Shown: in pieces, positions 1 through 64,000 of the stretch
How the letters are laid out: every line of letters begins with the position of its first letter
Position numbering within the stretch: the stretch's first letter is position 1
DNA from: Nitrospirota bacterium
GTDB taxonomy: Bacteria > Nitrospirota > Thermodesulfovibrionia > Thermodesulfovibrionales > Dissulfurispiraceae
NCBI GenBank assembly: GCA_963790025.1
Contig: CAWBMP010000004.1
Span: 1,600,001-1,664,000 of the forward strand
Length of the DNA: 64,000 nucleotides
Reading direction: 5' to 3'
Notes under the pieces: generated by a model
Told to the model about the DNA's origin: nothing
Databases searched by the model: none
The model's input: only the letters and a program-made list of their open reading frames with translations
Position numbers and translations under genes: made by a program

Positions 1-151
1 AATGCCTTGGTTTTGCACTTGTTAAAGCATATCCCATTTATCTGCCTGTGGCAAGTTAATTTTTTTGAAGCATTACAATCTCTAAAGTCGTTGATTTTTA
101 TAAAAAACTAAAGCGGTCAGGTCCTGGGGCTTGTAATAGTGGAATAATTAT

Positions 152-673
152 TTATCTGATGACCCGGTCCGTGCCTGATAAAGCTTGTTCGATTTCCTGG
201 AGAATGTCCTGTTTGAGCTTTGGCAGTTCTTTCCTAAGCAAATCGGCGGACGTGATTTCCTTGGGTATGGCCTCAAATCTTTTGCTGACGGCGTCCAGCA
301 AAAGATCTCTTTCCTGCCTGCTCTGTTCATTTGAGGACCGGGAAGGAACTGCGGCCTTAACAAGCTGGGCCAGCTGGTCGTTGCTGAGGGCAAGCCTCGC
401 ATCGATCGAGGCGAGCACGTTGAGCACCTGGTCGAGTTTGTCAACAGTCTGCCTGGATGAAACAGCAGAGAGCTGGGCTATATCTATCATTTGTCCCTGG
501 CAAGAACCGGGCAGAGAAATATCCGTCGGCCTCACCCATCTGCCGAGACAGACCTGTGGCCCGCCAGGGCCGTTTATGACCGTATATTCGTCAATTACCA
601 GAGACCAGACAGGCGCTGCACCGGAGAGGACAAAAATCAAACAAATTGCAGTAGCACAAACCAGCTTCTTCAT
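152..673 (-). CDS. hypothetical exported protein
   Basis: 173-aa ORF with a signal-peptide-like N-terminus (MKKLVCATAICLIFVLSGAAPVWS), GGAG RBS upstream, and a coiled-coil-like C-terminal half. Confidence 0.6.
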   Translation of the reverse strand: MKKLVCATAICLIFVLSGAAPVWSLVIDEYTVINGPGGPQVCLGRWVRPTDISLPGSCQGQMIDIAQLSAVSSRQTVDKLDQVLNVLASIDARLALSNDQLAQLVKAAVPSRSSNEQSRQERDLLLDAVSKRFEAIPKEITSADLLRKELPKLKQDILQEIEQALSGTDRVIR

Positions 674-789
674 GGCTCCTCCATTTCTTTTGCTTCTTAT
701 TCAATGAGCAGATTGCAGTTATAGTGCATATTATACAACTAAAATCGTTATATGAAGAGAAAACCAGCTGGAAGTAAGGTAAAATATAA

Positions 790-1062
790 ATGGGGACAGA
801 TTTAATGAATCATCAGCTTATTATTGAGGAAGAGAAGAAGATGCAGAGGCTGAAATGGGTCGTAGACCTCACTGCGGCTATCTTGATGCAGTCCGACATG
901 ACGCTGCATGAATCGCTTGCGCTGATGGACAATACAAAGAAAGCGGTGCTCAGCCTTTTCCCTGATAAAGAGTTCCTATACGACCTGATATATACACCTC
1001 GCTTCCGGAGAATACTTGACGAACGCTTCACGGTCCCGGACACTTACTCGGGCAAGAACTGA
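790..1062 (+). CDS. small hypothetical helical protein
   Basis: 90-aa ORF with protein-like composition (LFPDKEFLYDLIYTPRFRRIL) filling the gap between neighbouring genes. Confidence 0.6.
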   Translation: MGTDLMNHQLIIEEEKKMQRLKWVVDLTAAILMQSDMTLHESLALMDNTKKAVLSLFPDKEFLYDLIYTPRFRRILDERFTVPDTYSGKN

Positions 1063-1102
1063 CCCTAAAAATTCAAGCGCGTAAACAATAGGACAGAGCC
1101 AC

Positions 1103-1606
1103 CTACAGTTCCTTAATCAAAACCTCGGCAATTCCTTTCCGATGAGACGTTCTGTTTCCAGCAGTCGGATGACCCACGGCTACGACAGCCATTAATTCCA
1201 TTTCCGGAGGCAAGCCGAGGAACACCCGGACGTTGTCCGCATTTTTCAGTATCTCTCCAAGCCAGACTGCCCCAAGCCCAAGGGCATGTGCCGCAAGCAG
1301 CATATTCTGAATGCATGCTCCTATTGACTGATGGTCTTTGGTATCATTGTACATTGCCCGCCTGTCGGCGAATACTGCAATACACGCCGGGGCGCTCTCG
1401 ATGATCTTCCGGTATTTCGTGAACTCTGCCAGTCGTAACCGGGCCTCTTTCCCGATTATGATGACAAAACGCCAGGGCTGGTTATTCTGGCCGGACGGCG
1501 CCCAGGTCCCGGCCTTGATCATATCGATCAATCGCTCTCTCGCAACCGGCTCGTCGGTATATTGCCTGACGCTCCGCCGCGTATAAATACCATCAAGCAG
1601 ATCCAT
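1103..1606 (-). CDS. nitroreductase family protein
   Basis: Motifs TRRSVRQY, WAPSGQNNQPWRF and QNMLLAAHALGLGAVW; GGAGG RBS. Confidence 0.92.
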   Translation of the reverse strand: MDLLDGIYTRRSVRQYTDEPVARERLIDMIKAGTWAPSGQNNQPWRFVIIIGKEARLRLAEFTKYRKIIESAPACIAVFADRRAMYNDTKDHQSIGACIQNMLLAAHALGLGAVWLGEILKNADNVRVFLGLPPEMELMAVVAVGHPTAGNRTSHRKGIAEVLIKEL

Positions 1607-1898
1607 GGCACCTCCATAAAAATATCTTAGCGTTTTTTGTTATGCCCCGCCTATTGTCCTTACCTGACTTTTCTTCTTAAGTTTCTTGTATGCCTCATCA
1701 TCATTACGTTTACCTGCGACGCTTAAACGCAAAGTGTCTCCCATTACGTCTGTTTCATAATTACGCCCCTCAGCTAAAATAGCTTGTTTAGCTATAATGT
1801 ACTGTTGGGCATATTTACTGTCAAGATCCTAAACTTTTTATATTGAATCGAGGTATATTTAATGTAGGTATGGAATAGTGGCATAAGGGGGAGCACAA

Positions 1899-2249
1899 AT
1901 GGGATCACATCAGTGGGTGCAGGAATTTCCCGGGGCTGTCACGGTTTGTGGACCGGACGGAACTATCCTTGAGATGAATGATACGGCAGTCAGAACATTT
2001 CAAAAATGGGGAGGCAAAAAGTTATTGGGGACAAATCTGTTCGACTGCCACCCGGAGCCTGCACGTGCAAAACTTACACAACTAATGGAAGAGCAGCAAA
2101 TCAATATTTACACTATCGAGAAAAAAGGTACCAGGTATTTGGTCTATCAGACCCCATGGCGCGCGGACGCTCAATACCGTGGTTTTGTGGAAATAGTGAT
2201 AGAATTGCCGGCGTCTATTCCGCACTTTCAACGAGATGCCCAAAAATAA
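1899..2249 (+). CDS. standalone PAS-domain protein
   Basis: PAS-like pattern AVTVCGPDGTILEMN...LLGTNLFDCHPEP; GGGGGAG RBS. Confidence 0.75.
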   Translation: MGSHQWVQEFPGAVTVCGPDGTILEMNDTAVRTFQKWGGKKLLGTNLFDCHPEPARAKLTQLMEEQQINIYTIEKKGTRYLVYQTPWRADAQYRGFVEIVIELPASIPHFQRDAQK

Positions 2250-2269
2250 AACCGCAGAAGGAGAGAAAA

Positions 2270-2878
2270 ATGGAATATGATTTTCTCATAGACACTTATG
2301 ATACAGAACGACTGAAAACCCTTAGCGTTTGGAGCACGTTCATTGATGATGATCTTCGAATTCGCCCTCATCCATTGGATAAGAGAGACAGAAATGCCCT
2401 TGAACACATGGTGCATCAGTGTTTGAGTGAAAACAAGTGGTTTTGCAATATGTTCGGCATTGATGTCGGAGCACCTCCCTTGCCGGATCAGGAGACACGC
2501 ATCGAGTTTATAAAGCGGTATGCTGAAGATAGTGAAAAACGGCTTGTCGCTCTTAGGAAAAAGGATAAAGCCTGGTGGGAAAATGAGGTGTCCTTTTTCG
2601 ATGTTATCAAAACCAGGGCCTGGATCATGCTCAGAAGGATATCTCACACAGCGCATCACAGGGCAGAACAGGGAGTTTTGCTCAGGATGTTAGGAAGAAA
2701 AGTTTACAGTGTATATGGACCGTCGATCGATTCAGGATGTTTATCTGAAAACGGAGCAGTCACCATATACCCATATCCTGACATTAAATCTCTTATCGAA
2801 GGCGAGTCATCAGGCGGAAAGAAAGCGAAATTACCGGGACCTGGAGTCAAGCCATGCACAGAGCGTCCAGATTGCTGA
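2270..2878 (+). CDS. DinB/YfiT family protein
   Basis: Start moved to the ATG at 2270 (AAGGAG RBS); His motifs EHMVHQ and SHTAHHRAEQ. Confidence 0.8.
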   Translation: MEYDFLIDTYDTERLKTLSVWSTFIDDDLRIRPHPLDKRDRNALEHMVHQCLSENKWFCNMFGIDVGAPPLPDQETRIEFIKRYAEDSEKRLVALRKKDKAWWENEVSFFDVIKTRAWIMLRRISHTAHHRAEQGVLLRMLGRKVYSVYGPSIDSGCLSENGAVTIYPYPDIKSLIEGESSGGKKAKLPGPGVKPCTERPDC

Positions 2879-3115
2879 GGGAGTATGGGTTTTCTTAAAA
2901 AGTGAAAATCTCCGGAATGTTTTCCGTGAGGCGCACTATCGGCGCATTGAGAAAAACGAGCTTTCTCTTGAAAAGAAACAGTCTGTGATTGAAAAATTGA
3001 TAATGATTTATGTTAAGATTTGGGCAAATTGGTTAAACACCTTTTATATGATGCACTCATGAAAGAAATAAGTGATGGCAGATAATATTTTATCAGTATC
3101 GGAGATAGTAGTATT

Positions 3116-5626
3116 ATGACAGTCTTCCCCAACGCTTCGAAATCAACAATAGCGCCGGACGTCTTTTTCAAGCTTCTTGCGTCAGGTGTACTGGTGATTA
3201 CTTTGTTAGTCTTCGTGCTGGCAGGGCTGTCGCTTCGCCGTAGTCGGATCCACCATGAACAGGTGGCTTTTGTTACAGCCCAGAATTTTGCTCAGGTGAT
3301 CGGACAGTCTATCGGCGATCTTATCGACAAGATCGATGTGGTCTTGCTCACGGTAAAAGATGAAGCTGAGAAAGATTTAGCCACCGGCCATATCGAGAAG
3401 CAAAAAATGGATATATTTATCGCCAACCAGCTTGCGCGCATCCCGGAGCTTCAAGATATTCGGATATCCAATAAACAGGGCGAGATTGTCTACGGAATCT
3501 TTGAGAAAGACGGGAGAGGGAGAGGTATAAGCATCATCGACCGCGATTACTTTCTTCGCTTGCAGGGCGATCCGAAATCAGGGCTGGTAATACCCAAACC
3601 TCTGGTTGGGCGTATCAGAGGAAAATGGGCACTTGTCTTCGCCCGGCGTATAAACCTACCGGACGGATCTTTCGCAGGCATACTTTGGGGAGCGATTTCT
3701 CTGGAGACTTTCAGCAAGCTTCTTGCATCTGTCGATATCGGTCCACACGGTGGAATCAGCTTGCGTGATAGGGAAATGGGCATCATTGCACGCCACCCTG
3801 CACCGAAAGATATTGGCAGCATTATCGGCAACAAGACGTTGTCACCCGAATTGCGAAAACTCTTTGAAGCAGGCCAAACATCCGGCACATTTTTTACGCC
3901 GGCCAGTTGGGACAATATCGCCAAAGTGGTCTCTTACCGAAAGATAGCTAACTACCCTCTTTACGTCAACGTGGGCATTGCCACGGAAGACTATCTTGCC
4001 GAATGGCGGGACGAAATTGCAAAAATGTTTATTCTTGTGGCACTGTTTTTCCTGGTTGTGCTCTGTTTGGCATGGTTGCTCTACCGTTACATCACCGAGC
4101 GCAAGCAGGCGGAAGAGGAGTTGCGTCAGCGGACGGAGGAACTGGAAATGCTGATGGAGACAACGCCTGCAACGATCTGGATCGCCCGCGACCCGCTCTG
4201 CCGCGAGATAAGAGGCAACAAAACGGCCTATGAGCTTTTGCGGCTCCCCCCTGGCACTAACGTCTCTAAAAGCGCACCTGAGGGGCAGAAGCCGCTTAAT
4301 TTTGAAGCTTGCAATGAGAATGGGGTGATCCCCTCTGACGACCTGCCAATGCAGCGGTCCGCCCGCACCGGTGAGGCTGTAAAGGGTGCGGAATTCGAAT
4401 TCCGGTTCACAGACGGTCGCTCTGTATGGATATACGGGAATGCCGTGCCGCTGCGCGATGCCAAAGGAGCAGTTCGGGGCTCGGTGGGGGCCTTCGTGGA
4501 CATCACCGAGCGCAAGAAAGCTGAAGAGATTCTCCGAGAGAACGAGTCAAGATTCAGGACTGCTATTGAAAGTATTCCTTTTGATTTCTGGATGATGGGT
4601 AAAGACGGCCGATATATAATGCTAAACTCCACTTGTATAAAAAATTGGGGCTATATTATCGGAAAACGGCCGGAAGAGATTAATATGGACGCTGATGTCC
4701 TGTCGCTATTGCAGGAAAATAACAGGAAAGCCTTTGCCGGTGAAACAGTATATGGTGATGTAATGTTTATCGTCGGGGGTGAAGAAAGGTTCTTCCACAA
4801 CATAATCTCTCCCATTTATGATGATAAAACAATCCAGGGAATTTTAGGGATTAATATTGATATCACCGAGCGCAAGAAGATGGAAGAAGCGCTTAGAAAA
4901 TGGAATGAGGCCTTGGAATTGCGGGTTTTTGAACGGACCTCGGAATTAAAAACGGCACATGACAGGTTGCGTAATCTTGCGTTGCATTTACAGACTATCA
5001 GGGAAGAGGAGAGAACTAAGATGGCCCGCGATATACATGATGAACTTGGTCAGGTACTAACAGCTATGAAGATGGATTTAAGCTGGTTTCGAGACAATTA
5101 CCGGGACCATAAATCACTCTTTAACAGGACTGATGCGATGTTGGACAGACTTAATTCAACTATTCTGTCGGTGAGAAGCATCTGCACTGAGTTGAGACCC
5201 TCCATACTGGATGATTTCGGGCTCGTTGCTGCAATGGAATGGCAGGCGCATGAATTCGAGAAGCGTACAGGGATTGGGTGTATATTCAGTTCACAGCCTA
5301 ATGATATCGAACTGGATAAAGAGCGAAGCACAATACTTTTCAGGATATTCCAGGAAGCGCTGACAAATGTAATGAAACATGCGAAGGCGACAAAAGTGAT
5401 GTCCAGCCTGAAAAAAGATGACGAACGGATAGTGCTGGAAGTTATTGATAATGGTAAAGGCATAATAGAAGAAGAGCTTTCGAAGGCTCAATCCTTTGGC
5501 CTGATAGGTATGCGTGAGCGTGTTTTTCCATGGGGAGGAGAAGTGGAGATTTTAGGTACCGAAGGAGTAGGCACAACGGTAAAAGCATTTTTACCTCTTT
5601 CCCCCTCAGAGCAATCGAAAAACTAA
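3116..5626 (+). CDS. sensor histidine kinase (Cache-PAS-PAS-HisKA_3-HATPase), no adjacent response regulator
   Basis: Two TM segments flanking a Cache-like domain; PAC motifs DITERK; H-box ARDIHDELGQ; N-box QEALTNVMKHA; DNGKG. Confidence 0.92.
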   Translation: MTVFPNASKSTIAPDVFFKLLASGVLVITLLVFVLAGLSLRRSRIHHEQVAFVTAQNFAQVIGQSIGDLIDKIDVVLLTVKDEAEKDLATGHIEKQKMDIFIANQLARIPELQDIRISNKQGEIVYGIFEKDGRGRGISIIDRDYFLRLQGDPKSGLVIPKPLVGRIRGKWALVFARRINLPDGSFAGILWGAISLETFSKLLASVDIGPHGGISLRDREMGIIARHPAPKDIGSIIGNKTLSPELRKLFEAGQTSGTFFTPASWDNIAKVVSYRKIANYPLYVNVGIATEDYLAEWRDEIAKMFILVALFFLVVLCLAWLLYRYITERKQAEEELRQRTEELEMLMETTPATIWIARDPLCREIRGNKTAYELLRLPPGTNVSKSAPEGQKPLNFEACNENGVIPSDDLPMQRSARTGEAVKGAEFEFRFTDGRSVWIYGNAVPLRDAKGAVRGSVGAFVDITERKKAEEILRENESRFRTAIESIPFDFWMMGKDGRYIMLNSTCIKNWGYIIGKRPEEINMDADVLSLLQENNRKAFAGETVYGDVMFIVGGEERFFHNIISPIYDDKTIQGILGINIDITERKKMEEALRKWNEALELRVFERTSELKTAHDRLRNLALHLQTIREEERTKMARDIHDELGQVLTAMKMDLSWFRDNYRDHKSLFNRTDAMLDRLNSTILSVRSICTELRPSILDDFGLVAAMEWQAHEFEKRTGIGCIFSSQPNDIELDKERSTILFRIFQEALTNVMKHAKATKVMSSLKKDDERIVLEVIDNGKGIIEEELSKAQSFGLIGMRERVFPWGGEVEILGTEGVGTTVKAFLPLSPSEQSKN

Positions 5627-5662
5627 CGTCCGAAGCACGTAATTTTTACGAAACCGGGGATG

Positions 5663-6412
5663 TTACTTAGAATAGTCCGAAACATAGCTGGGAGGCTTCT
5701 GAATAACTTCAAGAGATGAGAGCCAGGAGGTCGAACTCTCCGCTGTGTTGTCAGAGTTATTCATGAAAGAGATACCTGCAGTTTCGGGCGGCACCTTCCC
5801 AAAGGCCTTTTTGTAATCATTTACTATATTTATTTCTTCATCGCGCCATCTTCCGATCTGTTCCTCTCCAGCCTCAAGCACTATGTATCTGAGCTGCTCA
5901 AAACTCGGGCTCGGGATTATCCTGTTTTTGTGTGGTTTGTTTGCCCAGATATAGCAGAGGGCGCTTTCAGGCGGATACCGCCCGTATATCTGTTTCGCAA
6001 GCAAATATTTTACCCTTGTGAAGAAACCGGCTTTTTGGGGATCATATTTGAACATGATAAAGAGGCGTGCAGGAGAGTCGCTCCTTTCCTTCTTCCGGAT
6101 GTCACCCTTCTTGTAAACATTGCTGACCTTCCATCTCCATTTTACAATGGGGTATTGGTAAACGTCGAATTCCTTGTTACAAAGAAGGGCCGAGGCTGAA
6201 CGGTCGCTCTGTGCTTTCAGGCAGGTGATACCGTTATCCACCGTCGCTTCGTAGGTCGTCTCCTTCCTGGTCTTATAAAAGCATAGCGGTTTCCAATCAT
6301 TCAGATTCTCGAAATTCTCCTGGATTATCGCAGTACTGTTCTCAGCCAGGACCATGGGAGTGACCCATGGCGAAATAATGAGAATTGCACATACGCAAAT
6401 TGATTTCCACAT
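5663..6412 (-). CDS. DUF3047-like exported protein
   Basis: Likely start MWKSICV at 6412 with a signal peptide; motifs KWRWKV, DSPAR, LCYIW, DYKKAFG, NNSDNT. Confidence 0.7.
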   Translation of the reverse strand: MWKSICVCAILIISPWVTPMVLAENSTAIIQENFENLNDWKPLCFYKTRKETTYEATVDNGITCLKAQSDRSASALLCNKEFDVYQYPIVKWRWKVSNVYKKGDIRKKERSDSPARLFIMFKYDPQKAGFFTRVKYLLAKQIYGRYPPESALCYIWANKPHKNRIIPSPSFEQLRYIVLEAGEEQIGRWRDEEINIVNDYKKAFGKVPPETAGISFMNNSDNTAESSTSWLSSLEVIQKPPSYVSDYSK

Positions 6413-6468
6413 AGACCTATGCCCATATTCTACAACATGAAAAAGCAAATGGCCACCCTGCGGTCCAT

Positions 6469-6574
6469 TTTTGCAGTTATGCAAAAGAAACGTCCCCTTT
6501 TGCAATTATGCCAAAGATTGATGGATTAAACCCTTTGAAAATCAACCCATTCATCATTGGCATGAGGAATGCAT
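6469..6574 (+). promoter_or_regulatory. sigma54 promoter with two upstream palindromic enhancer sites and an IHF-like site
   Basis: TGGCATGAGGAATGC at 6558-6572 has exact GG-N10-GC spacing; palindromes TTTTGCAgttaTGCAAAA (6469-6486) and TTTTGCAattaTGCcAAA (6498-6515); AATCAAcccaTTc (6540-6552) is a near match to WATCAANNNNTTR. Confidence 0.75.
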
Positions 6575-6622
6575 ATATAAAGGTAAGATGCAGACAAGAG
6601 TACAAGAAGGAGGTACAAAGAG

Positions 6623-6949
6623 ATGAAAAAGGGTGAGATGGCAAAAAAGGGATTATATACCGGAGCAGGAGCAGGATTGGTCTTATTTGCACTTATGGGG
6701 TTGCTGCCCGGGTCATTTATAGGCGGCGTCATCGGGATCAACATAGCGGGCAGTATTTTTGGGCTGCCGTTGGAAGCAACGGTGCTGCCGAGGATCATAG
6801 TTGGAGCATCTATGGTAATGGGAGTGATGCTGGCCGGGGTGGTATTTGTTGTGGGCAGTGCATTGATCGGCTGGCTCATAGGTCATGCTGTTGATGTTGT
6901 TAGGGAAGGCAGGACCGTTGTCGTGGAACATACAATTAAAAGCGAATAA
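6623..6949 (+). CDS. small Gly-rich membrane protein, paralog 1
   Basis: AGGAGG RBS; hydrophobic Gly-rich helices; clearly homologous to the next ORF (MAKKGLY.G.G.GL.LF.L.GLLPG.FIGG). Confidence 0.85.
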   Translation: MKKGEMAKKGLYTGAGAGLVLFALMGLLPGSFIGGVIGINIAGSIFGLPLEATVLPRIIVGASMVMGVMLAGVVFVVGSALIGWLIGHAVDVVREGRTVVVEHTIKSE

Positions 6950-6981
6950 TAAAATACAACACAATAAAGGAGGAAAATAAA

Positions 6982-7329
6982 ATGTCAACCAGCAGCAGGC
7001 ACGGAAGCGAGAATGAGATGGCAAAAAAGGGATTGTATATAGGTACAGGAATGGGACTGATACTGTTTGTCCTGGTGGGACTGCTTCCTGGAATATTTAT
7101 CGGGGGCATGGGCGGATTGAAGATTGGGGAGATACTGTTCGGGGCCGTATCAGCCGGGGCGATAATGCCGAGACTGATTGTTGCCTTTTCCATGATACTG
7201 GGGCTGCTTATGTCGGCGGTTGTTTTTATTGTCGGGTCCGGAGTGCTGGGCTGGACAGTGGGTTTTATAGCAGATGCGGTCAAGACCGGCAAGGTTACGG
7301 TGACAGAGACTGCTGAAAAGAATGCCTGA
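6982..7329 (+). CDS. small Gly-rich membrane protein, paralog 2
   Basis: AGGAGG RBS; tandem paralog of 6623-6949, sharing GAGATGGCAAAAAAGGGATT at the DNA level. Confidence 0.85.
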   Translation: MSTSSRHGSENEMAKKGLYIGTGMGLILFVLVGLLPGIFIGGMGGLKIGEILFGAVSAGAIMPRLIVAFSMILGLLMSAVVFIVGSGVLGWTVGFIADAVKTGKVTVTETAEKNA

Positions 7330-7695
7330 ATGATGCGGGAAGAGGGTATGAATAATTGTACTTTCTTGCTCGACTGCAAAGTCACTGCTGTGCGAGAATA
7401 TACCTCGTTATAGTAGCTGTTTACAGTCGCTTTTTTTTGAATTTCTCCATTTAGCCAAATTAATGATATCGCATCAGTGTCTATAATTACAATGTGCGGA
7501 CACCGATTCCTGACCATTGCTGACAGTTTTTGATTCCTCACGGAAATCAACACCTGGCAGCGATCATTCAAGAGCGAAGGTTTCTTTTTACAATCAACGC
7601 TCGCAGGCCCAAGAGGCAACATTGAAGAAGCAGCGCAAAAACCAGACATTTCTATTTTGGTAAAAACAGGATTAACAGACCTTTCAAAATTTAAC

Positions 7696-7724
7696 TTGAC
7701 ATTCACCCCCATTAGAGATAGAGT
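7696..7724 (+). promoter_or_regulatory. sigma70-type promoter with no clear downstream CDS
   Basis: TTGACA-N17-TAGAGT. Confidence 0.5.
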
Positions 7725-8044
7725 TGAATCAGAGGACAGGATTGCAGTGCTTGTCTATGGAATTTAGCCATAGGATCAACTACAGTAAGAGAGCGGGTGT
7801 CTGTTGCGGTGTGCAAGCCCTCAGCAGCGAGAGGGAAGCCTAAAGCATCAGCCGAAGCCTCAAACTAAGAGAAAAAGACTATGGAAAGCCATGGAGAGCA
7901 TTGCAAATAATTATAGTGGAAGAGCTGTGCGGTGTGTTAATCAAGTAAAACGCAAATCACCGTATGGCTCTTTTTATGTTTGTTAAAGCCGTCTCAAGAA
8001 AGGTGAGGTAGTCCCCAATTGAAGGACTACTCCAGCTCGGCATT

Positions 8045-8794
8045 CTAATTATTCCCGATCTGGTTCATTGCTTTATTCAGGACTGTTATCCACTGTCTAT
8101 AACCGCTAGAACTAGGGTGGATGCCATCATCGAGAAAATATTGTTGAATTATCCGGCCGTTAGAATCCGCAAGAACATTCCAAGTGTCCACAAAAATGCA
8201 ATTACTACGCCTTTCGCACAAAGACTTTATAGTGCGATTAGCCTCTGTAATATCTGATTCTTTCATTTTCATCCACCCCCCATTAGTTTTGACAGGCATT
8301 ACTGAACTCCATATCAACGGCCTGTCTTTAGGGAGCGCGTCGAGTATTTTACTATACCTTTCTGGCAAGCCCTGCTGTCGGCCCTGCCATATGTCATTTA
8401 TCCCTATGGCCAAAACAATCGCTCTTGCTCTGTGCAACGACTTGTAATACGGAAGCGCGTCTATCAACTCTGCGGTAATCTCCCCGCCAATTCCATAGTT
8501 GACAGAATAGGGGGCAACCGCAGCCGTAGCCAAGCCCTGCGTAATGCTATCACCAAGGAAGACAACTGATTTCTCGGGGACAAACTCGTCCATCCACTTA
8601 TGGTATGTTAACATCTCTTTATAATGCTGATAATCAGGTGGAAGTGGCCTGGCAGTGTAAGGATTTAAGCCAAACTTGTCCTTAAACTTTGGAATGAAAT
8701 CTGTTTTTACAATCAATATACCAACAAAAAGATGGAGACAAATGATGTAGATAACTACCGGCCAGCGCCATCCCTTGTGCTGTTTGTTAATCAT
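8045..8794 (-). CDS. SGNH/GDSL hydrolase with N-terminal membrane anchor
   Basis: Blocks FLGDSIT, NYGIGG, IGIND and DGIHP. Confidence 0.9.
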   Translation of the reverse strand: MINKQHKGWRWPVVIYIICLHLFVGILIVKTDFIPKFKDKFGLNPYTARPLPPDYQHYKEMLTYHKWMDEFVPEKSVVFLGDSITQGLATAAVAPYSVNYGIGGEITAELIDALPYYKSLHRARAIVLAIGINDIWQGRQQGLPERYSKILDALPKDRPLIWSSVMPVKTNGGWMKMKESDITEANRTIKSLCERRSNCIFVDTWNVLADSNGRIIQQYFLDDGIHPSSSGYRQWITVLNKAMNQIGNN

Positions 8795-8827
8795 GATTGT
8801 TGCCTCGCTTCCAAATACAATCTTACC

Positions 8828-9003
8828 TCAAATCCCAAGGAATGTTTCACGGTCAGCGTCATCACTGAAAATTGACTTCTTCTCGTTTCCACGAGAAGTA
8901 ACATGATATACAGCGCCAGGATACTTTATCCGCAACGGTCGAGCCATAACAGCCAATTTATCATATTCATCATGAACATGTAAAACATTATAGACCTGAC
9001 CCC
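8828..9003 (-). pseudogene. truncated Y1 HUH (RAYT-like) transposase with its upstream GGGGTCAGGTCT end motif
   Basis: ATG at 8947 gives MARPLRIKYPGAVYHVTSRGNEKKSIFSDDADRETFLGI then a stop, a typical RAYT-type N-terminus cut off before the HUH motif; GGGGTCAGGTCT at 9003-8992. Confidence 0.8.
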
Positions 9004-9011
9004 ATCTCCCC

Positions 9012-9107
9012 CGTTTTCTGAGCCGCGCAGACGTGGTACAAATCACCGGGAAAAGTTACCGGCTCAAAGATAGTGCTTGCAAAAACAAAAATGAAAATGG
9101 TAAATAA
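9012..9107 (+). pseudogene. istB: 3' remnant of IS21-family helper ATPase
   Basis: Translates RFLSRADVVQITGKSYRLKDSACKNKNENGK*, matching the IstB C-terminal I.G.SYRL motif; not in the ORF track. Confidence 0.75.
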
Positions 9108-9130
9108 AACAGGAAAGAGGTATAAGCAAA

Positions 9131-9676
9131 GTGGAGAGAGGAAATCTGCCGCAGGTGACTAGTAACGACCAACCAATTTTTGTCTTGCGCTATCGTCGTT
9201 GTGCGATAATATTGCACTGGTTTTTATGTTTGCTTCTGATTCCCGCAATGTTTTATGGCATATTCTTGGATCCGATTAGTAAGCCTATTATTGAGGAGGT
9301 CATTCGCAGAATGGCAAGGGCATTTGTTTTTATCGTTTCTATTGACCTGTTGTTCAATTTATTGTTTTTTAAAGAAGTCAGACTATACTCAGACAGAATC
9401 TCTAAGGTGTGGCATTTGTTTGGATCAAGGGATATCCCACTACGAGATGCAATGTTAAAAGGACGGAACTTTTATGCGAGACCGCGTAGAATCTATGACT
9501 TAAGAAAGAACCCATTTCTAAGATTTCTTAGTGGTATATTTTATAGGGAGGACATGGCAAGTAAAACAGATTATAGAAAAATGACGAGCTTATTAGCAGA
9601 ATTGTCAGGCAGGAGCGTCCAAGAATTTGAACAATCTAAATTTAGTTTTAAAAGACTAATCATGGTAAAAAAATAG
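9131..9676 (+). CDS. hypothetical membrane protein, passenger inside the IS21 remnant
   Basis: 181-aa AT-rich ORF with two hydrophobic segments, lying between the istB remnant and the IS21-like end. Confidence 0.6.
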   Translation: MERGNLPQVTSNDQPIFVLRYRRCAIILHWFLCLLLIPAMFYGIFLDPISKPIIEEVIRRMARAFVFIVSIDLLFNLLFFKEVRLYSDRISKVWHLFGSRDIPLRDAMLKGRNFYARPRRIYDLRKNPFLRFLSGIFYREDMASKTDYRKMTSLLAELSGRSVQEFEQSKFSFKRLIMVKK

Positions 9677-9686
9677 AACCTTATAT

Positions 9687-9738
9687 TGGCGGGTTTTAAA
9701 CCGCCCCTACCTGGCTGGTTTTAATCCGACCGCTGACA
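9687..9738 (+). mobile_element. IS21-family right end
   Basis: Two related 20-mers, TGGCGGGTTTTAAACCGCCC (9687) and TGGCTGGTTTTAATCCGACC (9712), then terminal TGACA; downstream of the istB remnant and directly followed by a truncated gene. Confidence 0.7.
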
Positions 9739-9739
9739 G

Positions 9740-9865
9740 TCATTATTTGGCTTCGCTCCAGAGAAGTATTATTCAGGCAAAAGAATTTGCGTTACCGGAA
9801 CTATAAAAAGTTATCGTGGGACACCGGAGATTATAGTGAACGATCCATCTCAGATAAAAGAATGA
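9740..9865 (+). pseudogene. C-terminal fragment of an OB-fold nucleic-acid-binding protein interrupted by the IS21 end
   Basis: Translates SLFGFAPEKYYSGKRICVTGTIKSYRGTPEIIVNDPSQIKE* with no start codon; begins right after the IS end. Confidence 0.65.
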
Positions 9866-9944
9866 GTGCTTAAGAAGCATCACAAAATAAGGAGCATTTG
9901 CTGGCATTTTCTAATTCATAGTGGCACAATGGACCGGGGATAGG

Positions 9945-10646
9945 TCAATCATAAAGTACTTTTTTGATCTGTTCGTAATTACTTTGTGCTATCTCATTCT
10001 CGCGCAGTTTCTGTAGTATCACTTCGCGGCCGAATTTAAATTTACTTCCTTCCTCATCTTGGACATAATTTTGATTCTTGGCCGCCGCATCCAGACAGAC
10101 TAAATCCATCCTTATTTTTTCGGGCTTCCTTAGTCCATATTCCTTTGCCAAGCCAAGTAACTTATCAAAATTAGTTGTTGTAAACCTTTTTTTTGTATCC
10201 CAAGAAGATAAAAGAGATTGACCGAGTTCATAATAATATTCATTTGAAAATTCCATATTTTTTATCAGAGCTTCAACATCACTTTTTTTCATTCTACTGC
10301 TAGTGCGTTCATTATATTCCTTGAGGACACCTTTCAGGTCTGCAATATCGTTTTCGGTTAGCGCCTCGACTTGAGCTTTTGAGAATATTCTAGAAGTTAT
10401 ATCGATTTCATTTGTAGTGAGCTTGGGATAATCAGTTGGTTCAGTCGTTGGTTTACCAGCAAACACGTAGTAGGGCCATACGACCGCTTTAGCTGTAGCG
10501 ACAATCTCTCCAAAAAACACCCATTTTACGACACCATTCTCTCGTGCATAGCGCCAATTATATATAGGAATAAATATTAATGAAGCTATAGCAAAATATA
10601 TTACTAAAAGCCCAATCGCGATTTTACCTAAAGGATTGTTATTCAT
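9945..10646 (-). CDS. hypothetical membrane-anchored protein
   Basis: 233-aa ORF with AAGGAG RBS and N-terminal TM segments. Confidence 0.75.
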   Translation of the reverse strand: MNNNPLGKIAIGLLVIYFAIASLIFIPIYNWRYARENGVVKWVFFGEIVATAKAVVWPYYVFAGKPTTEPTDYPKLTTNEIDITSRIFSKAQVEALTENDIADLKGVLKEYNERTSSRMKKSDVEALIKNMEFSNEYYYELGQSLLSSWDTKKRFTTTNFDKLLGLAKEYGLRKPEKIRMDLVCLDAAAKNQNYVQDEEGSKFKFGREVILQKLRENEIAQSNYEQIKKVLYD

Positions 10647-10680
10647 ATTTATCTCCTTATCTCAAGTTACTGACAGGTTG

Positions 10681-11052
10681 TTATTTTCTACTAAAGAAAT
10701 AAAGAAATACAAATACAGCTATGATCAGTAGATAGCCGCTGCCCTTTGCCCATGAAATATACGGGTCAATATCTGAGTCATCTTTTCCGCGTGTTGGGAA
10801 GTGAAAAAACCACGCACCACATCCAATAATAATCCCCATCCCCAGGATAGGATTTAGAATATCGTTTAATGTGAGCTGTGCAAGTGGAATATCGCCAATG
10901 CTGCGAGGATTAGGATTTACAAAGTTGTAGCCGACATAGCCAAGTGTAGCAATGAAAAGCGCCCTGAAAATCATTCCCCATATGTGCTGAGCTTTTACAA
11001 TGAAACTATCCCAAGAGAATTTTGTCTTTCTTTCCGTTCCGTTCTCAGACAT
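10681..11052 (-). CDS. hypothetical membrane protein (about 3 TM)
   Basis: 123-aa ORF with three hydrophobic segments, co-oriented with 9945-10646. Confidence 0.7.
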   Translation of the reverse strand: MSENGTERKTKFSWDSFIVKAQHIWGMIFRALFIATLGYVGYNFVNPNPRSIGDIPLAQLTLNDILNPILGMGIIIGCGAWFFHFPTRGKDDSDIDPYISWAKGSGYLLIIAVFVFLYFFSRK

Positions 11053-11282
11053 TCTCTTTGCCCCGCTATGGTTATGATGCTAACAGCATACATTCCCGGA
11101 AAAATTATTGCAAGGCTTTTTCTCATAGATACTGGGCAGAGTATTTCATAGATACCCCCGCTCAAAATGACGGTGTAAGAGCCATCCTTGTTTTATCATC
11201 TCCGGAAAAGCATACTTGTGTTAAAATGGCTCATCTGCTTACTATTCCTCGTTCCCTCTCTTATTCATATAGCACTCTCTAT

Positions 11283-11486
11283 TCAAAAGCGCAACAGTTT
11301 AGCAAAGGGCTCCTGCGCCGTGTCCACCGTGATACTAGCATCCCTGTCGTCGGAACGATAGGCGACAATACTTCCATCGTGCAGTCGCTCAATAATAATA
11401 CTGTGGGCGCGGCATCTAGCCTGAAACGTATAGGAGTTATGCGTGTATTCGAGGATTAACCGGAGATTTTCGAGCATCATAGACAT
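11283..11486 (-). CDS. small hypothetical protein
   Basis: 67-aa ORF co-oriented with its neighbours; no clear RBS or motif. Confidence 0.35.
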   Translation of the reverse strand: MSMMLENLRLILEYTHNSYTFQARCRAHSIIIERLHDGSIVAYRSDDRDASITVDTAQEPFAKLLRF

Positions 11487-11525
11487 GGGGGAATATTATA
11501 TAACCAGGTTTGATTTCCTGTAAAG

Positions 11526-12813
11526 GTCGCTCTATCAACTGCTCCTCACAGGAACACGCACGGGGCGGCGATAATTCGACACTGAATATTTCTACCGGCA
11601 ATCAGCGTCGGCCGATACCTATCAGCAGTAGCAGTCTCGTGGCAAACATGATAGAATTGATCCCACTGGTCCCGTAAGCATTACAATTTTCCATAGGCGT
11701 GAAGTAGACGTGCTGTGTCCTGACCATCAATTATGAGGAAGTGAGCTTTCTTGCCTGTTACATGGAGGGCAGAAACCTTTCCTTGTACGTCCGTAATAAG
11801 CGCATCTGCTATAGGTCCAACATATTGTACGACGAAAAGGTCCGCTGGCGCTGTGAAGAGACGTATGATCTGGTCACCGTTCTTTCCACAGTCGGCAATC
11901 GTCATCTCCTTTTGTCCAATACCCGGCCCCTTTAGCAGAAAGGCGGTAGCACGTCTGGCGCCAGCAACCACGACGTTTGCAGTGTAAAGGTCATTAATTT
12001 CACCACCCCAGTCTTTCTTGTGGAAAGGAACGCCAAGTATTTCCTCCAAAGCTCGCTGCACTTGGTCTTCAGACAAACGAACGAAGCCATTTTTTAGCAA
12101 TCCAAAAACTAAAGCGGGGTTCACGTCCCTGACTTTCTGAAAGCTATCGATGTCCTCAACATAAAGACGATCTTGAATTGGGAGGTCCGTATACTGCTGT
12201 AGTGAAGTCTTTCTTATTGTCTCTAGCCCGCGAATATAGTGGCCGCATTTACGTAACATGCTATTATATTTGTACTCTGCTATTGTTACTCCCCTTACGG
12301 CTCCAAGGGGAATATCTGGATTACGAAATAAATTTACTTCAAGTTCTGAAGGGAAAATAGACGTCAATTTGGCAATTATTTCTTCCATCCATTGGGAAAT
12401 CAATTCTTCGTACCGTAAGTAATCGATGCTTTCGCTGTAGTCTCCGGTTTGTTGTTTCACTGCATAATCTTTTTCGATTTCTATTTTTAAGGCATATCCG
12501 CGGTTAATTAATGTAACAATGTCTTCATTTGCCGACACCATTGGCATTTTGAGTCTCACGCTTACTCTCCTTCATAAGGCTATGGATTAGCGCCTAAATG
12601 GGTATTCACAATAAGTATAACCCCTAATCAGCAGAATTTTCTTCCACCTTTTTGAGTACTCGTAGGTTAAGGCTTCTGCCGAAGAGTCCGCTTCGTTTAG
12701 AAAACTTCTATATGCTATGCACAAGTTGATTTTCTCACTTACGAATGGAAAGTCGCGGAGAGCAGTTTCCAAGAAGAGTCGCTCTCTAATAGCCCCAAGT
12801 CCTCACAGGAACA
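11526..12813. repeat. bipartite direct repeat flanking the nuclease gene
   Basis: GTCGCTCT at 11526 and 12778, each followed after 9 or 14 nt by an exact TCCTCACAGGAACA (11543-11556; 12800-12813). Confidence 0.6.
11681..12559 (-). CDS. putative restriction-endonuclease-like (PD-(D/E)xK-type) nuclease with helical N-terminal domain
   Basis: AAGGAG RBS with GTG start; C-terminal E...DWGGEINDL...AFLLKG...DQIIRL...IIDGQD pattern resembles Mrr-like nucleases. Confidence 0.6.
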   Translation of the reverse strand: MRLKMPMVSANEDIVTLINRGYALKIEIEKDYAVKQQTGDYSESIDYLRYEELISQWMEEIIAKLTSIFPSELEVNLFRNPDIPLGAVRGVTIAEYKYNSMLRKCGHYIRGLETIRKTSLQQYTDLPIQDRLYVEDIDSFQKVRDVNPALVFGLLKNGFVRLSEDQVQRALEEILGVPFHKKDWGGEINDLYTANVVVAGARRATAFLLKGPGIGQKEMTIADCGKNGDQIIRLFTAPADLFVVQYVGPIADALITDVQGKVSALHVTGKKAHFLIIDGQDTARLLHAYGKL

Positions 12814-12969
12814 AACGCCTCAAAGCGTCTCTAGGATTCTGCGGAGTACAACAGATAATTGCTTGAGAAGCGACCACGATCCTTACATGCTGTAAAGATA
12901 TTCCTTAATCTGAGAAGTGTCCCTGAGTTTCTCTCTTTATGGACAAGCCGCCAACATAGCACTCTTGCT

Positions 12970-13467
12970 TCAGTACCATAAAACAACGGCGGCGATTGCA
13001 GTTGCTATTTTCTTAACCTCATGTTCAACTGAAACGCTCATGATAGAGGCAACAGCTTCACGGCGCATCTTCATGGCCTCCTGAGCCATCCGTTGTGTGA
13101 TGCGTTCAATATCCTGTTTCCTTCCTCGTGAGGAATATTCCATGATGACTCCTGGTTTGCTCTTATCTTGTGGCAAAGCAACAGCTACGGCTGCAGAAAT
13201 AAATTCATGTTCTAAGTCGGATGTAATCGCAGCATAGGCTACAGGTACCAATGCGCCATAGGGCAATCTAATAGGTTTGACCTCACAGCAATTGGGCGGG
13301 ATTATACTGCTTATTTTGACAAGGTTTGAATTACCAATCCCTGCATTTAATAAGGCTCCATCGAAAGAATTGAGTTCCGTGTAACCTTCAGCGCTACCAA
13401 CTACCATAAAGAATTTGTTTGGTGTTCCATAAATGACTCCTTCAAGAGAATTGCCTATTTTTTTCAT
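12970..13467 (-). CDS. pdaD: pyruvoyl-dependent arginine decarboxylase
   Basis: LNSFDGALLNAGIGNSNLVKISSIIPP contains the Ser-Ser autocleavage site; GVIMEY; C-terminal AAVVLW. Confidence 0.9.
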   Translation of the reverse strand: MKKIGNSLEGVIYGTPNKFFMVVGSAEGYTELNSFDGALLNAGIGNSNLVKISSIIPPNCCEVKPIRLPYGALVPVAYAAITSDLEHEFISAAVAVALPQDKSKPGVIMEYSSRGRKQDIERITQRMAQEAMKMRREAVASIMSVSVEHEVKKIATAIAAVVLWY

Positions 13468-13490
13468 GAAGTCACCTAATCAAATAACCT

Positions 13491-15095
13491 TCAAAATTTA
13501 TTCAGCTTAGGACGTATCTCTTCTTTGCTTATCGTCAAAGCATATATGGGATAGATATTCTCACCAAAGCGCTCATCAGCAACATGTTTAAATCCAAAAT
13601 ACTTACATAATCTCACTCCAACTTCCGTGATCGGAGAAGTAGCTACATACTTGGCATGTTCGAGCAGATAGTTTCCAACAGATCTGATTAAGAAACTACC
13701 CGCCCGCGAAGCGCCCCGTGAAGGGATAGTTGCAACAACTTCCAGAAAGAAATAATCCGTATCCTCATCTCTCAAAACCCCTAATTCAGAAAGATCAATA
13801 TCTGCAGATACGTCGCTGATAGAACTAATTACTCCTGCTAAAATGCGTTCAAATAGTGCCTTTTTAATGGGAACCAATGTCGCATAACCTAAGACCCAAT
13901 TTTTTTCGTCGCGAATTACCCAAAACACCCGCGGGTTATATGCATACCATCGTTTTAAGCTAGCAACAGAGAACACATGCCCATAGCCCGGGAAATTCCC
14001 CCATTCAATTTGCAGAATGCTTGATAATTCATCCTCACGAGCTAAATCAAAAGTGAGTTCACCGTGTATTTCGCGGTCTAATTTACTATATTCATGGTAG
14101 AGATAATCAGTGCCATGATCTTTTTCAATCTCGCAACTGAGAGGGCACCCTCCTCCACAGCGATCAAAATCATTACAAATCTTGCACCTTCCCGGCAAAT
14201 ATTCTCTATTTCTAAATGATTCGAGTATCTCAGAAGTATTCCAAATCTCCAGAAGCGGCCGTTCCAAAATATTGCCCAAACGATATCGTGGATCAGCCCC
14301 ACAACGAGAAAGAGCTCCTTCTATATTTACTGACGCAATTGATATACCCCACTTGCAGGGCGTCATATATTTCTTTAGTTCATTAGGAAGAATGCATAAT
14401 GGAAAGGGGTCTTCAACGGTTATTCTTATTCCAAGTTCTTTGTCAATTCTTTTGATGTCATTTAAAGACTGCTCTGCTTGTTGCCTTGTTAGCGTGAAAT
14501 TTGATGAGCCCGCTGCTCTGCCGAATGGAACTATTCTTTGCACAATGATGTAATTCAATTTCACTTTCTCTACGTTGACAATCCTATTAACTAAATCGAA
14601 GATTTTATCACTGATAGTGGGGAGAATATTAATAGCTATTCCTGTTTCCCGCCCAAGTCCTGACAATCTTTTCAATCTACCAATCACTGCCTGATATGCC
14701 CCCTCCCGGCGACAAAACTGATCATGGAGTCTGGGCTCGACATGGTGAATAGTGGTCTCAAATGCCGAGATATATTTTGCCGCCTCCTCTAAGGAAGAAT
14801 TTGGAAACAGTAAGGTATTTGATAAAATCGACACACGAATGCCATACGATTCAACAGCATACTTGGCGAGTTCTACGGCATGAGGATAGGCGCCAGGATC
14901 GCCGCCAAGCAACATAATGTTTTTGACTTTAGCAGAGCCGAGGGCGTCTACAACCTTTGTCGCTTTTTCTAGTGGAGGATGCTTCGGCTTGGCGGAAACA
15001 TCGTCGCCCGCATAACAAAAGGGACATTGATGAGAACAGACATAGGTAACGTGGAAGGCGACCGTATCAACGTGGTATTTATAGTCATCGGCCAT
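13491..15095 (-). CDS. radical SAM/SPASM protein fused to a C-terminal GNAT-like domain
   Basis: CSHQCPFC (CxxxCxxC) and LLGGDP; SPASM cysteines CKWG..SRC..GN..CKIC..RCGGGC; the last ~190 aa show a GNAT-like pattern (LGYATLVP, LEVVAT..SRGASRAGSFLI, GVRLCKYFGF). Confidence 0.85.
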   Translation of the reverse strand: MADDYKYHVDTVAFHVTYVCSHQCPFCYAGDDVSAKPKHPPLEKATKVVDALGSAKVKNIMLLGGDPGAYPHAVELAKYAVESYGIRVSILSNTLLFPNSSLEEAAKYISAFETTIHHVEPRLHDQFCRREGAYQAVIGRLKRLSGLGRETGIAINILPTISDKIFDLVNRIVNVEKVKLNYIIVQRIVPFGRAAGSSNFTLTRQQAEQSLNDIKRIDKELGIRITVEDPFPLCILPNELKKYMTPCKWGISIASVNIEGALSRCGADPRYRLGNILERPLLEIWNTSEILESFRNREYLPGRCKICNDFDRCGGGCPLSCEIEKDHGTDYLYHEYSKLDREIHGELTFDLAREDELSSILQIEWGNFPGYGHVFSVASLKRWYAYNPRVFWVIRDEKNWVLGYATLVPIKKALFERILAGVISSISDVSADIDLSELGVLRDEDTDYFFLEVVATIPSRGASRAGSFLIRSVGNYLLEHAKYVATSPITEVGVRLCKYFGFKHVADERFGENIYPIYALTISKEEIRPKLNKF

Positions 15096-15107
15096 GCTTT
15101 ATATCCT

Positions 15108-15677
15108 TTATACGCCAGTCGGCTTATTGAGCAATTTAATGACTTCTTTTAAACTCAGTACGATAAACGCACTCGTGATAATCCACAATATAATAACTCC
15201 GCTAATCGGTTGTGCACTGAATCGCCAAAATCCTATCAATGCTAAAAATAGACCCATTACGTCATAAATGATGATCGATGTTATTCGGTTTTCTTTAGGA
15301 ATAAAAATCAGATCCCAAAGTATGAAGATACAGTGCATAACGATGAAACCAGTGTAGAACAGCTGTATAGTCCCAGAAGTTTTTAGTCCATCCATTAAGC
15401 TCTTATAGGATAAAAATAAAAAAAATAGAACTATCAAATCAGAAATAAAAAGCTTATATGTGTAAACGCTCTTGGAAACATATGTGTACATATAGTCAAG
15501 GGAAAAGTTAACAACAATACCTACTGAAGCGATCACATAAATAACTTTACCAAGACCTTCACCAATATGAGAAAAATCATCTAAAAGGTTGTAAAATAAC
15601 GTACCAAGGATGGCTGGATATAGCAGAGACGTCATTAAGATATACGGCATTGAATTGCATTGATTTGAATTATTCAT
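15108..15677 (-). CDS. hypothetical polytopic membrane protein (about 6 TM)
   Basis: 189-aa, highly hydrophobic, AT-rich; ends 12 bp upstream of the radical SAM gene. Confidence 0.8.
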   Translation of the reverse strand: MNNSNQCNSMPYILMTSLLYPAILGTLFYNLLDDFSHIGEGLGKVIYVIASVGIVVNFSLDYMYTYVSKSVYTYKLFISDLIVLFFLFLSYKSLMDGLKTSGTIQLFYTGFIVMHCIFILWDLIFIPKENRITSIIIYDVMGLFLALIGFWRFSAQPISGVIILWIITSAFIVLSLKEVIKLLNKPTGV

Positions 15678-15752
15678 AGTACTGATAGGGAGTATTCTAA
15701 TCTTCTACTCTGAGCTTAGAAAGCACCTCCTCAGAATGATACAGCATACTTG

Positions 15753-16316
15753 TCATTCACTGCTAAGCGCTTCATAAAGTTTATTGGCTGATTTCTTACA
15801 ACTTGTTAAAATTTCTGGAAAGTTTGAAATTAAATCATCCTTGTTTAGGCAACCCTTCGCAGTCACAATATCAACAATATCAATTCCGGCATTTTCGCAG
15901 AAATATTTTACAGAATCAGCCGCCAATTTAATACTTTCGGCTTCTTCGCCTTCAGTTTGTCCTACAGCAAAAATGATAGCTTTTTTTCCCTTTAATGTTT
16001 GAGGTGCTGCCAAAGGATTTAAGCGATCAAAAAAGACTTTCAATTCCCCAGAAAGCAAGCTCCATCTCGCTGGCGTGCCAAAAATAAAAGCATCCGCCCG
16101 AGCCACGTCTGGTAAAAGCTCACGCATATCATCATCTTTTACACATTTGCCTTCGGCGTCACACTCTAGACACCCATCGCATACTTCCAATTTGACATCC
16201 CGTAAATGAATTAATTCAACATCACAATCTTTTGCTGTCAGCTCATGAGTTGCTGCTTCCACCATTGCGTATGTATTACCCCTTCTTGAGCTACCTACAA
16301 TTGCCAATACTCTCAT
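15753..16316 (-). CDS. iron-sulfur flavoprotein / multimeric flavodoxin (Isf-like)
   Basis: GSSRRGNT FMN loop; CDGCLECDAEGKC (CxxCxxCx5C); ADAFIFGTP; KVFFDR. Confidence 0.9.
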   Translation of the reverse strand: MRVLAIVGSSRRGNTYAMVEAATHELTAKDCDVELIHLRDVKLEVCDGCLECDAEGKCVKDDDMRELLPDVARADAFIFGTPARWSLLSGELKVFFDRLNPLAAPQTLKGKKAIIFAVGQTEGEEAESIKLAADSVKYFCENAGIDIVDIVTAKGCLNKDDLISNFPEILTSCKKSANKLYEALSSE

Positions 16317-16365
16317 TTTGCCCCCCTATAGTAAAGGACTGTTAAACATCTTGTATTGATTCAAT

Positions 16366-16393
16366 ATTATAGGTTAATGTCAGGTTAATGCAA
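16366..16393 (-). promoter_or_regulatory. sigma70-type promoter of the flavoprotein-to-pdaD operon, overlapped by an 11-bp-period direct repeat
   Basis: Minus strand TTGCAT-N16-TATAAT; CATTAACCT occurs twice (16390-16382 and 16379-16371). Confidence 0.6.
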
Positions 16394-16480
16394 TAGCTGG
16401 GCAAACCCCTGGGAAACACTATATTAAATGCTCCACCCTGTTCAGCATTCGTATATTTCTCTCCCATTAAGATTTGGAAG

Positions 16481-17032
16481 TCAAACCGTTATCTTCTTCC
16501 TGTCAAAGTTTCTTAAAAATGGGTGCATATATTTATTATTGGATTTATCTTTTATCAAGACTTTCCAATCATTACCTGTAATAAACTTACGACAATTCTT
16601 ATTTTTGCATTTACAACGCATTTCAAATTTTGGATTTGATTCTATAAGACCATAGTCATAAGTTAACTCTTCGCCTTTTTTAATGTTTTTAATTGCAATA
16701 AAGTCCCCATTATTATTAAATCCGAGGTTACCCTCGCATGAGTGGTTAAAATACCATTCAATTGATAACTTATTGAAATCTAAGTTTTCTGGCGGGATAA
16801 ATCCTTCAGGAGTTCCAACACAAAAAGCCATTACTTTATTTTTAACGGCACTATCTAAATGAACATATTCTTTCCAGGACATCAGATGGTTAAAGTCATT
16901 TACTTTCAACCCTTCAGCAACCTTTTGCCCTTTTTTAATATTAGTAACCGCAAAAACGCCAACGCCACCTTTATGAATAAGAGAAGGCTTTAATTCGAGT
17001 AACACTTTAACAATGTTTCTTTGATTTTCCAT
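16481..17032 (-). CDS. SET-domain lysine methyltransferase with post-SET motif
   Basis: GVGVFA..IKKG, FNHSCEGN, GEELTYDY, and post-SET CKCKNKNC. Confidence 0.9.
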   Translation of the reverse strand: MENQRNIVKVLLELKPSLIHKGGVGVFAVTNIKKGQKVAEGLKVNDFNHLMSWKEYVHLDSAVKNKVMAFCVGTPEGFIPPENLDFNKLSIEWYFNHSCEGNLGFNNNGDFIAIKNIKKGEELTYDYGLIESNPKFEMRCKCKNKNCRKFITGNDWKVLIKDKSNNKYMHPFLRNFDRKKITV

Positions 17033-17684
17033 AACACTCAGATTTCTTAAATTTTTCTATTTCGTTATCAAATTTCTTTTCTATATCCCACATGCTCTCC
17101 AAAGAATGCTCTTTCTTTTCTTTTCGGAGACGAAACTCGATTGGTAATAATTCGTCATACATATCTTGAATATCCTCATATAACGTCTTATCGTCACCCC
17201 ACTTTTTTCTGATTTCTCGAATTGCTTCGTTAGTATAGTGATAATATCGCATAACGTACCATCCGATAGTTGCCCACACAAGCTCTTCTTTTAATACTCC
17301 ATTTTCATAATAGGAGGCTATCCTTTCTAGAAATTCTATAACTCGCTCAACTTTATTTAAATTATCATCGCTGAAACTCGTCATAGGCAGAACTGAACAC
17401 AACTCACATCTGGCGTTTCTCATGTCTTCACTGTTCCACTCTTTGTATAATTCTGTCAAAGTTTGTAATTCTAATTGTTTTTGAAGCTGTTTTCCCTGCC
17501 ACACAATTACTGCTGCAGTAATAAGCGTCAACAATAAGGTCGCCCACGCAGCATAGTCTACATCTAACTTTCGATTGATAAGTGCAGACCTCACTAGAAA
17601 ACCGATTATAAAGCCAGATCCCGACAAACAAAGCCAGATGACCCAATTGTGAAATGTTTTTATCTTATAAATAAAAAGTTTCAT
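17007..17684 (-). CDS. DUF4760-like membrane-anchored protein
   Basis: Two N-terminal TM segments, then EWNSEDMRNAR...VIEFLERIASYYENGVLKEELV; overlaps the SET gene start by 26 bp. Confidence 0.7.
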   Translation of the reverse strand: MKLFIYKIKTFHNWVIWLCLSGSGFIIGFLVRSALINRKLDVDYAAWATLLLTLITAAVIVWQGKQLQKQLELQTLTELYKEWNSEDMRNARCELCSVLPMTSFSDDNLNKVERVIEFLERIASYYENGVLKEELVWATIGWYVMRYYHYTNEAIREIRKKWGDDKTLYEDIQDMYDELLPIEFRLRKEKKEHSLESMWDIEKKFDNEIEKFKKSECYGKSKKHC

Positions 17685-17942
17685 ACTGCGCGGATCTTTC
17701 CTATTGCGGTTTTATCATTTATCACAAATTCTCCTGATAATATACACCTTTATAAAGCAATATGAAAGAGTTCGTTGCATGAAGGACTGGAAATGACCAA
17801 GGCTGCATGCACGACGCACGGTTATAACCGGTAACCAATGGTGTTGCTGAGATGTCCGAGGTGTTTAGTATCAGGTGGACCCCGGATCGGAACCGATAGG
17901 TTCCCCATGCTATATTAGATGCCACAGATAATTGATTCAAAC

Positions 17943-17979
17943 AAAAAAAGGGTTGCCCCGATTTCAGAAGCAACCCCTT
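17943..17979 (-). terminator. intrinsic terminator downstream of gyrB, inside the putative transposon end
   Basis: Minus strand GGGTTGCTTC-TGAAATC-GGGGCAACCC followed by T7. Confidence 0.75.
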
Positions 17980-17982
17980 AAC

Positions 17983-18046
17983 AAAACTTTACTGCACGAA
18001 ATGCAAAACTTTATTGCACAATTCTAAAACTTTACTGCATCCTACA
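17983..18046 (-). mobile_element. putative Tn7-like transposon end inserted 1 bp after the gyrB stop codon
   Basis: Minus strand begins TGTAGGA, then TGCAGTAAAGTTTT (18039-18026), TGCAATAAAGTTTT (18018-18005) and TGCAGTAAAGTTTT (17996-17983), period 21/22 bp. Confidence 0.7.
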
Positions 18047-18047
18047 C

Positions 18048-20465
<2,418 letters not shown>

Positions 20466-20479
20466 TTATTAAAGAAAGT

Positions 20480-20589
20480 AAGTAGTAAGCAGCAAAAGAA
20501 AAAATGACTTATAAGTCTTTTCTACTTGTCCACTACTGCCTACTGCTTATTGCCTACTGTTTCTGTTTAGTCTTTCTGCCTACTGTCTT
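20480..20589. repeat. degenerate heptamer-repeat inverted element between dnaN and gyrB
   Basis: CTGCCTA CTGCTTA TTGCCTA CTG run facing complementary AGTAAGTAGTAAGCAG. Confidence 0.6.
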
Positions 20590-21693
20590 TTACAGCCTCA
20601 TCGGCATAACTACATATTTGTAATCGTTATTTTCGTTTTCCATGATGAGCGTAGGACTCAGCGGCTCATTAAGTTTAATCAAAATACTATCGGTGCTCAT
20701 AACGGTCAAGGCATCAAGAATGTATCGTGCGTTAAATGCCAAAGTGATCGGGTCTCCTGCATATTCCATTGACAGCTCATCCTTTGCTTCTCCGATGTCG
20801 GGATTGGAAGCGGATATCCCCATGGTATTGGGCCCAATATCGACTTTTACTGCGCTGCTCCTCTCTTTGCTCATTATGGAGACCCTTCGCAGCGATTTCA
20901 TAAGTGCTATCCTGTCTATGACAATGGTCTTCTCACAGGCAGCCGGGATGACCTGCTCGTAATTGGGGTATGTCCCCTCTATAAGTCTCGTGAGGAATTG
21001 TATCTTGTCGATTTCGAACAGGATATGGTTCTTCCCCAGCATCATCTTGACCTGTTTAGCTTCGTCATCAAGGAATCTGCGCAGTTCAGACAGCGACTTT
21101 CTGGAAAAAATTATCTTTTTCTCTTCTTTTAGTTTTGAACCCATTGCCTTCTGGGAAAGTGCAAGCCTGTGGCCGTCAGTGCCGACAACAGTAAGTGTAC
21201 CATCCGGCTTTATATTAAAAAGAAGGCCGTTCAAAACATACCGCGTATCCGACTCCCCGGCCGAATAGAGGGTTTTATCAATCATCTCGAGGAGCAGCAG
21301 GGAATCTATTTCCATCTTTTCAGTATCTTCCGACAGCGCCGGCCAGACCGGAAATTCATTATGAGAGAGGCAGGCGAGGCGAAAGTGGCTTTTCCCGCTT
21401 TTTACTTTAAGCCATTTTTCATCGCTCGATTCAAGTACTATATTGCCGTCCACCTCCCGCACAATCTCAAATAGTTTTTTTGCAGGAATGCAGAGCTTGC
21501 CCTCAGTCTCGACGGTGAGCGTGAGCGGTTCTTTAAAGGCAGTTTCAAGGTCCGTGGCCGTTATGTATGCTTCTCCCTTCTCGGCCGACAGAAGAAAATG
21601 GCTCAAGATAGGCATAGTATTTTTTTTCTCAACTATGTTCTGAATGTTTGCGAGCTTTTTCTGCAATTCATTCTTATCTACCGTTACCTTCAT
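20590..21693 (-). CDS. dnaN: DNA polymerase III beta clamp
   Basis: ATDLE, GTDGHRLA, RLIEGTYPNY, VVMPMRL; located between dnaA and gyrB. Confidence 0.99.
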   Translation of the reverse strand: MKVTVDKNELQKKLANIQNIVEKKNTMPILSHFLLSAEKGEAYITATDLETAFKEPLTLTVETEGKLCIPAKKLFEIVREVDGNIVLESSDEKWLKVKSGKSHFRLACLSHNEFPVWPALSEDTEKMEIDSLLLLEMIDKTLYSAGESDTRYVLNGLLFNIKPDGTLTVVGTDGHRLALSQKAMGSKLKEEKKIIFSRKSLSELRRFLDDEAKQVKMMLGKNHILFEIDKIQFLTRLIEGTYPNYEQVIPAACEKTIVIDRIALMKSLRRVSIMSKERSSAVKVDIGPNTMGISASNPDIGEAKDELSMEYAGDPITLAFNARYILDALTVMSTDSILIKLNEPLSPTLIMENENNDYKYVVMPMRL

Positions 21694-21779
21694 CGATCCC
21701 CTCCATTAGTTCCGGCTTAACCGGTTGTTAAGCTGCCGGTAATACTTGCCGAAAGCACAAGTTGTTTATTCGCAACTCC

Positions 21780-23114
21780 TTATACCCCGGTAATCCTCCG
21801 TACTATATTATCAATGCTTTTATTGAGATTGTCATCCTTTCCGCGCTTTTCTTCAATCTGCTTGCAGGCATAAATCACCGTCGCATGGTCTTTCCCGCCA
21901 AAATATCTTCCGATTTCACTAAGCGACAGATTGGTATTGCGCTTTGCTATATACATGGCTATCTGCCGCGCATTCGCTATTTCCTTTGTCCTCTTCCTTG
22001 CCTTTATATCCTGAATTTTCAAGCCGAAAAAATCGCATACGATCTTCTGTATCAATTCAACGGTAATGGGCCTCTCATCGTCCACTATAAGATCTTTAAG
22101 CACAACTTTTGCCATGGCCGTATCAATCGGCATGGCCGTCAGCGATGAATGTGCCCACAGCTTTATAAGACACCCCTCGAGTTCTCTTATATTGGACTTT
22201 ATTTTGGTCGCGATAAAATAGGCCACCTCTTCCGGTATGTTCATTTTTTCTACTGCCGCTTTTTTATAAATAATCGCGATCTTTGTTTCAACTTCAGGAG
22301 GCTGTATATCGGCTATAAGCCCCATGCTGAACCGCGACCTGAGCCTGTCTGTTATATCGGATATCTCCAAAGGCGCCCTGTCACTCGATACAACGATCTG
22401 GCGCTGCTTTTCATAAAGTGCATTAAAGGTGTGGAAAAATTCTTCCTGAGTTGTGGTTTTATTTGCGATAAACTGAATGTCATCGATAAGCATGACATCG
22501 ACATTCCTGAATTTGTCCTTAAACTCCGCCATCTTTTCATGCCGCAAGGCAGAAATGACTTCATTGGTAAACTGCTCGGCAGAAACATAACAGACTATTT
22601 TATCGGGATATTTATCGACTATCATATTCCCTATGGCATTCATGAGATGCGTCTTGCCGAGTCCTACACCTCCGTAAATAAATAACGGATTATATGCAAC
22701 CCCGGGGTTCTCTGCGATCCTCCTGGAGGCTGCATGAGCAAACTGGTTCGACGGGCCCACAACAAAGGTATCAAAAATATACTTCGGACTTAAATAAATT
22801 CCCCTGCTTGCCAGCTTGATCTTTCTGGTCTCAAGTTTAGTATCATGCTTTTTGAGTGCAGCGTCCTCTTTCTCTATTATTTTATATTTAACGGACACCG
22901 GGTATCCCACAATCCCTTCCAGTGTTTCGTTAATAATTACAGGATAATAATCCTCAATCCATTCTCTGAAAAACCTGTTGGGAATGCCGATGGTTATGAC
23001 CTTGTCTTTAAGACCGATGAATCTCATCGGCTTGAACCACAGTTCAAAAAGACTATCACCAACTTTTTTAGCAATCTCGAGAAGATTTTTATTCCATATC
23101 TCTTCTATATTCAC
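21780..23114 (-). CDS. dnaA: chromosomal replication initiator DnaA
   Basis: YNPLFIYGGVGLGKTHL, IDDIQF, RLRSRF, NIRELEG; likely GTG start at 23114 (the track extends to 23177). Confidence 0.99.
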   Translation of the reverse strand: MNIEEIWNKNLLEIAKKVGDSLFELWFKPMRFIGLKDKVITIGIPNRFFREWIEDYYPVIINETLEGIVGYPVSVKYKIIEKEDAALKKHDTKLETRKIKLASRGIYLSPKYIFDTFVVGPSNQFAHAASRRIAENPGVAYNPLFIYGGVGLGKTHLMNAIGNMIVDKYPDKIVCYVSAEQFTNEVISALRHEKMAEFKDKFRNVDVMLIDDIQFIANKTTTQEEFFHTFNALYEKQRQIVVSSDRAPLEISDITDRLRSRFSMGLIADIQPPEVETKIAIIYKKAAVEKMNIPEEVAYFIATKIKSNIRELEGCLIKLWAHSSLTAMPIDTAMAKVVLKDLIVDDERPITVELIQKIVCDFFGLKIQDIKARKRTKEIANARQIAMYIAKRNTNLSLSEIGRYFGGKDHATVIYACKQIEEKRGKDDNLNKSIDNIVRRITGV

Positions 23115-23237
23115 TCTTCCGCTATCCCCATGACCCAAAACTTTATAAAAAACATAGATATTACGGGGCCCATGCAAAAACCGGATTTATCAGATCATTG
23201 CGAGGGCCCCACTATAAAAAACATAAATAAAGCGCCG

Positions 23238-23472
23238 TTATTAACATGATATTCACAATTGTTAATAATTCTCCGGCCTTAGCACAGTCATTATATCCTA
23301 TCCGTTAAAACAAGGGCAATAAATTGTTGATTGAACTGTGCAAAAAAAAAGTCCTTCTTATTTGTTCAAAACGCATAAAAAGGTATTCAACTTATTTCCG
23401 TTCAAACTACTTGCCATTCCATAGCTTTAAGCCATTATTAACAATTCAACACTGCTTACTACTACTACTATT
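23238..23472. other. candidate oriC: DnaA-box-like 9-mers plus DnaA-trio array
   Basis: TTATTAACA at 23238, 23260 (reverse) and 23435; ATATTCACA at 23249; TTTTGCACA (reverse) at 23337; tandem box pair 23435-23451, then CTGC and (ACT)n at 23456-23472, then an AT-rich tract. Confidence 0.85.
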
Positions 23473-23509
23473 CAATAAATCTAAAAGAGCAGAAGAAAGA
23501 AAAATTTTA

Positions 23510-24617
23510 TTATAGGGCCGTATTCCAGTTCAAATACCCCTTTATGAAAATATCTATATCTCCATCCAGGACGGCATTTATATTACCGGTTTCACTGCCT
23601 GTTCTATGGTCTTTTACAAGCTGGTATGGCTGTAATACATATGACCTTATCTGATTACCCCAGGATATGCCTTTTTTATCTCCTATAATCGTATCCATTT
23701 TTTTTTCTCTTTCTCTGACAGACATATCATAAAGTCTTGACTTAAGAATTCTCATCGCCAGCTCTTTGTTTCTGTGCTGAGAGCGTTCAGTCTGGCATGC
23801 AACTATCATCCCAGACGGCGCATGGGTAATCCTCACCGCCGAAGACACCTTATTTACATGCTGTCCTCCCGCACCCGAGGCCCTGAATGTATCGATTTTT
23901 AGGTCCTCCTCTCTGATTTCAACAGGAACATCATCTTCTATTTCAGGATAAACAAGCACAGCTGAGAAAGAAGTATGCCTTCTTTTATTTGCATCAAAAG
24001 GGGATATTCTTACAAGGCGGTGAATCCCTGCTTCTCCTTTAAGGTAACCGTAAGTATAATTACCAACGACGGTAAATGTTGCATCTTTAATCCCTGCCTC
24101 GTCGCCAGGCTGCACATCTGCCATCACAATTTTGAAACCATGACGTTCTGCCCAGCGTACATACATACGCATAAGCATTTGCGCCCAATCCTGGCTTTCG
24201 GTACCTCCTGCCCCGGGATGAATAGTAATTATCGCATTATTCTTGTCCAGTTCCCCCGAAAGAAGAATTCTTAACTCAGTGTCATCAAGCTCTTGCTTAA
24301 GGGTATCCAGTTCCTTTTTGAACTCTTCAAGGAATATTTCACCACCCTCTTCATTTAAAAGGCCTGCTGACTCTTCAAGATAATGGACCTTATCAAGAGC
24401 AGATTCAACGGGCCGGATAGATTCGAGTATTTCCGATTTTGTCTTGTGTAGTTTTTTGATTTTATCAGGCGAAGCCCATACTTCCTCTGATAACAGTTCT
24501 TTTTCTATAAGTAATAAATCAGCTTTCAGTTTATCGACATCAAAGATAACCTCTTAAAGAAAGAACTTTTTCCTTCAAACGCGAGAGCCCCTCCACCAAA
24601 TCACTCTGTAACAGCAT
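23510..24617 (-). CDS. prfB: peptide chain release factor 2, with programmed +1 frameshift
   Basis: ATG at 24617 gives 25 codons ending RGYL at CTT TGA T (24545-24539) after internal SD AGAGGT; the +1 frame continues to SPF and GGQ motifs (368 aa in total). Confidence 0.97.
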
Positions 24618-24638
24618 ACAATCCCTCCCTTTTAGAAA

Positions 24639-24700
24639 CAGTGTCAGTGATTTGTGTCAGTTAAATAAATATAAATATTTTTTACTGACACTGATACTAA
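24639..24700. repeat. degenerate hexamer-repeat inverted element between lnt and prfB
   Basis: CAGTGTCAGT (24639) ... ACTGACACTG (24684) around an AT-rich spacer. Confidence 0.55.
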
Positions 24701-24710
24701 TCTCTGCCTT

Positions 24711-26276
24711 TCAGTATCTGTTCCTCTTTCTTATTATCATGAGCAGAGTACATATTATGCTCAAATACGACAAGATATCTCCGTATTTTGTGTAGAGCGA
24801 CAAAGTCCTGTCGGTCCTTACAGCAGACACCAGATAGGTCCTGCTGAAAATATTTGTTTTACCGAGAATTCTGCCGCAGCTATCGATAAATCCTGATATC
24901 CCGGTATTTGCCGCCCTTATCACCGGTTTTCTGTTCTCTATGGCCCTGAACACAGCCATACTAAAATGCTGATAAGGACCCGGCGTTCTCCCGAACCAGG
25001 CATCATTAGTAATCGTTACGATAAAATCTCCTCCGGTTGTATAAAACTTTCGCACCAAACCGGGGAATATAATCTCGTAACAGATAACAGTTCCGAACCT
25101 TCCAAATGGCGTTACTGCCTTTGTATAACCTTCTCCTGGAAGAAAATCTCCAATTGCACCGGTCAAATCAACAAAAGACAAAAGTGGTCTCATCGGAAGA
25201 TACTCCCCAAAGGCAACCAAATGTATTTTATCATAAAAATATGTAATATTTCCATTTTTATCAAGGAGTATGGCGCTATTGGCATAACGGGTCCCGGATG
25301 GTTTAGACCCTGTATTCCGGGCCTTTACCGTTACGCTCCCAAAAAGCAGATACGAATTGAATTGCCGCTGGAAGGAAACCATGTTTGCCGTACGCTCTTT
25401 GTCAGCCCCAAAAAAAAACGGCACGGCAGTTTCAGGCCAGACTATCAGTTCCGGTGTTTCGCGCGCGGCTGCAAAAGAGATATCTCTATATGCAGAAATA
25501 ACCGACTGCTGGTAAGCAGGGTCCCATTTTTTATCCTGTTCTATATTTCCCTGAACAACTGCAACTTTTATCATTGAACCGGGGCGGACCTGATGCAAGC
25601 GGTAAAATCCGTAGCCCAGTGTAAAGACGATAATAAGAGCAAGGGCTGCAAAGCCGGCCGTTGTCGGCAGGTATGAAGCGAGCGGTCGTTCCCTGAACCT
25701 TTGTTTGAACAGGAATATATCCACCAATGCTCCATTTACCGCAACGATAAGAAAAGAAACCCCATATACCCCTGTAATATCGGCGATCTGTATAATGGGG
25801 AGAAACTCATATTGGCTGTAGCCCAAACTTGACCATGGGAAACCGCTCAGGGCATAAGAACGGAGAAATTCCAGAGCAGTCCAAATAAGCGGCGCCACAA
25901 TAAGAGAGGGCATATCGCTCCTCTTGATATTTTCCGCATAGAGGAAAGCAAACACTGCCGGATAAAGACTGAAGTATAGGCATAAAACAAAAACCAGCAG
26001 GATACTCGGCACGAAAGGGACAGCGCCATAGTAATGAATTGAATAATATATCCAATAAAGGGTGCCGAAAAAATAGACAAGCCCGAAAAAAAAGCCTGCG
26101 ACAAAGGCGGTCCCCGGGTCTTTGTAACGGATAAACAACAACAGGGGAACAAGGGCTATCCATGCAAGAGGAAAGAAGTTCACTGTGGGGAAACAAAGGA
26201 CCAGAAGCAACCCTGAAAGAAGGGCAGGCCCATACAGCCGTTCGGAAAGCGCTTTCAAGGTGTTCATAATGAGCAC
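24711..26276 (-). CDS. lnt: apolipoprotein N-acyltransferase
   Basis: GFPW, VQGNI, WPETA, YDKIHLV.FGEY, ICYE, TNDAWF, RAANTGIS. Confidence 0.97.
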   Translation of the reverse strand: MLIMNTLKALSERLYGPALLSGLLLVLCFPTVNFFPLAWIALVPLLLFIRYKDPGTAFVAGFFFGLVYFFGTLYWIYYSIHYYGAVPFVPSILLVFVLCLYFSLYPAVFAFLYAENIKRSDMPSLIVAPLIWTALEFLRSYALSGFPWSSLGYSQYEFLPIIQIADITGVYGVSFLIVAVNGALVDIFLFKQRFRERPLASYLPTTAGFAALALIIVFTLGYGFYRLHQVRPGSMIKVAVVQGNIEQDKKWDPAYQQSVISAYRDISFAAARETPELIVWPETAVPFFFGADKERTANMVSFQRQFNSYLLFGSVTVKARNTGSKPSGTRYANSAILLDKNGNITYFYDKIHLVAFGEYLPMRPLLSFVDLTGAIGDFLPGEGYTKAVTPFGRFGTVICYEIIFPGLVRKFYTTGGDFIVTITNDAWFGRTPGPYQHFSMAVFRAIENRKPVIRAANTGISGFIDSCGRILGKTNIFSRTYLVSAVRTDRTLSLYTKYGDILSYLSIICTLLMIIRKRNRY

Positions 26277-26386
26277 ACTATTGAATTCGCAAAAAAGCAG
26301 GACATATATTTCTTGCCTATCAATTTCATGCAGTTATTTTGTAAACTAATCACGTCAAATAAAACTATGTTATCATAAAAAAAGAG

Positions 26387-28803
<2,417 letters not shown>

Positions 28804-28819
28804 GTAGTGGGTAAGTTGT

Positions 28820-30250
28820 TCAAGCGGCAATTCCCAGGAGACGTAGCCCGTTCCGTATAAGGCGGGTGTACCTCCACAGCGGAGGCCTGATCCCGAAGGT
28901 GTATCCTAAACGTTGGATAGCCGGAAGGTAAGGTAATTCCAAAGAGTCTGAGCATACAAAATTCATATGGGTCGCGAGGGTCTTTCTCATATGAAGCAGC
29001 AACCATGAATAAGATAGTTCAGGGGAAACATAAAAGACCGGTTCGAGCATCTCTTTATGAGAGAGTGAAAGCCTGCCCTGTTTTCTGGCTACAAGTTCGA
29101 GCTCTGTCCCGGGATAAATGCGTATGCCAAGGTTAAAGTAAGCAACATCGTTTTTGCGTATGCGGGTTTCTGCAAAACGGAGAGTTTCTTTAACGGTTTC
29201 CTCTGTTTCACCCGGTCCTCCAAGCATGAATATCCAGAGACATGGAAGGCCATGGCGTCCTACAACTTCCGCTGCATTATAGACTTCGCGGGCAGAATAA
29301 TTTTTGCCCAGACCCTCCAAAGCAGTATCCGAAGCGCTCTCAACAGTAATTCCTATGCTGTTGAACCCGGCCTTTCCCATTGCACGCAGGAGTGCATCAT
29401 CAATGAAAAGGGGGTTCAGCTCCATGCTTTGCAACCTGGCATGGGATGATGAGCGGGCCATTTCTTCACAAACCTCCATTGCATGGTCATACGGCGAGTT
29501 AAATACATTATCAACAATTTCAATGTCTTTAAGACCCTGAGAGACAAGATATTCGACGGCATATCGCGCGCTTTCAGGAGTGCAGAGGCTGTAGGCACCC
29601 CCTTCAATCTGGCGATAAGTGCAGTAGACGCATTTAAAGCGGCAGCCGAGCTTGGTCTGCAGAGGCGCGGTCGTATGGAGCGAACGATACGCATTTACAT
29701 TGATCCAACGGCGGTAGTCCGGAACAGGGCAGGAGGTTCTAATAATTGCCGGGGGTGCGCAGGGGTTCATTAGTACCTTCCCGTTTTCGAGCCATGCCGC
29801 GCCGGCGACTGTTTCAATCCGGCGATCATGCGCTATCGATTCAAGTATGCGCGGAAAAACTCGTTCACCGTCACCCAGCACCGCATAAGGCGCTCCTGTA
29901 AAAGTAATAATTTCCTCGGGCATTACTGCCACTGCAGCACCTCCGAGAATAACAGGGGCCTGAGACAACCTGCGGATCGTATGAAGAAGCGGCAGCAGTT
30001 CTTTAATAAAAAAAACAGGATTCTGCATATCGTTGCCGTCAATATTACGCACCGACAAGCCTATTGCATCCGGCGGGAATCTGGTCAACTCAAGTTCAAG
30101 CGCCTGAAGGGGGATTTTTTCGAACATAAGATCAAGAAAACGTACCGTATGTCCTGCCAGGGATGCGGCATCTGCAACGAGGCAGGCCCCTGCGGGCATA
30201 ACCGCCGCCGGCGAGGTATGTGAATTGGTGTTTATAACGAGGACATTCAT
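28820..30250 (-). CDS. B12-binding domain radical SAM protein
   Basis: N-terminal cobalamin-binding-like domain (IGLSVRNID, ILGG, GDGE); GCRFKCVYC; GGPGET; RIYPGT. Confidence 0.9.
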   Translation of the reverse strand: MNVLVINTNSHTSPAAVMPAGACLVADAASLAGHTVRFLDLMFEKIPLQALELELTRFPPDAIGLSVRNIDGNDMQNPVFFIKELLPLLHTIRRLSQAPVILGGAAVAVMPEEIITFTGAPYAVLGDGERVFPRILESIAHDRRIETVAGAAWLENGKVLMNPCAPPAIIRTSCPVPDYRRWINVNAYRSLHTTAPLQTKLGCRFKCVYCTYRQIEGGAYSLCTPESARYAVEYLVSQGLKDIEIVDNVFNSPYDHAMEVCEEMARSSSHARLQSMELNPLFIDDALLRAMGKAGFNSIGITVESASDTALEGLGKNYSAREVYNAAEVVGRHGLPCLWIFMLGGPGETEETVKETLRFAETRIRKNDVAYFNLGIRIYPGTELELVARKQGRLSLSHKEMLEPVFYVSPELSYSWLLLHMRKTLATHMNFVCSDSLELPYLPAIQRLGYTFGIRPPLWRYTRLIRNGLRLLGIAA

Positions 30251-30336
30251 TGTTACGCTTTAATTGTAACATATGGTTAGTTGCCCTTCCCTGGAAATCA
30301 TGATACTATATTGCCGTTGGAGGAAAAATATTATTT

Positions 30337-32265
30337 GTGGCCGGCACATCTTCTGATAAAGAAAATTTGATTGAAAAACTCAAAAGTCCTCAGTGGCGGA
30401 TGGCGATCGCTTTTTTGCTTATTATCGCCATCATGTTCATATGGGACCAATTTTTCGGACTCCTCGGACCAAAAATTGAAGAGCAATATCCTGTAAATTA
30501 CAGCCAGTTTATACAACAACTAGATGCCGGCAATATACGGTCGGTCACAATAAAAGGCTTGGAGGTAAGTGGAGATTTCAGCAAGGAGATTATAGTTCAG
30601 CTTCCGGGTGAGAAGAAAAATACCGAGGTCAAGAATTTCCAAACTACCTTGCCTTCTTTTCAGGGAGAAGGACTTATGGCGAAGCTTCAGGAAAAGAAGG
30701 TCATTATCAACGTCACTCCGCCGGCAAAGGCGTCATTTTGGGCGCAATTCCTTATCGGGCTGCTGCCTCTCGCGCTCATAGTGGGCTTCTGGGTGCTGCT
30801 GATGAGGCGCACCCAACAGATGCAGGGGGGCCCTGGCGGCCTTTTCAGTTTCGGCGCGAGCAAGGCGAAACTCTATGACGCGAAGAAGCCGAAAATCACG
30901 TTTAAAGACGTCGCAGGAATGGACAATGTCAAGCAGGACCTGCAGGAAACCATAGAGTTTCTGAAAAATCCCGAAAAATATAAAAGGCTTGGCGCTAAAA
31001 TCCCGAGGGGTGTACTTCTGGCCGGGTATCCGGGCACCGGGAAGACACTGTTGGCGCGTGCTGTAGCAGGTGAAGCCGGAGTCCCCTTTTTCAGCATCAG
31101 CGCTTCGGAGTTTATAGAGATGTTTGTCGGTGTGGGGGCCTCCAGGGTCAGGGACATGTTCAAGAAGGCAAAAGAGTCGCAGCCCAGTATCATTTTTATT
31201 GACGAGATCGATGCTGTGGGCCGTACCCGTGGGGCCGGGTTTGGAGGAGGTCACGATGAGAGAGAGCAGACGCTCAATCAGCTCCTTAGCGAAATGGACG
31301 GGTTCGAGACGCATGAGGAGGTAATTGTTATTGCGGCGACCAACCGTCCCGATGTACTGGACCCCGCACTGCTTCGCCCCGGCAGGTTTGACCGCCGTAT
31401 TATGATTGACCGTCCGGGGTTAAAGGAGCGCATGGGGATACTCGAAGTGCATGTGCGGGGGAAAATATTGGCCGGTGATGTTGACCTTCAGAGTGTTGCC
31501 AGGGGCACGCCCGGCATGACAGGAGCAGATCTGGAAAACCTGGCGAACGAGGCTGCGCTGTTGGCAATAAGAAAGGACCATGACAGTATTACCATGGCTG
31601 ATTTTGAAGAGGCGAGGGACGTTGTACTGATGGGCGCGATAAGAGGGGAAACGATCAGTGAAATGGAAAAGCGCATTACCGCCTGCCATGAAGCGGGGCA
31701 TACGCTCGTTGCCTGGGAACTACCCGGCACAGATCCAATTCATAAAGTCAGCATTATTCCCAGGGGAATGGCAATGGGAGTAACGCAGTTGCTGCCGGAG
31801 GAGGACAGGCACTATTATCCTAAAACCTATCTGGTAAACAGGCTGAGCGTGGCACTTGCCGGAATGGTTGCTGAGCGGATCGTCTTTAACGATACGAGCA
31901 GCGGTTCACAGAACGATCTGAAGGAAGCTACAGCTCTTGCAGAAAAGATGGTGGCGCAGTGGGGAATGAGTGACAAGGTCGGTCCTGTGTCGCTCGGCAG
32001 GGGAGAAGAACATCCATTTTTGGGAAAGGAGCTTGCGCAGCCAAAACGGTACAGCGAGCAAATGGCATGGCTCATGGACGAGGAAATACGGCAGCTCATG
32101 GTTGATGCTGAAGCAAAAGCGGATGAAATTTTGAAGAATAACCGCCACACCCTTGACCGCCTGGCAGAAGCCCTTATACAGGAAGAGGTCCTGGATAAAA
32201 ACGATGTTGAGCGGATAGTCAGGGAATCAAAAGCAGAATCCGGGGCGAAAGGCCAAAAAGGATAA
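30337..32265 (+). CDS. ftsH: ATP-dependent zinc metalloprotease FtsH
   Basis: Two TM segments; [30 protein letters not shown]. Confidence 0.98.
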
Positions 32266-32266
32266 T

Positions 32267-32809
32267 ATGGACAGCAAACAAACTCTGGCGTTTGTGGGCG
32301 ATTCGCTGACGGAGTATTTCGACTGGCAGGAGCGGTTCCCGGCATGCAAGGTTTTCAATATGGGAATAGCCGGGGAAACGGTTGAAGAACTGCTGGAACG
32401 CACGGACAGAATACAGCTCACAATTGTCAATTCGGGTCTGAACGCCGATTTTATTTTTGTTATGACCGGTGCTAACAACATAGCAATGGAAGACTACGAT
32501 ATAATTGCCCGCTACAAGGAAGTTATCACTGCCATAGCCGGTTCTTTCAGCAAGTCAAAATTAGTGATACAGAGTATTTTGCCGGTAAGTTTTCCCTGGA
32601 TCGATAACACAATTATAAGGCAACTCAATGAATCGCTCAGGCAGATGGCGAAAGACTTTAAGGCGGAATACCTCGATCTGTATAGTCTCTTTATAAAACC
32701 CGGGGCCGGACCGGTAAGAGAGTACCTGCTCGATGACGGCATTCACGTTAGCGATAAAGGATATGAGGTGTGGTCAGGAGCGGTAGAGGACTTCCTGGAG
32801 CACCGTTGA
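32267..32809 (+). CDS. SGNH/GDSL hydrolase
   Basis: FVGDSLT, NMGIAG, TGANN, DGIH. Confidence 0.9.
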   Translation: MDSKQTLAFVGDSLTEYFDWQERFPACKVFNMGIAGETVEELLERTDRIQLTIVNSGLNADFIFVMTGANNIAMEDYDIIARYKEVITAIAGSFSKSKLVIQSILPVSFPWIDNTIIRQLNESLRQMAKDFKAEYLDLYSLFIKPGAGPVREYLLDDGIHVSDKGYEVWSGAVEDFLEHR

Positions 32810-32894
32810 ATATACAGGGCAGGAAGATCGTGCTGGTCATCGCCGAACCAATGCTGATGAAATCCTATGACATGGTCTCCGCTTTTACACAAGA

Positions 32895-33728
32895 TTATTC
32901 GTGCAGCAGCAATTCAAGCAATCTGTCCAGTTCTTCCAGAGAATAGTATTCGATCTCTATTTTACCCCTCTGGTCCCTGTGCTGGATTCTCACTTTTGTT
33001 CCGAGTGACTGTATGAGCCTGTTTTCGAGATCTGCAACTTCCGGGAGTTTCTCCTTGTTCTTTTTTACTTTGAGTTGGGCAGGCCCGGACAATTTTTTGC
33101 TCAAGGCCTCAGTCGCCCGTACGCTCAATCCACTGCGTATAATTTCCCGCGCCGCTTCGATTTGCTTCTGTTTCCCTTCTATGGCAAGCAGTGCCTTGGC
33201 ATGCCCCATTGACAGACTGGATTCGTTAATGAGGGCCTTTATCTCATCAGGCAGCTTGAGGATGCGCAGATAATTGGCAACGGTCGCGCGGTCCTTGCCC
33301 ACACGCTGTGACAGGACCTCCTGTGTAAGATTAAAATCTCTTGAAAGGCGATTCAGGGCCTCGGCGGTCTCAATAGGGTTTAGATCTTCGCGCTGGATAT
33401 TTTCTATGAGGGCCATTTCTATAGCGTCCTCGGAAGACACCTCTTTTATAAGTGCCGGGATCTTTCTCAGGCCGGCCAGGTGCGCCGCACGCCATCTCCG
33501 CTCTCCGGCAATCAGCTTGAAGGTCCCGTCTCCCACCCGCGATACCAGCACCGGCTGGAGCACCCCTTTTTCCTTTATAGAAGCCGAAAGGTCTTGCAGC
33601 GCATCATCCCTGAAAATCTTTCTCGGCTGGTATTCATTGGCCAGGATTTTCTCAATATCAATTTTGATTACCTCATCGCCCTTTTCAGGCAGCAGCGCCT
33701 CAAGCCCCTTGCCTAGTGCCGTTTTCAT
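32895..33728 (-). CDS. parB: chromosome partitioning protein ParB
   Basis: ALGKGLEALL, QPRK.F, IAGERRWRA, IENIQREDLNPIE, HTH. Confidence 0.97.
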   Translation of the reverse strand: MKTALGKGLEALLPEKGDEVIKIDIEKILANEYQPRKIFRDDALQDLSASIKEKGVLQPVLVSRVGDGTFKLIAGERRWRAAHLAGLRKIPALIKEVSSEDAIEMALIENIQREDLNPIETAEALNRLSRDFNLTQEVLSQRVGKDRATVANYLRILKLPDEIKALINESSLSMGHAKALLAIEGKQKQIEAAREIIRSGLSVRATEALSKKLSGPAQLKVKKNKEKLPEVADLENRLIQSLGTKVRIQHRDQRGKIEIEYYSLEELDRLLELLLHE

Positions 33729-34479
33729 TCAACATCTCCTTTGCAAGCGCTAGGTAGCTCTGGGCCCCTTTTGAGCGTGCATCATAGAGTATCGCCGGCT
33801 TGCCGTGGCTCGGCGCCTCGCTTAGCGTAACGTTCCGGGGAATCAGAGTGTCATATACCTTATCGCTGAAAAATTTCCTCACTTCCTGAACAACCTGGTG
33901 AGAGAGGGTGTTTCTGGAGTCGAACATTGTAAGGAGTATCCCCTCGATATCGAGTTCAGGATTGAACGAACCGCGTATCAGTTTAAGCGTTCTTGAGAGC
34001 AAGCCGAGCCCTTCGAGGGAATAATACTCGCACTGTACGGGAACGAGCACGGAATCTGCGGCAACAAGACCATTAAGCGTCAGCAGGCCGAGAGAGGGAG
34101 GGCAGTCGATGAAGATATACCGGTACTTGTGCTTTATTTTTTCTATTTCAGCGGAAAGGATCCTTTCACGTCCCTCTTTTTGTACCAGTTCTATTTCAGC
34201 GCCGAGAAGGTCTATAGTAGATGGGACGATAAACAGGTGCGGCACCTCGGTCCCGATGATGACCTCTTCGAGCGGGACCTTGCCGGCATATACGTCGTAA
34301 AGGCTCTTTTCCAGGGCGTCCCGGTTAATGCCGAGCCCGCTTGTCAGGTTGCCCTGCGGGTCGGTGTCGATCACGAGAATATCTTTTTCGGCAAGGGCAA
34401 GAGAGGCCGACAAATTGATTGTTGTCGTCGTTTTCCCGACCCCCCCTTTTTGATTGGCTATTACAATTATTCTTCCCAT
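33700..34479 (-). CDS. parA: chromosome partitioning ATPase ParA/Soj
   Basis: NQKGGVGKTT, DTDPQGN, IDCPPSLG, IPRNV.LSEAPSHG. Confidence 0.97.
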   Translation of the reverse strand: MGRIIVIANQKGGVGKTTTTINLSASLALAEKDILVIDTDPQGNLTSGLGINRDALEKSLYDVYAGKVPLEEVIIGTEVPHLFIVPSTIDLLGAEIELVQKEGRERILSAEIEKIKHKYRYIFIDCPPSLGLLTLNGLVAADSVLVPVQCEYYSLEGLGLLSRTLKLIRGSFNPELDIEGILLTMFDSRNTLSHQVVQEVRKFFSDKVYDTLIPRNVTLSEAPSHGKPAILYDARSKGAQSYLALAKEMLNENGTRQGA

Positions 34480-34552
34480 AGAGTAATTATTGTATCATTT
34501 TTTTAAAGCATGAAGGATGAATTACTTTCTGTCTCTCCTGCCGGATACTTGC

Positions 34553-36334
34553 CTATTGCTGTACTTGCTTCATAAAATCCAGCCATATGGGCAGCGCAGC
34601 CTGCGCACCGGTCTCCTTGCGCCCTATAGGTTTGTGGTTGTCCCGGCCCACCCATACGCCGACAACGAGCTTGTCGTCGAATCCTATGAACCACGCATCG
34701 GAGAACTCGTTAGTCGTGCCTGTCTTGCCGTAAACCATCCTGTTAAGCTCTTTTGCTTTAACGGCGGTGCCCGATTCGACGACAGCACGCAGGAGCTCTT
34801 TCATTTTGTCCATGGTCTCCTGGGGAAGCACTTCCTCCGAGGAGGGGTGCACCTCCTCGAGAGGGACACCATCCCTGTTCAGTATCCTGGTATACGTCCT
34901 GGTGTCGGTCCTTCTGCCGGTCGCAAATACTCCATAGGCAGAGGTCAAATCCAGCAGTGTCACATCGGAAGCACCGAGGGCTATCGGCAAATAGGGCTGG
35001 AGAGTGCTTCTAATCCCGCAGCGCCTGGCAAGCGCTATTATTTTCTGGATACCAATATCATGTGCGAGGCGTACTGTGGCAGAGTTTAACGAAAGGGCGA
35101 TTGCTGTTTTCAAGGGAACGTAACCGTGGAACCGGTTATCATAATTTTTGGGTGACCAAGTGGAGTCAGGCGTTGCTCCGGGAAAGGAAATGGGTTCATC
35201 AAGGATTTCATCATCCGTAGACATCCCTGTTTCGAGGGCAGTTGCATAAACGAACGGTTTGAATGCTGAGCCGGGCTGTCGCAGGGCGAGGGTTGCCCTG
35301 TTGAACTGTGTTTCCCAGAAATCAGTGCCGCCAACCAGCGCTTTTATGTCTCCGTCACGCGGATCTATGACTATCAAGGCAGCCTGGACCCCGGGTTTTA
35401 CACGTTTTTCTGCAAGGGCAATGCCGTCCTTCACGGCATCTTCAGCGATCTTTTGCAGGGAGTAGTCGATGGTAGAGTATATCCTGAGACCCGAAGTATA
35501 AAGTTTATCGCCGTATCGTGCTTCGAGCTGTTGTCTCACGGTCTCAACAAAATAGGGGGCCTCGTATTTTCTGTGGTGGGGTGCAGTGGGCAGCGGCTCT
35601 TCGTTGGCCAGGCGGTATTCCTCCGTGGATATGAAGCCGTTTTCAAGCATCTTTCTTAAAACGAGCTGTCTCCGAAGCGACGTTTTTTCGGAGTTTTTGA
35701 ATGGGGAGTATGTTGCAGGAGCACGCTGCAATCCCGCAAGCATTGCGGCTTCGGCAATTGTCACATCACTTATGGGCTTGCCGAAATAAGTCTGGGTAGC
35801 GGCCTCTATGCCGTATGCACGCGCCCCGAAATATGCCTTGTTTAGATACATACCAAGTATCTCGTCTTTGGTATAACGTTTTTCGATCTGCACCGAAATG
35901 ACGGCCTCTTTTATTTTTCGCGCAAGGCTCCTTTCCGGATTGAGGAAGAGCATCTTGGTCAATTGCTGGGTGATGGTGCTTCCGCCTTCGACAATGCTCT
36001 TTGCCATAATGTCCCTGTAGAGCGCGCGGAGGATCCCTATCAAATCTACGCCGGGGTGGGAGTAAAACCGCTGGTCTTCTATCGCGATGAAGGCTTTTTT
36101 TACGATGCCGGGGATATCGTAATGCTGGATGAAGTTTCTTCTCTCCAGATAGAATTCAGCCAGCACTTTACCGTCGGCGGAATAGACGAACGAAGACTCC
36201 ATTGGGGTGTATCTCTCAAGGGACCTGACTTCAGGCAGATCCGAAAGGCCCCAATAGACAAAGCCGCCAAATGCACCGAGGGTCATTGAAAGCAGGGCGA
36301 CTACAATAAACCTTTGCCACTTAAAAGACGACAT
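34553..36334 (-). CDS. class A penicillin-binding protein (PBP1A family)
   Basis: Transglycosylase motifs EDQRFYSH, GGSTITQQL, RKIKE; transpeptidase motifs SAFK, SLN, KTG. Confidence 0.95.
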   Translation of the reverse strand: MSSFKWQRFIVVALLSMTLGAFGGFVYWGLSDLPEVRSLERYTPMESSFVYSADGKVLAEFYLERRNFIQHYDIPGIVKKAFIAIEDQRFYSHPGVDLIGILRALYRDIMAKSIVEGGSTITQQLTKMLFLNPERSLARKIKEAVISVQIEKRYTKDEILGMYLNKAYFGARAYGIEAATQTYFGKPISDVTIAEAAMLAGLQRAPATYSPFKNSEKTSLRRQLVLRKMLENGFISTEEYRLANEEPLPTAPHHRKYEAPYFVETVRQQLEARYGDKLYTSGLRIYSTIDYSLQKIAEDAVKDGIALAEKRVKPGVQAALIVIDPRDGDIKALVGGTDFWETQFNRATLALRQPGSAFKPFVYATALETGMSTDDEILDEPISFPGATPDSTWSPKNYDNRFHGYVPLKTAIALSLNSATVRLAHDIGIQKIIALARRCGIRSTLQPYLPIALGASDVTLLDLTSAYGVFATGRRTDTRTYTRILNRDGVPLEEVHPSSEEVLPQETMDKMKELLRAVVESGTAVKAKELNRMVYGKTGTTNEFSDAWFIGFDDKLVVGVWVGRDNHKPIGRKETGAQAALPIWLDFMKQVQQ

Positions 36335-36423
36335 ACTATAAATGTATTATAACAGCAAAGCAACAAAACATGAGAAATCATATCGGGAATAGCTGATAAC
36401 TGTCAGGACATCACAGCATATTC

Positions 36424-36452
36424 TTGACAAACGTCCTTCATTGTTTTAGTCT
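36424..36452 (+). promoter_or_regulatory. sigma70-type promoter upstream of the REC-LpxC gene
   Basis: TTGACA-N17-TAGTCT. Confidence 0.55.
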
Positions 36453-36494
36453 ATCCTGACTTCAGACCGAGAGGAACATCAGGCATAACCGTAT

Positions 36495-37841
36495 ATGAAC
36501 CCTATCTTTATAGTAGACGACGAGTCTTCCATCTGTTCCACCATAGCGGACATCCTGAATGACGAGGGGTATCAGACCATCGTATTTCCGGATGCTGAGA
36601 CTGAGAGCCTGTGGCAGAGGCTCGACGCCATGGAACCCTCTCTCGTCCTGTTGGATGTCTGGCTCCCGGGCATGGACGGCATGCAAATCCTGAAACGTCT
36701 GCATGAACGCTTCCCCGAGCTCCCCGTTATCATGATGAGCGGTCATGCCGGTATCGAGGCGGCAGTTGCCGCCATAAAGGCCGGCGCCTACGATTTCCTG
36801 GAAAAACCCCTTCATCTGGAAGTTTTACTCGACAAGGTGGCGTCCGCCCTTAAGCACCGGCCATCCAGGAGCGGTGTGACCCTGCCCTCGGATACCGGGC
36901 TTGAGATCGTCAGTGCCGACCTCCCGATGCAGGCGGGGCTGGCGGAAGTGGTGGATTCCTCTGTGCCTCAGCGCACGCTCAGAAGAAATGTACTCCTGAA
37001 CGGGATAGGGCTCCTGAGCGGCCGGAACACCGGCGTCATTTTGAGCCCTCTCGGGACCAACGAAGGGATCATCTTTCAAACTCTCGACGGTAATACCATT
37101 CGTGGACATATCACCTCCCTTGAGGATTTTTCCCGGACTGCATCACCGAAAACCTTCTTTGCCAACTCTACGACCCTGGACAACGGCAGGCAGCGGGTGC
37201 GCACAGTTGAACATCTGATGGCAGTTCTTTCCATGTACGGTATAACCAACGTGCTCATAAAGACTGAAGCGGAGATACCGAATATAGACGGCTCCGCCAA
37301 GGATTTCTGCGACCTCATTGAAGAGGCAGGGATAGAGGAACAGCCCGCCTTAACCAGGGTTGCGGTCATTCGCGGGAAGATCGGAGTGGGTCACGAGGAG
37401 ACGCACGAAAAATATCTCTATGCGGAGCCCTTTGAGGGGTTCGAAATATCAATGAGGGTTGAATATCCGCTGCCCATAGGCGAACAGATACTCACATTCA
37501 ATCCTGAAAGCGGGTCTTTTGCAGAGGAGATAGCCCCTGCCCGCTCCTTCAACACCTTTGAGAATATCGAAATGGCCCAGAAGCTTGGAAAGGTCGGAGG
37601 CGGATATCTTCATTCCCACATCATCATGTACGACGGCAAGGTCATCAATACGGAGCTTCGTTATCCCGACGAATTCGTCCGCCACAAGATATTGGACCTG
37701 ATCGGAGACCTCTATCTCCTCGGCCTGCCCATCAGAGGACGCATTATTGCCAACATGACCTCACATGGATACAATCATGCCCTGGTGGAACGCCTGTACC
37801 ATGCTGTGCAGAGCAGCGCCAAAAGCAGGCAGACCGGGTAG
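36495..37841 (+). CDS. lpxC: response-regulator receiver domain fused to UDP-3-O-acyl-GlcNAc deacetylase
   Basis: REC motifs IVDDE, LLDVWLPGMDG, MSGH, FLEKP; LpxC motifs QRTL, TVEHLMA, EIPNIDGSA, EIAPARSF, RHKILDLIGD, SHGYN. Confidence 0.9.
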   Translation: MNPIFIVDDESSICSTIADILNDEGYQTIVFPDAETESLWQRLDAMEPSLVLLDVWLPGMDGMQILKRLHERFPELPVIMMSGHAGIEAAVAAIKAGAYDFLEKPLHLEVLLDKVASALKHRPSRSGVTLPSDTGLEIVSADLPMQAGLAEVVDSSVPQRTLRRNVLLNGIGLLSGRNTGVILSPLGTNEGIIFQTLDGNTIRGHITSLEDFSRTASPKTFFANSTTLDNGRQRVRTVEHLMAVLSMYGITNVLIKTEAEIPNIDGSAKDFCDLIEEAGIEEQPALTRVAVIRGKIGVGHEETHEKYLYAEPFEGFEISMRVEYPLPIGEQILTFNPESGSFAEEIAPARSFNTFENIEMAQKLGKVGGGYLHSHIIMYDGKVINTELRYPDEFVRHKILDLIGDLYLLGLPIRGRIIANMTSHGYNHALVERLYHAVQSSAKSRQTG

Positions 37842-37916
37842 GGCCGGGCGAAACCCTCTCCCCTCCGACGTGCAAATTGGGTTCTCTACTGCGCTGATAT
37901 ATTGATATGATATAGT

Positions 37917-39686
37917 ATGCGTATGGTTGCAGAACTTTCAAATGTCCCGCGAAGGCCGGGTGTATATATTTTCAAAGGGCAGAGGGAGAAGATCCTTTAT
38001 GTCGGCAAGGCAAAAAACCTGAGAAACCGTTTGCGAAGCTATTTCCAGGGATCTGCCAACCTCGACCCCCGTAAAACGGCAATGGTGAGGCTGATTAAAG
38101 ATTTTTCCTATATCGTTACAGACAACGAACTCGAAGCGCTCATTCTTGAGGCAAGCCTTATCAAACAACATAAACCGAATTTCAATATTATCCTGAGGGA
38201 TGACAAGAATTATCCGTATATCAAATTGACTATGACCGAAGAGTGGCCGAGAGTCGATGTTGTGCGGGGAATAAAACGGGACGGAAACCTTTATTTCGGA
38301 CCGTATATACCTGCACAGGCGATGTGGGAGGCCCTGGCCTTTATCAGAAGAAATTTTCCTATCAGGCCCTGCAACTACTCTCTTGACAGGTCGTTGCGGC
38401 CCTGTATTCAGTACGATATGAAAAAATGTCCGGCGCCGTGTGCGGGAAAAATCAGTAAAGAGGAGTACATGGGCGTTGTAGAGGACGTGAAGCTTTTCCT
38501 CTCGGGCGAGAAAAAGGAGTTATTGCAAAATCTGGAGAACAAAATGTATGTTTACTCCGGCCAGATGCGCTACGAGGAGGCCGCCCAGGTAAGGGACAGC
38601 ATCGGCAGGCTGCAGCGTGCCTTTGAATCTCAGAAAGTCATAGCTCCGGAACTCGGGGACCACGATATTATCGGCTTCTGCCGTGATGGTGATATGGCAG
38701 CAATAAATATCCTGTTTCTGAGAAAGGGAATTTTAATCGGCTCAAAGGACTTTTTCCTTGAAAAAGTGCTCGAGTCAAAAGAGCAGGAGATAATGAAGAG
38801 CGTGATAGAGCTGTTTTACGCGAAGGACATTATTCCACCTCCGAGTATTCTGGTCGGTGTTCTGCCTGTTGACAGGGAGTCTTTGAAGACCTGGCTCAGG
38901 GATAAACGGGATGGGAACGTCAATATAGAGGTGCCCCGGCGCGGCAAAAAGCGCGACCTGCTGAAGATGTCTGATGAAAACGCAAGGTTCCACCTTGAGG
39001 TCAAAAGAAAATCGGCAGGTGGTGACAGCATGGCAAAATTGCGGGAGAAATTGTTCCTCGCGCAGGAGCCTGTATCAATCGGGGCTTTTGATGTTTCTAC
39101 CATCCAGGGCAGTGAATCGGTGGGCGCTTTTATTTTCTGGGAGCATGGTGCATTCAAAAAAGCACTTTACAGACATCTCAGGATAAAAGAAACTCAGGGC
39201 GTGGATGACTATGCCATGATTAGAGAGATTGTCCTACGGACTCTGAAAAACCTGGACGACAAGGCGCCTGACCTTATCGTCATTGATGGTGGAAAAGGAC
39301 AGCTCGATGTCGCGCGTAAGGCCATGGAAGAGACCGGCGTTATGAAAGACATTATCGGTATTGCAAAAGAACCTGACAGGGCCTTTCTCGTGAACGGCGG
39401 GATTGTCGACCTGGAAGATAAAAACAAGGAATCATTACTGCTCAAAAAAATCAGGGATGAAGTCCACAGGTTTGCCATCACCTTCCACAGGAAATTAAGG
39501 GACAAGAAGCTCCTGGATTCGCCGCTTACACGGATTCCCGGCATAGGCAAAAAGCGGAGGCTCGAACTCCTGAGACGTTTCGGCAGCCTCGATGGGATCA
39601 GATACGCGACTACCGACGACATCCTGACTATCAAAGGGTTCAACAGGAAAATTGCCGAACGGCTCAAAGAAGAACTGAGGAGGTAG
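37917..39686 (+). CDS. uvrC: excinuclease ABC subunit C
   Basis: PGVY..YVGKAKNLR.RLRSYF, DDKNYPY, IDGGKGQ, RDEVHRFA, HhH motif PGIG. Confidence 0.98.
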   Translation: MRMVAELSNVPRRPGVYIFKGQREKILYVGKAKNLRNRLRSYFQGSANLDPRKTAMVRLIKDFSYIVTDNELEALILEASLIKQHKPNFNIILRDDKNYPYIKLTMTEEWPRVDVVRGIKRDGNLYFGPYIPAQAMWEALAFIRRNFPIRPCNYSLDRSLRPCIQYDMKKCPAPCAGKISKEEYMGVVEDVKLFLSGEKKELLQNLENKMYVYSGQMRYEEAAQVRDSIGRLQRAFESQKVIAPELGDHDIIGFCRDGDMAAINILFLRKGILIGSKDFFLEKVLESKEQEIMKSVIELFYAKDIIPPPSILVGVLPVDRESLKTWLRDKRDGNVNIEVPRRGKKRDLLKMSDENARFHLEVKRKSAGGDSMAKLREKLFLAQEPVSIGAFDVSTIQGSESVGAFIFWEHGAFKKALYRHLRIKETQGVDDYAMIREIVLRTLKNLDDKAPDLIVIDGGKGQLDVARKAMEETGVMKDIIGIAKEPDRAFLVNGGIVDLEDKNKESLLLKKIRDEVHRFAITFHRKLRDKKLLDSPLTRIPGIGKKRRLELLRRFGSLDGIRYATTDDILTIKGFNRKIAERLKEELRR

Positions 39687-39687
39687 T

Positions 39688-40620
39688 ATGAATATTTATA
39701 TTTCAGGTTCGCTCGCATATGACCGGATTATGGATTTCCCCGGAAAATTTTCCGACCACATCCTGCCCGATAAAATTCACATCCTCAATGTCTGTTTTAC
39801 TGTTAACGGTATGATAGAAAAGTTTGGGGGAACTGCAGGCAACATCGCTTACTCTTTGAGCCTGCTTAATGAAAAGCCGCGCATTCTCGCTACTATCGGC
39901 AAGGATTACAGCAGCTATTTCGAATGGCTGCAGAACAATAAGATTTCAGTGGAAGGAATAAAGGTCATACCTGAAGAGTTTACCGCAGGGGCTTATATAA
40001 CGACGGACCGGTCCGACAACCAGATAACGGGATTCAACCCCGGCGCTATGAAATACCCGTCGGGATATGATTTTAGCAGCGCAGAACCGGACGATTCCAT
40101 CGGCTTGATAGCACCGGGGAATCTGGCCGATATGATAGAGTATGCGAAGGCGTATAGACAAAGAGGAATACGGTATATTTGCGATCCGGGACAGTCGCTC
40201 ACAGCATGGGACGGCAAAGAGTTCATTGAGTGGGTCAGAGGATCGATGCTCCTGATTTCCAATGACTATGAGCTCGAAATGATAATGAACATGACCGGCA
40301 TGGACAAGAAGGCGCTGTTGAAATTGACAGGGGCCGTTATCACGACAATTGGCGAGAAGGGGTCTATTATCAGCACGCCGGCAGGCGACATAAGTGTGCC
40401 TGCGGCAAAAGTTGATTCCATTGTGGACCCGACTGGTGCAGGAGACGCTTACAGGGCCGGCCTTTTAAAAGGTCTCGTCACGGGTAAGGACCTTGATGCA
40501 GCGGCGAAGATCGGCGCCGTAACAGCCTCATATGCTGTCGAGAAATATGGTACGCAAGAGCATTACTATACCTATGATGATTTTGTCGAGCGGTACACGA
40601 GCAATTTCGGGAAACTGTAG
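39688..40620 (+). CDS. PfkB-family carbohydrate/nucleoside kinase
   Basis: SGSLAYD, GGTAGNIAY, DPGQ, DPTGAGDAYRAG. Confidence 0.92.
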   Translation: MNIYISGSLAYDRIMDFPGKFSDHILPDKIHILNVCFTVNGMIEKFGGTAGNIAYSLSLLNEKPRILATIGKDYSSYFEWLQNNKISVEGIKVIPEEFTAGAYITTDRSDNQITGFNPGAMKYPSGYDFSSAEPDDSIGLIAPGNLADMIEYAKAYRQRGIRYICDPGQSLTAWDGKEFIEWVRGSMLLISNDYELEMIMNMTGMDKKALLKLTGAVITTIGEKGSIISTPAGDISVPAAKVDSIVDPTGAGDAYRAGLLKGLVTGKDLDAAAKIGAVTASYAVEKYGTQEHYYTYDDFVERYTSNFGKL

Positions 40621-40622
40621 AG

Positions 40623-40684
40623 AGTGTAATGAAGGATGTATCTCTGAAGCGTCTGAGCGTAAGAGATACATCCTTCATTACACT
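40623..40684. repeat. perfect 23-bp inverted repeat with 16-nt spacer
   Basis: AGTGTAATGAAGGATGTATCTCT (40623-40645) and AGAGATACATCCTTCATTACACT (40662-40684); no U-tract. Confidence 0.9.
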
Positions 40685-40723
40685 GCGATGGAAATGAAAG
40701 GGTGGTGTTTAAGAGGGTCTGCC

Positions 40724-41791
40724 ATGATCAATGAGGATGCGCTGAGGGCCTATCTTTTTAAAGAATTCAGTAATGCCGTTGCCGTGGACATCAGAAAACT
40801 CGGCTCCGGGGTGCAGGGCTCAGGCTTCCTGATAGAAGTGAAGATGCCCTCGGGGGTAAAGTCGTATGTAATAAAAACGCTTTTGTCCGAAGGTTTGGGG
40901 CATGACTATCCTTCCGACAGGGCTGCGGTATTTCTTCTCGACCTGGATGAATACAAAAACCTTCCGAGGCATGTTGTTGCAATAGATGTTCTTGCGGAGC
41001 ATGAGAACGGTTCCATACAATCAATAGGCGGAGGCAAAGAATACTATCTGCTGATGGAAAAGGTGGAGGGGGTTGACTATTTTGCCGATCTCGCCGGCTT
41101 TGAGGCCAAAGACCGGCTGAATGCCCTGGATATCGCCAAGATCAAATCTATGACTGCCTATCTTGCATCCATTCATTCCGTAAAAAAAGACGCACGGCAG
41201 CTTTATTGGAGAAAGATAAGAGACACTATCGGGCATGGAGAATGTCTGATGGGTGTGTTCGATACCTATCCTGATGGAGTTACGAGCTATGAAGAAATGG
41301 CCGAAGTGGAGAAGCTATGCATCGAGTGGAGGGCACGGCTGAAGCCCAAAGCATACCGGCTTTGCCAGATACATGGGGACTTTCATCCTGGGAATATATG
41401 GTTTAAAGATAGCAAAGGGCAAAGGGCTGTAGTCGAAAGCGATTTTGTGCTCCTGGACAGGAGCCGCGGTCCGTGGGGAGAAGCTGCCGATGATGTTACG
41501 GCACTAACAATAAATTACATCTTTTTTTCCCTGCGCGTTCACGGGAAAGTAACGGGGCCTTATCTGGAGGCCCTGCACCTGTTTTTCGATGAGTACCTGG
41601 CAGAGACCGGCGATCACGATCTGTTTGAAGTGCTGGCTCCCTTTTATGCGTTCAGGGGTGTGGTTGTTGCAAACCCGCTCTTTTACCCCGGTAACACCCA
41701 TGCAGTGCAGAGGAAACTTTTTGCATTCGTGCGGAACGTCTTGCTGGCCGACCGCTTCGAAATCGAAAAGATCAATAAGTATGTTGAATGA
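40724..41791 (+). CDS. aminoglycoside-phosphotransferase/kinase-like protein
   Basis: Likely start MINEDAL at 40724; HGDFHPGNI and LLD motifs. Confidence 0.85.
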   Translation: MINEDALRAYLFKEFSNAVAVDIRKLGSGVQGSGFLIEVKMPSGVKSYVIKTLLSEGLGHDYPSDRAAVFLLDLDEYKNLPRHVVAIDVLAEHENGSIQSIGGGKEYYLLMEKVEGVDYFADLAGFEAKDRLNALDIAKIKSMTAYLASIHSVKKDARQLYWRKIRDTIGHGECLMGVFDTYPDGVTSYEEMAEVEKLCIEWRARLKPKAYRLCQIHGDFHPGNIWFKDSKGQRAVVESDFVLLDRSRGPWGEAADDVTALTINYIFFSLRVHGKVTGPYLEALHLFFDEYLAETGDHDLFEVLAPFYAFRGVVVANPLFYPGNTHAVQRKLFAFVRNVLLADRFEIEKINKYVE

Positions 41792-41809
41792 GCTGAAGAG
41801 TTGACGGTA

Positions 41810-42787
41810 TCATTCGAGGAACGGACACAGGAGAAGCCCTCCTTTAGACTGGTCTGCGTTGAGGCCACGGTCTAGTTTGAGCTGGGAGCCTTCGCCCAGA
41901 TGTCGTTCGAAAATGTCGGCATAATTGCCTATAGCCGCAAGAACGCGGCCTTGCCACCCCTTGTCGAGACCCAACTCCGGGGCTGTGATAGGCATTGCCC
42001 GTGAGCTGCCTGCATACCACCGTGTTTCATGCCTCTCAGAACTGATCAGTGTGATCACTGTCCATGAGACGATTGCGGACCATTGTGCGTCGCTGGTCCC
42101 TGTCGCGGCTATGACCGGGAAGACTGAGAGCGGCTCGGACAGGATACGGCCGGCCGGATGGTTTTCTCCCGCATTAAGACGGGCAGCGGCGAGATTAGTG
42201 ATCTCACCTGCGATTGCACGGCAGCGCTGCACGTTGTAGGCATCATTCATCTCTCCGACTTCGGAGAATGGGAGGGGCAGCCAGCTCTTTTGGAATGTGT
42301 CGAAGTAAGCGCTGAGGCTTCGTTCCGTCAGACTTCCGATCAAAAAGCATATGGTGCTCCCTGCAAGGTCGCCAACATGGAGCACAGCCGAGTTTGATGG
42401 AACCATTACGTTATGAGACTCCACAAAAATAGTGGGGCCTGGCACTATCTTGCCTGCCAGCTCCTGTTCGTCGATCTCCGAACCTGTGAGAAAATATACA
42501 TCGTCCTGCAGGGTGCGTACAGCATCAAATTGCTTCGGCGTCTCATATTCGTGGTATTCAATGAGACCGGGTGAGCCAAGCACGGCGGCTGCAATCCCAC
42601 GGCACACGTCGACATTGAGGCCTGTCCAACGCCCCTGGCCGTCAGTATCGGCAAGACCCGGTCGTCTGGTGCTGCCACAGCGAACAAAGCCCCGCGCCTT
42701 CACGCGATCTGCTACAGAACCCGCCACGGACGCAGTGATCGAGCAACAGACCAAGAGTATAACAAGCAAGACTGATAATAAACGCAT
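41810..42787 (-). CDS. amino-acid ABC transporter substrate-binding protein (AapJ/BztA-like), no adjacent permease
   Basis: Start MRLLSV at 42787 (AGGAG RBS, signal peptide); RG.VRCG, GLNVDVCRGIAAAVLG, GNYADIFERHLG..S.L.L.RGLN. Confidence 0.8.
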   Translation of the reverse strand: MRLLSVLLVILLVCCSITASVAGSVADRVKARGFVRCGSTRRPGLADTDGQGRWTGLNVDVCRGIAAAVLGSPGLIEYHEYETPKQFDAVRTLQDDVYFLTGSEIDEQELAGKIVPGPTIFVESHNVMVPSNSAVLHVGDLAGSTICFLIGSLTERSLSAYFDTFQKSWLPLPFSEVGEMNDAYNVQRCRAIAGEITNLAAARLNAGENHPAGRILSEPLSVFPVIAATGTSDAQWSAIVSWTVITLISSERHETRWYAGSSRAMPITAPELGLDKGWQGRVLAAIGNYADIFERHLGEGSQLKLDRGLNADQSKGGLLLCPFLE

Positions 42788-42812
42788 AACAAGCTCCTGT
42801 TGTTCTACACCT

Positions 42813-44867
42813 TTAATTGGCCGCAGGATATGTGCTCGGCAGCGGGTTAAAGCCGGATGGAACGTTATTGATGATTCCCTGACGCACATCCTCAGGCACT
42901 ATTCCTATGGCATTACAGCCGTTACCATTATAATGCGGCAGTGTTTTCACTACTTTATCCGGGATTATTGCGAAAGACGCCGGCAGCGGGGGTAAGACGC
43001 CGGTAAGGCGCATTGGATCGAAACCCGACAACAGGCTCTCAGTAACAGGAGAGTTGATGTCACGGGGCCCAAGGTATTTCTGCTCGAATCCTGATGGGCC
43101 GAACTTGTTGAACGCCGGGGCGTTGCCATCCTTGAGCGCTTCAGCCTCATCGGGAAGGCACGCCAGCGCGGGCAGACCGAAGATGTCGTTTATCGTCTCG
43201 ATGATCGCATTGTGATCGCCCTCGGCGTGAGAAACAGCATGGGCGCGTGCATAGGGCGAGATCAGGAGCAGCGGCACGCGTACGCCCCGGGCCAACGGCA
43301 ACCCATCCGGGCCGTAAGAGAGAATACGTGGCGGAACGTGGTCGTAGAAGCCGTCTGACTCGTCATAGGTGATGATAATTGCGCTTTTATTCCAGAGTTC
43401 CGGGTCTGCTGCTATTGCGTTGATCACACGAGCAGCCATGGCCTCGCTGATTTGTCTGTCGGTGTAGGCAGGATGGTCGTCATCACCTGCCTTTGCAGCA
43501 TTAATTGCACTAATTTCCGCTGCTGGAGTAAGGGGGTTTGTAATCGGCGGCAGCAGCCCCATCTGGTTGGTGTAGCCGCCGCGGATGTAGAACACTCCGC
43601 CCTGGGGCAAAGTATTATTGGCTATATCAGTAAAGAAGTCGGTCATGCCGCGGAAGTTTGGCCGAAGCGGCGGCGTATTAGCCAGATAGCCAAAATACTG
43701 CGGCCCCTGATGGTGGCTGACATAGGCAGCGTGAGAAGCTACACTGCCGGCGTCGCTTGACTCGAGGTCATACCCTTCCTGGTACCAGCGCCAGTTGACC
43801 GGATCAAGACCCAGGTTCCGGATAAATGGAATATCTTTCTGAATGTCCGGCAGGTCAAAGGACGGATTCAGGTTCTGCGACATAACCGTGGTGATGTTGC
43901 GGCCCTGAAAGGTGAGAGGCAGGGCTGCGAATGTCATGTTCGAAGCTATGTTAGTGTCTGCGTAACCATCTTTCGGGTTTGCAGGCTGCTTATCAACGGT
44001 CGTAGTGTCGAACTGGGACCCGTAGAACGGTTGCGGGTCATTAACGAGGGGAGGCCCCTGAGTAGTGCCTGAGTGGCCGTTCACGTTGGTGTAGGCCTGA
44101 CCGTTTGGGCCGTGCTTGACCCACTGCGTCTCTCCAGACTGACCGGCGATCATGGCGACCGCGTTAGGGGTCGAAGGAGTGTCCTCTGTAGCAAAGATAT
44201 TATCGAAAATAGTGAAATGGCCCGCCCACTGCCAGAAGAATGGAATAGTGTTGCAGTCAATGTGCGACATCACAAGGCGCGCGTATTGCGTGCCCTTTGC
44301 GCTGTTAGCCGTCCCGCCGTTTTTGTCAAAACGAGAATACTCATCATAGGCGAACTTGTCCATGTGCGGTACACTGTTTACTATATTTATCTTGGTTGCG
44401 AGCCCCCTGTGAGAATGGTCGACGCTGTCGACGACGGTGGCGTTCTGAGCAGGCCCGATAAGGAAGGGCTGGACCGTGATGTTTTTTCCGCTGATAAGGT
44501 CGGTGTAGGTCTGGGTGAAACCGGGGGTATCGGCGGCGGAACGCGGCATCAGGCCGTCTGAATAAAGGCCGTTGACACCTGGAAAGGTGCCAAATTCGTT
44601 GTCGAACGAGTGGTTCTCGTTGAAAATGACGAAGACGTACTTGATCTTGTTACGCAGCAATTTTACCAGATCATCACGGCCTATATCAGTATGCTCCTTT
44701 GCCGGATCGTTAAAGTATTGCTGGATATCGGGGCCGGCGTCGCTCATAGGCTGTGCTGTGACTAGAGGGCGGGTCTGCGGACCGGCACATGCGGCCAGCA
44801 TGACAAGGGACAACAGCAGCGAGGTTGTCGCCACTACGGACAAATAAAACTTTGCAAGTCGTCTCAT
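42813..44867 (-). CDS. phosphoesterase / phospholipase C / acid phosphatase family lipoprotein
   Basis: Start MRRLAK at 44867 (AGGAG RBS); lipobox LAAC; FNENHSFDN, DDHP, ITYDESDGFYDHVPP, RVPLLLISPYA. Confidence 0.88.
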   Translation of the reverse strand: MRRLAKFYLSVVATTSLLLSLVMLAACAGPQTRPLVTAQPMSDAGPDIQQYFNDPAKEHTDIGRDDLVKLLRNKIKYVFVIFNENHSFDNEFGTFPGVNGLYSDGLMPRSAADTPGFTQTYTDLISGKNITVQPFLIGPAQNATVVDSVDHSHRGLATKINIVNSVPHMDKFAYDEYSRFDKNGGTANSAKGTQYARLVMSHIDCNTIPFFWQWAGHFTIFDNIFATEDTPSTPNAVAMIAGQSGETQWVKHGPNGQAYTNVNGHSGTTQGPPLVNDPQPFYGSQFDTTTVDKQPANPKDGYADTNIASNMTFAALPLTFQGRNITTVMSQNLNPSFDLPDIQKDIPFIRNLGLDPVNWRWYQEGYDLESSDAGSVASHAAYVSHHQGPQYFGYLANTPPLRPNFRGMTDFFTDIANNTLPQGGVFYIRGGYTNQMGLLPPITNPLTPAAEISAINAAKAGDDDHPAYTDRQISEAMAARVINAIAADPELWNKSAIIITYDESDGFYDHVPPRILSYGPDGLPLARGVRVPLLLISPYARAHAVSHAEGDHNAIIETINDIFGLPALACLPDEAEALKDGNAPAFNKFGPSGFEQKYLGPRDINSPVTESLLSGFDPMRLTGVLPPLPASFAIIPDKVVKTLPHYNGNGCNAIGIVPEDVRQGIINNVPSGFNPLPSTYPAAN

Positions 44868-45010
44868 ATTGCATCTCCTTTCAGGACAAGCAGTCTGGTT
44901 CTTTCTTCGGTGGGCAGCAAAGACAGCCATACACAAAATTATATTATAGTAGATCATATCGAGTGTTAAAAAATGATGACGTCAGTGTTACTTCTTGGTT
45001 AAGCTCTGAT

Positions 45011-45700
45011 TTAAGGCCGGTCTTTCTCTGGTGGAGAAAATTTAATATAGTTTTCCCAAATGAAAAAAAGTTCTTTTGTTGCCCTAAGGTCACCAGCGCA
45101 GTAGCGGGCAATATCAATGTAACGTTTCGACTCGAACAGTTCTTTCACGTCATAGCCGGTAATGCCGCCGGCCTTAGGGCTTTTTATATCGAAGGTCCTG
45201 CACCACATGTCGAGACTGAAACGCTTTTTCGATGTTCCGTAAAAGGACAATTGATCGAAAAGGTCGATATGGGGGCCGTTATAACGGTTGGGCATCAATT
45301 CCCTTGAGGGTTTTATCTTATGTCGTGCCGAGCGGATTAGAATGAACGGGCAATCAAATCCCCTGCCGTTGAAGGTGATGAACTGATCGTAGGTCCTGAT
45401 AACGCTCCAGAACTTTTCCAGTATCTCCTTTTCCGTTCCGCACTCGTACAGCATGCCGTCTTCTTCGAAGGGCGGCATATCACCCGGCGCTTGGAAATAA
45501 ACGGCGCCCTTGGCGGTATCCGGATTGAGCATACCTATTGTGATAACCTCGGCTGTGAGCGGATAGAAGGAAAGGCTTTCTTTTATACGTTGGACCTCAT
45601 CTTCTGTATCGGCCCATTTGAGAAAGTATTCCTGAGCGGCGGGATCAAGAGACCCGAAATCCACCCCCAAAGTCTCTATGTCGAATATGATGCGGCCCAT
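45011..45700 (-). CDS. standalone DEDD 3'-5' exonuclease (PolB-exo-like)
   Basis: FDIET, FNGRGFD, HIDL, RYCAGD. Confidence 0.88.
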   Translation of the reverse strand: MGRIIFDIETLGVDFGSLDPAAQEYFLKWADTEDEVQRIKESLSFYPLTAEVITIGMLNPDTAKGAVYFQAPGDMPPFEEDGMLYECGTEKEILEKFWSVIRTYDQFITFNGRGFDCPFILIRSARHKIKPSRELMPNRYNGPHIDLFDQLSFYGTSKKRFSLDMWCRTFDIKSPKAGGITGYDVKELFESKRYIDIARYCAGDLRATKELFFIWENYIKFSPPEKDRP

Positions 45701-45708
45701 TTTTAAAG

Positions 45709-45798
45709 AAACAGGTAAATGTAAAGAGTGAGACAGGTAAAAGCAGAAATCTCGTCTTGTTACGTTATCTTTACCTCTGCCTCAACCTATACCTGTTT
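45709..45798. repeat. degenerate hexamer-repeat inverted element downstream of ctpA
   Basis: AAACAGGTA (45709) ... TACCTGTTT (45790), with hexamer run TTTACC TCTGCC TCAACC TATACC. Confidence 0.5.
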
Positions 45799-45807
45799 TT
45801 TAAACGC

Positions 45808-47106
45808 CTATGCTGCTTTCTTGCGCATGTTTTCAAACACTTTCCATGTCTTAAGCGTATCTACTGCCCGCTGCAGCTGCAAATCGTCTTTTTCTTCCAC
45901 CTCAAGTGGCCCCATCTCTTTTTCTTCGCTTTCCTCTTTCAAATTATCGTTTTTGAGATGCCTCTCCAGGTCCTTTTCCCTGACAATGGTATGGGTTTCC
46001 GTCCCATCTTTGGCAGCCAGCTTGACAACAATATCAGGGGTGATACCGACACTTTGGATGCTTATGCCGTTCGGGGTATAGTACTTTGCGGTAGTAAGCC
46101 GGAGCCCTGACCCGTCACTGAGCGGGATAAGGCTTTGCACCGAGCCTTTGCCAAAAGTCTGGACGCCGATGATTACCGCCCTCTTCCAGTCCTTCATGGC
46201 TCCGGCAACGATCTCGGAAGCGCTTGCGCTGCCCTGATTGACAAGGACTACCATGGGCATATCAGTGTAATAGGGTTTATCTCCTTCAGTATAATATTCT
46301 TTCTTATCTCCGGTCCTGCCTTTTATATACACAACAAGCTGCTTGGGCGGCAGGAACTGTTCAGCTACTTCCACTGCACTGTCGAGCAGACCGCCCGGGT
46401 CATTTCTAAGGTCAAGTATAATAGAGGTCATGCCCTCCTTCTTTAGGTTGGCAAGCGCTGAAGAAAGATCGTCGCCTGTGGCTTCCTGGAACTGGGTGAG
46501 CTTTATGTATCCGATAGAGCTGTCGATCATTTTTGCCTTGACGCTTTTTATTTTTATCGTATCCCTGACGATAGTGAAATCTTTCGGTTCAGTCCAGCCC
46601 TCTCTCATGACGCCCAAAACAATGGAAGACCCCTTTGGCCCGCGCATTTTTGCAACGGCATCGGTTATTCCCATATTTTTTGTGGATTCTCCGGCAATTT
46701 TTACAATTTTGTCCCCGGATTTGATTCCCGCCCTGTACGCAGGGGTATCTTCAATGGGAGCAATGACAGTAAGAACAGAGTCTTTTATCCCGATCTGTAT
46801 ACCGAGACCGCCGAACTCTCCCCTGGTTTCGACCTGAAGCTCTTTGTATGCTTCAGGAGTCATATAGCCTGAGTGGGGATCGAGGGAAGAGACCATGCCC
46901 TTGATTGCAGAGGTAACCAGATCTTTCTTCTTGACATCATCTACATAACTTTTTTTTATCAAATCCAGAACTTCAATGAAGGGCTTTAATTCTTCATAGC
47001 TACTCTCGGCATTGACCGTTCCTATGGTCCATCTGCCTATAAGCGCAATAGCAAAGGCAAAAGAGATAATCGTGGTGACGACAAGCCATTTTGTTTTTGG
47101 AAGCAT
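45808..47106 (-). CDS. ctpA: C-terminal processing protease (S41, PDZ)
   Basis: LDPHS, GLGI, DLRNDPGG, SASASEI, GKGSVQ. Confidence 0.95.
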   Translation of the reverse strand: MLPKTKWLVVTTIISFAFAIALIGRWTIGTVNAESSYEELKPFIEVLDLIKKSYVDDVKKKDLVTSAIKGMVSSLDPHSGYMTPEAYKELQVETRGEFGGLGIQIGIKDSVLTVIAPIEDTPAYRAGIKSGDKIVKIAGESTKNMGITDAVAKMRGPKGSSIVLGVMREGWTEPKDFTIVRDTIKIKSVKAKMIDSSIGYIKLTQFQEATGDDLSSALANLKKEGMTSIILDLRNDPGGLLDSAVEVAEQFLPPKQLVVYIKGRTGDKKEYYTEGDKPYYTDMPMVVLVNQGSASASEIVAGAMKDWKRAVIIGVQTFGKGSVQSLIPLSDGSGLRLTTAKYYTPNGISIQSVGITPDIVVKLAAKDGTETHTIVREKDLERHLKNDNLKEESEEKEMGPLEVEEKDDLQLQRAVDTLKTWKVFENMRKKAA

Positions 47107-47115
47107 TTTTCACTC

Positions 47116-48381
47116 CTATTGTTTTAACCATTGCTGAGGATCGATGGGTTTCCCGTTGTACCGTATCTCAAAATACAGTCCGCTCGTTCCAAGCGTGCTT
47201 GATTCCCCGACCTCTCCAATGGTCTGATATTCTTTTATTATAGCGCCATTCTTTGAAAAAATCTTCGACAAGTTGCCATAAAGCGAATGGTACCCGTTGC
47301 CATGGCTTATAATGATCAGCTGTCCGTAACCCTTGAAATAGTCTGCAAATACCACTTTGCCGTCAAAGACCGCCTTAACCGGGGAGCCGCTTTCCGCTTT
47401 CACGTGCATGCCGCTTCTGAAAACAGGCAGATTAAATATGGGGTCTACCTGGGTACCGTACTGCAATGCGACACTGCCGTTTACCGGCCAGGGAAGTTTT
47501 CCTTTCAGTTTGCGAAACGGGCTGTTGTCCGCTGCCTCTTCCTCTTTTGCACCGGGCCTTGTTTTGACGATCCGCTTTTTTCTTGTCTCCCGCTCCCGTC
47601 TTTCAGTCTCCCTGATAATCGAGAGCAATCTGCTGGATGTTTCCTTGAGCTCATTTATCATATTTTCGTACAGGCCTTTTTCTTTTCTGACCTGGGTGAG
47701 CAGCGTCTCGCGCTCTTTTTTCTTTTCCTTCAGGTCGACTTCGAGCTTCGCAAGACTTCTTTCCTCCACTTTAAGGGCCGCATACAGAACTTTTAATTCG
47801 GCATCTTTTTTGGCCATGGCCCGCAGCTCTGTCTTGTATTTTTTTATGAGCCCGTAATCATAGTCAGATATGTCCCTTAGGTATTTTTCGGTCCTCAATG
47901 TTTGTGCGAAATCTTCCCCGCTAAGCAAAATCAGAAGCGCATCCTTATTTACGTCAAACATCACGAGCGTTCTCAATCTTTTTTTTAAGCGGATTTTGTG
48001 TGCCTGCAGGACAGCGCTGTTGCTTGCGATGTCCTTCTGCAACGCCAGAATATTGGTATTCAACTGTCTTATCTTGTCCCGTTTGGCTGATAGCTGTCGT
48101 TCAATTTCGTGGAGTTCGGAAGTCATTTTCCGCAATTCTTCAAGAACGGACTGCTCCTGTTTTTTTACTGACTCAAGCTTTTGTTTGTGTGTCCTGATGT
48201 CCTTCTGAATGCGTTTGTATTCTTCCTTCGTTTGCTCCGCACTTGCGAGGGGAGGGGCAAGTCCGGGGTTCCACGTAGGAAATTGTAGGGCCATCCCCAA
48301 CAGAAAGACGATGAGAGAAATAAAAAATATGGATTTGTCCGGGAATACATTGTGCATTTTACGACGCGCACGTTGCATCAA
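47116..48381 (-). CDS. envC: murein hydrolase activator EnvC (coiled coil plus degenerate M23)
   Basis: Long coiled coil; LPWPVNG, GYGQLIIISH, LYFEIR; follows ftsEX. Confidence 0.9.
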   Translation of the reverse strand: MMQRARRKMHNVFPDKSIFFISLIVFLLGMALQFPTWNPGLAPPLASAEQTKEEYKRIQKDIRTHKQKLESVKKQEQSVLEELRKMTSELHEIERQLSAKRDKIRQLNTNILALQKDIASNSAVLQAHKIRLKKRLRTLVMFDVNKDALLILLSGEDFAQTLRTEKYLRDISDYDYGLIKKYKTELRAMAKKDAELKVLYAALKVEERSLAKLEVDLKEKKKERETLLTQVRKEKGLYENMINELKETSSRLLSIIRETERRERETRKKRIVKTRPGAKEEEAADNSPFRKLKGKLPWPVNGSVALQYGTQVDPIFNLPVFRSGMHVKAESGSPVKAVFDGKVVFADYFKGYGQLIIISHGNGYHSLYGNLSKIFSKNGAIIKEYQTIGEVGESSTLGTSGLYFEIRYNGKPIDPQQWLKQ

Positions 48382-49257
48382 TCAGAGCCTTATCCGGCCA
48401 ATGGCAAGAGCAGAGCCTATTACGCCCAATATTATACCGATGAAGGGAAGGGCTATAACGACCTCAAAGGGAAAGACCAGTGTGCTTAATATGGGAATGA
48501 CCATGCTCAAGCGGTAGGTTACGGCAAAGTAGAAGATAAAGGCCCCGACTATACCCAGAATTCCGCCGAACAGCCCTATGACACTGCCTTCAATAAGAAA
48601 GGGCGTTCTGATAAAGTCGCTGGTTGCACCAAGTAGTTTCATAATCTCTATTTCTTCCTTTTTCCGGTAGAAAAGAATTTTTACCGTGCTGTAGGTCACA
48701 AAAACAACGCCGAGAGAAATAGTTAAAAAGATGATGATGCTTATGTTCCGGACCGATTGCTTCAGCAGGTGTATAGCTTCGGCTATACTCTCCCCGTAAT
48801 AAAGCGTATCGATACCGGGTATCCTCCTGATCTCTCCGGCGATCCTGGAAGCGGTTAACGGTGTGACAAACTCTTTTCTCAATTTTATTTCTATTGAAGG
48901 GGAAAGTGGATTTTCATCCAGGCCTTCGAGGAGATGAGCTGAATCCTTGAGGTTCTGCTTTAATTCAAGCAGGGCGTCTTCTTTGGTTATATATCGGACC
49001 TTGGCCACTTCCGCTCTTTTTTTGAGCGAATCCATTATCTGCTGCGTTTCCTCTTGCGAAAGAGAGTTTTTCAGATAGGCCATCATCGAGAAGCGCTCCG
49101 GCAGGTGATTCGCAATAAGCTCAATGTTGTAAAGAAAGAATACTGCGAGAGTTATGATGAGCAAACTGGATCCCACTGTGAGAGTTGAAAGGATATTAAT
49201 CCATTTTTCTTTCCCGAGACTCTTAAAAGCAGATTTAAAGGAGTATGATAATGCCAT
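48382..49257 (-). CDS. ftsX: cell division permease FtsX
   Basis: ENPL, EIEIMKLLGAT..FIRTPFLIEG; located between ftsE and envC. Confidence 0.93.
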   Translation of the reverse strand: MALSYSFKSAFKSLGKEKWINILSTLTVGSSLLIITLAVFFLYNIELIANHLPERFSMMAYLKNSLSQEETQQIMDSLKKRAEVAKVRYITKEDALLELKQNLKDSAHLLEGLDENPLSPSIEIKLRKEFVTPLTASRIAGEIRRIPGIDTLYYGESIAEAIHLLKQSVRNISIIIFLTISLGVVFVTYSTVKILFYRKKEEIEIMKLLGATSDFIRTPFLIEGSVIGLFGGILGIVGAFIFYFAVTYRLSMVIPILSTLVFPFEVVIALPFIGIILGVIGSALAIGRIRL

Positions 49258-49919
49258 TACCCTATCTCCTCACTGGCAAAGGCCCCGCCATCAAGCTTTA
49301 ACACCCTCTTGCCCGAATTCCTGAATAATTCCCGGTTATGTGTTGCGATGAGTGTTGTCGCCCCCTGGGCATTCAGCTCGTGGAACAGTGTAATGATATC
49401 AAGTGCCGTTTTAAGGTCGAGATTGCCGGTGGGCTCGTCGGCGAGCAGAACTACAGGGCCTCCCACTATGGCGCGCGCAATGGCAACCCGCTGCTGTTCT
49501 CCCCCAGAAAGACTTTCGGGATAGCTGTCGGCGACATGGCGCAGATTCACCTTTTTCAGCGCTTCCGAAGATAAGGAACGGACAACTCTTTCGTGCATCC
49601 CCCTGATATGCAAGGCCAGGGCCACGTTATCGATGACCGTAAGATTATTGATGAGCTTAAAATCCTGAAACACAACGCCGATATTCCGTCTCAACAAGGG
49701 TATTTCGGATATTTTTAAAGAGGGAAGGTGAATGTCCTCAATTATAATCTCACCCTCGTCAGGCAGTTCCGCCATGTACATCAGCTTGAGCAGCGTAGAT
49801 TTTCCGGCGCCGCTCGGGCCGGTGATAAATGCCATTTCACCTTTTTGAATGGTGAATGTGATGTTTTTTAATACAGTGTTGTGTTCGTAGAATTTTGAAA
49901 CGTTCTCAAAAGCAATCAT
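49257..49919 (-). CDS. ftsE: cell division ATP-binding protein FtsE
   Basis: GPSGAGKST, VFQDFKL, LSGGEQQRVAIARA, ADEPTGNLD; its ATG overlaps the upstream TGA. Confidence 0.93.
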   Translation of the reverse strand: MIAFENVSKFYEHNTVLKNITFTIQKGEMAFITGPSGAGKSTLLKLMYMAELPDEGEIIIEDIHLPSLKISEIPLLRRNIGVVFQDFKLINNLTVIDNVALALHIRGMHERVVRSLSSEALKKVNLRHVADSYPESLSGGEQQRVAIARAIVGGPVVLLADEPTGNLDLKTALDIITLFHELNAQGATTLIATHNRELFRNSGKRVLKLDGGAFASEEIG

Positions 49920-50923
49920 CAACGTGGAAATTCTTGGAAAAAGCCCATTACGGTTCTTAAAATATCCTCTGAAGAAAGCCCGAAGAGTTTTATCAGTTCA
50001 TCAGGGGACCCTGAGCACCCGAATGTATCTCTTGTGCCGATCTTTCGCACATGGGCCGGATGGTTTTCAGCCAGGAACTCCGAAACCGCTCCGCCCAGGC
50101 CCCCTATAACGGAATGCTCTTCGGCGGTAACGATCAATTTAGATCCTTTCGCAGCGTTCAATACAGCATCCGTGTCGAGCGGCTTGATGGTGGACATGTT
50201 GATAACACCCGCGTCCACCCCATTTAACTGAAGCAACTCTCTGGCATGAAGAGCAATTGACACCATCATCCCTGTTGCAATAATGGTGACGTCACGGCCT
50301 ATGTTGAATGTAAATGCCTTGCCGATCACGAACCGGTAATTTTCAGGCATGACCGGAGGGACCTTTGCCCTGCCGAGCCGCACATAGACGGGGTGCCCGT
50401 ATTCGGCAACAGCATCAATTACCTGTTGTGTTTCAAAGCCGTCGCAAGGCACTACGACCGTAATATGGGGGATGACTCTCATCAGTGCAATATCCTCAAG
50501 TGCCTGATGTGAAGCCCCATCTTCGCCAACAGTGATCCCCGCATGCGTGGCAACCAATTTTACATTAAGCCCTGAATAGCATAGGGTCTGCCGAATTTGC
50601 TCCCATGCACGGCCTGTTTGAAATACGGCAAAGGTAGATGCGAAAGGGATTTTACCGGTCAGCGACAGACCACCCGCCGTGCCGATCATGTCTTGTTCCG
50701 CAATGCCCATATTAAAAAATCTGTCGGGAAAGGCCCTGGCGAATTTCGCTGTTTTTGTAGAACCGGAAAGGTCCGCATCGAGCACGACAACTCTTTCATT
50801 GCGCTTGCCCAATGCAAGAAGCGCCGCCCCATAAGCATCGCGAGTGGCAACCGCCTTGCCGCAGAAGTCGGGACAGTCTGGGGCGTGCGCCTTGATTTCA
50901 GGTCCCTGTTCTCTACTCCCCAT
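49919..50923 (-). CDS. transketolase, C-terminal section
   Basis: ATRDAYG, GIAEQDM, GEDGASHQ, EEHSVIGGLG; likely start at 50923. Confidence 0.93.
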   Translation of the reverse strand: MGSREQGPEIKAHAPDCPDFCGKAVATRDAYGAALLALGKRNERVVVLDADLSGSTKTAKFARAFPDRFFNMGIAEQDMIGTAGGLSLTGKIPFASTFAVFQTGRAWEQIRQTLCYSGLNVKLVATHAGITVGEDGASHQALEDIALMRVIPHITVVVPCDGFETQQVIDAVAEYGHPVYVRLGRAKVPPVMPENYRFVIGKAFTFNIGRDVTIIATGMMVSIALHARELLQLNGVDAGVINMSTIKPLDTDAVLNAAKGSKLIVTAEEHSVIGGLGGAVSEFLAENHPAHVRKIGTRDTFGCSGSPDELIKLFGLSSEDILRTVMGFFQEFPR

Positions 50924-51755
50924 TGCCACCAAGCTCCAGGAGCGCCCTGTCAAGCTCCTCTTTTGTCGGCGCTAATCCGTGGTATTCTGCTTTGCCTTCG
51001 AAGAAAGATACCCCTTTGCTTTTAACTGTCCTGGCAAGTATAACAGAGGGCTTGCCCTTGATCTTTTCCGCCTCATCAAGCGTTTTTACAATATCTTCCA
51101 TATTATGGCCGTCTATTTCGAACACATGCCAGTTGAAAGACTTCCATTTTTCCGAAAGAGGTTCCACCTGCATGACATCACAGCATCTGCCGTCTATTTG
51201 CAGTCCATTGACATCTATGATAGCGCAAAGGTTATCGAGATTATAATGTCCTGCCGACATTGCAGCCTCCCATACTTGCCCTTCCTGAATCTCACCATCG
51301 CCCAAAAGACAATAAACCCTGGAAGAACTCTTATCAAGCCTCAGCCCCAAAGCAATGCCGTTTGAAATAGAAAGGCCCTGTCCGAGAGAGCCGGTAGAGA
51401 CCTCAACGCCCTCAATAAGTTTTGATGATGGATGTCCCTGCAGCGGACAGCCGATTTTCCTGAGATTGGCAAGCAGTGATGTTTCAAAATATCCGGACAA
51501 GGCTAAAACTGCATATAGAAGGGGGGCGGCATGGCCTTTCGAGAGAATAAACCTGTCCCGCTCCTGCCAGGCAGGGTCCTGGGGGCGGTGCCTCATTTTG
51601 TAAAAGTAGAGTGCTGTCACGATATCCGCTGCGGAGAGAGAGCCTCCTGTATGGCCGGAGCCGGATGCAGTGAGCATCTTTAAAATTTCAATTCTTATAT
51701 TTCGCGCCTGTTCTGTCAGGGAGCGTATATCTGGGGATTGCATAGCCGTTTCCAT
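50913..51755 (-). CDS. transketolase, N-terminal section
   Basis: GHTGGSLS, DRFILSKGH, LQGHP, TGSLGQG, GDGEIQEG; likely start at 51755 or 51743. Confidence 0.95.
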   Translation of the reverse strand: METAMQSPDIRSLTEQARNIRIEILKMLTASGSGHTGGSLSAADIVTALYFYKMRHRPQDPAWQERDRFILSKGHAAPLLYAVLALSGYFETSLLANLRKIGCPLQGHPSSKLIEGVEVSTGSLGQGLSISNGIALGLRLDKSSSRVYCLLGDGEIQEGQVWEAAMSAGHYNLDNLCAIIDVNGLQIDGRCCDVMQVEPLSEKWKSFNWHVFEIDGHNMEDIVKTLDEAEKIKGKPSVILARTVKSKGVSFFEGKAEYHGLAPTKEELDRALLELGGNGE

Positions 51756-51878
51756 TTGTGAGTTTCCTTTGCCGGTGAAAAGAAGTTCGCTTATTATATA
51801 ACAAGACAAGCGGAAATTGGTATTTTCATTGGTGTGACTGTTTTATTGTATCCGACCGGATACAGGCATTTTATCCCC

Positions 51879-52235
51879 TCAGCATACAAGGTAGTTTATA
51901 TCATACCCGTGCTTTTGAAACGCGAAACGCAGGTCCCTCCTCTGTTCAGGGGTTATAGAAGTATAAATTTCCGCGATCTTCTCCCTGGACTGTTCAGCAG
52001 GCACGCAATTGTATTTATAAAGGTCATCCTTTGTTTTTGCAGACAGTTGTGTATCGGCAAGTATGCTTTTCAAGTCTCCCGACTCGCAAAGCATCTTGTA
52101 GAGGCCTTCCTTATTACTGCCGAAAAAATAACTCTTGCCGTCCTTTGTAACAAGAAACGTACTGGAGCACGCTTCGGCAAACAACGCCGCGAGAAGGACA
52201 ATTGCCGGGACAAAAAGGCGTATTTCTTTTTTCAT
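51879..52235 (-). CDS. hypothetical lipoprotein
   Basis: Signal peptide with a lipobox-like AEAC; three further Cys, one at the C-terminus. Confidence 0.75.
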   Translation of the reverse strand: MKKEIRLFVPAIVLLAALFAEACSSTFLVTKDGKSYFFGSNKEGLYKMLCESGDLKSILADTQLSAKTKDDLYKYNCVPAEQSREKIAEIYTSITPEQRRDLRFAFQKHGYDINYLVC

Positions 52236-52238
52236 GGT

Positions 52239-52775
52239 CTACCTGCCTGTCAAAAGGTCAATAATCTTTTCTTTCATTTGAGGTGAGTCCCACGCCTGTT
52301 CGCCCATAATCTTTTCAACGATTACGCCTTTCCTGTCTATGATAAAAGTTGCCGGCAGTCCGATCACTGCATAGCTGTCGAAAAAAACTTCCTTGTTCTT
52401 GTCCATCAAAACGTGGAATGCCAGTTTTTTTTCAGATATGAAAGAAATCACGGGTTTTTCTGATAAGTCGACTGAAATTGCTATAACAGCAAGTCCCTTG
52501 TTTTTCAGTTCCAGAAAAAGCTTGTTGAGCGACGGCATCTCTGCTTTGCAGGGGCCGCATGATGTTGCCCAGAAATTAAGGATGACGACATCGCCTCTGA
52601 AATCGGAAAGGGAAACCTTTTTGCCGTAGACATCAGTAAGAGTGAAAGCAGGGGCAGCGGAACCTGGTATTTCAGCAAATGCATGTGTAACGATTAAATT
52701 AATTAAAAAGATGACAAGAAAGAAAATAAGAAAGAAAAAAATTACCTGCCTGATAGTCGGATAATTGAAATTCAC
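52239..52775 (-). CDS. TlpA/ResA-family thiol-disulfide oxidoreductase
   Basis: N-terminal TM; APAFTL; LNFWATSCGPCKAEMP; GLPATFIID. Confidence 0.93.
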   Translation of the reverse strand: MNFNYPTIRQVIFFFLIFFLVIFLINLIVTHAFAEIPGSAAPAFTLTDVYGKKVSLSDFRGDVVILNFWATSCGPCKAEMPSLNKLFLELKNKGLAVIAISVDLSEKPVISFISEKKLAFHVLMDKNKEVFFDSYAVIGLPATFIIDRKGVIVEKIMGEQAWDSPQMKEKIIDLLTGR

Positions 52776-52794
52776 AATATTGCCTCAATAAAAT

Positions 52795-52827
52795 AGGGGA
52801 AGGAGCCGCACTGCGGCTTCTTCCCCT
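52795..52827 (-). terminator. hairpin terminator/attenuator after the outer-membrane protein gene
   Basis: Minus strand AGGGGAAGAAGCCGCA-G-TGCGGCTCCTTCCCCT followed by ATTTTATT. Confidence 0.65.
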
Positions 52828-52836
52828 TAAAGGTGT

Positions 52837-54477
52837 TTAGAACACTACGTCAAAGGTCAAGTATATATCGCTCGCGTGCTTAAGCGGCGAAAACAGCTGT
52901 ATTGAGTTAACATTCAAACTACTTATGCTTTGAGAACCTCCTACCCAGTTATTGCTTCCCGTGTCAGAGAAGGAGTAATACTGGTACCCGAGTCTGAAAA
53001 AGGCGTTTCCTCTCTTTGCAATGGGTTTCTTATTGAGGCTCTGAATAACATATGCCTCATACACGCTGCCTCTTGCCCCGAGCTTGCTCGTCCACATATC
53101 ATCGCTTGCCGGAGTAAAGGTTATCCAATTCTTTGTGCCGTAATTATATTCCACCCCTATCTTTGTCCCCGTGCTTTTAATGTCATACCTTCCGCCGAGA
53201 TATACCGCCTCACCTGCATATGACTTCATTTGTACGCCGGTTTGACCAAACATAGGAGCATAAGTGTCCCACATCAGACCGTATTGGACGCTGCCCGCTG
53301 GGGCACCGAAAAGAGAGCTGAAATCTGTAAATCTGCCGTTGGGATGGGTCACGCTGACAGCGGGAGACAGGAAGAGGTTCAGGTCACCGATCCCGAGGTC
53401 GTTTATTTTACCCATAACTACAGCGCCGTATTGGTCTATGTCTCCTATATTTGCATTCGCAACGGAACCCTGGCGGGCACCGTTCGTACCAAAGATGTTA
53501 AAACTGTCGTTTTCCGGGAAAGCGAAGATATCAAGTGCCCTGTTCCACTGAACTTCAACGTGGAAATTATCAGTATCTATAGGCACAGCGTTGACCCCTA
53601 TGAGCCACACATCTTTCATTGTATTCGAGCTGCCACCGGTCCTGAACCCGCTGTCAAACCCTTTGCCGAAACAGAACTTTGCGTAAGCGCCGGGAAGGGC
53701 ATTGATATCAGGGGCATATCCTATGGTACCACCGTCAAATGCGTAATCAACTAACAGTCCCGGTGTGCCGGCTGTTCCATATTTTTCGGTGTTTTGCCTT
53801 AAATTGGTTGGAACGCCTCCTGTGGACGGTCTTCTACCGATAGAAAACCATAACGGCACACCGCCTATGTTGCTCCAGGATGCAAATGCCTGGTCAACCC
53901 TGAGAGTGTCGTCCTGCGGTATGTGCGCAGAATTGCCGTCAAACAAGTAAAACTTGTCGGCAGCGAATGCGCCGCCACCCTGAAGATTGCCTGCACCGAC
54001 CGGCGTCGAGTTTTCTTCGCCCCAGACTTTGTACATAAGCAGTCTGGCATGGACCAACACATCTTCGGTCGCCCTTGCAGTCAGGTTCAGGCCGAACCTG
54101 TTGGTAAGAATATTGTCGTTGGCGACGCTCTTTGAAGTCGGATTGACACCGAACAAAACTGAGTTGACAGGAAGAACTGTGCCGTTCAGCGAATCCATTC
54201 TCGCCCGGTAATCTCCACCGATCGAAAACCAGGAAGACGCTGCCACCTGCTCCTCGGTTTTCTTTTCCACATCCTCGGTCTTTTTTTCGACATTTGAAAT
54301 TCTTTCCTCTTTTGTTGTCTCTTTGTTCTGCATTTCGGTCATCTGCTGTTTCAAGAGCTCGAGTTGTTTTGAGAGCTCGTCGATCTTCTGCATAAGATCG
54401 TTTTGATCGGCAGCAAATGCCGGGAGCGGAAGCAAAAAGGACAGTGAAAGAAGTACTGCTAAAAACTTTTTCTTCAT
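52837..54477 (-). CDS. DUF3373-like outer-membrane beta-barrel protein
   Basis: Signal peptide, N-terminal coiled coil, GDYRARMD, FSIGRRPST, C-terminal YLTFDVVF beta-signal; GGAGG RBS. Confidence 0.8.
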   Translation of the reverse strand: MKKKFLAVLLSLSFLLPLPAFAADQNDLMQKIDELSKQLELLKQQMTEMQNKETTKEERISNVEKKTEDVEKKTEEQVAASSWFSIGGDYRARMDSLNGTVLPVNSVLFGVNPTSKSVANDNILTNRFGLNLTARATEDVLVHARLLMYKVWGEENSTPVGAGNLQGGGAFAADKFYLFDGNSAHIPQDDTLRVDQAFASWSNIGGVPLWFSIGRRPSTGGVPTNLRQNTEKYGTAGTPGLLVDYAFDGGTIGYAPDINALPGAYAKFCFGKGFDSGFRTGGSSNTMKDVWLIGVNAVPIDTDNFHVEVQWNRALDIFAFPENDSFNIFGTNGARQGSVANANIGDIDQYGAVVMGKINDLGIGDLNLFLSPAVSVTHPNGRFTDFSSLFGAPAGSVQYGLMWDTYAPMFGQTGVQMKSYAGEAVYLGGRYDIKSTGTKIGVEYNYGTKNWITFTPASDDMWTSKLGARGSVYEAYVIQSLNKKPIAKRGNAFFRLGYQYYSFSDTGSNNWVGGSQSISSLNVNSIQLFSPLKHASDIYLTFDVVF

Positions 54478-54523
54478 ACCCGCACCTCCCCGGAAGTATA
54501 ATATTTCGGAAAGTTTAGAATAT

Positions 54524-56362
54524 ATGCAACTGATAAGTCAAGCACATTCTATACTTGCTTTTGTTTCATTTTTATTCGATAATTTTAATAGTGTGAAGGC
54601 GTATCATTATTTATTACTTGCTGTAGTTTTAATCGCACGGCCGGTTCATTCGTATGCGGAAGAAGTTTGCGTTATTTGCCATGGTAATGCCCTGATGATG
54701 CAGGCAGCCGGTTACCCGCAGTTTACTGTTACCGCCGCCGATATCTTGAGTCAGACCCACATGCCCGCAACCTGTACTGACTGTCATTTGGGGGACGGAA
54801 AGGCGGCGAACAAGGAGGATGCCCATAAGGGAATTCTTGTGGTGAAAGCTGTAAAGGATAGAACAGTCAAAGCGGTACCGAGGAGCGCAATGGGGCCCGG
54901 GGACATGAAAGAGTGGCCGGACCTCGAAGCAAGGGGCAATAATAGGGCAACCCTATTTCTCCCCAAGAGTTCTGTTAACGGAAGGCTCGTTGACAACCCT
55001 GATTACAGGCTCATCATCTGGCATGACAAGAACCCTGAAACACTCGCCTTCAATCCCGGCATAGCCGAAGAGACCTGCGGAAAGTGCCATGCCGATATAG
55101 TGAAGGACTTCCTGAAGTCCCCTATGGGCGGGGGCACGGGCGCACACACCCAAAGTCAATACAAGGCATGGACCGGTCCCACAGGTCCCCAGAGTTGCGG
55201 CTTGTGGGTGGGTTCGCTTTCAAAGCCTGACCAGGATTCATTTAATGACGAAAACATGAAGCACTATAATCGGCATTCAACAATGCCCATGAACGAAAAG
55301 TCGGCCTATAATAGCCAGAAGAAGTGCAACCAGTGCCATGTCGGATGTCTCGACTGCCATTACAAGCCCCCCCATACTTTTCTCAGAAAGCCGGCGCCTC
55401 TCTCCTGTTACGGCGGAGGCAAATCATTCAGCTGTCATGCCGGCCCCCTTGAGAGGAGACGGGGTGACGGTTATTTCAGGGCCGAGTTCACCCAGTCTAC
55501 GCCTCAAGGCACCAAGATATTGAATAACGTTGCGGACGTTCATATGCAGAAAGGCGTGACGTGCACAGATTGTCACGAGCCGAACAGGAAATCGGGTTTT
55601 CATGCCGATGTGAAAAGGGACGTGAACTGCGAAAAGTGCCATGCAGAGGTTGTCAGGGCCAATGAGATGGGAGCTCATAAACATGTGGATTGTGCCTCCT
55701 GCCATACCGCCTTGGTGGGGGGCTATGCATTCAATTTCTGGTCTGCTGTGGGTCCAAAGGGAAATGAGAACCCCCTTACCAGGATTCAAGACTATCTTGT
55801 CGAAGCTATGAGTCCCATTATCATAAAGAACCCGATGGGAGTATGGGTCCCGGTTCATGTGCTTCCGCATACATCGGGCAATGTAAAAGCGGGAGAAGTG
55901 AGACTGTCGGACAGGCTCCTCTTCAGGAACAGGCCCGACTCTGATATTGACAGACTTTATTTTTCCAATGACTCTTATGCGATTACCGGCCTGGTAAGGA
56001 ACCTCGATGACAAAGACCACGATACAATGGTCTGGCTTAATCTCGACAAAGTTGCCCATGGAACTGGCAAGGCAAGGGGCTGCGAAAGCTGCCACGCATC
56101 CACAGCCCAGAAAATCCGGGTGAAATTCAGCGGAGGCTCCTACAAGGATGTTGAGGATGGAGAATACACGATCATCGCGGACGGGAAGGGCCTCAGGGTT
56201 GTGGACTTCAGGGCTGCCGGAGAAGGGACCGCACCGAAAGGTCTCGGGGCGTTTAAGGACAAGTGGGACCTAGCAGGAGACTTTGCCCTGCCTGCTCTCA
56301 AGGACAAAAAAATCTATGACCGAATGAGGAAAAAATATGAAGAGGGAAAATTTGCGCACTGA
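54524..56362 (+). CDS. multiheme c-type cytochrome (9 CxxCH plus one CX8CH)
   Basis: CVICH, CTDCH, CGKCH, CNQCH, CLDCH, CTDCH, CEKCH, CASCH, CESCH, plus CYGGGKSFSCH; likely GTG start at 54593 with a signal peptide. Confidence 0.92.
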   Translation: MQLISQAHSILAFVSFLFDNFNSVKAYHYLLLAVVLIARPVHSYAEEVCVICHGNALMMQAAGYPQFTVTAADILSQTHMPATCTDCHLGDGKAANKEDAHKGILVVKAVKDRTVKAVPRSAMGPGDMKEWPDLEARGNNRATLFLPKSSVNGRLVDNPDYRLIIWHDKNPETLAFNPGIAEETCGKCHADIVKDFLKSPMGGGTGAHTQSQYKAWTGPTGPQSCGLWVGSLSKPDQDSFNDENMKHYNRHSTMPMNEKSAYNSQKKCNQCHVGCLDCHYKPPHTFLRKPAPLSCYGGGKSFSCHAGPLERRRGDGYFRAEFTQSTPQGTKILNNVADVHMQKGVTCTDCHEPNRKSGFHADVKRDVNCEKCHAEVVRANEMGAHKHVDCASCHTALVGGYAFNFWSAVGPKGNENPLTRIQDYLVEAMSPIIIKNPMGVWVPVHVLPHTSGNVKAGEVRLSDRLLFRNRPDSDIDRLYFSNDSYAITGLVRNLDDKDHDTMVWLNLDKVAHGTGKARGCESCHASTAQKIRVKFSGGSYKDVEDGEYTIIADGKGLRVVDFRAAGEGTAPKGLGAFKDKWDLAGDFALPALKDKKIYDRMRKKYEEGKFAH

Positions 56363-56660
56363 GGGCCGGCTTACAGTCTTGATGTTTTTGGCAGCGTTAT
56401 TTTTGATTGTTTTTACCGGTCCAGCGTTGGCAGAGGAACGGGTAAACGGCATACTGAAGAGCATAGACCTTAAGACGAATACAGCGGTAGTCGTCAGTTA
56501 CGAGGGAGCGGAAATTCCTATTGCCGTAGAAGATGAAGTCACCCTGGCAAAGCTGAGAGACAGAAGGATCAGGATTGATGACGATGTGAAAGTCAGGTAC
56601 GAGAAGGTCGGAGGCAAAAACGTCTCGACTTATTTCAGAAGGCTACTGGGTTGTTTTTAG
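56337..56660 (+). CDS. small exported beta-rich (OB-fold-like) protein with C-terminal Gly-Cys
   Basis: Signal peptide ending ALA; GILKSID..DDVKVRY pattern; ends LLGCF; overlaps the cytochrome stop. Confidence 0.7.
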   Translation: MKRENLRTEGRLTVLMFLAALFLIVFTGPALAEERVNGILKSIDLKTNTAVVVSYEGAEIPIAVEDEVTLAKLRDRRIRIDDDVKVRYEKVGGKNVSTYFRRLLGCF

Positions 56661-56985
56661 AATTTAACAAAGAGGCCATTTTCCCGCTCTCAGTCAGGAG
56701 TTCGGACAGCACTTCTCTCATAAGACCGCAAGCCTGGATCACCTTGGGGTTAGCGACGCTATAATAAATATTAACGCCTTCTCTTCTGCTGTTCAATATA
56801 CCCTTAATCCTCATTACAGCGAGGTGCTGCGAGACGTTTGCCTTGGATATACCAAGGATCTCTATAAGCTCGGTCACGGACTTTTCTCCGCCCTTCAACG
56901 TGGCGAGGATTTCTATCCTTACAGGGCTGGCCAGCGTCTTGCAAATCTCAGCCTGCAATTCATAAATAGATTTATGTTTTTTCAT
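56635..56985 (-). CDS. ArsR/SmtB-family transcriptional regulator with two Cys
   Basis: KTLASPVRIEIL, SKANVSQHLAVMR, RREGVNIYY; Cys in AEICK and QACGL. Confidence 0.93.
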   Translation of the reverse strand: MKKHKSIYELQAEICKTLASPVRIEILATLKGGEKSVTELIEILGISKANVSQHLAVMRIKGILNSRREGVNIYYSVANPKVIQACGLMREVLSELLTESGKMASLLNSKNNPVAF

Positions 56986-57122
56986 ATATCATTAAATTCT
57001 ATTGATTCCCCACGTGAAAAGTCAACGTTACCATTTTTACGCGCCCGTCTTTTCTTTGGCCTTTTGGCAGCAACCTTTTGCCTGGTTTTGCCTTTTTTCT
57101 TTCGCTTGATATAAAATGAGCC

Positions 57123-57614
57123 ATGGAATTGTTCCGGGAGATTAGAGCATTTTATATCAGGTTGCCATACGTATACAAAAAGATCAGCCAGGATATGACC
57201 GACAGGTTATGGAACCTTGCAAAAGAGAATTCGATCAGCACTATCGATATCACAAAAGAAAACGAGGTGCTGATTCATGCAGAAATAGATTTCTCGCTTG
57301 AGAACTGGAATGATGCGATAAGTTACTTGCGCTCCGCGATCACGCTCCTTAATGTTAAAAACGGCTATATTGCGGTGCGGAAGATTGAAGCATCCGACAA
57401 TGCCCTGAAGACCGAAATCGAAGGATATAAAGTAACGAACAGGGGCGTCTATAATGCCGAGATGCCGGAATCTCCCGATTTCATTGAGGACATTATAAGG
57501 CTTTCAGGAAGGAACAAAAAGCTTCAGCAGATTGATGCCATGGAAAAGCTCTTCAGGTTTATCGAGGAACAGGAAAAAGACGGCAGAGACGACGAGTCAA
57601 AATTTGAATGTTGA
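57123..57614 (+). CDS. hypothetical protein
   Basis: 163-aa ORF filling the gap, with protein-like composition; no motif recognised. Confidence 0.6.
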   Translation: MELFREIRAFYIRLPYVYKKISQDMTDRLWNLAKENSISTIDITKENEVLIHAEIDFSLENWNDAISYLRSAITLLNVKNGYIAVRKIEASDNALKTEIEGYKVTNRGVYNAEMPESPDFIEDIIRLSGRNKKLQQIDAMEKLFRFIEEQEKDGRDDESKFEC

Positions 57615-57684
57615 ATTTTTGGTACTTTCCATTAATTCAATGTTTGCTATTTAGCATTCAACCTTTAACATTTCCAATCCTTCT

Positions 57685-59392
57685 ATGTACTCCATAACAA
57701 AAAGAGAGATAGAAATCATTCTGGACTCTACTCATGACGGGATGATTGCCGTCAATGAAGCCGGCATAGTGACCCTTTTCAACAGGGCTGCCGAGAGAAT
57801 CACCGGATTGCGTGCAAATGCCGTCATCGGGCGCCTGGCTGTTGACGGTATTCCCAATACCAGGCTTCACCTTGTTCTGTCCAGCGGAGAACCTGAACTG
57901 AACCAGCAGCAAAACATTGGAGATACCCTGATTATAACCAGCAGGGTCCCCGTACGTAATGAAGAAGGACAAATAGTCGGGGCAGTGGCGGTTTTCCGTG
58001 ACATAACAGAAATTAAAAGTCTTGCCGGACAGGTTTCCGACCTGTGGAAGGTGAGGAGCCTTCTCGAGGCGATAATCGAGGCAACCCGGGATGCTATTTC
58101 CGTGGCAGACGAGAAGGGGAATAACTTTATTGTCAATTCTGCCTATACCCGCATCACAGGACTTCCCAGGGATGCTGTGATTAACAAGCCGGTCACTGTT
58201 GACATTGCCGAAGGAGAGAGCATGCATATGAAAGTGCTCCAGACCGGCAAGCCCGTTCATAATGTGCGAATGAAAGTGGGCCCGGCTAAAAAAGAAGTGA
58301 TCGTGAATGTCGCCCCGATTTTTATCGACGGGAAAATCCGCGGCAGCGTAGGAGTGATTCAGGATATAACGGAAATTATTGCCCTGAATGAAGAACTTTC
58401 AAAAACAAAAAGGTTGCTCCGCCATTTGGAAGCGCGTTATAAATGGGAGGACATTATCGGTGACAGCCTGGTCCTGCAGAGGGCAAAGGAACAGGCCAAA
58501 ATGGCTGCTGAAACACCTGCCACGGTCCTTTTAAGAGGAGAGAGCGGGACGGGTAAGGAACTCTTTGCCCATGCTATTCATAACGCGAGCCCGAGGAAGA
58601 AGGGACAGTTTGTAAGGGTCAATTGTGCTGCCATAGCGGAGAACCTCCTGGAGAGCGAATTATTCGGCTACGAAGAGGGCGCTTTCACCGGGGCCATGAA
58701 GGGGGGCAAGAGGGGACTTTTTGAAGAGGCGATCGGTGGAACTATCTTCCTCGATGAGATAGGAGATATAAGCAGTAACCTCCAGAGCAAGCTTCTTGAG
58801 AGTCCTCCAGGAAAAGGAAATTATCCGCGTCGGGGCGACGCGATCTGTACCTATTGATGTGAGGGTAATTTCTGCAACAAATGCAAACCTGGAACAAAAA
58901 GTCCGTTCAGGGACCTTCAGGGAAGACCTTTACTACCGTCTGAATGTCATCCCGATCCACATACCGGTCCTGAGGGAGCATAAAGAGGACATAAAACCAC
59001 TGGCAGAACATATAATCATTAAACTCAACCAGGAATTCGGTCGGACTGTGCAAGAGATATCGGATGCAGCCCTTCATGCCCTTGCTGGTTATGATTGGCC
59101 CGGCAATGTCCGGGAACTCAAAAATGTGCTCGGGAGGGCCATGATTACCATGCGTCCACAGGATACTATTTTAGAATTGAAGCACCTGCCGCTTTTGACC
59201 GGCGAAAAAATAATCAGCCAATCGCTTTCCGTTCAGCCTCAACCCCTCGGTAAGGTCATTGCAGAAACGGAACGGGCTGTCGTTGCACAGGCACTTCTGG
59301 AAACAAAAGGCAACCGCACAAAAGCCGCCGCATTATTGGAGATCTCGATGCGCACGCTGTTTTACAAGATAGAGAAATACGGGCTCAAATGA
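57685..59392 (+). pseudogene. sigma54-dependent activator (PAS-PAS-AAA+-HTH) split by a 1-nt frameshift
   Basis: GESGTGKE and GAFTGA in the first frame; [13 protein letters not shown] broken at 58792-58798; FREDLYYRLNV, WPGNVREL and the HTH continue in the +1 frame. Confidence 0.85.
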
Positions 59393-59546
59393 TCTTTAGG
59401 TAGTGGGTCAGTTTGTTTTTGCCCCGGCTCAATCCCACTACCAGCCTATTGACATCCATTCAATTCGGCTCTATATTTTCAATTATATTAGGCCTCATGC
59501 AAAAGTCTTAAAAACCAAACAGATCAGAAATTGCAAGGAGCGCAAA

Positions 59547-61118
59547 ATGTTTCATGAAAGCAGACTGTGGTTCGTCGCGCTCATCAGTATTTCCCTCCTG
59601 TCCGGATGTGTCAGTGTGGGACCTGATTTCCACCGGCCCGAGACCGTGGTTTCGCCGAACTGGATGGAAGCTGGAGACGAACGGGTGCGCAGCGGTCCAG
59701 CTGACTACCGCGAATGGTGGAAGGCATTCAACGACCCGGTTCTGGACCGTATCATTGACCGTGCGTACAGGGGAAACCTCACGCTCAGGATTGCAGGGCT
59801 GCATGTACTGGAAGCCAGGGCCCAACTCGGCATTGCCATAGGAAGTATATTCCCTCAAACCCAGCAGGCTTCAGGTTCGGCCCAGCGCGTCCGTACGAGT
59901 GAGTCCGCCCCCCAGGCCTTTCCTTCGATCGTATACTCCGAAGCTCAAATCGGACTGAACGCCAGTTGGGAACTCGACTTTTGGGGGAGGTTCAGACGCG
60001 GGATCGAGTCAGCCAATGCCGGTTGGCTTGCAACTATAGCCGATTACGACAATGCCATGGTAAGCCTTACAGCAGATGTTGCCGATTCTTACATAACTAT
60101 CAGGACACTCGAAAAACGGATCGCCATTGCCCGTGAAAATGTGGAAACCCAGGAAGAGAGTCTGAAGATCGCAGAGGCCCGGTTTCACTCAGGCATAGTC
60201 TCGCAGTTGGATGTGGAGCAGGCCAAAACGGTCCTCAATAATACTTTTGCTTCCATTCCTTCCCTTGAAACCCAGTTGAGACAGCAAAAGAATGCCCTTT
60301 GCGTGTTGCTCGGTTCGGCGCCGGGCGACCTGACAGCGGTCCTCGAAGGCGCTTCAGAGATACCCGTTTCTCCGTCCCAGGTCGTGGTTGGTGTCCCTAC
60401 TGATCTGCTTCGCCGCCGCCCGGATATCCGCAGCGCTGAGTACCAGGCAGAGGCACAATCAGCGCAAATCGGTGTGGCCAAAGCAGACCTCTATCCGGCT
60501 TTCTCACTTAGCGGGATGTTTGGTTTTCTCTCAAGCGATGTCGGGAGTTCTGCTCTTGCCGACATATTTAAATGGAAAAGCCGCACGTACCAGTTCGGGC
60601 CATCTTTCGAGTGGAATATTTTCAATTATGGCCGGATCACTAACAATGTCCGTCTGCAGGACGCCCGGTTCCAGGAGTTGCTTATTACGTATCAGAACGC
60701 GGTGCTGAAAGCGCAACAGGAAGTGGAGGACAACATGGTTGCTTTCCTGAGGGCCCAGGAACGTGCCCGCTATTTGTCCCTTAGCACTGCAGCCGCCAGG
60801 AATGCCCTTGATCTCGCTGTCAAACAATATCGGCAAGGCATAAGGGACTTTACTACTGTGCTGGTGGCCCAACAGAGTCTTTTGAATGAGCAGGACAACC
60901 TGGCTGTTACCCTGGGCAGTATTTCCAGCGGGCTGGTTGGAGTCTACAGGTCCCTGGGCGGAGGCTGGGAAATTCGTGAAGGCAAGGATTTGGTGCCGCC
61001 CGCTATCAAAGAGGAAATGGCGAAACGTACTGACTGGGGTGAATTGCTCGCACCCGCATCATATAATCGGCCTGTATTGACCGAGCCTAAGCCATCAATC
61101 CGGCCCCCGGACTGGTAA
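59547..61118 (+). CDS. RND efflux outer-membrane factor lipoprotein (NodT/OprM family)
   Basis: Start at 59547 (AAGGAG RBS); LSGC lipobox; WWKAFNDPVL, SWELDFWG, LLRRRPDI, LGGGW. Confidence 0.95.
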   Translation: MFHESRLWFVALISISLLSGCVSVGPDFHRPETVVSPNWMEAGDERVRSGPADYREWWKAFNDPVLDRIIDRAYRGNLTLRIAGLHVLEARAQLGIAIGSIFPQTQQASGSAQRVRTSESAPQAFPSIVYSEAQIGLNASWELDFWGRFRRGIESANAGWLATIADYDNAMVSLTADVADSYITIRTLEKRIAIARENVETQEESLKIAEARFHSGIVSQLDVEQAKTVLNNTFASIPSLETQLRQQKNALCVLLGSAPGDLTAVLEGASEIPVSPSQVVVGVPTDLLRRRPDIRSAEYQAEAQSAQIGVAKADLYPAFSLSGMFGFLSSDVGSSALADIFKWKSRTYQFGPSFEWNIFNYGRITNNVRLQDARFQELLITYQNAVLKAQQEVEDNMVAFLRAQERARYLSLSTAAARNALDLAVKQYRQGIRDFTTVLVAQQSLLNEQDNLAVTLGSISSGLVGVYRSLGGGWEIREGKDLVPPAIKEEMAKRTDWGELLAPASYNRPVLTEPKPSIRPPDW

Positions 61119-61134
61119 CAATTTTGGAGGTGAA

Positions 61135-62313
61135 ATGAAAATGTGCAGCGATATCGAACAGGCAGGACATAGTGTTTCAGCTGACTTTGCAAAAATTGTC
61201 GGCTTTGCGATATGTCTGGGTTTGTTTCTCCTGGTCGGGTGTCAGGCAAAAAAACCCGCGCCTCCTCCTCCGCCCAAAGTTACGGTAAAACAGCCGGAGC
61301 AGCGGACAGTGACCGACTCTCTCGAACTCACCGGAAATACCCAAGCCATTAATACCGTGCAACTGGTCGCGAGGGTACCGGGTTATCTTGAAAAGGTCTT
61401 TTTTCAAGACGGGCAAACGGTCAAAAAAGGCCAAACACTTTTTCTCATCCAGCAAAATACATATGAAGCCAGGCTTCAGCAGGCAGAGGGACAAATATTG
61501 ACTCAAGAGGCCCAGTTGGAATATGCCGGTAACCAGTTTGTCCGCTATTCCGCACTGTTGCCGGAAAAGGCCGCAGCACAATCCGATGTGGACAACTGGA
61601 AGTACCAGCGGGACGCTGCCCAGGCCAACCTGAAAACAGCGGTAGCGCAACGGGACCTTGCCAGACTCGATCTTGGGTATACGAAGGTTGCCGCCCCGTT
61701 TGACGGCCGTATCGACCGAAGACTGCAGGACCCGGGGAACTTTGTGGGCACAGACAACAACAACTCTGTTCTGGCACAATTCAACCAAATCGACCCGATC
61801 TATGTCTATTTCACTATCAGCGATACTGATTTGGCCCGACTGGTAAAGAGCGCGCACGGTATTCCGGGACGTGACAGTTCCAGGAAGTGGCCGGTATTTA
61901 TCGGGTTGAATGATGAAAAAGACTATCCGCATCAGGGCACCCTCGATTTTGCTTCGATCAGCCTTGCACCGACCAGCGGCACTCTCCTGATGAGGGGAGT
62001 TTTTTCAAATCCGTCCGGCAGGATCCTGCCGGGCCTGTTTGCCAGGGTACAGGTGCCCCTGGAGAAAAAAGCCGCATTCCTGTTGCCTGAAGCTGCCCTT
62101 GGTAATGATCAGCAGGGCGATTATGTGCTGGTTGTAAACGAAAAGCATACTGTGGAACGGCACCCGGTTAAAACCGGCCCCCCGATAGGTAGTCTGCGTG
62201 TCATCGAACAGGGCCTTAACGGAAGAGAGTGGGTCATTACCAGTGGGGTATTAAAAGCTGGGCCGGGACGCCAGGTCACTCCTGTGGTTGAGGACGGGTC
62301 AGAGAAAAAATGA
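61135..62313 (+). CDS. RND efflux periplasmic adaptor (MFP)
   Basis: LVGC lipobox; ARVPGYL, GQTVKKGQTLF, YTKVAAPFDGRI, LPGLFARV. Confidence 0.95.
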   Translation: MKMCSDIEQAGHSVSADFAKIVGFAICLGLFLLVGCQAKKPAPPPPPKVTVKQPEQRTVTDSLELTGNTQAINTVQLVARVPGYLEKVFFQDGQTVKKGQTLFLIQQNTYEARLQQAEGQILTQEAQLEYAGNQFVRYSALLPEKAAAQSDVDNWKYQRDAAQANLKTAVAQRDLARLDLGYTKVAAPFDGRIDRRLQDPGNFVGTDNNNSVLAQFNQIDPIYVYFTISDTDLARLVKSAHGIPGRDSSRKWPVFIGLNDEKDYPHQGTLDFASISLAPTSGTLLMRGVFSNPSGRILPGLFARVQVPLEKKAAFLLPEAALGNDQQGDYVLVVNEKHTVERHPVKTGPPIGSLRVIEQGLNGREWVITSGVLKAGPGRQVTPVVEDGSEKK

Positions 62314-64000
62314 TCTCCAAGTTCTTTATAGAGCGGCCCATTTTTGCAAATGTTATCGCAGTGATCACAATAGTGATCGGGCTTGTGTTCCTGAGCGGCC
62401 TTCCTGTTGCTCAATATCCACAGATCGTTCCGCCAACGATCCAGGTCACCACGCGGTATCCCGGTGCGAGCGCCGAAGTCGTCGCGCAAACGATTGGGGT
62501 GCCTATAGAACAAGCCGTCAACGGCGTCGAAGGGTCCCTCTATATGTCGTCTACCAGCGGCAGCGACGGCAGTTACTCCCTGACTATAACCTTTGATGTA
62601 GGGACCGACCTGAATAAGTCGATAGCCCTGGTCCAAAATCTCGTAAACAGTTCCCTCGCCCAATTGCCCGGGTCAGTTGGGCAACAAGGCGTCACTGTCA
62701 AGAAAATCTCTCCTAATATATTGCTGGTTGTAAGCCTATATTCCGACGACGAACGGTTCGACGAAGTTTTTCTCTCCAACTACGGTCTTATCAATATTCA
62801 AAACCCTCTGGCGCGTCTTCCGGGAATAGCCCAGGTGAGGATCTTCGGCGCAGGTCCTTACAGCATGAGGGTCTGGCTGGACCCTAAAAGACTCCAGAGT
62901 TTCGGCCTTACTCCAGCCGATGTCCTCACCGCTATCCAGGGCCAGAATGTCCAGGTAGTCTCCGGACAGCTTGGGGCCCCGCCGGTACCGAATGATCAAC
63001 CGTTGCAGTTAACTGTCACGGCCCTTGGCCGCTTATCGGATGAGAGCCAATTTGAAAATATAATTGTAAAAGCCACTACCGGAGCAGCGGCGCAGATAGT
63101 GAGGGTCCGCGATATAGGCCGCGTGGATTTGAGCCAGCAGAATTTCAGCAACTATTCCCGGTTTACCGGGCACAAATCGGCCCAGGTAGTTGTTTTTGCA
63201 TTACCGGAAGCTAATGCCATATCTGTCGCCGACACCGTCTATGCGGCCATGGCTGACATGAGCAAGACATTTCCCGAAGGCCTCAAATATGGCATAAGGT
63301 ACGATACCACCAGATTTGTCCGCGAGGCCATTTCAAAGGTATATGAGACACTTATCATAGCAGGCGTCCTCGTGCTGATCGTGATCCTCGTATTCCTGCA
63401 AAATTTCAGGGCCACATTGGTTCCGGCAACGACTGTTCCGGTAACTATTATCGGCGCTTTCATTGCGATAGCCGCCCTCGGCTTCACTATAAACCTGATG
63501 ACCCTGTTTGCCCTGGTCCTTTCTATCGGCATAGTTGTGGATGATGCCATTGTCATTGTAGAGAACAGTTCCTACCATATCGAAAAGGGAATGCCGCCCA
63601 AAGAAGCAACGATAAAAGCCATGAATGAGCTGACAGGACCTGTAATGGGCATAACCCTGGCCCTCGTTGCGGTCTTCCTGCCGGCCGCCTTCCTGCCGGG
63701 CATCACCGGGCAGCTATTCCGGCAGTTCGCCCTTGTTATAGCCGCCACCTCTGTTATCAGCGCCATGAATGCGCTTACGTTAAAACCTGTGCAGTGCGCT
63801 TACTGGCTGAGACCCCGCGGCGACAAACCTCCGAACTGGTTTTATCGGGGATTCAACAAGGGATTTCAGTCCGTGACGAACGTCTATATTGGGGCCGTTA
63901 CCAGAATGGTGAAAAGGCCACTCCTGTTCATTGTCATATTCGCCGTTATTATTAATGTTACATTTTTTGTTTTTATAAGCCGTCCGACAGGGTTTCTTCC
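62310..64000 (+). CDS. RND efflux permease (AcrB/MexB family), truncated by the window end
   Basis: ATG at 62310 overlaps the MFP stop; MISKFFIERPIFANVIA..LPVAQYPQIVPP, MRVWLDP, IGIVVDDAIVIVEN; absent from the ORF track because there is no stop in the window. Confidence 0.95.
   Translation, partial: MISKFFIERPIFANVIAVITIVIGLVFLSGLPVAQYPQIVPPTIQVTTRYPGASAEVVAQTIGVPIEQAVNGVEGSLYMSSTSGSDGSYSLTITFDVGTDLNKSIALVQNLVNSSLAQLPGSVGQQGVTVKKISPNILLVVSLYSDDERFDEVFLSNYGLINIQNPLARLPGIAQVRIFGAGPYSMRVWLDPKRLQSFGLTPADVLTAIQGQNVQVVSGQLGAPPVPNDQPLQLTVTALGRLSDESQFENIIVKATTGAAAQIVRVRDIGRVDLSQQNFSNYSRFTGHKSAQVVVFALPEANAISVADTVYAAMADMSKTFPEGLKYGIRYDTTRFVREAISKVYETLIIAGVLVLIVILVFLQNFRATLVPATTVPVTIIGAFIAIAALGFTINLMTLFALVLSIGIVVDDAIVIVENSSYHIEKGMPPKEATIKAMNELTGPVMGITLALVAVFLPAAFLPGITGQLFRQFALVIAATSVISAMNALTLKPVQCAYWLRPRGDKPPNWFYRGFNKGFQSVTNVYIGAVTRMVKRPLLFIVIFAVIINVTFFVFISRPTGFL

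Follow-up and report, generated by a model that had tools for sequence, protein, structure and literature searches.

A four-gene cassette in a 64,000-nucleotide stretch of DNA from a Nitrospirota bacterium (the window) belongs to a family of scattered loci with the architecture of a synthase-effector system, in which a conserved enzyme core is combined with interchangeable membrane proteins; the word effector is inferred from this architecture. We regard as evenly balanced the proposal that the cassette is a mobile anti-phage system in which a small, probably amine-containing product of the enzymes controls the membrane protein. The original prediction, which envisaged an undescribed mobile pathway centred on modified agmatine, is partly supported. 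As it stated, no described pathway with this gene set and no prior description of the cassette were found in the literature searched, a search that missed most subscription journals, and supplements of defence-prediction papers could list the family.

All four open reading frames lie on the minus strand, separated by gaps of 75, 12 and 23 bp as first reported, and the domain calls made for them hold by Pfam, TIGR00286 and a structure model. They encode an Fe-S flavoprotein of a dedicated FMN_red/Isf-like subfamily (187 aa, 15753-16316), which is the oxidoreductase member of the cassette; a membrane protein with 5-6 transmembrane (TM) segments and no named family (189 aa, 15108-15677), which is the candidate effector; a radical SAM/SPASM enzyme with a C-terminal GNAT-fold domain (534 aa, 13491-15095), which is the marker gene of the family; and a pyruvoyl-dependent arginine decarboxylase (ArgDC, 165 aa, 12970-13467), an accessory gene. 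The GNAT-fold domain, delimited by fold matches and conservation, covers residues ~345-527 of the radical-SAM protein (13515-14063). The DNA is AT-rich, as claimed (GC 40.4%, within the lowest 1.9% of 1027 genome tiles). For the proposed promoter, TATAAT occurs without mismatch at 16366-16371 and TTGCAT (16388-16393) lies 16 nt upstream of it; with a CATTAACC direct repeat they form a promoter-like site on the minus strand (16366-16393), but a consensus promoter scan, which returned 19 sites against 17.9 in shuffles and thus no excess, did not list it. An integron or REP origin of the intergenic DNA was dropped, the sole repeat being one 12-mer at four places.

A homologue search identified 48 non-redundant cassette loci, spread over at least nine named phyla; 55 loci were fetched, and other radical-SAM proteins (L013, L014 and L055-L057) and duplicates (L022, L036 and L042) were dropped before counting. 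The cassette was found in none of 40 relatives of the host, and the predicted mobility of the module is supported. There was no match in plasmid or phage records; in viral contigs (IMG/VR), a single protein and the alignment of one membrane family (TM-PLD, see below) gave no match, and the family alignment found one locus, on the same contig as L020. Composition was counted in the 21 well-flanked loci. The fixed core consists of the radical-SAM/SPASM gene and an oxidoreductase, the latter present in all 21, and a membrane protein of one of three unrelated families accompanies it in 18; two kinds of membrane protein never occur together in the 48 loci. A GNAT-fold domain is present in 17/21 loci and ArgDC in five (13/48 overall). 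Neighbourhood comparison showed the genes together in many genomes that are not related, with the same gene order found again across phyla, but the exact four-gene set of the window is seen in only two of the 21 loci. The GNAT-fold domain and the membrane protein join the cassette as a pair, since the former is present in 17 of 18 loci with a membrane protein and in none of the three without (Fisher p 0.003, for loci that are not independent). In those three loci a TPR protein, a PEP-utilising enzyme or a 103-aa ORF takes the place of the membrane partner.

Because three unrelated families interchange, an effector role fits the membrane gene better than the exporter or substrate roles suggested for it at first. 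The membrane-partner type requires at least four changes on a FastTree phylogeny of 39 rows, two of the three families have just two TM helices plus a soluble domain, and no partner matches a known transporter family. The family of the window occurs in 8/48 loci, has 5-6 hydrophobic segments in seven of its eight members and matches no Pfam or PADLOC family (PADLOC, 0/98); it has 231 distant relatives at E<=0.001, and among the best 150 of these, four are fused to GNAT domains, covering both GNAT types of the cassette. The commonest partner, TM-PLD, combines two TM helices (21/22) with a phospholipase-D/TrmB fold (Z 11.0, rmsd 3.3, 123-127 residues aligned; TrmBL2, E 2e-5), and none of the 22 proteins carries the HKD catalytic motif of a phospholipase D nuclease or lipase. 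Searching solved sequences with profiles of the membrane families was unproductive, and no further convincing member was found in 401 genomes of each of two phyla. PADLOC matched no cassette protein convincingly (pVip over the N-terminal part only), and its PycTM and 2TM-effector models gave weak matches in 4/21 and 2/21 members, probably through hydrophobicity. A complex prediction for the GNAT domain and the membrane protein of the window scored 0.00 and counts neither for nor against their interaction.

The window flavoprotein matches PF03358 (FMN_red) above the cut-off (E 2e-25), and 29 of the 30 members of its family carry a CxxCxxCx4-7C four-cysteine motif, which together with this fold we take to be the signature of Isf-like iron-sulfur flavoproteins. 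Its sequence identities co-vary with those of the radical-SAM protein (Mantel rho 0.68 over 25 loci, with 0/999 permutations as high). Among the well-flanked loci, 16 have the Fe-S flavoprotein, five a short-chain dehydrogenase/reductase (SDR) and none both; overall the SDR replaces the flavoprotein in 7 of 48 loci, never alongside it, and the SDR loci need two changes on the FastTree phylogeny, a number that stops short of demonstrating two independent gains. The closest solved relative of the flavoprotein is the flavone reductase FLR (E 2e-8), an enzyme that reduces its substrate (PMC7862272, in excerpt). Given this relative and the exchange with the SDR, the original idea of a plain electron donor appears doubtful.

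The GNAT domain of the window protein, although missed by Pfam, which recognises PF00583 in 10 of 29 homologous domains, is evident in the AlphaFold model (pLDDT 88.8; VIA, Z 15.9, rmsd 2.5, 164 residues aligned). Its best fold matches are the GNAT-like decarboxylases CurA GNATL (Z 15.9), GphF (15.7) and SxtA (15.6), which share a long insertion with it over 161-164 aligned residues; they are tied within one unit with the ordinary acetyltransferase Ard1 (15.4), identity is 12-15% and no polyketide synthase or carrier protein lies nearby. The likeness is one of fold alone. Glu364 and Glu452 are invariant. The canonical GNAT acetyl-CoA loop reads R/QxxGxG/A; here the first Gly position is Arg (R464) in 32/45 sequences and the last Gly is retained in 37/45, while stand-alone GNATs of split loci retain QRQGIG-type loops. 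Acylation by the fused domain, as first proposed, is therefore doubtful. Elp3 also joins a radical SAM domain to an acetyltransferase in this order, but the window protein differs in its SPASM-type core and atypical CoA loop, and the Elp3 model is absent from its best 25 NCBIfam matches and best 50 fold rows.

By score (166 bits against the TIGR00286 cut-off of 107) and by its site residues, the window ArgDC belongs to the PvlArgDC family and looks intact: in alignment to the M. jannaschii enzyme (1n2m/2qqd), the Ser53-Ser54 cleavage site, Asp36, Asn48 and Glu110 are kept, and the cleavage/active-site motif is found in 11 of 13 cassette copies. It is the only copy in the genome, none of nine congeners carries one, and in the tree it clusters with the housekeeping copies of relatives from the same order (support 91/90). 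ArgDC lies <=35 bp from a cassette gene in 11/13 loci. A single-clade origin of the cassette ArgDCs was rejected in favour of more than one lineage (p-AU 0.013; LG+G4, 16 rows, with L023, L029 and L042 left out), a value that is indicative only: the backbone of the first tree (mixture model, 19 rows) was weak (52/69), the group to be tested was chosen once that tree had been seen, and long branches come together. In L011, a SpeA-like gene flanks the cassette on one side and a degenerate repeat of that gene's last 93 codons on the other. Two of five tested hosts lacking a cassette ArgDC showed none elsewhere (genome completeness not given). As ArgDC is present in so few loci and the exact gene set in even fewer, agmatine is not the fixed centre of the pathway that had been supposed. 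The same ArgDC family occurs in pdaD-speD-speE-speB polyamine operons, and L066 and L067 carry it beside spermidine-synthase-like and agmatinase-like ORFs, but the cassette itself lacks speD, speE and speB. Agmatinase and spermidine synthase had both been reported missing: a search of the host genome (98.8% complete) gave no agmatinase/arginase and no agmatine deiminase, but spermidine synthase is absent from the cassette only, since the genome has speE and a speD-family gene. A gene upstream of speE resembles an ornithine decarboxylase by its motifs, although it reached no equivalog threshold.

The radical-SAM/SPASM family has 101 members, in which the CxxxCxxC and SPASM cysteines are invariant or nearly so and the features of the superfamily are found, including a partial TIM barrel; the nearest Atlas clusters, made up of radical-SAM(-GNAT) proteins without a name and of hypothetical proteins, serve as leads only. 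By analogy with AprD4/AprD3 of apramycin synthesis, a radical-SAM diol dehydratase with an NADPH-dependent reductase (PMC5461906, in excerpt), the radical-SAM enzyme would act on a small substrate by oxidation or dehydration, and its product would then be reduced by the flavoprotein or SDR, as AprD3 does alongside AprD4; the analogy is one of gene logic, a radical-SAM enzyme with a dedicated reductase, as the cassette has no aminoglycoside genes. An amine such as agmatine, from the cassette or the host, may be part of the substrate, or the GNAT-fold domain may join the amine to the substrate or sense the two together. This link to amines is suggested by the close spacing of ArgDC and cassette genes, its more than one lineage, the SpeA arrangement in L011 and the invariant acidic residues of the radical-SAM/GNAT protein (E113, E228, D229, D268 and E452), and the 16 of 21 loci without ArgDC argue against it. 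The conserved basic residues (R187, K/R253 and R264) suit phosphate or carboxylate equally, so the substrate class is not fixed. The product would control the membrane protein, which may damage the membrane so that the infected cell stops.

In CBASS, Pycsar, Thoeris and Panoptes/mCpol, as in the cassette, one enzyme module is combined with interchangeable membrane proteins, including those with 2TM and a ligand-binding-type domain, and the systems are likewise rare, scattered and island-borne; for mCpol, interchangeable 2TM-sensor effectors next to one synthase have been reported (bioRxiv 10.1101/2025.03.28.646047, in excerpt). The cassette differs in that no nucleotide cyclase, TIR or mCpol match was found among its genes and that it lacks a SAVED, CARF, STING, macro or CNBD sensor; its enzymes are a radical SAM protein, an oxidoreductase, a GNAT fold and ArgDC rather than nucleotide-signal synthases. 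Its product might switch the effector on, as in CBASS and Pycsar, or restrain it until a phage drains SAM or polyamines, as in Panoptes. We lean slightly toward the latter, guard-like logic because no phage-sensing domain was recognised and SAM and arginine are always present. A more specific version, in which the immune messenger is neither a cyclic nucleotide nor an NAD product but a derivative of agmatine or a polyamine made by the radical-SAM enzyme, with the three unrelated membrane effectors as its readers and possibly with a guard function against SAM/polyamine drain, is tentative and on balance improbable.

The alternative that survives best, though unlikely, is a small biosynthetic pathway that makes a modified agmatine or amine metabolite or modifies the envelope, where the membrane protein would serve for export, anchoring or immunity; this was the main reading of the original prediction. 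The intact, closely coupled ArgDC agrees with it, radical SAM and reductase pairs occur in natural-product pathways (PMC5461906, in excerpt), and the cassette probably uses agmatine because neither agmatinase nor agmatine deiminase was found in the host, which does have the ornithine-decarboxylase-like gene. However, the scarcity of ArgDC among the loci and the unrelated membrane families, none of transporter type, are difficult to reconcile with it, and no regulator or carrier protein is conserved near the cassettes.

Quite unlikely is a viperin-like chemical defence, in which the radical-SAM enzyme and the reductase would make a direct antiviral, such as a modified nucleotide or polyamine, with the GNAT and membrane proteins as add-ons. 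A His at position -5 from the first Cys, kept in 88/88 sequences, aligns with the His of the viperin-like VNYHF, viperins are among the fold matches of the radical-SAM domain (Z 20.3), three loci have the core without a membrane partner, and high intracellular polyamines inhibit phage DNA replication in Pseudomonas aeruginosa (PMC9992862, in excerpt). Prokaryotic viperins are also island-borne radical SAM enzymes with an inferred small-molecule substrate. Against this, the viperin family model scores 44 bits against a cut-off of 180 and covers residues 11-152 only; unlike viperins, the cassette has a full SPASM domain, a GNAT domain, an obligatory reductase and a membrane partner; and no nucleotide kinase is conserved nearby. 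Where viperins have the Lys before GGEP, which we take to bind the triphosphate, the aligned residue is Glu in 63/97 sequences, and other pocket positions lack a reliable alignment.

In both fold and sequence comparisons, the radical-SAM domain comes out closest to peptide maturases (SuiB, Z 23.9; SkfB, 22.9; PqqE), with the protein-modifying anSME at 20.8, and this counts against the anti-phage synthase-effector reading. A maturase whose substrate would be the membrane protein, or some unseen peptide, is nevertheless very unlikely: the best maturase equivalog score is 89.9 bits against cut-offs of several hundred, the model opens directly with the radical-SAM core without an N-terminal leader-binding domain, and no conserved small ORF was found between loci at E<=0.01 (399 candidates, 48 loci), although very short or fast-evolving peptides could escape. 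Such an enzyme would need three unrelated membrane substrates, and the obligatory reductase would go unexplained.

The low-GC island is bounded by a transposon-end-like structure on the minus strand (17982-18046) at the 3' end of gyrB, consisting of TGT and three 14-bp repeats spaced 22 and 21 bp and beginning right after the gyrB stop. The array of subterminal repeats at one end matches the end architecture described for Tn7-like elements (PMC8649781, in excerpt). For the proposed transposon, the structure has a second genomic copy (C4:1206203-1206374), but no inverted partner was found genome-wide at <=2 mismatches. The first 42 bp also occur at other sites in two genomes (G003 and G007), the PF09299 search for TnsB/TnsC genes gave no match in any control genome, and contigs from sequencing runs cover the island as separate pieces that are not joined across it. 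That the island is a chance assembly whose ArgDC merely supplements host polyamine synthesis is hardly credible: the host speD- and speE-family genes and the housekeeping affinity of ArgDC would fit, but cassettes from different phyla share the same gene order, ArgDC directly adjoins one of the cassette genes in 11/13 loci and no agmatine-to-putrescine enzyme was found in the host.

Five DNA methyltransferases lie near cassettes against 0.35 expected in 0.33 Mb, the control being genomes of relatives of the host instead of the genomes that carry the loci; one methyltransferase of the five is on a viral contig. Such an enrichment marks mobile islands generally. RM, Old, Mrr-like, DruE and PDC matches adjoin the cassette in about a dozen loci, and the 3' side of gyrB in relatives carries TIR, RM and TA-like genes. 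Together, the island neighbours give contextual support to the chemical-defence role first raised as a possibility. Speaking against a defence reading are the unconvincing PADLOC matches, the generality of methyltransferases on mobile islands and the many loci, the window included, with no recognised defence neighbour.

Phages have been reported to manipulate polyamine and SAM pools (PMC9992855, in excerpt), and the anti-phage synthase-effector reading, if true, would connect these pools with a system dedicated to defence. Because the gene set is small and clonable, the reaction can be tested directly. To our knowledge, bacterial immune messengers derive from nucleotides or NAD; a radical-SAM/reductase/GNAT module with swappable membrane effectors would, if the reading holds, represent a new immune-messenger chemistry. 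Even if the cassette does not serve defence, it defines a new radical-SAM subfamily of ~100 members with sharply conserved active-site residues.

In the window, four minus-strand genes form the cassette: an FMN_red-type flavoprotein (15753-16316) and a radical SAM/SPASM protein (13491-15095), both assigned by domain match, a membrane protein without a named family (15108-15677; ORF and domain searches), and a pyruvoyl arginine decarboxylase (ArgDC, 12970-13467; domain and family match). Their ORF coordinates agree with the original prediction of four co-oriented genes separated by 75, 12 and 23 bp. In an AlphaFold model of the radical-SAM protein (pLDDT 88.8), its last 190 residues adopt a GNAT fold, and the GC content of the cassette (40.4%) falls in the lowest 1.9% of host-genome tiles (n=1027). 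No description of the cassette was found within the literature searched, in line with the earlier view that this gene set matches no recognised pathway.

Of 8000 candidates scored in a protein search, 104 matched, and 101 of these clearly belong to the radical-SAM family: about 73 have the GNAT tail, while the other 28, forms of 302-352 aa, lack it. Named hosts belong to Ignavibacteriota, Cyanobacteriota, Pseudomonadota, Omnitrophota, Bacillota, Bacteroidota, Verrucomicrobiota, Bdellovibrionota, and Lithacetigenota, and one IMG/VR contig carries a cassette copy. Two collection scans yielded 55 loci, which became 48 once three duplicates and five loci with unrelated radical-SAM proteins had been removed and the window added; 21 are well flanked (the radical-SAM gene has at least 1500 bp of upstream and 900 bp of downstream sequence). 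The genes co-occur across the 48 loci, but the exact set proposed as a four-gene unit is present in only 2 of the 21 well-flanked loci. An oxidoreductase is present in all 21 (flavoprotein in 16, SDR in 5), the two kinds being together in none of the 48, and flavoprotein identities co-vary with radical-SAM identities (rho 0.68, 25 loci). A membrane protein is found in 18 of the 21; it comes from one of three families unrelated to each other (present in 20, 8, and 5 of the 48 loci), never two kinds together. A GNAT domain, fused or separate, accompanies 17 of these 18 loci versus none of the three without a membrane protein (p 0.003, for loci that are not independent, two of the four GNAT-less ones lying near contig ends), whereas ArgDC occurs in 5 of 21 well-flanked loci and 13 of 48 overall. 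On this pattern, the unit consists of two core enzymes, with GNAT and membrane protein as a joint addition and ArgDC as an option.

The commonest membrane partner combines two TM helices with a soluble domain of phospholipase-D/TrmB fold (TM-PLD), which matches Zucchini and NucT (Z 11.0, rmsd 3.3) and the TrmB sugar-binding domain (Z 10.1); the HKD motif was found in none of 22 such partners, and the soluble domain may be read as ligand-binding. In the second family, two TM helices accompany a Cys/His-rich domain for which no solved relative was found. Proteins of the window's family have 5-6 TM segments; 231 distant relatives were retrieved, and none of 98 members gave a PADLOC match. The best 150 of the 231 include four GNAT fusions: P0228 carries the atypical GNAT also seen in the radical-SAM protein (E 1e-13), and P0147, P0179, and P0190 carry the ordinary type that split cassettes encode as a separate GNAT (E 1e-16 to 4e-15). 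Likewise, mCpol systems are described as one synthase adjoining interchangeable 2TM-sensor proteins (bioRxiv 10.1101/2025.03.28.646047). We see about an even chance that the cassette is an anti-phage synthase-effector system.

In the split form seen in L010, L041, L049, and duplicate L042, ArgDC and a separate GNAT are accompanied by a pair of TM-PLD paralogues. In L010, L037, L041, and L053, the next gene after ArgDC encodes a small Cys-rich protein. Variants without a membrane partner (L040:448-6687, L043:3305-4608, L050:8739-11102) have among their partners TPR proteins, a PEP-utilising enzyme, and an adenosylhomocysteinase-like protein (a link to the SAM cycle), as well as an additional Cys-rich domain that is joined to the radical-SAM protein and occurs a second time ahead of its gene.

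The nearest folds of the radical-SAM domain are SuiB, SkfB, BlsE, anSME, PqqE, and viperin (Z 20-24), and the protein reaches no equivalog cut-off. Among its near-invariant residues (E113, Q186, R187, E228, D229, R264, D268), the acidic ones would fit an amine and the basic ones a phosphate or carboxylate, a mixture that names no substrate. Acylation by the fused GNAT, as first suggested, is doubtful: although two glutamates are invariant, Arg occupies the CoA-loop position where Gly is usual, so that the domain may serve to bind an amine or condense it rather than to acetylate it. The flavoprotein had been regarded as an electron donor; since an SDR with YxxxK replaces it in some loci and its nearest solved relative is the ene-reductase FLR (PMC7862272), reduction of the product, as by AprD3 for AprD4 (PMC5461906), is a more probable role for this slot than electron supply to the cluster. 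That these enzymes serve a biosynthetic or envelope pathway is unlikely. A direct antiviral role of the viperin kind is distinctly improbable; the family shares His at -5 with viperin (88 of 88 sequences) but has mostly Glu at the position aligned with the viperin Lys before GGEP. There is little prospect of a protein maturase, because an N-terminal leader-binding domain is absent from the radical-SAM model and no small ORF common to different loci was found, which argues for a small-molecule substrate. Chance assembly of the genes is very improbable.

The agmatine link is real yet accessory. By alignment, the window's ArgDC matches the M. jannaschii enzyme at the cleavage site and in its active-site residues, and in 11 of 13 loci the cassette ArgDC directly adjoins one of the other cassette genes, which upholds the link if not its centrality. 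A single clade of cassette ArgDC copies was rejected (p-AU 0.013, 16 rows, LG+G4), an indicative result only, with L023, L029, and L042 left out, the group named after an earlier tree, and long branches meeting. Between the window and locus L015, identity is 61% for the radical-SAM protein and 34% for ArgDC, the latter over 106 residues only. Of five hosts examined that lack a cassette ArgDC, three have an ArgDC or SpeA-like gene elsewhere, and none was seen in the other two. In locus L011 (6766-7044, 10323-11717), a three-gene cassette lies between an intact SpeA-like PLP decarboxylase gene, whose product scores below the family cut-off, and a decayed copy consisting of its last 93 codons (64.5% identity), an arrangement that may mark an insertion site rather than a functional link. 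Agmatinase and spermidine synthase had both been thought absent, which for the latter holds within the cassette only; neither agmatinase nor agmatine deiminase was found in the host genome, which leaves agmatine no obvious path into the usual polyamine biosynthesis there, but speE is present, with a speD-family gene and an ornithine-decarboxylase-like gene. The latter, encoding a PLP enzyme, lies directly upstream of speE (L073:1063-2196).

The cassette is located about 1.7 kb downstream of gyrB, behind a transposon-end-like unit (TGT, three spaced repeats, and a terminator; window 17982-18046). A second copy follows a PhoH-like gene (host genome, G000:C4:1206203-1206374), both copies precede low-GC or unknown cargo, and partial copies are present in congeners. 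The putative transposon end of the original prediction is thus matched by a second copy, but a genome-wide search found no inverted partner end. The DNA 3' of gyrB differs in each congener examined, with TIR, restriction-modification, and toxin-antitoxin-like genes in several; the cassette radical-SAM gene was found in none of 40 relatives of the host, and PvlArgDC in none of nine congeners. This hypervariable spot in relatives (L075-L082) contains a TIR-domain protein, a nucleotidyltransferase-HEPN-like pair with a Vsr-like gene, an MT-A70-like methyltransferase with an endonuclease, and a PRTase-like gene, and the gyrB 3' end is duplicated in relative G005. Just upstream of the cassette (window 16481-17684), a DUF4760 gene overlaps a SET-domain gene, a pair not seen in other cassette loci. 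A 292-aa ORF (window 11681-12559), with no match in Pfam, NCBIfam, or PADLOC, has a C-terminal half that appears nuclease-like by eye only, and a fragment of a repeated transposase-like ORF (window 8828-9046) has more than 10 related genomic copies.

Pfam was used to scan 131 of 210 neighbouring ORFs of at least 140 aa (leaving aside the cassette genes themselves and some ORFs that were housekeeping or looked antisense), and PADLOC 58 hand-picked ones; among these ORFs, no defence neighbour was recognised in many loci, including the window. Two families of DNA methyltransferase account for five genes in 0.33 Mb of loci versus 0.35 expected from a rough control (92 matches in 87 Mb, 31 control genomes), an enrichment that is a mark of both mobile and defence islands. 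Phages are reported to encode polyamine enzymes (PMC9992855) and polyamines to inhibit phage replication (PMC9992862), which makes the link plausible but is no evidence for this cassette.

In the synthase-effector system that we favour, the radical-SAM and reductase steps would generate a small molecule in which an amine such as agmatine is probably involved. Acting through the GNAT-fold domain or jointly with it, this molecule would control a presumably toxic membrane effector. A member of none of the described families compared, the cassette has the architecture of a known kind of system.

Follow-up and report, generated by a model that had tools for sequence, protein, structure and literature searches.

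A radical SAM/SPASM enzyme fused to a predicted GNAT-fold domain is encoded by the signature gene of a compact, mobile cassette

The gene at positions 13491..15095 (minus strand) of the window, i.e., the whole 64,000-nucleotide stretch of DNA analysed here, encodes a probably bifunctional enzyme of two domains, in which a radical SAM/SPASM portion is followed by a domain modelled as a divergent GNAT fold. A compact, horizontally mobile cassette has this gene as its signature, and all counts below refer to 47 distinct loci of the cassette, the window included (L005 and L042 being duplicate loci). The two-domain architecture is rare: among 5.8 billion proteins, we detected ~68 full-length clusters of the enzyme and ~100 homologous protein clusters, in hosts of many phyla, archaea included, according to the record titles. 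We propose, with a probability of roughly 45%, that the cassette tailors a small amine of the agmatine type rather than a ribosomal peptide, and that it probably plays a role in inter-organism conflict; we infer the substrate, the chemistry, the order of steps and the role from the evidence given below. The enzyme and its parts lie in the window as follows.

13491..15095, minus strand: radical SAM/SPASM enzyme fused to a predicted GNAT-fold domain (ORF call, Pfam, homologues, alignment A1)
14604..15050, minus strand: radical SAM core, residues 16-164 (PF04055, 67.8 bits, cut-off 29.5; motif residues 39/39)
14133..14357, minus strand: SPASM domain, residues 247-321, ending in CGGGCPLSC (PF13186, TIGR04085, conserved cysteines in A1)
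13494..14078, minus strand: predicted GNAT-fold domain, residues 340-534 (AF2 model, Foldseek, VIA)

The ORF starts with ATG and its translation runs intact in a single frame for 534 aa. This long open frame, the matches to curated domains and the ~100 clusters mentioned above place the ORF and its domains far beyond chance. Residue conservation was assessed in alignment A1, which comprises 39 sequences and underlies every 39/39 count. The three cysteines of the radical SAM motif CX3CX2C (C20-x3-C24-x2-C27) are invariant (39/39), as is GGDP (G64-G65-D66-P67; 39/39), a conservative variant of GGEP that represents the GGE-type SAM-binding motif. SPASM domains carry a seven-cysteine motif of the formula CX9-15GX4C ... 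CX2CX5CX3C ... C. The set in the window enzyme consists of C247-x12-G260-x4-C265 and C304-x2-C307-x5-C313-x3-C317-x3-C321 (CGGGCPLSC corresponding to residues 313-321), with a further cysteine, C234, upstream; C234, C247, C265, C307, C313, C317 and C321 are invariant in A1, and C304 is conserved in at least 90% of the sequences. Both SPASM models were matched above their cut-offs (PF13186, 33.4 bits vs 21.5, residues 247-308; TIGR04085, 34.1 vs 27). The seven cysteines are predicted to hold two auxiliary Fe-S clusters, and the radical SAM core together with the full SPASM domain would carry three [4Fe-4S] clusters in total. The preliminary description had read an intact CxxxCxxC, GGDP and a SPASM set ending in CGGGCPLSC from the sequence, and the translation, A1 and the Pfam/NCBIfam matches confirmed all three. 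It had also seen no RRE/PqqD-like extension at the N-terminus; we came to the same view, because the radical SAM motif begins at residue 20 and no Pfam match to a PqqD/RRE family was found in the enzyme, the scanned window neighbours or the scanned neighbours at the other loci.

No Pfam family covers the ~195 residues after the SPASM domain at E<=0.01. We modelled this domain alone (AF2) from a 60-sequence alignment, and the model (pLDDT 94.3, pTM 0.90) displays the strand and helix order of GNATs. A Foldseek search with the model returned at least 500 matches at E<=0.001, all of the GNAT superfamily among the matches listed, and the lowest E-value was that of the spermine/arylalkylamine N-acetyltransferase 5yag (6.9e-8, probability 1.00). 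With VIA, 934 of the 999 re-aligned chains reached Z>=8, and the best matches had Z 14-16 (top 16.2). The model thus upholds the earlier remark on ~190 extra residues with GNAT-like features, the exact count being 195, and points to a GNAT fold of a divergent kind. The Pfam acetyltransferase cut-off was missed (12.4 bits vs 20.7), only three of nine family members matched Pfam GNAT, all weakly (best E 0.0017), a profile of the domain found sub-threshold N-acetyltransferase matches only among PDB sequences (E 0.08), and hhalign against three neighbouring canonical GNATs gave a probability of 3%. Since sequence comparison alone is insufficient, the GNAT assignment rests on the fold search. A match in the ESM Atlas (0.91) is taken as a lead only.

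The closest folds belong to two groups. Amine N-acetyltransferases (5yag, AANAT, dopamine NAT), together with RimI/Ard1, share the fold, the strand and helix order and VIA Z of 14-16 with the window domain. The latter differs from them in its low identity (10-18% among the matches listed), a ~35-residue insertion between strands 3 and 4, the lack of a clear Q/RxxGxG/A loop and the fusion to a radical SAM enzyme. GNAT-like decarboxylase/loading domains of polyketide pathways (CurA GNAT_L, GphF, SxtA) gave the highest VIA Z (16.0-16.2), aligned over the longest stretches (160-168 residues) and had the top Foldseek TM-scores (0.64-0.68), but the two groups are statistically tied because they fall within 1 Z unit. 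GNAT-like domains of the CurA type use a catalytic His/Thr pair. Unlike these loading domains, the window enzyme has no ACP, KS or methyltransferase partner.

We propose that the GNAT domain transfers an acyl group. Alternatively, the domain may be a non-catalytic sensor or regulatory module that controls the radical SAM domain upon binding of an amine or acyl-CoA, all the chemistry then falling to the radical SAM domain. In line with such a module, the canonical acyl-CoA loop is not evident by sequence, with only a conserved SRxG at the equivalent place before helix 3, and the Pfam cut-offs are missed as described above; the acyl-CoA loop of GNATs binds through backbone amides, and sequence alone is indecisive on this point. 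Other members of this GNAT subfamily are joined to TIR, STAND/AAA_16, HD-CE, Metallophos, lipase, TPR and HTH modules, signalling and effector parts typical of conflict systems. Furthermore, short family members without the GNAT domain occur in 16 of the 47 loci, so the domain is dispensable for some members; no stand-alone copy of it was found in the loci with the short form. Nevertheless, E364, E452 and several core positions of the domain are invariant (39/39), as expected for an active site, and a stand-alone member of the subfamily (P0110) passes the Pfam GNAT cut-offs. Fusions of the subfamily to a PLP-dependent Orn/Arg decarboxylase (P0146) and to flavin amine oxidases (P0168, P0176) suggest amine turnover, and we consider the purely sensory role unlikely. 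A word search for the stand-alone form recovered only two proteins of 219 aa, which are probably fragments, and an HMM search without a word index yielded many stand-alone relatives; a cluster look-up of 10 subfamily proteins did not return any informative name.

The protein as a whole belongs to no curated family. Every NCBIfam equivalog scored far below its cut-off, 4- to 20-fold in the case of SPASM maturases (PqqE 46.2/381; MftC 61.3/265; AlbA 40.5/850; SkfB 37.2/300), and we found no description of this enzyme family or of the cassette in the literature; the architecture is therefore not that of a common characterised family. Enzymes of heme d1 and heme b synthesis (NirJ, NirJ1/2, AhbC, AhbD) were considered and rejected (best NirJ2, 89.9 vs 500; AhbD, 77.4 vs 500). 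Viperin was likewise rejected, as NCBIfam viperin_w_prok reached 44 bits (cut-off 180) over residues 11-152 only. No orthologue of the enzyme was found among 40 relatives, and a search of 72,556 plasmids returned only unrelated radical SAM proteins with <=25.5% identity.

In the window, the cassette consists of four genes in 12970-16316 (~3.3 kb in total), separated by gaps of 75, 12 and 23 bp. The three partners of the enzyme gene are listed below.

15753..16316, minus strand: Isf-type iron-sulfur flavoprotein (FMN_red, 89.3 bits; CX2CX2CX5C)
15108..15677, minus strand: MP189, 189-aa polytopic membrane protein (hydropathy, ~six TM segments)
12970..13467, minus strand: pyruvoyl-dependent arginine decarboxylase PdaD, 23 bp downstream of the radical SAM gene (PvlArgDC, 155.8 bits)

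The neighbour at 15753-16316 is of the Isf type, judging from its FMN_red/flavodoxin-like fold and the compact cysteine motif C46-x2-C49-x2-C52-x5-C58, which is conserved in 29 neighbour sequences; according to one study, the compact motif CX2CX2CX5-7C defines ISFs (PMC3164229). We predict that the Isf is the electron donor of the cassette. An Isf gene adjoins the radical SAM gene in 28 of the 47 loci and an SDR gene in 7, and 10 of the 12 loci with neither are cut within ~700 bp upstream of the radical SAM gene.

Membrane proteins were found in 32 of the 47 loci, and they are of three mutually unrelated kinds (MP189 in 8, TMa in 17, TMb in 7) that never occur together. The three components are thus interchangeable, in the sense that one displaces another. 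For MP189, no family was found by Pfam, NCBIfam or PADLOC-type profile searches, and a word search recovered two clusters only; its residues D61, D80, H115, W121-D122 and D139 are invariant. Profiles of TMa and MP189 matched nothing significant among PDB sequences, and no match to TMa was found on plasmids; matches of the TMa soluble domain in the ESM Atlas (TM ~0.5) are leads only. This partner raises the possibility that the cassette modifies membrane lipids or the envelope, with the radical SAM/SPASM portion acting on a lipid tail or head group, the GNAT domain N-acylating agmatine to yield a cationic lipid, and the membrane protein being the site or partner of the reaction. Archaeal radical SAM enzymes of GDGT synthesis act on membrane lipids, the enzyme matches tetraether synthase (7tol) weakly (3.9e-7), and the invariant Asp, His and Trp of MP189 are what one would see in a membrane enzyme. 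However, the similarity to 7tol is confined to the cluster-binding N-terminus (residues 10-99), two of the three unrelated membrane proteins are not lipid enzymes but 2-TM proteins that each carry a large soluble domain, and acyl-carrier or lipid-biosynthesis genes were not seen in the flanks. We therefore regard lipid modification as highly improbable.

Most characterised SPASM enzymes modify peptides or proteins, and the window enzyme resembles maturases such as PqqE, SkfB, SuiB, MftC and AlbA in its radical SAM core and seven-cysteine SPASM domain. The nearest solved sequence relatives of this part are SkfB (8.4e-18), the SuiB-type 5v1q (6.9e-16) and PqqE (2.5e-15), many peptide maturases appear among the weak NCBIfam matches, and the GNAT model has RimI and Ard1, both protein N-terminal acetyltransferases, among its top structural matches. 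On this view, the radical SAM domain would act on a ribosomal peptide or on a partner protein, such as the decarboxylase proenzyme or the membrane protein of the cassette, and the GNAT domain would then N-acetylate the same target. In contrast to the maturases, it carries the GNAT fusion and is linked to a decarboxylase, an association that a maturase leaves unexplained, and it has neither an RRE nor a precursor peptide: clustering of 1345 ORFs of 18-90 aa, all lying at most 1.2 kb from the cassettes of the 47 loci, revealed no conserved one, the only groups common to loci coming from the duplicates L005/L042. The cassette is probably not a RiPP system, as (i) no RRE and (ii) no conserved small ORF was found. 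The tight gene packing and the low equivalog scores also speak against a maturase, which we hold to be decidedly unlikely.

The preliminary description, which did not mention the cassette or the island, had inferred a two-step tailoring enzyme, or a radical SAM enzyme whose GNAT domain binds an amine or acyl-CoA ligand, a reading that we find supported in part. The decarboxylases lend weight to a connection with an amine, as does 5yag, the match of lowest Foldseek E-value to the GNAT model; canonical GNATs encoded on their own also flank the cassette in L040, L041 and L051. PdaD of the window passes the cut-off of TIGR00286 (166.1 vs 106.95) and aligns with PvlArgDC of M. jannaschii (1n2m) at 148 bits, including the Ser-Ser processing site, which is conserved in 7 cassette PdaDs. 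In 13 of the 47 loci, this one cassette position is taken by a decarboxylase of one of three unrelated folds: PdaD in 11, an AdoMetDC-like protein in one (L002; PF02675, 79.7 bits; TIGR03330, 72.8 vs cut-off 75.65) and a SpeA-like PLP decarboxylase in one (L011; best family speA, 146 bits vs 56 for lysA). The cassette PdaDs do not form one clade in the PdaD tree, and that of the window groups with a housekeeping PdaD from a PdaD-spermidine synthase-agmatinase operon, a position that supports arginine specificity but no lineage peculiar to the cassette. PdaD was found in none of nine same-genus genomes, and neither an Arginase-family agmatinase nor an agmatine deiminase was found in the genome of the bacterium itself (98.8% complete), as one would expect if PdaD supplied the cassette specifically. 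A decarboxylase is seen in only 13 of the 47 loci, and PdaD in only 2 of the 9 loci that extend for 2.5 kb or more to either side; the amine may thus be supplied by the host, or the true substrate may be something else.

If the cassette does tailor a small amine, its parts could work together as follows. The decarboxylase, PdaD in this case, would convert arginine to agmatine. The GNAT domain would bind the amine and either acylate it from acyl-CoA or deliver an acyl fragment, while the adjacent Isf-type flavoprotein would reduce the radical SAM domain for SAM cleavage. The latter domain would then carry out a radical C-H transformation on the amine or acylamine, with the SPASM clusters handling electrons, and the product may act at, or leave through, the membrane protein of the cassette. 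A product derived from agmatine would mean new radical chemistry on polyamine-type amines. The enzyme should be unusually easy to reconstitute, as the compact, transferable cassette brings along a dedicated reductant and, at some loci, a substrate-forming decarboxylase as well, and the displacement among three decarboxylase folds and three membrane-protein types leads to testable predictions on exchangeable parts.

Radical SAM/SPASM and GNAT are both very large superfamilies, and to our knowledge the two chemistries are combined in a single well-studied enzyme, Elp3, which acts in tRNA U34 carboxymethylation. Elp3 and the window enzyme agree in their similar size and in the order of domains on one polypeptide, radical SAM followed by an acetyl-CoA-binding GNAT in Elp3 and by the putative GNAT domain here. 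The window enzyme, unlike Elp3, lies outside TIGR01211 (cut-off 350 bits), which, when run against the whole genome at E<=0.01, did not match the locus (control positive in 14/14 genomes). It has a full SPASM domain, which Elp3 lacks as far as we know, no Pfam match to Radical_SAM_C or a nucleic-acid-binding domain in its 534 aa and no sign of tRNA binding, and it is encoded in a mobile cassette, where its partners are a flavoprotein, a membrane protein and a decarboxylase. Elp3 was thus rejected as the identity of the enzyme, which appears to represent a second, unrelated fusion of radical SAM and GNAT.

An Elp3-like function is conceivable all the same, in which an acyl group from acyl-CoA would pass via the radical SAM site, perhaps together with agmatine, onto a tRNA or DNA base, marking self or altering decoding. 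In Elp3, acetate is reported to leave the site where acetyl-CoA binds and to reach the radical SAM site (PMC13315578). Phage thymidine hypermodification employs a radical SAM enzyme, a decarboxylase, a flavin enzyme and an acetyltransferase on an appended amino acid or amine (PMC8989533), the same set of enzyme classes as in the cassette, and one cassette sits on a contig classed as viral. The radical SAM enzyme of those phage pathways is SPL-like, whereas the window enzyme is of the SPASM type. A membrane-protein partner, present in 32 of the 47 cassettes, would be needless for a nucleic-acid pathway. Moreover, no match to the enzyme was found in 50,697 phage records, and the 5-hmdU DNA kinase and the aGPT-Pplase transferase, hallmarks of the phage pathways, were not seen among the flanking proteins scanned. 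Taken with the domain differences from Elp3, these observations make nucleic-acid modification very unlikely.

Returning to small-amine tailoring, we suggest that the cassette serves in phage defence or antagonism and not in the housekeeping synthesis of polyamines. The conflict role is probable because the cassette sits in strain-specific and defence-type islands. Flanking genes of this kind, given as individual instances at named loci rather than as an enrichment, include REase/MTase pairs beside the cassette at L041 and L046, an MTase at L024, RE_Bpu10I at L012, the candidate-defence genes PDC-S02 (L030, L037) and PDC-S31 (L001), PDC-M21A/B with a ZorD/DrmD-like helicase at L023, and Trypco1 with a trypsin-like protease at L004. 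It is attractive to speculate on a new anti-phage or conflict system that turns agmatine and acyl-CoA into a small molecule, which would either poison the invader or be sensed by membrane effectors that shut the cell down; the effectors would be the 6-TM protein, a 2-TM protein with a soluble domain of ligand-binding type and a 2-TM protein with a Cys-rich beta domain. This specific scheme is rather unlikely. If it is true, the product would be the first amino-acid-derived immune metabolite or signal made by a radical SAM enzyme outside viperins, and if the island association reflects function, the cassette would add a new metabolite-based module to bacterial immunity. Prokaryotic viperins (pVips) are radical SAM enzymes of defence islands that make antiviral small molecules, and the window enzyme resembles them in a weak HMM match on the radical SAM core: the PADLOC pVip match (49.8 bits, residues 12-158) covers the generic core only, and apart from such generic viperin matches, none of the cassette proteins has a model in PADLOC (2023). 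The enzyme differs from pVips in its SPASM and GNAT domains, neither of which is known to us in viperins.

The island around the cassette of the window is delimited below.

9100..17900, no strand: low-GC, strain-specific island carrying the cassette, which ends at the gyrB terminator

Its GC content is 0.40, compared with 0.49 for positions 22000-64000 of the window. Same-genus genomes match the window only from about position 17864 onward (gyrB, dnaN) and lack the island, and a terminator-like site follows gyrB at 17979-17947. No tRNA was found in positions 1-26000 of the window, and no direct repeats were found flanking the island. At other loci, the cassette is accompanied by integrases (L004, L049) or transposases (L022, L034).

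The gene for the radical SAM/SPASM enzyme with a C-terminal GNAT domain (rSAM-GNAT) is one intact ORF at window positions 13491-15095 on the minus strand, with an ATG start and a product of 534 aa. The following features are present in the translation and were compared across 39 aligned full-length homologues (A1):

residues C20-x3-C24-x2-C27: radical SAM cluster motif
residues G64-G65-D66-P67: GGDP motif
residues C247...G260-x4-C265, C304-x2-C307-x5-C313-x3-C317 and C321: complete SPASM cysteine set
residues 313-321: CGGGCPLSC

The cluster, GGDP and SPASM motif residues were invariant or nearly so in A1, and the protein passed the Radical_SAM (67.8 bits against a cut-off of 29.5) and SPASM (33.4 against 21.5) models of Pfam as well as a SPASM domain model of NCBIfam (34.1 against 27). 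The intact CxxxCxxC, the GGDP variant and the SPASM set ending in CGGGCPLSC at residue 321, all noted in the preliminary description, are present. The absence of an RRE/PqqD-like N-terminal extension also holds, because residue 20 already opens the cluster motif and Pfam detected no PqqD/RRE domain. The overall observation on this enzyme is confirmed.

No Pfam family was found at E ≤ 0.01 over the last ~195 residues, and sequence methods alone gave no more than hints of a GNAT identity. The best PDB profile matches were archaeal N-terminal acetyltransferases (E 0.08), Acetyltransf_1 of Pfam scored 12.4 bits for the window domain against a cut-off of 20.7 and was sub-threshold in three of nine family members, and hhalign against three canonical neighbour GNATs returned a probability of 3%. 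A canonical acyl-CoA loop motif was not obvious from the sequence. As a lead, the ESM Atlas neighbours were GNAT clusters at 0.91. An exhaustive HMM search with a nine-sequence profile of the domain (A2) gave 586 representative matches at E ≤ 1e-3, of which 96 remained at 1e-10 and 29 at 1e-30; stand-alone proteins of ~190-210 aa were frequent among the matches. A2 and 51 proteins from this search made up a 60-sequence alignment (A3), from which an AF2 model with a pLDDT of 94.3 and a pTM of 0.90 was obtained. Foldseek found at least 500 PDB matches to the model at E ≤ 0.001; all among the matches listed belong to the GNAT superfamily, the lowest E-value there being that of spermine/arylalkylamine N-acetyltransferase, followed by RimI, PA4794, AANAT and dopamine NAT. 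Re-alignment by VIA gave Z 14-16. SxtA, CurA and GphF ranked first with their GNAT-like decarboxylase/loading domains (Z 16.0-16.2, 160-168 residues aligned), although their lead over Ard1 and RimI was within one Z unit. About 35 residues are inserted between strands 3 and 4 of the domain, and the glutamates E364 and E452 are both invariant in A1. Judged from the predicted structure, the C-terminal domain is a GNAT, and the extra residues, described earlier as GNAT-like, comprise ~195 residues with a GNAT fold (AF2 model, Foldseek, VIA).

No curated family claimed the protein. NirJ2 came closest among the NCBIfam equivalogs, with 89.9 bits where 500 are required; scores for PqqE, MftC, AlbA, SkfB and viperin fell far under their NCBIfam cut-offs, and the ELP3 model TIGR01211 had no match at the locus. 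The nearest solved sequences were SkfB, SuiB-type 5v1q and PqqE. A word-indexed search of 5.8 billion protein clusters yielded 104 matches, among them 68 full-length fusions of at least 480 aa (31-81% identical to the query) and about 28 short forms of 300-352 aa with the rSAM/SPASM part only. A FastTree computed from the rSAM core, without three rows that were too short, placed the family in a single tight clade set off by a long branch; long and short forms were interleaved within the clade, as read from the topology. Among one genome per species (185,579 species), 14 loci carried family members, with record titles naming Melioribacter, Cyanobacteriota, Accumulibacter, Omnitrophota, Bdellovibrionales, Bacteroides, Chitinophagaceae, Verrucomicrobia, Clostridia and an archaeon; source names of the protein-cluster matches add Hodarchaeota and Chloroflexota. 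No orthologue was found in 40 relatives from genus to order (best match 28% identical, over the rSAM core), and the GNAT-subfamily profile matched only this genome plus one weak case among 401 genomes of the phylum. Searches of 72,556 plasmids and 50,697 phage records found no family member; one cassette was on a contig of 61.6 kb with a viral classification. Literature searches on radical SAM/SPASM enzymes with decarboxylases, agmatine, GNAT or defence yielded no published description of the family or the cassette. Both superfamilies to which the gene belongs are known, but the fusion is uncharacterised and the mobile cassette undescribed.

ORFs were clustered from 48 fetched loci and the window, which left 47 distinct loci after removal of two duplicates. 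L006 and L038, 98% identical to each other, are partial views of one type. Cassette members were distributed as follows:

GNAT fusion on the rSAM gene: 31/47
FMN_red-fold flavoprotein adjoining the rSAM gene: 28/47
SDR in the flavoprotein's place: 7/47, the most divergent clade
neither flavoprotein nor SDR: 12/47, with 10 of the loci ending within ~700 bp upstream
membrane protein of any kind: 32/47
MP189, the window's type, about six TM segments (hydropathy and sequence): 8/47
TMa, 2 TM and a ~150-aa soluble domain (same basis): 17/47
TMb, 2 TM and a Cys-rich domain (same basis): 7/47
PdaD: 11/47
AdoMetDC-fold protein: L002 (PF02675 79.7 bits; TIGR03330 72.8 against a cut-off of 75.65)
PLP enzyme: L011 (best family speA, 146 bits, below cut-off, against 56 for lysA)

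Two membrane-protein kinds never shared a cassette (0/47). The flavoprotein conserves CX2CX2CX5C, the motif given as the defining feature of iron-sulfur flavoproteins in PMC3164229. Decarboxylases, found in 13/47 loci, represent three unrelated folds. No small ORF was conserved near the cassettes; with both an RRE and a precursor missing, a role as peptide maturase is weakened.

Several further proteins accompany the cassettes. In three short-form, GNAT-less loci a second, unrelated rSAM gene lies between the SPASM enzyme and PdaD (L009 2885-3898, L010 8998-10008, L044 1302-2026). A domain of ~120-190 aa with the motif G/A-C-G/P-G/A-C-x-N-E-S/A-L-A ('GCGGC'), without a family in Pfam or NCBIfam, recurs free in L003 (9581-9946), L013 (2428-2967, 2977-3474) and L045, and in L045 (448-1023, 1027-2610) also fused N-terminally to rSAM/SPASM. 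Canonical stand-alone GNATs occur in L040, L041 and L051. The TMa soluble domain strongly conserves EIWLITSDL, GGPF, YxYFxP and FFFLVPKxDFxIYNP (e.g. L025 6034-6756, L011 9576-10301), and its fold in ESM Atlas is near unassigned domains of proteins with DUF4062, HTH_3, AbiEii or TrmB (TM about 0.5); as a lead, TMa may be a ligand-sensing module.

In the window, rSAM-GNAT is the third of four minus-strand genes, separated by 75, 12 and 23 bp; the others, in order, are:

15753-16316, minus strand: Isf-type flavoprotein
15108-15677, minus strand: membrane protein MP189
12970-13467, minus strand: PdaD

PdaD exceeded the NCBIfam equivalog cut-off (166.1 against 106.95), and its whole sequence aligned with that of the M. 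jannaschii enzyme, processing serine included. In a small tree it grouped with a relative's PdaD from a PdaD-spermidine synthase-agmatinase operon, and its arginine specificity is therefore supported. PdaD was found in none of nine same-genus genomes. Since neither an Arginase-family agmatinase nor an agmatine deiminase was found in its own genome (98.8% complete), agmatine here is without a canonical sink besides the cassette.

The evidence is most economically read as a small-molecule pathway acting on an agmatine-type amine. The amine would be supplied by the decarboxylase where the host does not provide it, and acylated or held by the GNAT domain; the dedicated Isf protein would reduce the radical SAM/SPASM domain, which would then perform radical chemistry, and the membrane protein would serve as exporter, target or effector. 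The reading as an Elp3-like (PMC13315578) or nucleic-acid modifier is weakened, as there is no nucleic-acid module, the membrane partner is constant and the hallmarks of phage thymidine hypermodification (PMC8989533) are missing from the scanned flanks. The earlier interpretation as a two-step tailoring enzyme, or one whose GNAT domain binds an amine or acyl-CoA ligand, stands in part: the GNAT fold (AF2, Foldseek, VIA) and the lack of a curated family (Pfam, NCBIfam) support it, whereas the chemistry is a proposal.

Pfam was run on 74 and PADLOC on 62 proteins encoded up to ~2.5 kb away from the cassettes; the matches included:

L041: REase and MTase pair (316 and 278 bits)
L046: REase and MTase pair (323 and 498 bits)
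L024: MTase (221 bits)
L012: RE_Bpu10I
L030, L037: PDC-S02 nucleases
L023: ZorD/DrmD-like SNF2 helicase and NOV_C protein; PDC-M21A/B
L001: PDC-S31
L004: Trypco1 and trypsin-like protease
L025: RelE-like toxin
L004, L049: integrases
L022, L034: transposases

As raw occurrences in the scanned flanks, these suggest defence or variable islands. In L023 (1774-10264), the helicase and NOV_C genes lie upstream of the cassette, and PDC-M21A/B (170, 195 bits) and a mad2-like methyltransferase downstream. PADLOC had no model for the cassette proteins, save generic viperin matches on the rSAM core. Of the 150 GNAT-subfamily matches listed, 48 were scanned with Pfam, which revealed fusions to TIR, STAND/AAA_16, HD-CE, Metallophos, lipase, TPR and HTH modules, and also to a PLP Orn/Arg decarboxylase, flavin amine oxidases and an AMP-binding/PP-binding enzyme. 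TIR, STAND-type NTPase, HD-CE, calcineurin-like phosphoesterase and lipase partners, seen in P0229, P0239-P0241, P0244, P0165, P0186, P0211, P0199 and P0243, are typical of the repertoire of conflict systems.

The window copy lies in an island (9100-17900) absent from nine same-genus genomes, which align only from about 17864 onward (gyrB, dnaN); about 9100-17800 is strain-specific. This island has a GC content of 0.40 against 0.49 for positions 22000-64000, and lies directly downstream of a terminator-like site that follows gyrB. A bolder reading, possible because the three membrane proteins are mutually exclusive and because of the island setting, is a metabolite- or signal-based defence module.

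Other island ORFs, at 9945-10646, 10681-11052 and 11681-12559, had no family in Pfam, PADLOC or PHROGs, nor the last in NCBIfam. A SET-domain gene (16481-17032; 44.2 bits) overlaps by 26 bp a DUF4760 gene (17007-17684) whose product has N-terminal TM segments; the two have the lowest GC in the island (0.32, 0.35) and are not conserved beside the cassette in other loci. Positions of about 6457-7331 look like a repeated mobile element, judging from copies of 98% identity elsewhere on the genome (C5:264784-265658, C4:862553-863417) and of 72-78% in congeners; the overlapping ORF 6936-7712 had no Pfam family. At the island edge, a GDSL-type lipase/acylhydrolase (8045-8794; 69.9 bits) has a further match in the phage family phrog_14008 (135 bits).
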